Origin: a virus
Lineage: Duplodnaviria > Heunggongvirae > Uroviricota > Caudoviricetes
Reading direction: 5' to 3' (one strand)
Length of the DNA: 35,487 nucleotides
IMG/VR virus record: IMGVR_UViG_2663762908_000009
Shown: piece after piece, positions 1 through 35,487 of the stretch
Numbering within the stretch: the stretch's first letter is position 1
Layout: each line of letters starts with the position of its first letter
Made by a program: the position numbers and the translations under genes
The notes under the pieces: generated by a model
What the model was told of the DNA's origin: nothing
Databases searched by the model: none
Seen by the model: the letters and a program-made list of their open reading frames with translations, nothing else

Positions 1-117
1 ATGAATGAAGCCGTTAAACAGATTGAGCAGGAAGTGCTTACCACCTGGCCCACAGAGGCAATTTCTCATGCTGAAAACGTGGTGTACCGGCTGTCCGGTA
101 TGTATGAGTTTGTGGTG
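1..117 (+). CDS. G: lambda-like tail assembly chaperone G, internal fragment at contig edge
   Basis: Translation MNEAVKQIEQEVLTTWPTEAISHAENVVYRLSGMYEFVV matches the middle of lambda gpG from memory; cut by N-run at 118. Confidence 0.65.
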
Positions 118-465
118 NNNNNNNNNNGGGTGATCTAATGAATCACGCCGCAATCTCTTATGACGATATTGTCCGCCTGAAGCATCTTCGTAACGTGGGG
201 GAGTTTGTCACCGGAATGGCTGTTCTTCAGGATTGCTACGAAAAACCTGCCGGTGCTCAATGTGAGCAACTGGTTTCCCTGATTTATCTGATGACAGAGC
301 AGCTTGATGGCGTGGTACANNNNNNNNNNAATGTATTCCTGAAGCGTTCTCAGTGCTGTTTGGTCGCGGATAATTCCGTCCCGGATATCGAGAACGTTTC
401 GTCCAGCAACTGGAGAGAGTTCGACGGTGGCATCATTGCCCATGCCGGAGGCGCNNNNNNNNNNA

Positions 466-924
466 TGGCTGAGTGAGGCCGACCGGCGGCTGCAGGTGCA
501 GAGTGATTTGCCGTGGTGGCTGGTTTGCCGGGGGGCGATTCACAAGTTCCGCTGTGTGCCACATCTTTCCGGGCGGCGCTTTGAGCACGGGGTGACGGAC
601 TGTTACACGCTGTTCCGGGATGCTTACCATCTGGCGGGGATTGAGATGCCGGATTTTCATCGCGAGGATGACTGGTGGCGTAACGGTCAGAATCTCTATC
701 TGGATAATCTGGAGGCCACAGGGCTGTATCAGGTGCCGTTGTCAGCGGCGCAGCCGGGCGATGTGCTGCTGTGCTGTTTTGGTTCATCGGTGCCGAATCA
801 TGCCGCCATTTACTGTGGTGACGGTGAGCTGCTGCACCATATTCCTGAACAACTGAGTAAACGAGAGAGGTACACCGACAAATGGCAGCGACGCACACAC
901 TCCCTCTGGCGTCACCGGGCATGG
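466..924 (+). CDS. K: lambda-like tail assembly protein K (NlpC/P60 peptidase), C-terminal fragment
   Basis: WLSEADRRLQVQSDLPWWLVCRG...GVTDCYTLFRDAYHLAGIEMPDF...; NlpC/P60 Cys motif; bounded by N-runs. Confidence 0.75.
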
Positions 925-934
925 NNNNNNNNNN

Positions 935-949
935 TTATCCCACGCTAAG
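935..949 (+). repeat. inner part of a Tn3-family terminal inverted repeat, outer part lost in N-run
   Basis: ...CACGCTAAG overlaps the 3' end of tnpA, as in Tn21-type IRs (recalled ...AAGCACGCTAAG). Confidence 0.3.
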
Positions 950-3746
950 ACTGTTTTTTGTACAAAGCGGTATCGACTGTACGTAATGAGCGGTATTTTC
1001 CGGATCCCAGCTTAAGATTATTACGCCAGACGTAATCTCCACTCAGATTGATATGTTCCCAGCCCAGGGGAGAAAGATGAGAGACCAGTTGCTCATTTAT
1101 CGGGATACCCTTTCGTTTTAGTGACTCAATAGCTCTTTCTATATATACCGTGTTCCACAACGTGATCGCTGCTGTCAGTAATGTCAGCCCGCTGGCGCGA
1201 TAACTCTGATTCTCCAGCCCACGATCCCTTATTTCACCCAGACGGTGCAAAAAGACCGCTCGCGCAAGGGCATTACGGGCCTCACCCTTATTCAGCCCCG
1301 CCTGCACGCGTCGGCGCAGACCGGGATCACGGAACCAGTCCAGCATAAATAGTGTCCGTTCGATGCGGCCAATCTCTCTCAGCGCTTTGGCAAGTCCATT
1401 CTGTTTTGGGTAACTGGCTAACTTTTTCATCATCAGTGATGCGGTGACTGTCCCCTGCTTAATCGAGGTTGCCAGGCGCAATACCTCATCCCAGTGCGAC
1501 TCAATGTCTTTGATATTCAGGCAGGTTGTTGATATGACAGACTGAAGCCCCGGATAGCGCTCGGCCTTTCCATGAATAAACAGCCGCTTGTCATGAAGAT
1601 CACGGATCCTTGGCGCAAAAGCGAATCCCAGCAGGTGCATCAGGGCGAAAACATGTTCAGTGAAGCCTGCGGTATCGGTGTAATGCTCGGTAATTTCCAG
1701 ATCGCTTTCATGGTACAGCAGGCCATCAAGCACGTGGGTTGAGTCGCGCACCCGGCTGATCACTTTGGCGTAGAACGGGCTGTATTGGTCTGAGATATGC
1801 GTATAAATCTGCACGCCCGGCTCCTGACCATATTTAAGATTGACCTGACCGGCATAACGTCCGTGACTGCCTACCCGAAAGTTCTGCCCGTCTGACGACG
1901 ATGTTGTCCCGTCGCCCCAGAATGCGGCCAGAGGCCGCTCTTTCTGTGCGTTAACCAGCTCGGCCAGTGCCGCTGAATAAGTTTCATCCCTGATGTACCA
2001 TGTCTGAATACCTTCGAGTGACGATCTTGTGGCCCCAGGGCAGGATTCCGCCATTTTTGTCAGCCCAAGGTTGATGCCGTCAGCCAGAATGGTGGTCAGC
2101 AACAGTCTTCCGTCTTTTGGTCTGACGTTATTATTTTTGAGGTGCGCGAAGTGACGCGTAAATCCCGTCCAGCTATCAACTTCTTCCAGTATCTCCGTAA
2201 TTTTCGGATGGGGAAGCATGCCATAGACCAAATCTGCAAAGGGCGAAACACCTGAAGGAACGCTGTTCTCCAGTGGAGTGATTTTTACGCCTTTATCTGA
2301 GATATCTACATCGGGCAAATCACCGGCAAGCGCCATCGCGTTAACTTCTTCCAGCCGAGATGCAAGAAGAGTCATACGGGCCTGAAGGTATGCCTGGCTA
2401 TCGGTCTGAACGGCCAACTGTAACTGGTCATTATGTCGGGATTTCTCAAACTCAGCAGTCGGGATGAGATAATCATCAAAATTTTTGTAGCGGCGCGATC
2501 CTTTTACCCAGATATCACCGGAACGTAATGCACCCTTGAGTTCATTCAGTACGCAAAACTCGTAGTACTTGCGGTCGATGCCTGAAGGCGTGAGCACCAG
2601 TTTTCGCCAGCTTTCAGGGATAAACCCTGTTGGCGCTGATGGCGGCACTTTACGAAGTTGTTTACGGTACATTTCCGTTATGGTGTCCAGCGCATCGCTG
2701 AGCGCCTGCGCCGCAGGTGTCGCCATGAACTGCAATGCTGACAGCATACGCGGGGCATATTTACGCAACGTACTGTATTTTTCGGTGATCAGATGAAGCG
2801 CGTCGAAATTGCCCTTACGGGAAAGAAACCGCGTTTCTTCCACGCTGTTGATGAATTCCTGCCAGGGAAGGACATCTTCTATTGCAGTCCAGGGATCTTC
2901 CCCGGATTCTCTGGCGTTAAGTAACGCCTGCCCGACGGTAACGTACTGCTTCAGCTTGCTCTGAATAAGCTTTCCCGTTTGCTGGAGCCGTTCGGCCTGC
3001 GTGCGTTTTGCCCTGCTGAACAGACTACCCAGGATACGCTCGTGCAGATCAATCACTTCGTCAGTCAGGGTGGCCCTGGCCTCTGTTATTATACAAACCA
3101 GCGTAGCGTAACGTCTGACATCGGTGAATTTTGCCAGGTCCCTGCTGCTCATTTTCCGGCCCTCACGCGCCAGTTTAAGCAACCTGTTCTGGTGAACGGA
3201 AAGTGCAATACCATCAGGCAACCCCAGCGCAGCGATGGAATTAAGCCGGTCGATATGTTGCAGCACATTTTTACCGTTTATTTTACCCGGAGGCTGTAGC
3301 AGCCATGCCAGACGGGAAGGTTGTTCACCCTCTGATATGAGCAGGCTGTCGAGTGCTGATTTATGCTGCTTTTCCAGTTGCGCGGTAAGTGTCGAAAATA
3401 CCGATCTGTTAGCGAGCGTGACGACTTCGGCAAGCGTCCGTTCGATCACTTCAACAGAAGGGAAAATAACATTATTGTTATGTAGCCAGCTGAGCATTTC
3501 TTCCGCCAGCATAAATCCTTTGTCAGTTCGCATGGCATAGGGGTGCAGATGACGGATACAGTCTTTTTGCATTGACCGGCTGAACGGGGATAGTTCCAGG
3601 TAGCGATAAAGTTCGGTCAGATGTTCCCAGCGGGTTTGCTCTCTGGATGCATATTCCGGCCATAAATCAGGCTGAAGTTTCAGTCGGGAACCTGAATCTG
3701 AGACAACATCTGGCAAGGCTGGGACGGAAGTCACTGTCGTTCTCAA
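945..3746 (-). CDS. tnpA: Tn3-family (Tn21-subgroup-like) DDE transposase TnpA, N-terminally truncated; first codons are read through from an IS1 remnant
   Basis: 933-aa ORF; C-terminal region [13 protein letters not shown]...[11 protein letters not shown]...YHESDL...[21 protein letters not shown]...[14 protein letters not shown] typical of Tn3/Tn21 TnpA; alignment starts near residue ~90 of Tn21 TnpA. Confidence 0.8.
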
Positions 3747-3823
3747 AATCGGTGGAGCTGCATGACAAAGTCATCGGGCATTATCTGAACATAAAACACT
3801 ATCAATAAGTTGGAGTCATTACC
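3689..3823 (+). mobile_element. IS1 right-end remnant (insB 3' codons plus IRR)
   Basis: Encodes [39 protein letters not shown]-stop and ends ...AAGTTGGAGTCATTACC; synonymous differences from canonical IS1. Confidence 0.75.
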
Positions 3824-4388
3824 CGCTTTTTTCTCAGCTATCGTCCTCTTATTTTGCCGTTACATTTCTTTTTGCACTCTAATGATTAATTTACAATAAT
3901 AATATCGGTAATTATTGAGTAATAATAAATTGATTATTGCAAATGTAATTTAATTCCATCTTCGCGTTATATTCCAATCTTTAATCTCCGCATGGAACAA
4001 GTTGCATGCGTGACTATATTAAGACAACTTATAACCACCAAAACATTTGCTTTGCAAGCAAAAACAGTGACCATTGACTCTAAGAAAATTCCGATCTATT
4101 GTTAGGATCATCAAAGTTACTTAACAGTATTCCGAAATGAAAATACAAAGCAAGCTAATTGTCTTATTAAACATTATCATTGCATTTATATTATTTGAGC
4201 TTTTAGCTCAAAAATTTGGTTTGAGTACATTATTTTAAAGCAAGATAAACAATATCGGGCACTCTAGTTTTTATAATTAACAATTAAACGTCCATAAAAT
4301 GTTATTTACTTTTCTTCGCTATTGTCATATCTTAATATTGTGGCTTACGCCACTCTACTTTCATCACATTTTGTACGTTTATGTACTC

Positions 4389-4421
4389 GCCATGAAGCTC
4401 TTTCATGGCGATTTTTTATTC
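4389..4421 (+). terminator. intrinsic terminator-like hairpin (CGCCATGAA-GCTC-TTCATGGCG followed by ATTTTTTATT)
   Basis: Perfect 9-bp stem, 4-nt loop, T-run on + strand, inside an AT-rich ORF-poor region. Confidence 0.4.
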
Positions 4422-4683
4422 TTAATCCAAGAACATACTCCCTACCTATAGCAAAATCACTTTTTTAACAAAAGAATAACGTATTTAGGTAATCATTACG
4501 AATTTACCCTATAGGTGCTACTGGCCATTCAATATCCGGTGCTACTGATGTATCAACACTGTTCAGCAACACCCGATATGTCTTCCATGCCGTCAGTAAC
4601 GATGTCTCTTCCTCCGTTGCGATCTCCAGCTCAGCAACAGTCTGAACGTACCAGGAACAGCCTCCTTCAGGGCTTGAAGGATA

Positions 4684-5011
4684 TCAATGTTCGCTTCCTG
4701 TTAACTGCCGGACAAGTGCAACCAGTTCGCTTACCTGATTTTCCAGAGTGCTGATCCGGGTGCCTGCTGTTGCCAGATTTTGACGTAGCGTTGTGTTTTC
4801 CTCTTCCAGCGCGGTAACGCGATCATCTGTTTCACGGGCGACCTGAACAAGTAACCCCGTCACGGCGGCGTAGTCAACATTCAGATAACGTGTTTCTTCA
4901 CGTAATTCATTGCCGTCAACCGTTGGTCCCTGCAACTCTTCACCGTAATGAGTAAACGATCCCACAGCTTCTGGTATCGCCTCCATTACTTCCTGTGCAA
5001 TAACGCCAGCA
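4684..5011 (-). CDS. tail fibre/tailspike C-terminal intramolecular chaperone domain (peptidase S74-like), 5' part lost at contig edge
   Basis: ...GVIAQEVMEAIPEAV...YLNVDYAAVTGLLVQVARET...coiled-coil tail; resembles S74 chaperone consensus. Confidence 0.45.
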
Positions 5012-5022
5012 NNNNNNNNNNG

Positions 5023-5178
5023 AACACCTATTTCTCCTCACTGGATAACATGGTTGCCCAGGGCAATGTTCTGCCTGTTCTGTACGGTGAAATGCGCGTG
5101 GGGTCACGCGTGGTTTCTCAGGAGATCAGCACGGCAGACGAAGGGGATGGTGGTCAGGTTGTGGTGATTGGTCGCTGA
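5023..5178 (+). CDS. I: lambda-like tail tip assembly protein I, C-terminal fragment
   Basis: NTYFSSLDNMVAQGNVLPVLYGEMRVGSRVVSQEISTADEGDGGQVVVIGR-stop matches lambda gpI C-terminus from memory. Confidence 0.7.
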   Translation, partial: NTYFSSLDNMVAQGNVLPVLYGEMRVGSRVVSQEISTADEGDGGQVVVIGR

Positions 5179-5192
5179 TGCNNNNNNNNNNG

Positions 5193-5369
5193 CGCCGCCA
5201 GCTTGCGTACAAGCAGCTCTGGCGTGGCGGTCAGGTGCTTGCTGTTCCGCCAGCGTATACAAGCCAGCGTTGCGCGTACTGTGGTCATACAGCGAAAGAG
5301 AACCGCCTGTCACAAAGTAAATTCAGATGCCAGGTATGTGGATATACAGCGAACGCCGATGTAAATGGC
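5193..5369 (+). CDS. tnpB: IS200/IS605-family TnpB (OrfB) C-terminal zinc-finger fragment
   Basis: PPAYTSQRCAYCGH...FRCQVCGYTANADVNG: CxxC...CxxC zinc finger typical of the TnpB C-terminus; bounded by N-runs. Confidence 0.55.
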
Positions 5370-5380
5370 NNNNNNNNNNA

Positions 5381-5416
5381 GCCGATCTGACTTATGTCAT
5401 TACCTATGAAATGTGA
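5381..5416 (+). CDS. U: lambda-like tail terminator U, last 11 codons
   Basis: [11 protein letters not shown]-stop immediately before the V start, as in lambda. Confidence 0.5.
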
Positions 5417-5423
5417 GGACGCT

Positions 5424-5561
5424 ATGCCTGTACCAAATCCTACAATGCCGGTGAAAGGTGCCGGGACCACCCTGTGGGTTTATAAGGGGAGCGGTGACCC
5501 TTATGCGAACCCGCTTTCAGACGTTGACTGGTCGCGTCTGGCAAAAGTTAAAGACCTGACG
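5424..5561 (+). CDS. V: lambda-like major tail protein V, N-terminal fragment
   Basis: [46 protein letters not shown]; cut by N-run. Confidence 0.8.
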
Positions 5562-5572
5562 NNNNNNNNNNA

Positions 5573-6730
5573 CAATCCGTTGTTGGTAACAATATTGGTC
5601 TTGGTGAAGTTGCCATGACCTGCACTGATATCTCTGTTGAGCCATCAGGTTATATTGGATTTGTCAGGATTTACATCTCAGCGAAAGGTTATCCATCAGT
5701 AGCGTCTAGTGCCGGGGATAATCTTATTTCTGGTTATATAGTTAGATCAGAAGTGTCAACAAAAAGATATTCCGGTCTATTTGTTGGTTCAGATACAAAA
5801 TCATTGTATTCGTACATTTACAGCCAAAGTTCTGGCCCGCAATGGATACGTCATACCCGCAGAGATGAATTAAGCCGCTTTGGTCAAAATGAATCAACAA
5901 CTCGTATGTATGGTCCAACTGGTGATCGTTTCTTTGAAATCCATACTAACGGGAGTTGGGGGGGTTATGATTCTTCTTCTGGACAATGGTCTCCGTTAGG
6001 TTTAGCCCAGGGCGGTACTGGTGGAAGAACTATCGAGCAAGCACGTGCGAACTTGCGGGTAATGTATGAGCAAAAAGCTGGCCTTGCTAATACTGACCTA
6101 AACACCCTTACCGGTGAATATTCTGGTTTCTATCAACAACCAACGAGCGCTTACGCAACAGAAGAATTAAATTACCCAATCGGTCTGGCGGGCGCTTTAA
6201 TAGTGCTCCAAACGAGAGCCAACACTGCTTCTTCCTGCGTTCAGGTGTACTACCCTTATAATAATCCGGGAATTACTTATAGACGAATATATGAAGGAGG
6301 TAGCGGTACCTGGTCTGAATGGAAGAGAGATGTATCAACAGAAAGGGTTGAAGAGGGAAAAGAAACAACTTACGTATATTCTACGTATTCTTCAGGCGCA
6401 CCACGCTTACAGGTTTCCAAATCTGGTTTGTGGGGTTGTCATAATGGCACTGGCTGGTTGCCATTAGCTGTTGGGCAAGGAGGTACAGGTGCGACAACAG
6501 TAGAAGATGCGCGAAACAACTTAAGTCTTGGCGAAAGTAGCGCAGTTAAATTTAAAAACCTTACTTTAACCGAAGCGCTCGACACGACATTAGGACTGCT
6601 TACAAAAACAGGACGAGACTGGAACACGCAGCATACTGATAACATTAATAAATTTATACCAATTGCAGGCAGTACAAACGGCCCGGCAGGTTCTATGGTT
6701 CTTGGCGGCATTCATGTTCAATTTAGTAAA
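5573..6730 (+). CDS. phage side tail fibre protein, internal/distal fragment
   Basis: Open frame across the whole contig; repeated LAQGGTGGRTIEQARANL / LAVGQGGTGATTVEDARNNLSLG motifs typical of Stf/gp37-type fibres. Confidence 0.5.
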
Positions 6731-6856
6731 NNNNNNNNNNCCCCCTTCTTCTATGAATAACAACTCACTTTTTCATAATAATAAAGTTGTAAAGGTTAGC
6801 CAGAAATGCGCCGATAGCACTTATAAGACAACACAGCAAATAAGGAAAATAACGAT

Positions 6857-8761
6857 ATGTCATGGATTTATCGTATTTCTATGAGAATGAAGTTATTTAT
6901 CGCGTTATTCCCTCTGCTACTTGCGCTGATATGGTTTGCCGGTTCAGGCATGCTCAGCCGCATCGGTACCGAACGACAGATGGACACTATCGGTCAGTTA
7001 ACAACGCTTGCCCGCAGCACGGGAGACGTTGTTCATCAACTGCAACGTGAACGTGGAATGAGCGCCGGTTTTATCGGTGCGCGTGGGCAGCAGTTCCGCG
7101 ATGAAATCCTCGTGCAGCGGAAATTAACTGACGACGCACTGGTAAAGTTAAACAAGGCGTTAGCCCGGACGGATACGAATTTAATACAGGGCAATATTGC
7201 CGCCACACTGAAAATGTTTAAAGACAATATTCAGTCCCTCGACGCCACCCGTAATGCAATAAGCGCGCTGAATATAGAGGCGTCAAAGTCGACGCAGTTC
7301 TATACGCAGACCATCTCCGGGTTGCTGAGTTTCGTTGGTGGTATAGGTCAGTTAAGCGCCTCCGGCCCAATGGTGAATGAGCTGGCAGCCTTCTATAGCC
7401 TGCTGAATTTAAAGGAGCAGGCCGGGATCGAGCGCGCACTGCTCACCAATGTCTTCTCTGTTGATCGCTTTAGCGACGGTCAATTCCGTATGCTCAGTGA
7501 TGTGGTGGGTAAACAAGAAGCCTGGCTGACCGCCACCCGCCGCTTTAGTAGCGAAGCTCAGGCTGCAGAGCTGGATAAAGCCCTTGCGTCGGCCGAAGTC
7601 ACCCGCGCTCTTGAGCTGAGAACGATTGCCTTGAATAAAGCGCAGGAAGGTGGATTTGGCGTTAAACCGACGGACTGGTTTACTGCCCAGACCAAACGCA
7701 TTGAGATACTTCGCCAGGTAGAAACCCAGGCGGCGGATGCCCTGCTCGCACATTCGGCGGCACTGGCCCACAACGCACGTGTTGACTGGCAATCCTTTCT
7801 GGCGATCAGTCTGATTGCCCTGCTCATTGCTATTGTCTTTGCCATGATAGTGGTGCGCAGTATTCAACAACAACTAACCAACACACTGAAAACCATCAAT
7901 GAGATGGACGGCGATTTGACCCGCCGCCTCGATGTACCGGGTAGCGACGAGCTCTCTGCTCTTAATCGCGCCTACAATCAGGCAATCGAAAACATTCAGC
8001 ATATCGTGCAGGAAATTAAATCGGGTGCGCTGATACTCAGTAACGCCAGCAGTGATATTACCGACGGTAACCAGGATTTGGCTCAGCGTACCGATGAGCA
8101 GGCTGCATCCATCGTTGAAACCGCCGCCAGTATGGAACAGATATCGACGGCTATCTCCCAGACGGCCCATAACGCCAGCGAGGCGGAGCGACTGACCCAG
8201 TCGATGGCAAATGATGTCATGGATGCGACCCGCGTTTCCAACGAGGCCAGCCAGAGCATGGCGGCTATCCGTTCGTCCAGCGACAATATTTTCCAGATTG
8301 TGGCGTCAATCGATGAGATCTCGTTTCAAACCAACTTACTGGCGCTAAACGCCGCAGTTGAAGCCGCCCGCGCGGGGGAACTGGGCAAAGGTTTCGCCGT
8401 TGTGGCGGCAGAGGTGCGTCATCTCTCCCAACGCTGTGCCAGAGAGGCCAGCCTGATTCGGGAGTTGGTTAATCAGAATATGAATAACATTGGCGAAGGG
8501 GTGCAACGGGTTTCGGCGTCCGAGGCGGCACTGAAAGCGGCAGCGGATACAACCGGGCGGATGAAGCAATATGTCAGTGATATCGCCCGCGCAGCCAATG
8601 AACAATCGCTTGGCGTAACACAAGTGCATCAGGCACTGAATCAACTGGAGCAGGTCACTCAGCAAAACGCGGCGCTGGTTTCCCAGATGGCAACCGCCAG
8701 TCAAATGCTTGACGCACAGTCGAAATCGATGTCCACGCTTGTTGACCGCTTTGTATCCTGA
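6857..8761 (+). CDS. methyl-accepting chemotaxis protein with periplasmic NIT-type (nitrate/nitrite-sensing) domain
   Basis: N-terminal TM helix, HQLQRERGMSAGFIG motif, second TM, HAMP, MCP signalling domain (EISFQTNLLALNAAVEAARAGELGKGFAVVAAEVRHL); AGGA 10 nt upstream; an ATG at 6884 is an alternative start. Confidence 0.8.
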   Translation: MSWIYRISMRMKLFIALFPLLLALIWFAGSGMLSRIGTERQMDTIGQLTTLARSTGDVVHQLQRERGMSAGFIGARGQQFRDEILVQRKLTDDALVKLNKALARTDTNLIQGNIAATLKMFKDNIQSLDATRNAISALNIEASKSTQFYTQTISGLLSFVGGIGQLSASGPMVNELAAFYSLLNLKEQAGIERALLTNVFSVDRFSDGQFRMLSDVVGKQEAWLTATRRFSSEAQAAELDKALASAEVTRALELRTIALNKAQEGGFGVKPTDWFTAQTKRIEILRQVETQAADALLAHSAALAHNARVDWQSFLAISLIALLIAIVFAMIVVRSIQQQLTNTLKTINEMDGDLTRRLDVPGSDELSALNRAYNQAIENIQHIVQEIKSGALILSNASSDITDGNQDLAQRTDEQAASIVETAASMEQISTAISQTAHNASEAERLTQSMANDVMDATRVSNEASQSMAAIRSSSDNIFQIVASIDEISFQTNLLALNAAVEAARAGELGKGFAVVAAEVRHLSQRCAREASLIRELVNQNMNNIGEGVQRVSASEAALKAAADTTGRMKQYVSDIARAANEQSLGVTQVHQALNQLEQVTQQNAALVSQMATASQMLDAQSKSMSTLVDRFVS

Positions 8762-8842
8762 GATAACGGAAAGCAGACATCAGGTCTATCCGGGTGTCTG
8801 CCGCCCTCTCAGGACTCAACAACGCTTAATTATATTAACCGT

Positions 8843-8909
8843 AGGTAATGACTCCAACTTACTGATAGTGTTTTATGTTCAGATAATGCCCGATGACCTT
8901 GTCATGCAG
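8843..8909 (-). mobile_element. IS1 terminal fragment (IRR end) at contig edge
   Basis: GGTAATGACTCCAACTTACTGATAGTGTTTTATGTTCAGATAATGCCCGATGAC... equals the IS1 right end in reverse orientation. Confidence 0.75.
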
Positions 8910-8919
8910 NNNNNNNNNN

Positions 8920-8955
8920 GCCGTTATGTTCAAATGATTCGGTTTTCAGGAACAT
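8920..8955 (-). CDS. G: lambda-like G, first 12 codons
   Basis: Minus-strand MFLKTESFEHNG directly after the V stop. Confidence 0.55.
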
Positions 8956-8970
8956 CGCTGACTCTCCGGA

Positions 8971-9361
8971 TTAACTGTCGGTGACAGTGATTTCTGCAAC
9001 CGCAGCAAGTTCACCATTACCGGATACAACCGGAATGTTGACCTTACCTGCAGCAACGCCTTTCACGGTGATGGTTATACCACTGACCGACACGGTGGCT
9101 TTTGTTTTATCCGCTGACACCGCACGGAAGCTCTTGTCAGTTGCGCCCTCCGGCTGGAATGCCACGGTCAGCGTGGTGCTCTGCCCTTTCACCACCGAGG
9201 AGCTGGCAGGCGTCACGGTCATACCGGTTGCCGCCGTCACCGTACTGCGATCTTCTGCCATTGACGGACGGCCCACATTGGTGACCTTCACCGTACGGGT
9301 GATCACTTCCTTCGCCGTCACCGCCTTACCGATACTGCTGACCCAGCCACGGAACACATCG
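8971..9361 (-). CDS. V: lambda-like major tail protein V, C-terminal Ig-like (Big_2) part
   Basis: [30 protein letters not shown]...[19 protein letters not shown]-stop. Confidence 0.8.
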
Positions 9362-9452
9362 NNNNNNNNNNTACCATTTGACCGGAATGTGAATATTTAT
9401 GGTGGGCTATTGGCAAAAAAATATCTGGAAAGTAGATCGCAGAAAATAAAAA

Positions 9453-9480
9453 AACCTGCTGGTGAGGCAGGTTCTTTTAT
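9453..9480. terminator. hairpin AACCTGC-TGGTGAG-GCAGGTT flanked by A-run and T-run (possible bidirectional terminator)
   Basis: 7-bp stem, T-run downstream on +, A-run upstream. Confidence 0.35.
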
Positions 9481-9797
9481 TTACTACTTTGATGTTAAGT
9501 TACTGATAGTGCAACATGGCATCTCAACGAACGAATTATAACCACCTCTGGACAGTGTTGCAATTAAGATAATGAGATTTATAATCCTGACTGTTGGGAA
9601 GTTGCGCCGGATCGAACCCATTTCAAGTCCTGGCTACCGGACGGGTGGTGCCGCAGGTAGTGCTCTGATCCGGAGTGCAACATGGCGACTCAACAAACGT
9701 AAACCAGTATCGACAGGCAGTGTAAGGTGCTGGTGTTGCGCTCCTTAATAAGGAGAGCGGATGGACACGCTGACACAAAAGTTAACCNNNNNNNNNN

Positions 9798-10075
9798 TGA
9801 ACGGAGTCTTCATGCCAGCGGGTATCGCTGTAATGGGTCAGCTGGCGATTCTTGTCTCCTGCATAGCTGAACGACGTCACCATCCCCAGTGTGTCCGTAA
9901 ACTCATAACGGTATTTCACGTTAATCCCGTTCAGATCATCACTGCCGGGAACGTTGGTCCGGGCATGAAGATACCCCGCGCTCAGCGTGGACTGATGTTC
10001 AGACGCCCATGCAGGCGCACAGGATACGGCCAGACAAATGGCTGCGGACAAAATGGCTGCACAAACTTTACGCAT
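9798..10075 (-). CDS. lom: Lom-family outer membrane protein (Ail/Lom), N-terminal fragment
   Basis: MRKVCAAILSAAICLAVSCAPAWA signal peptide then GINVKYRYEFTD; lies downstream of J as in lambda. Confidence 0.7.
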
Positions 10076-10141
10076 AATTACCTCTCGCTTTTCTGCAATA
10101 AAAAAGGCGTCATTTCTGACGCCCGTTCTGGGTTATAAAAT

Positions 10142-11076
<935 letters not shown>

Positions 11077-11211
11077 NNNNNNNNNNCGCCAGCGCCGCGG
11101 GTGCCTCTCCGGCAGTCAGGCTGTCGCCGGATACTGCATCCGTCAGGCGGCTGATCCCAAGCTGGCCTGCAAGCGCACAAAAGAAAACCCGCGCATAGGC
11201 GNNNNNNNNNN

Positions 11212-11307
11212 GCCTTTTTCTCTGATCCAACGGTTAACAGTTTGTTTAGCCACACCGAGGCATTCAGCCAGTTCTTCGGTGGTCATTTTATTGCGTAATC
11301 TTTTCAT
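11212..11307 (-). CDS. yfeD: YfeD-like DNA-binding protein, first 32 codons (rest lost at N-run)
   Basis: MKRLRNKMTTEELAECLGVAKQTVNRWIREKG; starts 1 nt after the yfeC stop. Confidence 0.5.
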
Positions 11308-11308
11308 A

Positions 11309-11668
11309 TTATTTGCTATCGCGAATCCCTAAGCGTTGTAACAATCCGATAATCCCTTCCCGCAGAAGCAAGGATGTAAACTGTTTTTGTTCAACTGGCG
11401 TCATCTCTTTCGCCAGTGTCACCAGCAATACTTCAAGCGGCGCATCACCAGAAAGGGCAGGCGCTTCTCCCTGACCTTCTGGACGTTCAGCATTGCGAAT
11501 ATATTCACGAACCTGTTCATTGACGTGAACCAGTCGGGCTTTGCCACCCTGGACGCCAGGTTTTGGTGACGTTGTCCAGCCTTCCTTGCGTACCCATTTA
11601 TTAATGGTCTGGCGGCTATAGCCGGTCAGTCTGGCAAGTTCATCTGGTGTCATCCTCTCCTTGAACAT
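11309..11668 (-). CDS. yfeC: YfeC-like putative DNA-binding regulator
   Basis: MFKERMTPDELARLTGYSRQTINKWVRKEGWTTSPKPGVQGGKARLVHV...; AGGGA RBS 7 nt upstream. Confidence 0.6.
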   Translation of the reverse strand: MFKERMTPDELARLTGYSRQTINKWVRKEGWTTSPKPGVQGGKARLVHVNEQVREYIRNAERPEGQGEAPALSGDAPLEVLLVTLAKEMTPVEQKQFTSLLLREGIIGLLQRLGIRDSK

Positions 11669-11827
11669 AACAATTCCCTGAATGTATGTGGGTCTATTAG
11701 TAGTTCATTTTATAACACCACTTTACAGGAAACCGTGACATGAATAACTACTGAATGCGAGCGGTTTTCCAAAATTGTTCATTTGCCTGATTTTTCAGCG
11801 ATTGAAACTACACGTTGCAATTTGCCG

Positions 11828-11856
11828 TTGACACATTCGGGCGGAATTCATATGAT
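11828..11856 (+). promoter_or_regulatory. sigma70 promoter for the tRNA-Ala pair (TTGACA, 17 bp, TATGAT, GC-rich discriminator)
   Basis: Consensus -35, 17-bp spacer, near-consensus -10, then GCCGCCC, about 30 nt before the tRNA 5' end. Confidence 0.6.
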
Positions 11857-11888
11857 GCCGCCCGTCAACTCGACAAGCTTTACGTGAC

Positions 11889-11964
<76 letters not shown>

Positions 11965-12003
11965 AATTTTGCACCCAGCAAACTTGGTACGTAAACGCAT
12001 CGT

Positions 12004-12069
<66 letters not shown>

Positions 12070-12139
12070 NNNNNNNNNNGTCACCTTTTGCGTCCTATAG
12101 TCATAATGTCAAATGAACGCGTTTCGACAGGAAATCATC

Positions 12140-13465
12140 ATGAATAAATATCAGGCAGTTATTATTGGTTTTGGCAAGGCTGGAAAAACATTAGCCGTCA
12201 CGCTGGCAAAAGCAGGTTGGCGTGTGGCTCTCATCGAACAATCAAATGCAATGTATGGCGGGACCTGTATTAATATCGGCTGTATCCCAACCAAAACATT
12301 GGTTCATGACGCACAGCAGCACACAGATTTTGTCCGTGCCATACAGCGTAAAAATGAAGTGGTTAATTTTTTACGTAATAAGAATTTTCATAATCTTGCG
12401 GATATGCCCAATATCGACGTGATCGACGGCCAGGCGGAGTTTATCAATAATCATAGCCTGCGTGTTCATCGGCCTGAGGGAAATCTGGAGATTCATGGCG
12501 AGAAAATTTTTATTAATACCGGTGCACAAGCCGTGGTTCCGCCAATTCCTGGAATTACCACCACACCTGGTGTATATGACAGCACCGGATTACTTAATCT
12601 AAAAGAATTGCCTGGGCATTTAGGTATTTTGGGCGGCGGATATATTGGCGTTGAGTTCGCCTCTATGTTCGCTAATTTTGGCAGCAAAGTAACCATTTTA
12701 GAGTCAGCTTCGCTGTTTTTGCCTCGGGAAGATCGGGATATTGCTGATAATATCGCGACGATTTTACGCGATCAGGGCGTCGATATTATCCTCAATGCCC
12801 ATGTGGAGCGAATCAGTCACCATGAAAATCAAGTGCAAGTGCATAGCGAGCACGCCCAACTGGCGGTGGATGCACTGTTAATAGCTTCCGGTCGTCAACC
12901 GGCTACCGCTTCGTTACATCCAGAAAATGCCGGTATCGCAGTAAACGAGCGCGGGGCAATTGTCGTTGACAAGCGATTACATACCACCGCAGACAATATT
13001 TGGGCGATGGGAGATGTTACCGGCGGGCTGCAATTTACTTACATATCACTGGATGATTACCGCATTGTACGTGATGAGTTACTGGGTGAAGGCAAACGTA
13101 GTACTGATGATCGGAAAAATGTGCCTTATTCCGTATTTATGACACCGCCCCTGTCCAGGGTTGGTATGACAGAAGAACAAGCCAGAGAGAGTGGTGCTGA
13201 TATTCAGGTGGTGACATTGCCTGTAGCTGCAATTCCGCGCGCCAGAGTGATGAACGATACCCGTGGGGTATTAAAAGCGATTGTTGATAATAAAACCCAA
13301 CGTATATTAGGGGCATCACTGCTGTGTGTTGACTCCCACGAGATGATCAATATAGTGAAAATGGTGATGGATGCCGGGCTGCCTTATAGCATATTACGCG
13401 ATCAGATATTTACTCATCCGTCGATGAGCGAATCACTCAATGATCTATTTTCATTAGTCAAATAA
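12140..13465 (+). CDS. rclA: RclA-like pyridine nucleotide-disulfide oxidoreductase (reactive chlorine resistance)
   Basis: MNKYQAVIIGFGKAGKTLAVTLAKAGWRVALIEQSNAMYGGTCINIGCIPTK...; Rossmann GxGxxG and CxxxxC redox motif; AGGAAA RBS. Confidence 0.75.
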   Translation: MNKYQAVIIGFGKAGKTLAVTLAKAGWRVALIEQSNAMYGGTCINIGCIPTKTLVHDAQQHTDFVRAIQRKNEVVNFLRNKNFHNLADMPNIDVIDGQAEFINNHSLRVHRPEGNLEIHGEKIFINTGAQAVVPPIPGITTTPGVYDSTGLLNLKELPGHLGILGGGYIGVEFASMFANFGSKVTILESASLFLPREDRDIADNIATILRDQGVDIILNAHVERISHHENQVQVHSEHAQLAVDALLIASGRQPATASLHPENAGIAVNERGAIVVDKRLHTTADNIWAMGDVTGGLQFTYISLDDYRIVRDELLGEGKRSTDDRKNVPYSVFMTPPLSRVGMTEEQARESGADIQVVTLPVAAIPRARVMNDTRGVLKAIVDNKTQRILGASLLCVDSHEMINIVKMVMDAGLPYSILRDQIFTHPSMSESLNDLFSLVK

Positions 13466-13573
13466 ACTCAAAATCAGACGCCAGAACAAATATTCTGGCG
13501 TCTCAGAGAAAAGAATCTTATTAATTCTCTGTTACTCTATAACTTCTTAATCACTTCATTGATGGTATTTTAT

Positions 13574-13616
13574 ATGTTTAAAAAATCTGTTTTATTTGCA
13601 ACACTATTATCTGGCG
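13574..13616 (+). pseudogene. rclB: signal-peptide ORF start (MFKKSVLFATLLSG), likely rclB, interrupted by IS1
   Basis: 14 codons about 108 nt downstream of rclA, then IS1 IRL begins at 13617. Confidence 0.35.
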
Positions 13617-13680
13617 GGTGATGCTGCCAACTTACTGATTTAGTGTATGATGGTGTTTTTGAGGTGCTCCAGTGGCTTCT
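13617..13680 (+). mobile_element. IS1 left end (IRL) at contig edge
   Basis: GGTGATGCTGCCAACTTACTGATTTAGTGTATGATGGTGTTTTTGAGGTGCTCCAGTGGCTTCT. Confidence 0.85.
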
Positions 13681-13692
13681 NNNNNNNNNNAG

Positions 13693-14127
<435 letters not shown>

Positions 14128-14190
14128 NNNNNNNNNNCAGGGTATAAGCCATTATCAAGCCCCCCGTAGATAGGCTTTGTAATGACATCT

Positions 14191-14715
14191 TCAATTAATC
14201 AGCAGTTCAGGCTGTGTCACCTGCAAGATGTATTCATGCTCGACAGCCAGGACACGCTTCTCTTTCTTCCGTTCGTTCATTAACCGACTGCCGATCGTAC
14301 CTTTCAGCTTTGAGCGTGTTTCTTTGATGGCGTAGCGGTGCTGCATTTCTTCGCCAATTGCCATGCGGCGGCTCAGTTGTTCTGCCATCCAGTTGAATGC
14401 TGCGATATAGCTCTCCTTGATTGCCGCAGCAGCTTTCCCGGTGAACCCCATCACAACCATGATCCAGCCATCTTTCGTCAGGCTGTACATCGGGCGAACC
14501 TTGCCCTGCTCATCGATATAATCAGCCGACGCAAAATTGCGTTGGCTAAACTCACGCGAGCAATCAGCCTTAACCTGCTCGATTTTCCTGAGAACATCAC
14601 TGTGTCGCTTGCCGAAGTACTTGGCAATTTTTCTGGATGTGGTAACGACCTCTCCGTTTTTGGCTTGCACCATTTCTCGGAAGTCGAAGGCTGGAATAAC
14701 TGAATGATTATTCAT
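14191..14715 (-). CDS. Rha-family phage regulatory protein / antirepressor-like
   Basis: MNNHSVIPAFDFREMVQAKNGEVVTTSRKIAKYFGKRHSDVLRKIEQ resembles the pRha N-terminal domain; start chosen at internal ATG 14715. Confidence 0.55.
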   Translation of the reverse strand: MNNHSVIPAFDFREMVQAKNGEVVTTSRKIAKYFGKRHSDVLRKIEQVKADCSREFSQRNFASADYIDEQGKVRPMYSLTKDGWIMVVMGFTGKAAAAIKESYIAAFNWMAEQLSRRMAIGEEMQHRYAIKETRSKLKGTIGSRLMNERKKEKRVLAVEHEYILQVTQPELLIN

Positions 14716-15139
14716 AGCGTCTTTACCTTTTAGAAAGTGAGCCTGTCTCACAGAAAAGCCGCCCGAGAGAGGTCGCCACCTATAACGGCATTTCTCAGGC
14801 TCGCTTACTGAAAGGCTCTCGTTAATATGCGCGTGAGATGCGCTGTGAAATTCAGATATAAAAAGCCCCGCGAATGCGAGGCTAAATCCTGGTATTTGTA
14901 ATGAACTGGCTCTTATCTCAACGCAGCCCCTTACTGCGCGCCAGATGCTCAATATCAAGCATCAGCAATGAGATGTTTAATCTGGATTTACTCCAGAAGT
15001 GATCACCACCCTGTCTACAGAGCCAGATGTGAAGGATGATGAGTAAAATTATCGCNNNNNNNNNNTGGGAAAACAAATAAAAGAAATCCCCGTCGCATCG
15101 GCGACAGGGGCAGGGAAGTAACAGGGATGGGTTAAATAC

Positions 15140-16003
15140 TCAGAAGAAGAAATCCCAGACGGCACGGGCCACTGACACCACGGTGGTGCGCACGGCCTGA
15201 ATGACGGCCCGCACCGGGGCGGGTATCAGGGGAAAGGCACTGATGCTATCGAGTACGGCCCCGACGGTTTCACCAAAATCGCTACGAGCCTGTTCCCGGA
15301 CTACCGTCGTGCGAAAGGAAGGATGGAGTTGCGACACCACCGGGCTGGTGGCCTCACGTGGCAGGCACTTAATCATCCGCTCGGCCATCACCTTAAGCCC
15401 CCATTGTAGACGGACCGACACGGCACACACCGGATGTACGGGCTGGAACAGCTCATGCAGCAGACAGATTTTACGGCTGATATTCTGCTTCTGCGCCGTG
15501 GACAACGGTCCCCCACCGCTGGTGGGTTCGGCCTTATCCGACTGGCTGATAACAAACAGCACCTTATGCCGGTATACCTCTCCAATCACCTGATGATAAA
15601 AATGTTCATCCACCGCCAGCGCCCGGTCATCGGCCTTAATCAGCCACAGAACCAGGTCGAGCCGGGGGAGTTGTTCGCGGTACATCGCAGCATACTCGGT
15701 ATCGCGAGCACCACTTTCGCCCACGCCGGGCAGGTCCACCAGCGTCATATAGCGGTCGCCGACTTGCAGGCGAAAGCGCAGTGGCTCACGGGTACATGCA
15801 GCCACATCGCTGACCGGTGATATATCTCCGGCAAACAGGGCATTGCACAGACTGCTCTTCCCAACACCGGTTTTACCCATAATGCCGATCACTGGCTCGT
15901 AGCGGGTTAACTGATTTATCTGCTGCAATATACGTTCAGACACCCACTGTGGCAGACCAGCGAGCGATTGCTGAAACGGCTTCAATCCTTCAGAATTGTT
16001 CAT
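15140..16003 (-). CDS. YfjP/YeeP/YkfA-family GTPase of CP4-type cryptic prophage islands
   Basis: P-loop GIMGKTGVGKSSLCNALF, DLPGVGE switch; AGGAG RBS 6 nt before ATG at 16003. Confidence 0.75.
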   Translation of the reverse strand: MNNSEGLKPFQQSLAGLPQWVSERILQQINQLTRYEPVIGIMGKTGVGKSSLCNALFAGDISPVSDVAACTREPLRFRLQVGDRYMTLVDLPGVGESGARDTEYAAMYREQLPRLDLVLWLIKADDRALAVDEHFYHQVIGEVYRHKVLFVISQSDKAEPTSGGGPLSTAQKQNISRKICLLHELFQPVHPVCAVSVRLQWGLKVMAERMIKCLPREATSPVVSQLHPSFRTTVVREQARSDFGETVGAVLDSISAFPLIPAPVRAVIQAVRTTVVSVARAVWDFFF

Positions 16004-16109
16004 TACTACTCCTCTGAAAAATAATACAAAAACGGCAGAATCGTGAGATTCCACCGTTAATCTGGTATGTTCAAAGGGATGATATATATCTGAAAATTAT
16101 TAACTTGAT

Positions 16110-17036
16110 CTACTTTTTGTCTTTTTTACGTGATGAAACAGCCTGCTGCCAAGCATGCTTCATTTTCTGAATAAAGAAATATTTTTCTTCAACTCCAGTG
16201 TCCCAACTATCCATGCATGCAATGATCATCTGTATTCTCATTGCAGTGTTATATGGTTTTAAATAAAAGGGGATCATATTTTTATTTCTCAGATACTCCC
16301 AGCAATAGATAGCTTGCTTTTCATCTTTTTTATCTAGCCAGTCATAATCAGTAAGAAATGTATTATATTGCTCTAGCCATTTATCATGCAACTTACGAAA
16401 ATAGGAAATTTTCTGACTTAAACTTACAGGAGCTAAATCAATAAACCTCATCAAAGTACAAATGCGTTCTTGTTCGGATGTTGTATTCGGGCTGTAGTTG
16501 TCGGGATCTGCGCCAGATGTTAAATAAAATCTACGCGAGTATTTTTCAGGTATATCTCTATTTTTTTCTTTATTGCTAGGGGAGATTCCCACCTGCATTT
16601 CGGCTTGTACTTCATCAAGTGAGAAATTTTTAATTTCATCAATGTTTATAAATTCAAAAAAGGATGCAGGAGTTGAGTTCGGGTTGTAAATATTATCTTG
16701 TGCAAAGATATTCACGCTCGAGGAGGTTTCAGGACTGATTCTGTTGTTATATATATACATTAAGGCAAACCACGATCCTCTATCAGAACCTTTGAAACAA
16801 TCGAACTTATCTTTGTCAATGATTTTGTAATGGAACTGTTTTTTCAAGTAAGTACGCGCACTTTGTATTGCTTCATTATTGAATAGGAATTTAGTGTTCA
16901 ATATATGATTAATGAGTTTTTGAAATTCCTCAGGCGTGTCGAAATTACTCGCCTGCTTAATGTAATCTTCGTTGTAATACAGACTCAGAACGTAAAGGGA
17001 AAAGAACTCCTCTCTCACTTCGTCATACCTAAGCAT
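16110..17036 (-). CDS. hypothetical protein, 308 aa, AT-rich, no recognisable domain (possibly a YfjH-like island protein)
   Basis: Intact ORF with GGAGG-like RBS; AT-rich codon usage contrasts with the neighbouring GTPase; co-oriented 106 bp upstream of the GTPase. Confidence 0.5.
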   Translation of the reverse strand: MLRYDEVREEFFSLYVLSLYYNEDYIKQASNFDTPEEFQKLINHILNTKFLFNNEAIQSARTYLKKQFHYKIIDKDKFDCFKGSDRGSWFALMYIYNNRISPETSSSVNIFAQDNIYNPNSTPASFFEFINIDEIKNFSLDEVQAEMQVGISPSNKEKNRDIPEKYSRRFYLTSGADPDNYSPNTTSEQERICTLMRFIDLAPVSLSQKISYFRKLHDKWLEQYNTFLTDYDWLDKKDEKQAIYCWEYLRNKNMIPFYLKPYNTAMRIQMIIACMDSWDTGVEEKYFFIQKMKHAWQQAVSSRKKDKK

Positions 17037-17485
17037 GTACCCTCCAGTGTGATATCACATCTGTCCGATGCTTTCAAAAGTATAAATGAACCATGATGAT
17101 TTGGCATCTGCAAGGTGACTGTTGACTGGTTTTTTGCTGATTTTTTAATGATAAAGTAGTGATTACTAACTGATTAGTAAGTGATTAATGGCTGGTTGCC
17201 TCCTGTGATTTTTCTGCCTCTGGTAAATTGGGGGAGAGTACTGATCAACTCACCACTCTGAATAATTTTCATGATTGCACTCTACAAAGTTTCGACATCC
17301 GTCAAATTGTAACGGTCAGAGAACAGCGTTACACGAGGTTTTCCGTATCTATGCATTCTTAGTTGGGTAGCTCAACTGCTCCTTCCAGATCTTTTTTTAC
17401 GTCACACCCCATTCATGTGGAGGAGAAGGCGTGAACAATTAGTTATCGCCTGCTCCGGTGCTCTTCTCGCAATGGGACACTCAGC

Positions 17486-17692
17486 ATGAAAACTAAACCT
17501 GCACTACTGGAAGATGAGTTCATCGATATGAAGTTTATCACACGCCTTACTGGCCTGAGTGATAAATGGTTCTATAAGTTGATACAGGAAGGGGTATTTC
17601 CGAAACCCATTAAGATGGGTAGAGCTTCTCGCTGGTTAAAAAGCGACCTGGAGGAGTGGTTGCAGGCTAAAATTAATGATTCCAGAAATTAA
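17486..17692 (+). CDS. alpA: AlpA-family prophage regulatory protein
   Basis: FITRLTGLSDKWFYKLIQEGVFPKPIKMGRASRWLKSDLEEWL; 68 aa. Confidence 0.75.
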   Translation: MKTKPALLEDEFIDMKFITRLTGLSDKWFYKLIQEGVFPKPIKMGRASRWLKSDLEEWLQAKINDSRN

Positions 17693-18096
17693 ATATTTTG
17701 GACTGTGTTTATCAAATTCCATGCCCTTTTTGCTGCTTAATTTTAAATGACACTCTGATCATGCACCGTGATTGAAATAAGTTATAGCCACCCCTTAATC
17801 ATTTTTTTCAGACGACATTAACTTCGGAGTAAATAATTTAACACAATGAAATATCAAACCGCATCTGGCCTGAATGTTGAGTATTAATACGTGACGGATT
17901 GTTAATATATATCAGTACATAAACCCCAATATTCCAGTAATACACACCTACGCAATACACACCAAGCAATTTAGTCAGCATCACCCAACTAACATCCAAC
18001 ACAAACTCAATAAGCCAGATTTGATACCACCTAATTACCTCAACCATCGCGGGTAAGGTTCCGTCCTGCCCGATATTCAGATCACAGGAATCTATT

Positions 18097-18708
18097 ATGC
18101 TTAATGATATTTATCTTGACCAACGTCATGCCCCATTCAATACAACGTATTTGCAACGGATGCTGGGTGTAATTGATAACGCTATAGCACAACACCCAAG
18201 GACAATGGCTGTCCGTGTCGATCTACGTCTGCCTGATGACAACTGTAATAGGAATAGTGGTCTGATATCCCGTTTCATTGAATCGCTTAATGCAAAAATC
18301 GATGCTCGGTACCGAAATAAAATAAAGAATGGCATCAGGAGCTACCCATGCCAGATACGTTACGCCTGGGTCCGGGAAGTGGGAGAAATAAACGAGAAGT
18401 CCCATTACCACATGGTACTCTTTGTAAACAAAGACACCTTCAACGGTCTGGGCCGCTATGGCAGAGATGGCACTGGATTAGCCAACCTGATAAGCGAGGC
18501 CTGGATGAGCGCCTTACAGTTGAGCTCATACCCTGAATACCGAACACTGGTGCATATCCCCGATAATCCACTGTATTACCTAGATGTCAACGCCTCGGAC
18601 TATCAGGCAATTTACGATAAACTCACTTTCCGTCTGAGCTATTTTGCAAAAGAGCGAACCAAAAGCTACTGCCGCGCAGAACGTTCATTCGGGTGTAGTC
18701 AGAACTGA
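18097..18708 (+). CDS. YfjJ/YagK-family protein of CP4-type islands
   Basis: MLNDIYLDQRHAPFNTTYLQRM...; about 400 bp after alpA, as in the alpA-yfjI-yfjJ arrangement. Confidence 0.5.
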   Translation: MLNDIYLDQRHAPFNTTYLQRMLGVIDNAIAQHPRTMAVRVDLRLPDDNCNRNSGLISRFIESLNAKIDARYRNKIKNGIRSYPCQIRYAWVREVGEINEKSHYHMVLFVNKDTFNGLGRYGRDGTGLANLISEAWMSALQLSSYPEYRTLVHIPDNPLYYLDVNASDYQAIYDKLTFRLSYFAKERTKSYCRAERSFGCSQN

Positions 18709-18714
18709 GAGGAA

Positions 18715-19233
18715 AGTAGCAGGTATCCGACAGTATTTCAGCATCTGCTTCGTTATTACGCCGGTTACAGCGCCCGTCCTGCCAGTCAGCAGAACGGTTA
18801 ATCCGCAGTGACAGCTGCGCACGCGACACTCCCATGGTGCGGCTGACCAAGGCTATTCCCCGTCCTTTGGCAACAAGAGCTCGTGCACTATCCATTTTCG
18901 CGACTGACCGTACTCCACGGCTTCTTTCAGGATCTCAACTTCCATCGTCTTCTTACCCAGAAGGCGCTGAAGCTCCCAGACCTGTTTCAGAGCAGCAGTA
19001 AGCTCAGAAGCGGGAACGAATTCCTCTACGGCCGCAACGGCGGTAAGGCTGCCTTCCTGGTACTGCTTCTTCCACTTAAACAGCAGGCCTAGCTGAATAC
19101 TGTGCAGGCGGGCACATGGGAGACATTCATGCCGGGCTCCATCGTCTACAGGATAATGGCGATCTTCTCCTAAAGAATTTTACGCTTACGGACTTCTTGC
19201 CCTAACAGGATCCCAGTCATCTCAAAATTGGCG
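18715..19233 (-). pseudogene. IS2-like (IS3 family) remnant: orfA with two in-frame TAG codons and a frameshift, orfB cut after ~50 codons
   Basis: Minus strand reads ...EKIAII[15 protein letters not shown]... then [18 protein letters not shown]...[17 protein letters not shown]...; orfB start [28 protein letters not shown]. Confidence 0.65.
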
Positions 19234-19318
19234 GTAAGCGTCAAGTCACTGCCGCCTGTGATTCCAGTCCCGGGATCGCTAGCTTAGAGCTCCGTCTAAT
19301 TTAGAAGGAGCTCTGTTT

Positions 19319-19759
19319 ATGGAAAATGCTGCCAACTGGCGAACTGAATCGCGTACCGTCTATTCCAGTGACTTCAAACTTCGGATGGTCGAACTGGCTT
19401 CACGACCAGATGCCAACGTCGCACAACTGGCGCGGGAACATGGCGTTGATAATAATCTCATTTTTAAGTGGCTACGCCTCTGGCAGAGAGAGGGGCGAAT
19501 CTCTCGTCGAATGCCTGCAACTATCGTGGGGCCGGTGGTACCTCAATCTCTTCCGGCTTCTCCGACTCTGTTGTCCGTCGACGTTATCAACGACCCGTTG
19601 CCCGCAGCAGAGAATGACACTCTGTGTACGTTCTCCTCCGCTCACGCCAGCGCCACTTCCTGTCATGTTGAGTTCCGCCACGGCAAAATGACGCTGGAGA
19701 ACCCGTCGTCAGAGTTGCTGACTGTGCTGATCCGCGAATTGACCGGGAGGACACCATGA
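19319..19759 (+). CDS. IS66-family accessory protein TnpA (orf1)
   Basis: AAGGAG RBS; HTH-like N-terminus; overlaps orf2 by 4 nt. Confidence 0.7.
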   Translation: MENAANWRTESRTVYSSDFKLRMVELASRPDANVAQLAREHGVDNNLIFKWLRLWQREGRISRRMPATIVGPVVPQSLPASPTLLSVDVINDPLPAAENDTLCTFSSAHASATSCHVEFRHGKMTLENPSSELLTVLIRELTGRTP

Positions 19760-20106
19760 TATCCCTCCCGTCAGGCACCCGCATCTGGCTGGTCGCCGGG
19801 GCCACGGATATGCGTAAATCCTTCAACGGGCTGGGCGAACAGATACACCACGTTCTGGATGAGGATCCCTTCTCCGGCCATCTGTTTATCTTCCGGGGAC
19901 GCCGTGGCGATACCGTGAAAATACTTTGGGCTGATGCTGATGGTCTGTGCCTGTTTATCAAACGCCTGGAAGAGGGACAGTTCGTCTGGCCTGCTGTACG
20001 CGACGGCAAAATCGCGATCACCCGCTCACAACTTGCCATGCTCCTTGATAAGCTGGACTGGCGCCAGCCAAAAATATCCCGCCTTAACTCACTGACAATG
20101 TTGTAA
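19756..20106 (+). CDS. IS66-family TnpB (orf2)
   Basis: MISLPSGTRIWLVAGATDMRKSFNGLGEQIHHVLDEDPFSGHLFIFRGRRGDTVKILWADADGLCLFIKRLEEG. Confidence 0.8.
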   Translation: MISLPSGTRIWLVAGATDMRKSFNGLGEQIHHVLDEDPFSGHLFIFRGRRGDTVKILWADADGLCLFIKRLEEGQFVWPAVRDGKIAITRSQLAMLLDKLDWRQPKISRLNSLTML

Positions 20107-20136
20107 AAAAATCATAACCGCATTATAAAAGCGGTT

Positions 20137-21438
20137 ATGAATCACGACTATCTCGCCCGTATCGCTGCGCTGGAAGACGCGCTTCGCCAGAAAGACAGTC
20201 AGCTCAGTCTCGTTGCAGAGACTGAGTCGTTCCTGCGTTCTGCACTGGCCCGCGCAGAAGAGAAAATAGAGAACGAAGAGCGCGAGATAGAGCATCTGCG
20301 GGCACAGATAGAAAAACTGCGTCGAATGTTGTTCGGTACCCGCTCCGAAAAACTTCGCCGACAGGTTGAAGAAGCCGAAGCCCTGCTGAAACAGCAGGAG
20401 CAGCAAAGCGATCGCTACAACGGACGGGAAGACGATCCGCAGGTACCTCGCCAGTTGCGTCAGTCCCGCCATCGTCGCCCGTTACCAGCACATCTTCCCC
20501 GCGAGATACATCGGCTGGATCCTGCGGAAACCAGCTGTCCGGAATGCGGCAGCGGTATGGCGTACCTCAGCGAAGTCAGCGTGGAGCAGCTGGAACTGGT
20601 CTCCAGCGCCCTGAAAGTGATCCGCACGGTCAGGGTGAAAAAGGCCTGCACCCGATGTGACTGTATCGTTGAAGCACCTGCGCCATCACGTCCCATCGAT
20701 CGGGGTATCGCCGGGCCGGGTCTGCTGGCCCGCGTGTTAACGGCCAAATACTGCGAACACCTGCCGCTGTATCGCCAGTGCGAAATCTTTGCCCGTCAGG
20801 GCGTGGATCTGAGCCGGGCTCTGCTCTCCAACTGGGTGGATGCATGTTGCCGGTTAATGGCCCCGCTGGATGAGGCCCTTTACCACTACGTGATGGACTG
20901 CCACAAACTGCATACGGATGACACTCCGGTTCTGGTGCTTGCACCGGGCAGAAAGAAGACGAAAACCGGGCGTATCTGGACGTATGTACGTGACGACAGA
21001 AGCGCAGGTTCATCAGATCCGCCAGCGGCATGGTTCGCCTTCTCGCCAGACCGGCAGGGAAAACATCCTCAGCAACACCTTCGCCACTATCATGGTGTGC
21101 TGCAGGCGGATGCCTTCGCAGGCTACGATCGGTTGTTCAGTCCGGAACGTGAAGGAGGGCCGCTGACAGAAGCCGCATGTTGGGCCCATGCCCGCCGAAA
21201 AATCCATGATGTCTATATAAGCACTCACACAGCGACAGCGGAAGAAGCCCTGAAACGTATCGGTGAGCTGTACGCGATAGAAGAAGAAATACGCGGCCTC
21301 ACGACAGAAGAGCGTCTGGCAGCCAGACAATCGCAAAGCAAACCACTGCTGGCATCGCTGCATGAATGGCTGGTAGAAAAAAATGAGACGCTGTCGAAAA
21401 AGTCCCGTCTGGGCGAAGCGTTCGCTTATGTCCTGTGA
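20137..21438 (+). CDS. IS66-family transposase TnpC, C-terminally truncated; stop codon supplied by the first 3 nt of IS3
   Basis: Leucine-zipper N-terminus, CPECGSGM...CTRCDC zinc finger, ...HARRKIHDVY...; ends at KKSRLGEAFAYVL-stop where IS3 begins. Confidence 0.8.
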   Translation: MNHDYLARIAALEDALRQKDSQLSLVAETESFLRSALARAEEKIENEEREIEHLRAQIEKLRRMLFGTRSEKLRRQVEEAEALLKQQEQQSDRYNGREDDPQVPRQLRQSRHRRPLPAHLPREIHRLDPAETSCPECGSGMAYLSEVSVEQLELVSSALKVIRTVRVKKACTRCDCIVEAPAPSRPIDRGIAGPGLLARVLTAKYCEHLPLYRQCEIFARQGVDLSRALLSNWVDACCRLMAPLDEALYHYVMDCHKLHTDDTPVLVLAPGRKKTKTGRIWTYVRDDRSAGSSDPPAAWFAFSPDRQGKHPQQHLRHYHGVLQADAFAGYDRLFSPEREGGPLTEAACWAHARRKIHDVYISTHTATAEEALKRIGELYAIEEEIRGLTTEERLAARQSQSKPLLASLHEWLVEKNETLSKKSRLGEAFAYVL

Positions 21439-21500
21439 TCCTACCCACGTAATATGGACACAGGCCTAAGCGAGGTTCTTGTTTTCAAATTGTTCCGGAC
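21436..21500 (-). mobile_element. IS3 right end, element in reverse orientation, at contig edge
   Basis: TGATCCTACCCACGTAATATGGACACAGGCCTAAGCGAGGTTCTTGTTTTCAAATTGTTCCGGAC. Confidence 0.85.
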
Positions 21501-21511
21501 NNNNNNNNNNG

Positions 21512-21628
21512 CTGACGTTCTACAAGTCCGGCACGTTCCGTTATGAGGATGTGCTCTGGCCGGAGGCTGCCAGCGATGAGACGAAAAAACGGACCGCGTT
21601 TGCCGGAACGGCAATCAGCATCGTTTAA
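21512..21628 (+). CDS. D: lambda-like head decoration protein D, C-terminal fragment
   Basis: [38 protein letters not shown]-stop. Confidence 0.8.
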
Positions 21629-21645
21629 CCTTACCCTTCATCACT

Positions 21646-21670
21646 AAAGGCCGCCTGTGCGGCTTTTTTT
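21646..21670 (+). terminator. D-E intergenic hairpin (GGCCGC-CTGT-GCGGC followed by a T-run)
   Basis: Stem-loop then TTTTTTT just before the E start. Confidence 0.5.
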
Positions 21671-21683
21671 ACGGGATTTTTTT

Positions 21684-22250
21684 ATGTCGATGTACACAAC
21701 CGCCCAGCTGCTGGCGGCAAATGAGCAGAAATTTAAGTTTGATCCGCTGTTTCTGCGTCTCTTTTTCCGTGAGAGCTATCCCTTCACCACGGAGAAAGTC
21801 TATCTCTCACAAATTCCGGGACTGGTAAACATGGCGCTGTACGTTTCGCCGATTGTTTCCGGTGAGGTTATCCGTTCCCGTGGCGGCTCCACCTCTGAAT
21901 TTACGCCGGGATATGTCAAACCCAAGCATGAGGTGAATCCGCAGATGACCCTGCGTCGCCTGCCGGATGAAGATCCGCAGAATCTGGCGGACCCGGCTTA
22001 CCGCCGCCGTCGCATCATCATGCAGAACATGCGTGACGAAGAGCTGGCCATTGCTCAGGTCGAAGAGATGCAGGCAGTTTCTGCCGTGCTCAAGGGCAAA
22101 TACACCATGACCGGTGAAGCCTTCGATCCGGTTGAGGTGGATATGGGCCGCAGTGCGGCGAACAACATCACACAGTCCGGCGTCACGGAGTGGAGCAAGC
22201 GTGACAAGTCCACGTATGACCCGACCGACGATATCGAAGCCTACGCGCTG
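21684..22250 (+). CDS. E: lambda-like major capsid protein E, N-terminal 189 codons
   Basis: MSMYTTAQLLAANEQKFKFDPLFLRLFFRESYPFTTEKVYLSQIPGLVNMALYVSPIVSGEVIRSRGG... Confidence 0.85.
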
Positions 22251-22261
22251 NNNNNNNNNNC

Positions 22262-22585
22262 ACGGTGAAGGTCACCAATGTGGGACGTCCGTCGATGGCA
22301 GAAGATCGCAGCACGGTGACGGCGACAACCGGCATGACGGTGACACCCGCCAGTGCTTCCGTAGTGAAAGGGCAGAGCACCACACTGACCGTGGCATTCC
22401 AGCCGGAGGGCGCAACCGACAAGAGCTTCCGTGCGGTGTCTGCGGATAAAACAAAAGCCACCGTGTCGGTCAGTGGTATGACCATCACCGTGAAAGGTGT
22501 TGCTGCAGGCAAGGTCAACATTCCGGTCGTATCCGGTAATGGTGAACTTGCTGCGGTTGCAGAAATCAACGTCACCGCCAGTTAA
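22262..22585 (+). CDS. V: lambda-like major tail protein V, C-terminal part (second allele)
   Basis: [38 protein letters not shown]...AEINVTAS-stop; differs at several residues from the copy at 8971..9361. Confidence 0.8.
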
Positions 22586-22600
22586 TCCGGAGAGTCAGCG

Positions 22601-22702
22601 ATGTTCCTGAAAACCGAATCATTTGAACATAACGGTGTGACCGTCACGCTTTCTGAACTGTCAGCCCTGCAGCGTATTGAGCATCTCGCCCTGATGAAAC
22701 GG
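22601..22702 (+). CDS. G: lambda-like G, N-terminal 34 codons
   Basis: MFLKTESFEHNGVTVTLSELSALQRIEHLALMKR. Confidence 0.75.
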
Positions 22703-23057
22703 NNNNNNNNNNCCTCCAATAAGTAGCGGTAAATGCCACCACCGGAGTTCCTACGCTCATGGGTGGTGACCCGAACGGGGGTAGGAATACCGGCCTTATT
22801 GGAAACCGGCCAGCCCGAAGGCTGCCCCGCCCGGACCACCATTATCTGAAAAGGGCTAAGGTATAAGCACCGCAGCCCGAAAAATGGGTGTGCCTGAGCA
22901 ACGACGTAAAAAAAGACGCACGGCGCGTCTGGTGTCGCCAATAAGTAACTCGGGTTCCTACGCCCGGCAGCCGATTTTGCGGCTGCGGGAAAACTATACC
23001 TGGAAAAGATATCAGGACGCAAGCCAGAAAAAAGGAGATGAGACTGCAAAGCCAGTT

Positions 23058-23318
23058 TCACGCATGGCCTCCTTGCTCGCGGGCAGCAATTCGCGCCGCC
23101 ATCCATGCACTGACCTCCGACTGTACCCAGGCCACATTTTTTCCACCCAGTGATATCTGCTGCGGGAAGGCATCGCGGCTGATAAGGTCGTAGATGGTTG
23201 AACGGGATAGCCCGCAAAGGTGCATCACTTCAGGTAATCGTATGAAGCGCTCCTGCTGAGCCGGAACCGGGAGCACCGGAGCAGCTGGTGCCGGGGTGGA
23301 AACGGAAATACTATTCAT
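23058..23318 (-). CDS. alpA: AlpA-family regulator of a P4-like satellite (copy A)
   Basis: FIRLPEVMHLCGLSRSTIYDLISRDAFPQQISLGGKNVAWVQSEVSAWMAARIA; AGAGAGG RBS. Confidence 0.8.
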   Translation of the reverse strand: MNSISVSTPAPAAPVLPVPAQQERFIRLPEVMHLCGLSRSTIYDLISRDAFPQQISLGGKNVAWVQSEVSAWMAARIAAREQGGHA

Positions 23319-23960
23319 CTGGCTACCTCTCTAATATGTTTACAACAGTCCGGGCAATTCCATCCGGATTCAGGTAGCTCCTTATTATGTTTATATAAGC
23401 GGCTCGCGCATGCTTTATTTATTTGGAGTGAAATGTTGATTTCTCAAAAAATAAAACAGCTAAATACCGTATAAAACGGACAAAAACAAACCATTCCTTT
23501 ATGAAATATAATAAGGAGCATCAAGAATAAAAAAATCTATTACACCAGGCAGGATCACAGTTCAAACCTGAAACAGGCCATGCCATTCCGGGATTTACAT
23601 CATAAGGACGAAGACATCGGAATAATAAAAGAGCTAAAAACGACCAGGGCAAAACAGTTCATCATATGTATTAATTAAGTTACTGACTAAATAAATCAAA
23701 TTATTTTTATCCTTCCGCATGTATCCGCATGTGTTTAATGAGCATCAGATAGATTCATTTTTATGAGTATTTCCCCGAAATGCAACAGGGTGACGGGAGG
23801 TTGAATGTTGAATTATTAAACAGAAATAAGACACCTTTAATTCTATACGTCGAATAGTGCTGAATACTTGTGAAAAGTGGTGAGGGAAAAAAAGCCAGTA
23901 ATAAACTGAAATAAACATCGCGGCTTATATGAGAAAAAAATATAAGTGTAATTTTATTTC

Positions 23961-24064
23961 TGTGAACAGTCATGAACAGTAGATGACCACTACCACTCAA
24001 ACACTACACCCCTCAACCCCATGTATTTACTATCTTTTTACTAAGGTGAACAGTAGTGAATAGT
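23961..24064. repeat. cluster of P4 ori/crr-type iterons (TGTTCACC-like octamers, here as GGTGAACA / TGTGAACA / ATGAACAG)
   Basis: At least four octamer-like repeats within about 100 bp in an AT-rich ORF-free region. Confidence 0.4.
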
Positions 24065-24223
24065 TTGTATTAAAGGAAGGGTGAATATCAGACATGACGC
24101 CTTTCTCTGGCTAGCCAGAACAAGGTCATTGTTCTGTCACTGGCACAATCCCCCTCGGTAGTGCCCTTGTATGAGTACCGGCACAATTGACACGACAACA
24201 AAACACTAATGGTGGATGCATTA

Positions 24224-24316
24224 ATGCGTGCTAATGCATCAGCCAGTTTCACCCCGGCAAAACATAAAGTTTTCCTGGCTCGCCTCAACAGACTTAATGC
24301 AAAAGGAGGGTACTGA
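24224..24316 (+). pseudogene. psu remnant: only the last ~25 codons of a Psu-like gene remain
   Basis: MRANASASFTPAKHKVFLARLNRLNAKGGY-stop matches the C-terminus of the intact Psu-like ORF 25482..26036. Confidence 0.5.
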
Positions 24317-24317
24317 T

Positions 24318-24590
24318 ATGGCCCTGAAATGTCCTGAATGTGGCACGGTCGCTCATGCCAGAACCAGCGCCTATGAAGCCCCATCGGTTAAGCGCTCATG
24401 GTATCAGTGCCAGAATCTTGAATGTTCGTGCACATTTACTGCCCTTGAAAGTGTCGACACGATAATTATGAAACCCCATAAACCAACGGCGCCGGAGCCT
24501 AAATCGAGGAGCGATTCCCTCGAGCGTCAGCCACAGCCCCTGGGCCGCTACGGTTCAGCCTGTACTCTTAAAGACCGTCATGCACAATAA
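24318..24590 (+). CDS. Ogr/Delta-family zinc-finger late transcription activator (copy A)
   Basis: MALKCPECGTVAHARTSAYEAPSVKRSWYQCQNLECSCTF: CxxC...CxxxxC as in P2 Ogr / P4 delta; AGGAGG RBS. Confidence 0.7.
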   Translation: MALKCPECGTVAHARTSAYEAPSVKRSWYQCQNLECSCTFTALESVDTIIMKPHKPTAPEPKSRSDSLERQPQPLGRYGSACTLKDRHAQ

Positions 24591-24609
24591 AATGAGGAGG
24601 AACAACGAT

Positions 24610-24804
24610 ATGGCAGAACAACAATTGACGGAAAAACAGATTCAGGCTGCAACCGGACATGTAGTGACACTCCTCGCAAGGGCAAAGAAACCGCTTCAGG
24701 ATGCGGATTGGCTCATGAATTTGCCTGCAAATGAAATAGCCCGCGAGACGGAAAAACTGACAAAAAGCCTTTCCTCCGACTGGCAGTCCCGAATTATCGA
24801 CCTT
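24610..24804 (+). CDS. hypothetical protein downstream of delta (copy A), 3' end lost at contig edge
   Basis: GAGGAGG RBS; MAEQQLTEKQIQAATGHVVTLLARAKKPLQDADWLMNLPANEIARETEKLTKSLSSDWQSRIIDL...; no family recognised. Confidence 0.5.
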
Positions 24805-24815
24805 NNNNNNNNNNA

Positions 24816-25049
24816 ATCCAGCTCTGAATCCGGCACCTGAGCAGGCAGGAAAACTTCAATATGCAGCTCCGCCTGCCAGGTATCGCTGTCCAGCTCTTCG
24901 CCCGTGTATTCAGCGCCGGTGAGATAAACGGCAATTGCCGGAAAATCTTCCTCATCAAAAACAGCGGGGCGACCATCAAAAAGCGTCGCCCCGGTGTCAT
25001 GCTTCTCCAGTGCATCCAGTACGGCTGCACGGAGTTCAGTATGTTTCAT
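24816..25049 (-). CDS. U: lambda-like tail terminator U, N-terminal 78 codons
   Basis: MKHTELRAAVLDALEKHDTGATLFDGRPAVFDEEDFPAIAVYLTGAEYTGEELDSDTWQAELHIEVFLPAQVPDSELD. Confidence 0.8.
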
Positions 25050-25059
25050 NNNNNNNNNN

Positions 25060-25188
25060 GATTTCATTTGCAGGCAAATTCATGAGCCAATCCGCATCCT
25101 GAAGCGGTTTTTTTGCCCTCGCGAGGAGTGTTACTACGTGTCCGGTTGCGGCCTGAATCTGGTTTTCCGTCAATTGTTGTTCTGTCAT
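25060..25188 (-). CDS. hypothetical protein downstream of delta (copy B), 3' end lost at contig edge
   Basis: MTEQQLTENQIQAATGHVVTLLARAKKPLQDADWLMNLPANEI..., near-identical to 24610..24804. Confidence 0.5.
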
Positions 25189-25207
25189 ATTTTTGTTCCT
25201 CCCCAAT

Positions 25208-25480
25208 TTATTGTGCATGACGGTCTTTAAGGGTACAGGCTGAACCGTAGCGGCCCAGTGTATGCGGCTGACGTACAAGAGAATCGCTCTGTGATTCAGG
25301 TTCAGGCGCCACTGGTTTATGGGGCTTCATAATTATCGTGTCCACACTTTCCAGGGCAGTAAATGTGCAGGAGCATTCAAGATTCTGGCACTGATACCAT
25401 GAGCGTTTAACCGATGGAGCTTCATAGGCGCTGGTTCTGGCGTGTGCGACCGTGCCACATTCAGGACATTTCAGGGCCAT
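25208..25480 (-). CDS. Ogr/Delta-family zinc-finger late transcription activator (copy B)
   Basis: Same CxxC...CxxxxC protein as copy A with a few substitutions. Confidence 0.7.
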   Translation of the reverse strand: MALKCPECGTVAHARTSAYEAPSVKRSWYQCQNLECSCTFTALESVDTIIMKPHKPVAPEPESQSDSLVRQPHTLGRYGSACTLKDRHAQ

Positions 25481-25481
25481 A

Positions 25482-26036
25482 TCAGTCCCCTCCTTTTTCA
25501 TTAAGCCTGTTGAGGCGGGCCAGAAAAACTTTATGTTTTGCCGGGGTGAAAATGGCTGAAGCATCAGCTCGCATTGATGCATCCACCGTTAATCCGGTTT
25601 CGTCGATAACGCTCTTATATGCTGCTGAAATTACAGGAGTACGGATTTCGGTTTGTCGGACTACAGCGGTGCGTAATATTTTCATTGCCGCCTCAAGCCC
25701 GTATGGTGCGCAAAGAAAAGGAGCCAGAGCGTCAGTGAGTGCATTACCATGCTCGCTCATGAAGTTTTCAGTTGCGCCTGTAACACAGCTTTCCAGCACA
25801 ATCTGGTGAGCATAAAGACCGTCCCTGGCGGCGCAGTTAATCTGCCATTCGAGGAGAGCAATACGCTCACGAAGATTCTCAAGCTGGCTGGCATATGCTG
25901 CCGGTTTTTCTTCAGTATCCAGCAGAGCCGCCAGACGAAGTTGGCTGGTACTTTGCACATTACGTAGTGTCAGCCAGCTTTTTATCGCCGCGCGATAGTT
26001 GTTGAGAGCTTCCTTAGTAATGTTTCCAGGATTCAT
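25482..26036 (-). CDS. Psu-like protein (P4 polarity suppression / capsid decoration homologue)
   Basis: 184 aa; position between sid-like and delta-like genes; ...HGNALTDALAPFL... resembles P4 Psu. Confidence 0.5.
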   Translation of the reverse strand: MNPGNITKEALNNYRAAIKSWLTLRNVQSTSQLRLAALLDTEEKPAAYASQLENLRERIALLEWQINCAARDGLYAHQIVLESCVTGATENFMSEHGNALTDALAPFLCAPYGLEAAMKILRTAVVRQTEIRTPVISAAYKSVIDETGLTVDASMRADASAIFTPAKHKVFLARLNRLNEKGGD

Positions 26037-26785
26037 CCTTTCTCTTCCCCTTTAACCATGTCACGCTGTTTAAGCATCCGGGAACGCGCTGCAGGGCTGG
26101 GTGATTGCCTGGCATCCTGTAGGGCTTTATCGTCCGCATAAATGCTAATCCCCGGCAGGGCAATAACATCCGTTGAAGATACGTTACAGGACAGTGCCGG
26201 AGCGGTGAGTTGCTCGCTGATAAATTGCTTCAGCACACTTTCGGGGTCGTTTACGGTATGAACTACGCCGATAACGGAAGAAGCGCTTCGCCCCAGAGTC
26301 ATTTTCAGCAATCCAAGGATCTGAATAAGTTTCTGGCCGTGTTCCTTCATAAACTCATTCCAGAGCCACTCTGCATGAGTTTCAATCAGCCGGTTATGTT
26401 CGCTGATGTAGCGGTTTGCAGCATCCGCAGTTTTCCAGGGCAGGAATTCTTTTTCTGCGGCGTGAGCTTCAAGCAAATCTTCGAACTCATCAAGTGTTTC
26501 GCGTCCCAGGGCGATTTCTGCACGCAGTTTTTTCATTCGTGGCGTCATATTCCCCTGATTCTCACGAAACAGGTTTCGCCATTCATCATTAAGCGCCTGC
26601 GTCTCCGTTTTTGTATCTTCCTGACGTTTACGGATAGTTTCAGTCATTGCAGCGGCTTCAGTTTGTATTCGCCGTTCTTCCTGCCAGACAGCTTTTGCTG
26701 CTTTAACTTTTTCTACCGCTTCGCGAATTTTCGGTGGGAGGGAGGGTGTAATGTTTGCATCAGGGATCTGGTTAACAGTTGTCAT
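26033..26785 (-). CDS. Sid-like protein (P4 capsid size determination homologue)
   Basis: About 250-aa alpha/coiled-coil-rich ORF overlapping the psu start by 4 nt; GGAG RBS before ATG 26785 (the longer ORF to 26818 starts at TTG). Confidence 0.45.
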   Translation of the reverse strand: MTTVNQIPDANITPSLPPKIREAVEKVKAAKAVWQEERRIQTEAAAMTETIRKRQEDTKTETQALNDEWRNLFRENQGNMTPRMKKLRAEIALGRETLDEFEDLLEAHAAEKEFLPWKTADAANRYISEHNRLIETHAEWLWNEFMKEHGQKLIQILGLLKMTLGRSASSVIGVVHTVNDPESVLKQFISEQLTAPALSCNVSSTDVIALPGISIYADDKALQDARQSPSPAARSRMLKQRDMVKGEEKG

Positions 26786-26940
26786 GGCTGCTCCGGTAGT
26801 GTTTTGTTGTTGTGTCAATTGTGCCGGTGCCCATACAAGCGCACTACCGATGAGGATTGTGCCAGTGACTGAACAATGACCTTGTTCTGGCTAGCCAGAG
26901 AAAGGTGTCATGTCTGAGCTTCACCCTTCCTTTAATACAT

Positions 26941-27044
26941 ACTATTCACTACTGTTCACTTTCATAAAAGAATAGTAAATACATGTGGTTAAGGAGTGCA
27001 GGGTTTAAATAAAAGTGGTCATCTACTGTTCATGACTGTTCACA
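26941..27044. repeat. cluster of P4 ori/crr-type iterons (ACTGTTCAC / ACTGTTCAT), copy B
   Basis: Mirror image of the copy A cluster, same place between sid and alpA. Confidence 0.4.
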
Positions 27045-27688
27045 GAGATAAATTTAACTTATATTTGTTTTTCATATAAATCGCGATATTTATTTCAGTT
27101 TATTACTGGATTTTTATTCCTCACCACTATTCACACGTATTCAACACTATTCAATATACAGTATAAAACGTGTCTTATGTCTGTTTAAAAATTCAACACT
27201 TAACCTCCCTACACTCGGTTGCATTTCAGGAAAATATCCATAAAAATGAATCTGTCTGATGCTCATTAAACACATCCGGATAAATTCGGAAGGATGCGGG
27301 TAATTTAATTTTTTTAGCCATTAACTTAATTAATACATATGATGAACTGTTTTTTATGAACGTTTTTTGGCCCTTTTATTATTCCGGCGCTGTTTTCATC
27401 CTTATGATGTAACGCCCGGAATGATATGGTCTGGTACAGACTTGAGCGGCGATCCTGCCTGGTGTAATAGACTTTTTTATTCTTGAAGCTCCTTATTATA
27501 TTCCATGAAGGAATGATTTGTTTTTGTCCGTTTTATCCGGTTTTTAGCTGTTTTATTTTTTGAGAAGTCAATATTTCTCTCTAATTAAATAAAGCATGCG
27601 CGAGCCGCTTATATGAACATAATAAGGAACTACCTGAATCCGGATGGAATTGTCCGGACTACTGAAAACATATTAGAGAGGTAGCGAA

Positions 27689-27949
27689 ATGCATACTATT
27701 TCCGTTTCCACCCCAGCACCAGCTGCTCCGGTGCTCCCGATTCCGACTGAGCAGGAGCGCTTCATACGATTACCTGAAGTGATGCACCTTTGCGGGCTAT
27801 CCCGTTCAACCATCTACGACCTTATCAGCCGTGATGCCTTCCCGCAGCAGATCTCCCTGGGTGGAAAAAATGTTGCCTGGGTACAGTCGGAGGTCAATGC
27901 ATGGATGGCGGCGCGAATTGCAGCCCGCGAGCAAGGAGACCATGCGTGA
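27689..27949 (+). CDS. alpA: AlpA-family regulator of a P4-like satellite (copy B)
   Basis: MHTISVSTPAPAAPVLPIPTEQERFIRLPEVMHLCGLSRSTIYDLISRDAFPQQISLGGKNVAWVQSEV. Confidence 0.8.
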   Translation: MHTISVSTPAPAAPVLPIPTEQERFIRLPEVMHLCGLSRSTIYDLISRDAFPQQISLGGKNVAWVQSEVNAWMAARIAAREQGDHA

Positions 27950-28453
27950 ATCTGGCTTTGCAGTCTCATCTCTTTTTTTGTGGCTTGCGTCCTGGCAAGC
28001 TTTCCAGTTATAGTTTTTCTGCTGCCGCAAAATCGGCAGCCGGGATTTGCAGCCCGTGTAACTTATTGGCGACACAGCACGCGTCGAGCGTGTTTTTTTA
28101 TGTCGTTGCTCAGGCACACCTATTTTTCGGGCTGTGGTGCTTACACCGTGGCTCCTGTCAGATAATGGTGGTCCGGGCGGGGCAGCCTTCGGGCTGGCCG
28201 GTTTCCAATAAGGCCGGTACTGCAAACCCCGTCCGGGCCATCACCCATGAGATTTGCAGCTCTGGTGGTGGCAATAACCGCTACTTATTGGAGATTGCCC
28301 TTATGGCTACGATCCTCGCCCCATCACATCCTCAATTTATATTTGTTTTTGCCGCCGTTCNNNNNNNNNNTAAAAATTCGCTTTTTTAGCGCAATGTCAC
28401 TGACCTTAGTTGAACATTGTTTTTTAACGGATAGCGGGTTTTTAACATCTTAA

Positions 28454-28487
28454 GCGCCCTCGACCTTTATGGTTGAGGGCGTTTTGC
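28454..28487 (+). terminator. intrinsic terminator hairpin (GCGCCCTCGACC-TTTAT-GGTTGAGGGCG then TTTTGC)
   Basis: 10-11 bp GC-rich stem followed by a T-run, about 190 nt upstream of yeeJ. Confidence 0.5.
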
Positions 28488-28678
28488 TATGAACGCCATC
28501 ACCATTTTCCCCTCGATTATAAAACTTGAGTTATTCAGTAGTCTCCCCTCTTGCAACTCACACCCAAAACTGCCTAACGAAAAGTTATTAATTTTCAATC
28601 ATATTGCTATCAGTATTTACATTTTTTCGCTGTGCTAGAAAGGGCGCATTTATGTTAGCTCGTTCAGGGAAGGTAAGC

Positions 28679-34033
<5,355 letters not shown>

Positions 34034-34069
34034 GTAAACTCTCAGTCAGAGGTGACTCANNNNNNNNNN

Positions 34070-34378
34070 TATATTGAACGGGCGCGGCGGCAGGTTATCC
34101 ACCACCACCGAGGCCAGATACTGCGAGGTGGTTTTGCCCTTAATGGTGATGTCTTTTTCCGTCACCCAGCCACCATTACGCTGTATCTGAACCAGCAGGC
34201 GGACTTCCGACGGATTCCGGTCCCCCTTTGAGGTGGTTTCCACCAGTGCCTGTACACCGAAGGTAAAGCGCAGACGGTCGATGTTTGCAGACGTAATGGC
34301 CCGGGTGATCGGCGTGTCATATTTCACTTCCGTACCCAGCACCGTCTCGGAGCCGGAGGATTCAAATCCCTCCGGCGG
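34070..34378 (-). CDS. J: lambda-like host specificity protein J, N-terminal-region fragment
   Basis: LGTEVKYDTPITRAITSANIDRLRFTFGVQALVETTSKGDRNPSEVRLLVQIQRNGGWVTEKDITIKGKTTSQYLASVVVDNLPPRPFNI. Confidence 0.8.
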
Positions 34379-34389
34379 NNNNNNNNNNG

Positions 34390-34707
34390 ATTGATATCAC
34401 CGGCGACAGTGCGACGGTGGATAACAAGGGCACCATGACCGTCACCGATCCGGAGTCCATGGGTATCCAGATCGACGGTGACAAGGCGGTTGTTAACAAC
34501 GAAGACGACAGTTCCATCACCAACGGCGGCACCGGCACCCAGATTAATGGTGATGACGCCACGGCAAACAACAACGGCAAAACCACCGTTGACGGCAAGG
34601 ATTCCACCGGTACGGAAATCAACGGTAATAACGGAAAAGTTATTCAGGACGGCGATCTGGATGTCAGCGGCGGCGGTCACGGGATTGATATCACCGGCGA
34701 CAGCGCG
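34390..34707 (+). CDS. repeat region of a large surface adhesin (autotransporter-passenger-like), internal fragment
   Basis: IDITGDSATVDNKGTMTVTDPESMGIQIDGDKAVVNNEDDSSITNGGTGTQINGDD...GIDITGDSA; the same GATTGATATCACCGGCGACAG sequence at both contig edges. Confidence 0.45.
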
Positions 34708-34718
34708 NNNNNNNNNNA

Positions 34719-34790
34719 TTCCAGGCTTGTCTGTAATCGGGGATAACAGAAATATGTTCCATCAATTTTTTAAGTTCCATTTTGTTCTCC
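34719..34790 (-). CDS. ISAs1-family (H-repeat, YhhI-like) transposase, first 24 codons
   Basis: MELKKLMEHISVIPDYRQAWN matches the YhhI/H-rpt N-terminus. Confidence 0.6.
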
Positions 34791-34923
34791 TTAATTATGT
34801 AAGGAGTATTTGATCCAAGGCAAGATTACGAAAGCCCGCTCCCCGCAAGGACTGACGCCAGATAGTTTCTGTCCATGGCTGCTTTTCGCATCTTACGTCT
34901 TAACCCTGCCTTNNNNNNNNNNA

Positions 34924-35487
34924 CTGAAGGGGGGATGGAACCTGTATGGATATCAATTGAATCCGATATCAGACATCGACCCCCTGGGTTTATCTATGTG
35001 GGAGGATGCAAAATCGGGGGCATGTACTAATGGTCTTTGCGGCACACTATCCGCTATGATAGGTCCAGATAAATTTGATTCTATAGATAGCACCGCATAT
35101 GACGCCTTAAATAAAATAAATAGCCAATCTATTTGCGAAGATAAAGAGTTCGCTGGTTTAATATGTAAGGATAATAGTGGCAGATATTTCTCAACAGCAC
35201 CTAACCGAGGAGAAAGAAAAGGATCATATCCATTCAATAGCCCTTGCCCTAATGGTACTGAGAAAGTATCAGCTTATCATACTCATGGTGCAGATAGTCA
35301 TGGAGAATATTGGGACGAAATATTTTCAGGTAAAGATGAGAAAATAGTTAAAAGTAAAGATAACAATATCAAGTCATTTTATTTAGGTACGCCCAGTGGT
35401 AATTTTAAAGCAATAGATAACCACGGGAAGGAAATAACAAACAGAAAAGGATTACCTAATGTCTGCAGAGTTCATGGTAATATGTAA
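34924..35487 (+). CDS. Rhs/YD-repeat protein C-terminal tip: end of the Rhs core (DPLGL boundary) plus a ~164-aa unassigned C-terminal toxin domain
   Basis: GGWNLYGYQLNPISDIDPLGL boundary motif; AT-rich tail with C-x5-C, AYHTHGADSHGEYWDEIFSGKD; stop is the last codon of the window. Confidence 0.6.
   Translation: MKGGWNLYGYQLNPISDIDPLGLSMWEDAKSGACTNGLCGTLSAMIGPDKFDSIDSTAYDALNKINSQSICEDKEFAGLICKDNSGRYFSTAPNRGERKGSYPFNSPCPNGTEKVSAYHTHGADSHGEYWDEIFSGKDEKIVKSKDNNIKSFYLGTPSGNFKAIDNHGKEITNRKGLPNVCRVHGNM

What the first reader, a model, noticed from the sequence alone, without database searches (positions are those of the whole stretch)
15140..17692. AT-rich 308-aa ORF of no recognisable family, paired with a YfjP/YeeP-type GTPase and divergent from alpA
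ORF 16110..17036 (minus) is intact and has a ribosome-binding site, but I cannot place it in any family. Its AT-rich composition contrasts sharply with the GC-normal GTPase 106 bp downstream on the same strand, suggesting recent acquisition as cargo. It faces away from alpA across a 450-bp AT-rich control region. In CP4-57/CP4-44-type islands, the slot next to alpA and the GTPase commonly holds toxin-antitoxin or anti-phage cargo (for example rnlAB upstream of yfjP in K-12), so this could be an uncharacterised cargo gene. It may instead be a YfjH-like island protein, which I cannot exclude from memory.
Basis: partly seen in the sequence, partly recalled or inferred. Interest (0 to 1): 0.55.

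Follow-up and report, generated by a model that had tools for sequence, protein, structure and literature searches.

The report
Island backbone gene, not defence cargo
The 308-aa gene is a real, conserved but uncharacterised core gene of a common type of bacterial genomic island, probably a regulator next to the island's excision/replication genes, and it borders the slot where anti-phage genes get inserted rather than being cargo itself.

Summary
ORF 16110..17036(-) is intact, has a GGAGG ribosome-binding site, is 35% GC against 57% for the YfjP-type GTPase 106 bp downstream, and faces alpA across 449 bp. The interpretation mostly fails.

- **Not YfjH, not known defence.** It matches no Pfam, NCBIfam, PADLOC, PHROG or PDB entry.
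- **Member of an undescribed family.** At least 219 clusters (50% identity) of about 300-aa helical proteins share two tandem copies of a ~70-aa module. In 124 of 137 representatives a C-terminal ribbon-helix-helix (RHH) DNA-binding tail follows. This clade lacks that tail.
- **Backbone, not cargo.** In all 29 islands examined the gene diverges from the alpA / YagK-YfjJ (inovirus gpII-like) genes. Its distance to the GTPase ranges from 0.1 kb to over 8 kb.
- **The gap is the cargo slot.** It holds Septu, Gabija, PDC-S15 and Mokosh- or HerA-like genes elsewhere, and is empty here.
- **Low GC is a family trait** (0.33-0.42 in 14 islands), and dN/dS is 0.13-0.36.
- **New cis-element.** Seven 11-bp-phased (A/T)ATCA repeats abut its promoter, in 16/16 RHH-less islands and 0/7 RHH-bearing ones.

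Best reading, by inference: a regulator or architectural protein of the island's excision/replication module. Moderate interest.

The parts
16110..17036 (-). CDS of the 308-aa protein ('X308'). Residues 1-104 form helical domain 1, residues 105-180 a disordered variable linker, and residues 181-308 helical domain 2, ending in a Lys-rich tail (SSRKKDKK).
   Evidence: ORF. The AF2 model built with 137 sequences has pLDDT 82 and pTM 0.75, with two helical domains and a low-confidence stretch at 115-175. dN/dS is 0.13-0.36. The gene is intact in 29 complete E. coli genomes.
16740..16949 (-). First copy of the ~70-aa three-helix module (residues 30-99), ending in the motif F-x-[CW]-[FIL]...R-x-[SC]-W-[FW]-x-x-x-Y-I.
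   Evidence: hhalign of the N half against the C half of the family alignment gives probability 97.9% and E 5.2e-13, aligning residues 30-99 with 184-253.
16278..16487 (-). Second copy of the module (residues 184-253; YDWLDKKDEKQAIYCWEYL).
   Evidence: This is the most conserved part of the family: D200 and W233 are nearly invariant.
17041..17045 (-). Ribosome-binding site GGAGG, 4 nt upstream of the ATG.
   Evidence: Read directly from the sequence.
17079..17107 (-). Sigma-70-like promoter candidate for X308 (ATGCCA, 17 nt spacer, TATACT).
   Evidence: Consensus scan. This is a prediction only; the region holds no more promoter-like sites than shuffled sequence does.
17111..17187 (-). Seven direct repeats of 11 bp with core (A/T)ATCA(C/G/T), ending at the -35 of the candidate promoter.
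   Evidence: TRF, period 11; 0 of 100 shuffles match. The array sits at the same place in 16/16 RHH-less islands and in 0/7 RHH-bearing islands.
17037..17485 (.). Divergent control region of 449 bp between X308 and alpA. The alpA-proximal 200 bp are 85% identical to Kluyvera.
17486..17692 (+). AlpA-family excisionase/regulator gene (68 aa).
   Evidence: Pfam PF05930, E 2.6e-8; PHROG annotation 'excisionase and transcriptional regulator'.
18097..18708 (+). YagK/YfjJ-type (inovirus Gp2 family) gene, 203 aa. A gene of this kind accompanies the X family in all but a few of the islands checked (see evidence).
   Evidence: Pfam PF11726, E 4.9e-53. It is 36% identical to K-12 YfjJ. A YagK_YfjJ_C/Gp2-type gene was identified on the opposite strand near the X-family gene in all but 3 of the 29 islands. 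L020 and L024 have a possible but unconfirmed equivalent, and L023 has no upstream DNA to check.
15140..16003 (-). YfjP-type GTPase gene (287 aa). It is a backbone gene on the far side of the cargo slot, which is empty in this island.
   Evidence: MMR_HSR1, E 6e-16; 84% identical to YfjP; RefSeq start taken.
16021..16099 (-). Conserved leader of the GTPase gene: motif AATAATTTTCAGATATATATCATCC, a GC-rich hairpin at 16031-16058, and a U run.
   Evidence: The same element lies directly upstream of the GTPase in all 16 islands examined, including K-12 yfjP and islands where cargo intervenes. At least three different stem sequences occur.
19319..21438 (+). IS66-family element (tnpA, tnpB and transposase ORFs) running to the contig end. 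It is not part of the system.
   Evidence: ORFs. A related IS66 element occupies a different position in strain AW1.7.

Best explanation
X308 is a core ('backbone') gene of CP4-57/CP4-44-type integrative islands. These have the layout int ... yagK/yfjJ, alpA <> X, [cargo slot], GTPase, DUF932 ... CbtA/CbeA; in complete E. coli genomes this island sits at tRNA-Sec.

**What the family is (shown).** X308 belongs to an undescribed family of about 300-aa all-helical proteins. Each has two tandem copies of a ~70-aa three-helix module. In about 90% of family representatives a basic linker and a CopG/RepB-regulator-like ribbon-helix-helix (RHH) DNA-binding domain follow. The gene is always transcribed divergently from the island's alpA and/or gpII-like (YagK/YfjJ) genes.

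**Most likely role (inferred).** It is a regulator or architectural DNA-binding factor of the shared control region, governing the island's excision/replication module. The analogy is to CopG-type repressors of rolling-circle Rep genes, or to the divergently encoded master repressors of phage satellites.

**This clade.** The E. coli clade has lost the RHH but stays under purifying selection. In step with that loss it acquired an array of 4-7 helically phased 11-bp (A/T)ATCA repeats abutting its own promoter. I infer that it is regulated through, or itself binds, this array by way of its two helical modules and its Lys-rich tail.

**The GTPase.** Adjacency to the GTPase is incidental. The defence-cargo hotspot that separates the two genes in other islands is empty here.
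For: **Family**
- An exhaustive profile search finds 219 representatives at E<=1e-3, mostly 280-390 aa.
- 124 of 137 aligned members carry a ~58-aa tail beyond the point where X308 ends. That tail hits RepB-RCR_reg (28 members), RHH_1 (11), the NCBIfam replication regulatory protein RepA (11 of 63 members scanned) and PDB CopG.
- The internal duplication scores probability 97.9%, E 5e-13.
- The AF2 model is confident, with pLDDT 82.

**Context**
- In 29 islands the gene diverges from alpA and/or a YagK_YfjJ_C/Gp2-type gene: the window, L002, L005, L006, L011, L014, L016-L028 and L029-L034. They span Escherichia, Kluyvera, Klebsiella, Enterobacter, Citrobacter, Buttiauxella, Budvicia, Salmonella, Enterobacillus, Vibrio and metagenomes.
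- The distance from X to the GTPase is 84-115 bp in 6 islands, 0.45-7.1 kb in 11, and more than 8 kb or no GTPase in others.
- The intervening genes include PtuA/PtuB, GajA/GajB, PDC-S15, MkoC-like and HerA-like proteins.
- The spacer in the window is the GTPase's own leader.

**Selection and composition**
- dN/dS is 0.13-0.36.
- AT-richness is constant across lineages.

**Cis-element**
- The phased ATCA array occurs in 16/16 RHH-less islands against 0/7 RHH-bearing ones. It is the only match to the pattern in each 9-38 kb locus.
Against: - No experiment or curated family supports any molecular function.
- X308 itself lacks the RHH on which the DNA-binding inference for the family rests.
- The array could be bound by AlpA, by a host factor (the core resembles the IHF half-site WATCAR), or could simply be curved DNA.
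- The family is absent from some islands of the same type, for example K-12 CP4-57. It is therefore not indispensable.
- Only 7 contexts of RHH-bearing members were inspected.
Confidence: 0.45

Rival explanations
1. X308 is an accessory of island replication or segregation rather than a transcription factor. On this view it is a MatP-like or ParR-like DNA organiser that binds the phased repeats, as an origin or centromere-like site, for the gpII-like initiator YagK/YfjJ after excision.
For: - Near-universal linkage to the gpII-like gene: identified in all but 3 of the 29 islands.
- The family's C half plus RHH aligns collinearly with MatP residues 13-130 (PDB profile search E 0.088-0.14).
- 11-bp iteron-like arrays are typical of partition sites such as R1 parC (from memory).
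Against: - The MatP signal is below significance.
- The Pfam MatP N-terminal family is never hit; only the MatP_C RHH is, weakly, in 2 of 137 members.
- hhalign against the single MatP sequence aligns only the RHH.
- X308 lacks the RHH.
- The array directly abuts a promoter, which is just as typical of an operator.
Confidence: 0.2
2. The RHH-less X308 is a sensor or modulator that no longer binds DNA. It would act by protein-protein contact, for example as an anti-repressor or dominant-negative partner of RHH-bearing paralogues from co-resident islands, or as a partner of AlpA or YagK.
For: - The DNA-binding tail is lost while the two helical modules stay under purifying selection.
- Budvicia carries both an RHH-less and an RHH-bearing paralogue in two islands of one genome.
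- E. coli genomes often hold 2-3 related islands (places per record).
Against: - It does not explain why a new phased repeat array appears exactly with RHH loss.
- No interaction data exist.
Confidence: 0.15
3. One reading: X308 is recently acquired cargo, a toxin-antitoxin or anti-phage gene, working together with the adjacent GTPase.
For: - It lies in the neighbourhood of a proven defence slot.
- It is AT-rich.
- One source names the Budvicia homologue 'Rho GTPase-activating protein'.
Against: - Its position is conserved while the true cargo varies.
- It can be separated from the GTPase by up to more than 8 kb, and it occurs in islands without the GTPase.
- A terminator-like hairpin and the GTPase's own leader lie between the two genes.
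- There are no PADLOC or RhoGAP hits.
- AT-richness is an old, family-wide trait.
- There are no phage or plasmid homologues.
Confidence: 0.07
4. X308 is a decaying relic of an RHH regulator, truncated at the linker and without function.
For: - It ends where relatives continue into an RHH.
- It is rare in E. coli, present in 29 of 5426 complete genomes.
Against: - The RHH-less form is intact in 15 of 16 species-level loci across at least 9 genera, with dN/dS 0.13-0.36.
- All 29 E. coli copies are full length at 93-99.9% identity.
- The RBS, the promoter-proximal array and the start codon are conserved.
Confidence: 0.04

Closest known systems
CopG / RepB-RCR_reg / CopB(RepA2)-type ribbon-helix-helix repressors of plasmid Rep genes (Pfam PF01402, PF10723; NCBIfam NF010256)
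   Same: - Most family members end in an RHH that hits these models and PDB CopG.
- Like them, the gene sits next to a rolling-circle-type (gpII-like) initiator gene.
   Different: - Those repressors are 45-90 aa proteins that are essentially just the RHH. Here the RHH is a small appendage on a ~250-aa duplicated helical body found in no library.
- X308 and its clade have no RHH at all.
MatP (macrodomain Ter protein; PDB 3vea, 4d8j, 7nyw)
   Same: - The order of elements is the same: a helix with W-x-W-x-Y-L, a helical bundle, a basic helix (MK...R..KR), then an RHH.
- The alignment is collinear over MatP residues 13-130.
   Different: - The similarity is statistically weak, with E about 0.1. 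The MatP N-terminal Pfam family is not hit.
- MatP is a 150-aa chromosomal housekeeping protein with a C-terminal coiled coil.
- The X family has an extra N-terminal module copy and a long disordered linker, and is island-borne.
- X308 lacks the RHH.
Divergently encoded master regulators of integrative satellites and islands (e.g. SaPI Stl); analogy from general knowledge
   Same: - A protein of about 300 aa, consisting in most relatives of a small DNA-binding domain plus a larger body.
- It is encoded divergently from the excision/replication operon across a complex control region.
- It is highly diverse in sequence between elements.
   Different: - There is no sequence or fold relationship.
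- Stl uses an N-terminal HTH, whereas this family uses a C-terminal RHH (or none).
- No evidence exists of repression or of phage-triggered induction.
   Same: Similar size (318 aa), and it also lies next to alpA in an island of the same type.
   Different: No detectable similarity: BLASTP E 0.72, and profile comparison probability 0.3%.

Membership tests
Undescribed 'X family' (Gp2-associated tandem-module protein) | Significant full-length profile similarity to the family | tested here: met
   Homologues from 35% identity (Budvicia, E 2e-50) down to E 1e-3 for 219 clusters.
Undescribed 'X family' (Gp2-associated tandem-module protein) | Two tandem copies of the ~70-aa three-helix module with the F-x-W-[LI]...C-x-W-x-W-x-Y-L motif | tested here: met
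   hhalign of the N half against the C half gives probability 97.9% and E 5.2e-13. Both domains are confidently modelled.
Undescribed 'X family' (Gp2-associated tandem-module protein) | Encoded divergently from alpA and/or a YagK/YfjJ (Gp2-like) gene | tested here: met
   In the window, alpA lies 449 bp away on the opposite strand and yagK follows it. The same holds in all 28 other islands.
Undescribed 'X family' (Gp2-associated tandem-module protein) | C-terminal basic linker plus ribbon-helix-helix | tested here: not met
   X308 stops 12 residues after the conserved W296. 124 of 137 relatives continue for a median of 58 aa. No RHH remnant appears in the downstream frames.
Ribbon-helix-helix (CopG/Arc/MetJ) DNA-binding proteins | Presence of the beta-alpha-alpha RHH domain | tested here: not met
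   No Pfam or NCBIfam hit for X308. Only relatives hit RHH models.
MatP | Match to the MatP N-terminal domain (PF06303) and the MatP_C RHH (PF17414) | tested here: not met
   PF06303 is never hit by any of the 137 members or by the family consensus. PF17414 is hit by 2 members at E 0.02.
MatP | Collinear sequence and structure similarity over bundle plus RHH | tested here: inconclusive
YfjH (CP4-57) | Sequence similarity to K-12 YfjH | tested here: not met
   BLASTP E 0.72; hhalign probability 0.3%.
Known anti-phage defence or toxin-antitoxin proteins | Match to a PADLOC model, or to a TA family in Pfam or NCBIfam | tested here: not met
   0 families in PADLOC, Pfam and NCBIfam.
Known anti-phage defence or toxin-antitoxin proteins | Behaves as variable cargo, replaced by other systems at the same slot | tested here: not met
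   The gene is retained while the cargo downstream of it varies.
Death-fold (CARD/PYD/DED) six-helix bundles | Confident structural match of the six-helix N domain | tested here: inconclusive
Rho GTPase-activating protein (a source's name for the Budvicia homologue) | RhoGAP domain | tested here: not met
   No RhoGAP family appears among the Pfam hits of X308 or of the 63 members scanned, which include P0008.

The most novel reading that the evidence does not exclude
The X family is the missing master regulator, or sensor, of the very widespread alpA/Gp2-type defence-carrying islands (CP4-57, CP4-44 and their Vibrio relatives). In the RHH-less enterobacterial clade the duplicated helical module has become a new kind of DNA-binding domain that reads 11-bp-phased (A/T)ATCA iterons. 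This would be a switch of DNA-recognition mode caught in evolution.
Probability: 0.15. Interest if true: 0.65.

Novelty: new variant of a known kind. Interest (0 to 1): 0.4.

Why it matters
CP4-57/CP4-44-type islands are among the commonest carriers of anti-phage systems and type IV toxin-antitoxin pairs in Enterobacterales. How their excision, replication and transfer are controlled is unknown. A related class was only recently shown to move by phage transduction (PMC12595487). E. coli surveys list many integrase-only defence islands whose mobilisation is unclear (PMC10121019).

- **Candidate regulator.** A conserved, uncharacterised protein always sits opposite the alpA/gpII-like genes. This makes the question experimentally approachable.
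- **Practical landmark.** The gene's stop codon and the GTPase leader bracket a defence-gene hotspot that could be mined.
- **RHH loss with array gain.** The loss of the RHH tail together with the gain of a phased repeat array is a tidy natural experiment in regulatory rewiring.

None of this makes the gene itself a new defence system.

Tried and rejected
- **YfjH-like protein.** Rejected.
- **Cargo, defence or TA gene.** Rejected on context and PADLOC results.
- **GAP or partner of the GTPase.** Rejected: no RhoGAP domain, variable distance, and islands that lack the GTPase.
- **First AF2 run.** With 6 sequences it gave an unusable model, pLDDT 47. It was repeated with 137 sequences.
- **Fold searches.** Foldseek against PDB and BFVD found nothing. 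afdb50 was not available.
- **MatP profile.** The search for homologous proteins on MatP returned only 97-100% identical E. coli sequences, so no profile-profile test was possible.
- **The search for related loci with the 137-sequence alignment.** It failed because no stretch was conserved enough. The 6-sequence alignment was used instead.
- **Family consensus against Pfam.** Only RHH families appeared, plus a sub-threshold DotM_C hit (19.9 bits against a cut-off of 27), which I disregard.
- **Rfam on the contig.** No match.
- **RNAalifold on the GTPase leaders.** No structure was returned because MAFFT misaligned the divergent stems. The single-sequence folds were used instead.
- **tblastn against phages and plasmids.** No match.
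- **IMG/VR.** Three hits, all at the extreme ends of 50-55 kb predicted proviruses and therefore uninformative.
- **Literature searches.** Nothing on this protein.
Full report
**1. The observation**

The ORF at 16110..17036 on the minus strand is present, intact and 308 aa long. GGAGG sits 4 nt upstream of its ATG. Its GC content is 0.347. The GTPase downstream on the same strand is 0.574.

The GTPase carries an MMR_HSR1 domain and is 84% identical to K-12 YfjP.

An AlpA-family gene at 17486..17692(+) faces away across 449 bp. That region is only mildly AT-rich, at GC 0.42.

One caveat concerns the window itself. It is a scaffold of short contigs joined by 28 runs of exactly ten N. The real contig is only 15066..21500, so genes left of 15056 are not true neighbours. 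In 29 of 5426 complete E. coli genomes the same 2.5-kb segment lies in an island. The one island whose full context was examined (strain AW1.7) is integrated at tRNA-Sec. There the order is int, MTase/helicase/GIY-YIG, three hypothetical genes, Gp2-like, alpA <> X308, GTPase, DUF932, HTH, AIDA-repeat autotransporter, antirestriction, RadC-type JAB, and CbeA/CbtA.

**2. No curated family, but not an orphan**

X308 hits nothing in Pfam, NCBIfam, PADLOC, PHROGs or PDB sequences. It is unrelated to YfjH.

- A word-indexed search of 5.8 billion proteins found only eight clusters, all from Enterobacterales.
- An exhaustive profile search found 219 representatives at E<=1e-3, mostly 280-390 aa.
- With 137 of these as the alignment, AlphaFold2 gave a confident model (pLDDT 82, pTM 0.75). 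It has a six-helix N domain (residues 1-100), a disordered variable linker (about 105-180), and a five-helix C domain (185-307).
- Profile-profile comparison of the two halves shows they are duplicates. Residues 30-99 align with 184-253 at probability 97.9% and E 5e-13. Each copy ends in an F-x-W-[LI]...C-x-W-x-W-x-Y-L helix.

**3. The ancestral tail and its loss**

Of the 137 aligned members, 124 continue past the point where X308 stops, for a median of 58 residues. This tail is a basic linker plus a ribbon-helix-helix.

- It hits RepB-RCR_reg in 28 members and RHH_1 in 11.
- It hits the NCBIfam 'replication regulatory protein RepA' in 11 of the 63 members scanned.
- It hits CopG in the PDB.

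X308 and its clade (E. coli, Kluyvera, Buttiauxella, Budvicia, Yersinia, Salmonella and the Klebsiella/Enterobacter/Citrobacter group) end in a Lys-rich stub instead. The RHH-less form is not decaying. Fifteen of 16 species-level loci are intact, the exception being Enterobacillus, which has a frameshift. dN/dS is 0.13-0.36. All 29 E. coli copies are full length.

**4. Closest known architecture**

Independently, the family profile aligned collinearly with MatP residues 13-130. The aligned elements are the W-x-W-x-Y-L helix, the bundle, a basic helix and the RHH, at E about 0.1. The MatP N-terminal Pfam family is never hit. I could not build a MatP profile. MatP-like organisation is therefore a lead, not a membership.

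**5. Genomic context decides between cargo and backbone**

I examined 29 islands: the window plus L002, L005, L006, L011, L014, L016-L028 and L029-L034.

- In every one the X-family gene is transcribed divergently from alpA and/or a YagK/YfjJ-type (inovirus gpII-like) gene. This includes seven distant RHH-bearing members and two Vibrio-type islands that have no GTPase.
- The distance to the GTPase varies. It is 84-115 bp in six islands, 0.45-7.1 kb in eleven, and more than 8 kb in two.
- The intervening genes differ from island to island. They include Septu PtuA/PtuB, Gabija GajA/GajB, PDC-S15, an MkoC-like protein and a HerA-like ATPase. In K-12 the same slot holds rnlAB.

The 106-bp spacer is not a linker of a two-gene operon. 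It consists of a conserved motif (AATAATTTCAGATAGATATTATC), a GC-rich hairpin and a U run. This element travels with the GTPase gene. It lies directly upstream of the GTPase even when cargo intervenes, and upstream of K-12 yfjP. At least three unrelated stem sequences occur.

**6. Composition**

X homologues have GC 0.33-0.42 beside GTPases of 0.51-0.59 in all 14 islands measured. The contrast is an old, stable property of the backbone, not evidence of recent acquisition. It is compatible with xenogeneic silencing, which is my inference.

**7. A conserved cis-element**

Directly upstream of the candidate X308 promoter (17079-17107) lie seven direct 11-bp repeats with core (A/T)ATCA(C/G/T), at 17111-17187.

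- The same phased array, with 4-7 copies starting 123-149 nt before the ATG, is present in 16 of 16 islands with an RHH-less X.
- It is absent from 7 of 7 islands with an RHH-bearing X. Other periods give runs of 2 or fewer in 22 of the 23 loci, with a single run of 3 at period 12 in L030.
- It is the only match to the pattern in each locus.

Loss of the RHH and gain of the array therefore go together. Who binds the array is unknown.

**8. Mechanism**

*Shown:*
- family membership and the internal duplication;
- loss of the RHH in this clade;
- purifying selection;
- invariant pairing with the alpA/gpII-like module;
- the position of the cargo slot;
- the phased repeat array.

*Inferred:*
- The family acts on DNA in the divergent control region, as a regulator or architectural factor of the island's excision/replication module.
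- The RHH-less clade works through, or is controlled by, the ATCA array.

The rivals are an origin or partition accessory, a non-DNA-binding modulator, true cargo, and a decaying relic. They are ranked in the report sections.

**9. Novelty and verdict**

Nothing in the searchable literature mentions this protein. Islands with IntY, AlpA, RadC and Gp2-like genes are recognised as a widespread class carrying defence systems (PMC12595487).

The finding is a genuine, uncharacterised backbone gene of a known island type, with an undescribed duplicated domain and an interesting regulatory signature. It is not a new defence or TA system and not a partner of the GTPase.

- Interest: moderate (0.4).
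- Novelty: a new variant of a known kind, namely regulators of mobile elements from the RHH lineage.

Noticed in passing
window 1-35487 (N runs, e.g. 15056-15065 and 21501-21510): The window is a draft scaffold of 29 short contigs joined by 28 runs of exactly 10 N. Adjacency across these gaps is meaningless. For example, the Rha-family gene at 14191-14958 and the tail-fibre fragment at 13672-14169 are not neighbours of the GTPase.
   Followed up: yes
window 16021-16099 (-); also L010 14620-14710 (K-12 yfjP) and 14 other loci: A conserved element lies directly upstream of every YfjP-type GTPase gene. It consists of the motif AATAATTTCAGATAGATATTATC, a GC-rich hairpin whose stem sequence differs between clades while the structure is kept, and a U run. 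It could be a terminator that insulates the GTPase operon, or a leader attenuator. There is no Rfam match.
   Followed up: partly
window 17111-17187 (-); L006 9853-9929; L002 9856-9900; L016-L028 about 7863-7915: An array of 4-7 direct 11-bp repeats with core (A/T)ATCA(C/G/T) abuts the promoter of the RHH-less X genes. It is present in 16/16 RHH-less islands and absent from 7/7 RHH-bearing ones. The binding protein is unknown.
   Followed up: partly
L017 9276-11481; L023 1799-5357; L016 9379-10749; L021 11254-14907; L018 10505-14028: The slot between the X gene and the GTPase holds Septu (PtuAB), Gabija (GajAB), PDC-S15, a Mokosh-like MkoC protein and a HerA-like ATPase in different Enterobacterales. 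Several neighbouring ORFs in the slot have no PADLOC hit, for example L016 10819-11943 (374 aa), L021 9215-10843 (542 aa) and L018 10505-11872 (455 aa). These could be new defence candidates.
   Followed up: partly
window 17286-17485 (the alpA-proximal 200 bp of the intergenic region): This non-coding stretch is 85% identical between E. coli and Kluyvera. That is higher than the flanking X (81%) and GTPase (77%) coding sequences, and far higher than the middle of the spacer (51%). It probably holds the alpA promoter and leader or another conserved site.
   Followed up: no
window 19319-21438; L001 20884-23219: IS66-family elements lie in the same island but at different positions: downstream of yagK in the window, and between alpA and the Gp2-like gene in strain AW1.7. 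One E. coli genome (H16) has an IS3 inserted within the 2.5-kb segment.
   Followed up: no
L002 10001-11089 and L029 6001-7125 (Budvicia aquatica, one genome): One genome carries two islands of this type, one with an RHH-less X (362 aa) and one with an RHH-bearing X (374 aa). NCBI's name for the former, 'Rho GTPase-activating protein', has no domain support.
   Followed up: partly
H50-H52 (three complete E. coli genomes): Only the last 137-141 nt of the X308 gene, the end next to the GTPase leader, survive in these genomes. This shows deletion or replacement events with a breakpoint inside the gene.
   Followed up: no
L035-L037 (IMG/VR UViGs): The X308 gene lies within 0.7-3 kb of the ends of three predicted proviruses of 50-55 kb. 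The island may sit next to a prophage, or the provirus boundaries may be over-called.
   Followed up: no

Follow-up and report, generated by a model that had tools for sequence, protein, structure and literature searches.

More than 30% of Enterobacterales genomes harbor P4-like satellites (PMC8628076). The module with which these satellites hijack capsids has been described so far as exactly two paralogues, Sid and Psu, which diverged long ago (PMC7552001, PMC8628076). The alpha6 helix of P4 Sid supplies most of the contacts with the sir loop of the capsid protein, and D206 is a sir site in the P2 capsid protein gpN (PMC7552001). In Psu, the C-terminal helix carries the Rho-contacting residues P171-Q183 (PMC11718236). 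Some satellites of a Serratia/Yersinia clade lack psu and have a lone Sid (PMC8628076), and de Sousa and Rocha speculate that one paralogue might by itself suffice to capture the helper capsid (PMC8628076). The hotspot of P4 is the psu-to-int stretch, which lies directly next to cos (Rousset et al., PMC9122126).

Here we analyzed a 35,487-nucleotide stretch of viral DNA (Caudoviricetes; IMG/VR record IMGVR_UViG_2663762908_000009), referred to below as the window. We use the label ORF-X for the open reading frame directly 3' of delta in both P4-like contigs of the window. An earlier reading of these letters, made without database searches, placed this frame in the region past the late operon where P4-like satellites carry anti-phage cargo, and so implied that it starts the cargo. 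Our best reading is instead that ORF-X represents a third, undescribed clade of the Sid/Psu superfamily, for which we infer an action on helper capsids. Within the searchable library of literature, no paper describing a third Sid/Psu paralogue or this clade was found.

Two truncated copies of ORF-X in a fragmented assembly

The window is no single continuous sequence and consists of 29 small contigs joined by 28 N10 runs. Two of these contigs carry ORF-X (Table 1). As the sequence-only reading had noted, the frame is present after delta in both copies, and both copies are cut off at the contig ends. Each starts 19 nt 3' of delta and runs into an N10 gap. Copy A begins with an ATG 19 nt past the delta stop, and all 65 codons up to the gap are open. 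The GAGGAGG ribosome-binding site reported for both copies precedes only copy A; copy B has GGGGAGG. Of the strong translation proposed from the letters, what the sequence shows is this consensus Shine-Dalgarno motif. Of the 129 nt that the copies have in common, 8 positions differ, and just 2 of these change an amino acid.

Each copy has close relatives in complete E. coli genomes, with copy A 94-100% identical to residues 1-65 of the full-length genes and copy B differing from the gene of E. coli S21 (L002) at 1 nt in 129. Contigs A and B begin at one homologous point and both stop within ORF-X. Because diverged copies with near-identical flanks break short-read assembly at repeats, the truncation is a technical one. 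The remaining 205 codons of ORF-X, the cos site, the hotspot cargo and the integrase were found nowhere else in the window, and the only other P4-like piece in it is a 192-bp contig (128-319). Thus, the earlier statement that the cargo itself lies outside the window was borne out. Beyond the gaps we expect ORF-X to continue as an 813-bp frame, followed by a terminator (GCCCGGC...GCCGGGTTTTTT) and by a cos site, GGCGTGGCGGGGCTACGAG, about 190 nt past the stop, and then by cargo and an integrase. Going by the nearest relatives, this cargo might be Gabija-like in copy A and SIR2-HerA-like in copy B, although cargo does not lend itself to prediction.

Table 1. Coordinates of the ORF-X region in the window, and cargo found past cos in related loci
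Sequence	Feature	Coordinates	Strand	Remarks
Window	Contig A	22713-24804		ORF-X copy A at its 3' end
Window	Contig B	25060-28360		ORF-X copy B at its start
Window	ORF-X copy A	24610..24804	+	Codons 1-65 of about 270; chiefly the N-terminal segment specific to the family
Window	ORF-X copy B	25060..25188 (25188->25060)	-	First 43 codons
Window	N10 scaffold gap	24805..24814	.	Cuts copy A
Window	N10 scaffold gap	25050..25059	.	Cuts copy B
Window	Shine-Dalgarno GAGGAGG, copy A	24594..24600	+	9-nt spacer to ATG at 24610
Window	delta, copy A (single Ogr/Delta zinc finger, 90 aa)	24318..24590	+	Matches annotated Ogr/Delta-like gene of L001
Window	delta, copy B	25208..25483	-	PF04606, E 2e-16
Window	psu C-terminus remnant, 35 codons	24209..24316	+	Contig A; own ATG; ends just upstream of delta start
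Window	psu, copy B (184 aa)	25482..26036	-	PF07455, E 2e-33
Window	Sid-type gene, copy B (261 aa)	26033..26818	-	First late-operon gene; phrog_6165, E 2e-88; ORF-X paralogue
Window	Two TGT-N12-ACA dyads 38 bp apart, contig A	24130..24185	+	
Window	Two TGT-N12-ACA dyads 38 bp apart, contig B	26820..26875	-	
Window	C4 RNA / a1/b1 sites / isrK matches	22759-22846, 22909-22999	-	Rfam
Window	C4 RNA / a1/b1 sites / isrK matches	28008-28098, 28161-28248	+	Rfam
L001	Retron-type reverse transcriptase			Cargo past cos
L002	SIR2-HerA			Cargo past cos
L003, L005	DRT3a/b			Cargo past cos
L004 (E. coli MB06172)	AAA ATPase + DUF3226 pair	10522-12230		Cargo past cos
L006	HamA + helicase (Hachiman)			Cargo past cos
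L007 (Pantoea ananatis)	Ser/Thr kinase + PP2C phosphatase	10288-11782		Cargo past cos
Pseudescherichia	UvrD-type helicase + unknown protein			Cargo past cos
L022 (Enterobacter)	Gabija			Cargo past cos

Distribution and conservation of the full-length gene

A megablast search of 5,426 complete E. coli genomes found the psu-delta part of the region in 382-565 genomes, and ORF-X was also present in only 7-8 of those approximately 565. In E. coli the complete gene measures 813 bp, starts 19 nt after delta and encodes a 270-residue "hypothetical protein". Across complete genomes the full-length protein has 270-274 residues and occurs in Escherichia, Enterobacter, Citrobacter, Klebsiella, Pantoea, Erwinia and Pseudescherichia. 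A protein search returned 44 clusters (Enterobacter, Citrobacter, Klebsiella, Pantoea, Cronobacter and Pseudescherichia), and a scan of one genome per species added 23 further loci.

Among 25 ORF-X sequences, with identities down to 57%, 83 alignment columns are invariant. The dN/dS ratio ranges from 0.16 to 0.47 among the E. coli copies and is 0.2 against Pseudescherichia, at a dS of about 1.3. Judged from these substitution patterns, ORF-X is a real gene under purifying selection and no chance reading frame.

The lack of an assignment for this gene, as reported from the letters alone, held up in the databases. The named clusters are all annotated as hypothetical except P0009, and a search of the full-length protein against Pfam, NCBIfam and PADLOC gave nothing significant (best PADLOC match, E 0.03). 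P0009 is a 403-residue protein of Enterobacter bugandensis annotated as a tyrosine recombinase; it aligns to 73% of ORF-X with 87% identity and has integrase N-terminal domains as well, so that it is apparently either an ORF-X/integrase fusion or a mis-call. Separately, a C-terminal ORF-X fragment (6001-6303) with a Fels-2-type cos at about 6496 was present in a metagenome bin labelled Chloroflexia (L043, contig CAWJKF010000013.1), most likely through mis-binning or contamination with enterobacterial DNA.

Position of ORF-X between delta and cos

In both P4-like contigs of the window, two TGT-N12-ACA dyads precede the late genes, a layout known from P2 and P4 late promoters, which we read as a delta/Ogr-activated, Psid-like late promoter. 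In each full-length locus with an upstream flank, delta and ORF-X share a strand, and ORF-X lies 10-20 nt 3' of delta. In L002, the stretch from the start of sid to the cargo has a single intrinsic terminator on the plus strand, 22 nt past the ORF-X stop (AAGCCCGGCCAGTGCCGGGTTTTTT). About 190 nt past this stop is a conserved block ending in GGCGTGGCGGGGCTACGAG, which aligns with the P4 cos region by BLAST. The cohesive end of P4 is GGCGAGGCGGGGAAAGCAC; this exact 19-mer is absent from the ORF-X loci, and the variant cos was found by BLAST with the P4 cos region. In about 26 of 29 loci, 186-204 nt separate the end of ORF-X from cos downstream, and L023 and L024 have a different cos type at about the same distance.

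The ORF-X loci lose their resemblance to one another directly after cos. Past this point the loci listed in Table 1 carry the cargo given there, and the integrase comes after the cargo in each of them. The AAA ATPase and DUF3226 pair of L004 appears PARIS-like by its domain content. ORF-X remains 91-100% identical across E. coli and Enterobacter loci with differing cargo (retron, SIR2-HerA, DRT3, AAA+DUF3226, Hachiman and Gabija), and at least eight cargo sets adjoin an unchanged ORF-X.

Lying as it does before cos, ORF-X closes the late operon and does not belong to the cargo. In P4 the order is sid-delta-psu-cos, and ORF-X occupies the slot of P4 psu. We consider it very probable that ORF-X is a late-operon gene of the Sid/Psu superfamily, that it is not part of the hotspot, and that assembly alone accounts for its being cut short in the window. 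The expectation of variable defence cargo between this gene and the integrase was confirmed in complete relatives, but the implication that ORF-X is itself the first anti-phage cargo gene was not supported: the gene lies upstream of both terminator and cos, stays constant while the cargo changes, and is a homologue of Sid. The sequence-only reading had named, as the finding that would speak against it, a conserved core satellite gene followed directly by the integrase. ORF-X is indeed a lineage-conserved late gene of the satellite, but cargo follows and the integrase is not directly next to it. The frame at 24610-24804 should not be counted as candidate defence cargo. Where a survey takes "sid, delta, psu" as its definition of a satellite, ORF-X may be mislabelled or the boundary of the defence hotspot misplaced.

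ORF-X is homologous to Sid-type proteins

Against PHROGs, ORF-X matched the Sid-type family phrog_6165 (E 1e-20). By BLASTP it is 30% identical to the Sid-type protein of contig B over 185 residues (E 2e-16), and it has weak similarity to both P4 Sid (E 0.003) and P4 Psu (E 8e-4). Comparison of alignments with hhalign gave a probability of 99.9% for the ORF-X family against Sid-type proteins (E 3.8e-32, 223 columns), and 7% against Psu-type proteins, for which the profile is thin (four sequences). Sid-type and Psu-type alignments matched each other at 96.8% (E 2e-10), which agrees with their being old paralogues. Among Psu profiles, PF07455 gave no match to ORF-X at E<=1 and phrog_6366 gave E 0.06; "weak" PF07455 flags on ORF-X proteins in precomputed databases are the sole pointer toward a Psu profile.

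When 1.84 billion representative proteins were searched exhaustively with an HMM, only 46 matches were returned. All eight of the full-length matches outside the ORF-X family that were tested belong to phrog_6165, and those non-ORF-X matches that were traced either occupy the usual sid position (sid-psu-delta) or stand by themselves in another primase island. P4 Sid (7jw1) is the only PDB sequence match to ORF-X and also the top Foldseek match. Structure searches of the Foldseek type do not separate Sid from generic coiled coils, and we did not rely on them. The structure modelling used database proteins, of which P0001 is 97% identical to ORF-X. The AlphaFold model has a hairpin of two helices (H56-113 and H120-204) with pLDDT above 90, while the 205-218 linker and the last 30 residues are of low confidence. 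Automated surveys may have counted members of this clade as sid or psu.

ORF-X differs from Sid and Psu at both termini

ORF-X has profile homology to P4 Sid (PDB 7JW1; phrog_6165) over about 220 residues and, like it, is encoded by a P4-like satellite in a late operon that delta activates. The predicted structure would also have in common with Sid a long two-helix stem and a dimerisation ("knot") region followed by a flexible linker. However, ORF-X is just 15-30% identical to Sid-type proteins, and its position differs: sid is the first late gene, upstream of delta, while ORF-X is the last, directly downstream of delta. At its N-terminus ORF-X has an insertion of about 40 residues (35-45 in the alignment), which is absent from all Sid-type proteins aligned. 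This insertion, with invariant Pro28, Trp34, Leu35 and Pro39, is essentially the part of the protein that lies within the window.

The C-termini also diverge. In the alignment, Sid-type proteins go on for 20-50 residues after an invariant Asp and carry a "(S/T)PA..." helix there, whereas all ORF-X proteins end 7-11 residues past that Asp with a basic tail, DRxKRKxF, in place of alpha6. A C-terminal helix of the Sid alpha6 type is absent from all ORF-X proteins aligned. Without alpha6, capsid binding by ORF-X would need another surface, and this is the main argument against a plain Sid identity; it keeps alive the alternatives of a Psu-like Rho antagonist and of an interfering protein. The last 30 residues of ORF-X, modelled as disordered, are strongly conserved (P241, F244, R245, D246, V248, S250, G253, P256, G259, D263 and F270), which suggests that this segment folds on a partner.

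Psu (PF07455; PDB 3RX6) belongs to the same superfamily, and ORF-X takes the slot that psu has in P4, between delta and cos. Compared with Psu, ORF-X has a longer predicted stem, of Sid length, and its similarity to Psu profiles is negligible. It also lacks the "TPA" C-terminal helix that contacts Rho in Psu (PMC11718236), since in the alignment ORF-X ends before the equivalent of Psu alpha7. The lone Sid of the psu-less satellites (PMC8628076) is likewise a single protein of the Sid/Psu type, but it falls in the Sid subtree and sits in the sid slot, whereas ORF-X forms a separate clade, follows delta and has other termini. Lastly, the P4-like defence hotspot (PMC9122126) directly adjoins ORF-X, with retron, SIR2-HerA, DRT3, Hachiman, Gabija and PARIS-like cargo right past cos; ORF-X differs from that cargo in being on the operon side of cos, conserved, and without a match to any defence model.

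ORF-X is often the only Sid/Psu-type gene of its satellite

We surveyed the gene content of 33 ORF-X loci. About 15, mostly from Pantoea and Pseudescherichia, have only delta and ORF-X, so that ORF-X is their sole Sid/Psu-type gene. Another 8 have sid, delta and ORF-X with psu absent or reduced to a stub, and 6 (contig B among them) have sid, psu, delta and ORF-X. None of the 33 loci has psu without sid. In contig A too ORF-X is the only such gene, as sid is missing and psu is down to its last 35 codons; psu is also truncated in L001, L006 and L022. Misassembly of contig A was considered as a cause of the missing genes and rejected, as L022 of Enterobacter has the same layout, with 98% identity along the full 2,092 bp of the contig. 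Because this layout is genuine, ORF-X can be the sole Sid/Psu-type gene of a satellite, and psu tends to decay beside it. psu is lost repeatedly, and each time a piece beside delta is left, which may preserve translational coupling to delta.

Co-inheritance of the delta tail, ORF-X and cos

Related E. coli satellites without ORF-X have the order sid-psu-delta-terminator-cos and another cos (GGCGGGCGGGGCTGCG...). Homology between these and the ORF-X satellites breaks inside delta, at about codon 52 (L012, delta at 7121-7393). The zinc-finger half of delta is 100% identical to that of L012, the tail only 32%. In contrast, the delta tails of ORF-X satellites in E. coli share 77% identity with the Pantoea tails. 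The comparison places a recombination breakpoint inside delta, and the break together with the tail identities indicates that the delta tail, ORF-X, terminator and cos travel as one block, across genera.

The cos linked to ORF-X, GGCGTGGCGGGGCTACGAG, has 1 mismatch to the cos of Fels-2, SopE-phi and Klebsiella P2-like phages and 5 to that of P2 and P4. The capsid proteins of Fels-2 and P2 are 58% identical, and Fels-2 has Lys at the position of the sir residue D206 of P2 gpN. These sequence comparisons suggest that the block may match the satellite to Fels-2-type helpers, in which case helper specificity may be swapped as a compact module of delta tail, ORF-X and cos. This link does have exceptions. 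In L023 (Enterobacter intestinihominis) and L024 (Pseudocitrobacter vendiensis), at 6810-7050, ORF-X and the terminator are followed by another cos type (GGCGGGCGGGGC...), indicating recombination between terminator and cos and weakening a strict tie of ORF-X to the Fels-2-type cos.

A proposed role on the helper capsid

On balance, we favor a role for ORF-X as an external scaffold or brace that acts on the helper capsid. The argument for this role is drawn from ancestry, late co-expression, conserved termini of the kind that bind a partner, and the fact that ORF-X stands alone in many satellites. Such a role would fit the speculation of de Sousa and Rocha on satellites with one paralogue (PMC8628076). 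Transcription would proceed from the late promoter through sid and psu (where present), delta and ORF-X to the terminator ahead of cos, and ORF-X would be made late, alongside the helper structural proteins. As modelled, the product would be a divergent Sid-type protein in which two parts of the Sid/Psu fold are kept, the "stem" (a helical hairpin) and the dimerisation region. We infer that it would bind the outside of the helper capsid shell and fit the capsid to the small satellite genome, by analogy with the job done in P4 by Sid, or by Sid plus Psu, and judging from the cos comparison it may be tuned to P2-like helpers of the Fels-2 type. Several features count against a capsid role: the missing alpha6, a position in the psu slot and not the sid slot, the low-confidence C-terminus and linker, and the redundancy, left without explanation, in the 6 loci where intact sid and psu stand beside ORF-X.

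We hold more tentatively that ORF-X is a functionally distinct third branch, which would remodel or stabilise Fels-2-type capsids alone through its basic tail and/or its N-terminal insertion. If so, the classical sid and psu pair would be unnecessary in most ORF-X satellites, the capsid would be hijacked by one protein, and ORF-X might be close to the undivided Sid/Psu ancestor. A conserved and often lone third clade would mean that P4-like satellites have more than one capsid-hijack design.

Other functions have to be weighed against a capsid role. ORF-X could be mainly a Rho inhibitor similar to Psu, possibly also decorating the mature capsid. Its slot after delta and before cos equals that of P4 psu, the sid-delta-ORF-X order of 8 loci parallels sid-delta-psu in P4, psu is the gene most often lost or truncated where ORF-X is present (and is never found without sid), and there is the weak BLASTP similarity to P4 Psu (E 8e-4). 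However, we regard this function as unlikely, given the 7% hhalign score against Psu-type proteins, the absence of a Pfam Psu match at E<=1 and the marginal phrog_6366 value (E 0.06), a predicted stem of Sid length instead of the shorter Psu length, and the lack of the C-terminal helix with the Rho-contacting residues P171-Q183 (PMC11718236). Somewhat more doubtful still is a role in interference, in which ORF-X would poison the Sid cages of competing satellites or disturb assembly of the helper capsid. A protein that has kept the stem and knot region and lost alpha6 could act in this way, the source genome has two satellites together, and in 6 loci ORF-X accompanies intact sid and psu; but in about 15 loci it is the sole Sid/Psu-type gene, with nothing of its own to protect, its conserved C-terminal tail and N-terminal insertion favor a partner-binding function of its own, and it is co-inherited with cos and the delta tail.

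The original proposal, that ORF-X is the first gene of variable anti-phage cargo in the P4 hotspot, draws on its place next to the hotspot, its presence in just 7-8 of about 565 E. coli genomes with the psu-delta region, and the lack of an assigned function in databases. It has become very improbable, since ORF-X is a Sid homologue without a PADLOC match, lies upstream of the terminator and of cos, beyond which the hotspot begins (PMC9122126), and is constant beside at least eight cargo sets. Least probable of all is that ORF-X is a decaying, functionless duplicate of sid. One pseudogenised copy (L039) and several fragments do exist, but purifying selection across genera (omega 0.2 at a dS of about 1.3), the 83 invariant columns in 25 sequences down to 57% identity, a constant length and a conserved ribosome-binding site rule out such decay.

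Additional features of the window

Both P4-like contigs contain matches above the gathering score to the Rfam families for C4 antisense RNA, its a1/b1 target sites and isrK (Table 1). The P4 immunity RNA is a member of the Rfam C4 family. Between the two satellite pieces, the scaffold has a 235-bp contig (24815-25049) with the minus-strand start of an unrelated frame (MKHTELRAAVLDALEKHDTGATLFDGRPAVF...), which presumably resembles a lambdoid tail gene. Its placement between the two copies of ORF-X is a matter of scaffold order, not biology. Elsewhere in the window, and unrelated to ORF-X, we found matches to the OrzO-P antitoxin RNA and to two tRNAs at 9448-9521 (-), 11889-11961 (+) and 12010-12069 (+). 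Additionally, an unrelated frame of 1809 codons at 28604-34033 (+) contains many repeated units and stops about 30 nt short of the next scaffold gap.

Follow-up and report, generated by a model that had tools for sequence, protein, structure and literature searches.

The C-terminal tip of Escherichia coli RhsB, a DUF4329/Tox-JAB-2 domain with a predicted JAMM zinc site and an immunity partner with a signal-like N-terminus

Positions 34924-35487 of the DNA analysed here hold the 3' end of rhsB, a chromosomal gene for an Rhs polymorphic toxin, with a sequence identical to that of Escherichia coli K-12. The C-terminal tip that it encodes is very likely a JAMM-type zinc hydrolase, as predicted from its family, motif and fold. 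We explain the region as the K-12 rhsB tip, a zinc hydrolase that would act in the periplasm and would be matched by an exported immunity protein, and this whole reading is held with middling confidence. The tip, its membership in DUF4329/Tox-JAB-2 and its immunity gene are certainly an already-known feature, which is the textbook rhsB of K-12.

Identity of the last contig and the rhsB locus

The window, which is the whole stretch of 35,487 bases, consisted of 29 short contigs (115-6435 bases) with 10-N runs between them. It looked like the repeat-rich remainder of a draft E. coli assembly. Since the contigs were apparent draft leftovers, the order of the pieces carried no positional information. 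In the case of the last contig, the N-run to the left of 34923 meant that adjacency to anything on that side was not established. The coordinates of the features are given in Table 1.

Table 1. Positions of the rhsB, yhhH and H-rpt features in the window
Feature	Position	Strand	Remarks
Tandem H-rpt/ISAs1 junction contig	34718-34912	-	two ORF copies
First H-rpt/ISAs1 ORF, last 28 codons (...AGSGLS, stop)	stop 34828-34826	-	
Second H-rpt copy, first 21 codons	ATG 34780	-	45-nt spacer between copies
AAGGAG ribosome-binding site of second H-rpt copy	34787-34792	-	
Last contig	34923-35487		565 bases; begins after N-run
Last 23 RhsB core codons, LKGGWNLYGYQLNPISDIDPLGL	34924..34992	+	frame from 34924
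NLYGYQLNPISDIDPLGL	34939-34992	+	
NPISDIDPLGL	34960-34992	+	matches the Rhs core-end motif
DPLGL	34978-34992	+	inside core-end motif PxxxxDPxGL
Complete RhsB C-terminal tip	34993..35487	+	164 codons 34993-35484; TAA 35485-35487, the last window bases
DUF4329/Tox-JAB-2 domain (PF14220)	35089..35445	+	profile 2-114 of 116
E52 codon, predicted JAMM catalytic glutamate	35146..35148	+	162/162 representatives; invariant in 40-sequence alignment
C58 codon	35164..35166	+	C85 codon at 35245-35247
H96-T97-H98, predicted H[ST]H zinc-ligand motif	35278..35286	+	H96 161/162; H98 161/162
S112-G-K-D115, SxxD part of JAMM motif	35326..35337	+	S112 159/162; D115 162/162
yhhH start, first 29 nt (MSAEFMVIC...)	35459..35487	+	other frame; overlaps rhsB end

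At 565 of 565 nucleotides, the last contig matched the 3'-terminal part of rhsB in E. coli K-12 MG1655; on translation, its tip was exactly the C-terminal end of the 1411-residue K-12 RhsB. The contig shared the core end, the 164-residue tip and the 29-nt yhhH overlap with K-12 RhsB (b3482) and YhhH (b3483), with zero sequence difference. The window copy is an isolated assembly fragment, whereas the K-12 copy is a chromosomal locus. The rhsB locus of AP018808 was also 100% identical to the contig. The original prediction had placed an Rhs core-to-tip junction here, followed by a toxin domain, and both the RHS_core alignment and the PF14220 match bore this out. The 23-residue core end aligned to positions 1239-1261 of 1261 in NCBIfam RHS_core and to the C-terminus of the solved T6SS Rhs cores 8qjc, 8qjd and 8qjb. 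A sequence search of the PDB gave matches to this core end only and none to the tip. The YD-repeat shell would lie upstream of the contig start, and the identical K-12 gene showed 10 RHS_repeat matches together with RHS and DUF6531 domains. The tip had been described as an AT-rich domain of about 164 residues. It was exactly 164 codons long, with a GC content of 36.6% compared to 48.8% for the whole window. A 225-residue ORF at 34810-35487 was rejected as an artefact, because it reads through the N-run; the real gene reaches further 5' into an Rhs core outside the contig. Truncation of the tip at the window edge was ruled out by the stop codon.

Of 5426 complete E. coli genomes, 2737 contained the last contig by Megablast. 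Every match was chromosomal, and 2646 of the genomes reached an identity of at least 99%. The matches were annotated as rhsB followed by yhhH, and the locus order in K-12 and AP018808 was nikR-rhsB-yhhH-(yrhC)-yhhI-yhhJ. No vgrG or eagR adjoined rhsB in these two loci, which corresponds to the 'neighbourless' Rhs class described in PMC6730261. The N-terminus of K-12 RhsB (MSGKPAARQGD) contains the literal letters PAAR; Pfam gave no PAAR domain in K-12 RhsB at E <= 1e-3. The O157 RhsB has been counted among the PAAR-Rhs proteins (PMC7216683). In some strains, an IS1 lay inside the region matched by the contig and separated rhsB from what is annotated as a distinct 'DUF4329 domain-containing protein'. 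Chimeric ORFs of IS1 and DUF4329 have also been recorded.

The H-rpt fragment in the preceding contig had been named as the classic companion of Rhs elements, with its adjacency unproven, and a link to this element did not hold. The H-rpt contig was 100% identical to the two-copy ISAs1 junction that ATCC 8739 and other genomes carry between yafV and a remnant of rhsG; its identity to yhhI at the rhsB locus was only 97%. Matches over at least 80% of its length were found in about 1672 genomes, and identity of at least 99% in 239 records. Judged by these matches, the fragment is an Rhs-associated element from a different locus, and it was ruled out as a marker of the rhsB element by the exact match elsewhere. 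A transposase start had been proposed at 34719..34790. Such a start is present, but its ATG is at 34780, and 34790 falls inside the ribosome-binding site.

Further fragments of the window were noted. The ORF at 28604-34033 (+) encoded an inverse-autotransporter adhesin of 1809 residues with IAT_beta and 10 Big_1/Invasin_D3 repeats; it stopped 26 bases short of the contig end, possibly through a repeat-induced assembly break or a truncation. A fragment of a lambda-like tail tip protein J (34070-34342, -; FNIII-A_GpJ, E 7.9e-27) was prophage repeat debris. The fragment at 34389-34707 (+) was a Gly/Asp/Asn/Thr-rich repeat, GDSATVDNKGTMTV...ITGDSA, whose ends repeat one another. It resembled an autotransporter passenger repeat and had no Pfam match.

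Family, motif and fold of the tip

The tip matched Pfam PF14220 with an E value of 5.7e-40 and 136.3 bits, against a gathering cut-off of 28.6. Zhang et al. 2012 named the clade Tox-JAB-2, gave E, H[ST]H, S and D as its conserved positions and assigned Imm-NTF2-2 to it as immunity partner (PMC3482391). In all of these positions, in its Rhs N-terminal context and in its immunity partner, the tip agreed with that clade. The RhsB tip of EHEC O157 EDL933 was already discussed in 2020 as a DUF4329 domain structurally like the proteasome lid (PMC7216683). The tip of K-12 RhsD was a paralog, and its partner was YbbC. Phage tblastn, PHROGs and PADLOC returned nothing for the tip, and phage and giant-virus members have been reported for its family.

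Conservation was counted over 162 non-redundant domain matches among the proteins from the searches run. The word-index protein search returned almost exclusively E. coli copies, and the profile search was needed for diversity. At E <= 0.001, phmmer matched 757 representatives of 50%-identity clusters. E52, H96, T97, H98, G99, S112, D115 and L131 were invariant in a 40-sequence alignment made after the profile search. Paired cysteines and an H-x-H...S-x-x-D arrangement reminiscent of metal-binding hydrolase sites had been pointed out in the tip. The six cysteines, H96-T-H98 and S112-G-K-D115 were indeed present, and H-x-H...S-x-x-D is the JAMM motif. All residues of the canonical E-x(n)-H-x-H-x(7)-S-x(2)-D were found in order, and the gap differed. 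From HxH to SxxD, the tip had 13 residues compared to 7 in the canonical JAMM motif, and the aligned homologs had approximately 11 to 27.

The AF2 model of the tip gave a pLDDT of 88.5 and a pTM of 0.83, and its best fold matches were isopeptidases. Foldseek returned weak matches only, to EMC8 and AMSH at E ~0.05, with no match in the PDB at E <= 0.001. The model showed a JAB/JAMM fold with an intact predicted E...H-T-H...S-x-x-D zinc site. The JAMM/MPN+ zinc isopeptidases (AfJAMM, PfJAMM1, Rpn11, AMSH, BRCC36 and CBASS Cap3) had 12-20% sequence identity to the tip and differed from it in their 7-residue HxH-SxxD gap. In addition, the groove for the Ubl tail is reported to be unconserved in the toxin clade (PMC3482391), and the DUF4329 domain, unlike these enzymes, is a toxin tip paired with an immunity protein.

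The cysteines of the tip were C11 and C16 (CTNGLC), C48, C58, C85 and C156. Compared to the wider DUF4329 family, enterobacterial tips had an extra N-terminal CxxxxC extension and a C-terminal Cys. C58 and C85 occurred together in 62 of the 162 representatives, were both missing from 84 and were represented by a single one in 16. From this co-variation across the family, C58 and C85 may form a disulfide, and their co-occurrence would agree with a disulfide in an exported protein.

The immunity gene yhhH and its relatives

The cognate immunity gene had been expected directly downstream and outside the window. The first part was confirmed. The downstream gene was yhhH, and the full YhhH, taken from identical loci, matched PF15631 (Imm-NTF2-2) with an E value of 2.5e-26. 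Extension into the identical loci thus revealed the small immunity ORF that had been anticipated. The second part needed correction, since the ATG of yhhH lies inside the window, at 35459, with a GGA-rich ribosome-binding site approximately 8 nt upstream.

Export was called from hydropathy and by reading the sequences, which is a heuristic and not SignalP. The N-terminus of YhhH had a basic KK and then R, a hydrophobic stretch, and TWA and QC on the two sides of the predicted cleavage site, which departs from the textbook form. YbbC started with MKYSSIFSMLSFFILFAC, in which the lipobox was LFAC, and a strong AAGGAG site lay ahead of the gene. All 11 enterobacterial homologs that kept their N-terminus, down to 49% identity, were signal-like despite their diverged sequence.

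Genomes were also scanned with a distant DUF4329 profile made from a 4-sequence alignment. The scan gave 10 loci, from Acidobacteriota, Verrucomicrobia, Alpha- and Betaproteobacteria, Pseudolabrys, Xanthobacteraceae, Pelomonas and others. A small ORF lay directly 3' of the toxin in 8 of the 10 loci; its N-terminus was signal-like in 8 of 8, and it matched PF15631 in 7 of 8. In the case of metagenome loci, two PF15631 partners had signal-like N-termini, and a third partner, which did not match PF15631, had the lipobox LTSC. Other immunity proteins of the same loci (Imm11, SUKH-3 and unnamed ones) served as controls and showed no signal-like segments. Downstream proteins with no export signal were found at the DUF4329 loci of Tenacibaculum, Lysinibacillus (Gram-positive) and Xenorhabdus. 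In Pelomonas, the ORF following the toxin (L018 2430-2777) did not match PF15631 and had a clear signal peptide. The same ORF gave a sub-threshold match to PepSY, a peptidase-inhibitor domain (E 0.0044), which is a weak hint that the toxin may be a peptidase.

For the sister clade Tox-JAB-1, Zhang et al. described a lipoprotein as the immunity protein; they gave Imm-NTF2-2 as E. coli only and mentioned no signal peptide for it (PMC3482391). Compared to that 2012 account, the DUF4329/Imm-NTF2-2 pair was also found here in Acidobacteriota, Alphaproteobacteria and metagenomes, where the Imm-NTF2-2 partners were always signal-like. PADLOC gave nothing for YhhH, and PHROGs gave nothing for two homologs. 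The partners bearing a signal or lipobox, together with the co-variation of C58 and C85, suggest that the tip may have a periplasmic target.

Activity and site of action

The literature predicts another function for the same gene and family. The tip would be a cytoplasmic RNase or DNase, a RadC-like JAB nuclease neutralised by YhhH, and we consider this possible and rather unlikely. The nuclease prediction of Zhang et al. drew on RadC as an analogue and on the divergence of the toxin JAB clades, which have no tunnel for the Ubl tail (PMC3482391). Later papers (including PMC7216683), in their statements on the domain, label DUF4329 as an RNase and cite Ma et al. 2017, and an eLife paper counts Tox-JAB-2 as one of the characterised nuclease domains. 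The three loci with signal-less downstream proteins also favoured a nuclease. However, a review on Ma et al. 2017 confines the experiments, in its account of that work, to Rhs-CT1, CT3 and CT5 and calls CT5-8 'putative' RNases (PMC6730261). Our literature search, in which Ma et al. 2017 was judged through the descriptions of others, found no experiment on DUF4329 activity. The RNase or nuclease label of DUF4329 is a prediction only. The tip had been expected not to match a well-characterised Rhs-CT family. The family is named and catalogued, but its biochemical characterisation was not found in the literature. RadC also has the JAB fold, and its own nuclease function has only been proposed. 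It is a cytoplasmic protein and, unlike DUF4329, lacks an exported partner.

A cytoplasmic target needs no exported immunity, whereas Imm-NTF2-2 partners bore a signal-like or lipobox N-terminus in enterobacteria and in other phyla. The cytoplasmic immunity protein expected for a nuclease was not what YhhH, YbbC and the PF15631 partners looked like in our heuristic reading. The top fold matches, which were isopeptidases, also argued against a nuclease. T6SS amidases of the Tae/Tai and Tse1/Tsi1 type act in the periplasm; their immunity proteins carry a Sec or lipoprotein signal, and the toxins are cysteine-rich. The DUF4329 pair shares the signal-bearing immunity protein and the cysteine-rich toxin with them. 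The folds of those effectors are NlpC/P60, CHAP and others, which sets them apart from the JAB tip, and no description of a JAB-fold cell-wall toxin was found in the literature.

The tip could also be a relic of a decaying and undelivered rhsB, with its residues conserved through recent ancestry and not through function. The frameshift in rhsB of AP018808, the IS1 that divides rhsB in many genomes, the adjoining H-rpt genes, which are pseudogenes, and the K-12 locus with no secretion genes beside it were consistent with decay. We regard it as improbable. The tip was at least 99% identical in the 2646 genomes, its catalytic residues were conserved in 159-162 of 162 distant representatives, and the tip and the yhhH start were intact in the window. 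The toxin-immunity pairing persisted across phyla, which argues for selection on the family. The original view that the toxin domain lies outside every known Rhs-CT family agreed with the missing PDB sequence match and the lack of a significant Foldseek match, and it is almost certainly wrong, as the PF14220 match, the naming of the clade in 2012 (PMC3482391) and the identity to K-12 RhsB refute it.

For the exported-immunity, periplasm-acting zinc hydrolase that we prefer, the following mechanism is proposed. The tip would be kept within the Rhs shell and, by analogy with other Rhs proteins, cut after DPLGL by the protease of the core itself. It would then be delivered to neighbouring cells, via a type VI secretion system where the strain has one. 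K-12 is generally regarded as lacking such a system, and type VI delivery of the RhsB tip is inferred; the missing Pfam PAAR match and the absence of a vgrG or eagR neighbour speak against it. Once in the target cell, the tip would hydrolyse its substrate with the help of zinc, and sibling cells would be protected by YhhH. The periplasm is favoured as the site of action, since a nuclease working in the cytoplasm would hardly call for exported immunity. The 13-residue HxH-SxxD gap, the atypical cleavage site of YhhH, the signal-less downstream proteins at three loci and the frameshifted or IS1-interrupted rhsB of some strains count against this reading. With a JAMM fold and a periplasmic site, an envelope peptidase or amidase is the natural guess, and it might cut, for example, the peptide links of peptidoglycan or the link between Lpp and peptidoglycan. 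We propose tentatively, leaning slightly to the doubtful side, that the DUF4329 tips, including those of RhsB and RhsD, may not be nucleases but periplasmic zinc peptidases or amidases of the JAMM type, with an amide bond of the envelope as their substrate.

As a genome feature, the tip is minor: roughly one in two complete E. coli genomes carries it, and Pfam has listed it since 2012. Its remaining value is that of a widespread toxin family with a predicted activity only, which covers two Rhs toxins of K-12. On the comparative evidence, the exported immunity proteins across phyla contradict the RNase label of later papers. If the proposal is true, that label, copied across the literature, would be wrong, the DUF4329 tips would be the first JAB-fold cell-envelope toxins, and Imm-NTF2-2 would be a secreted or lipoprotein inhibitor.
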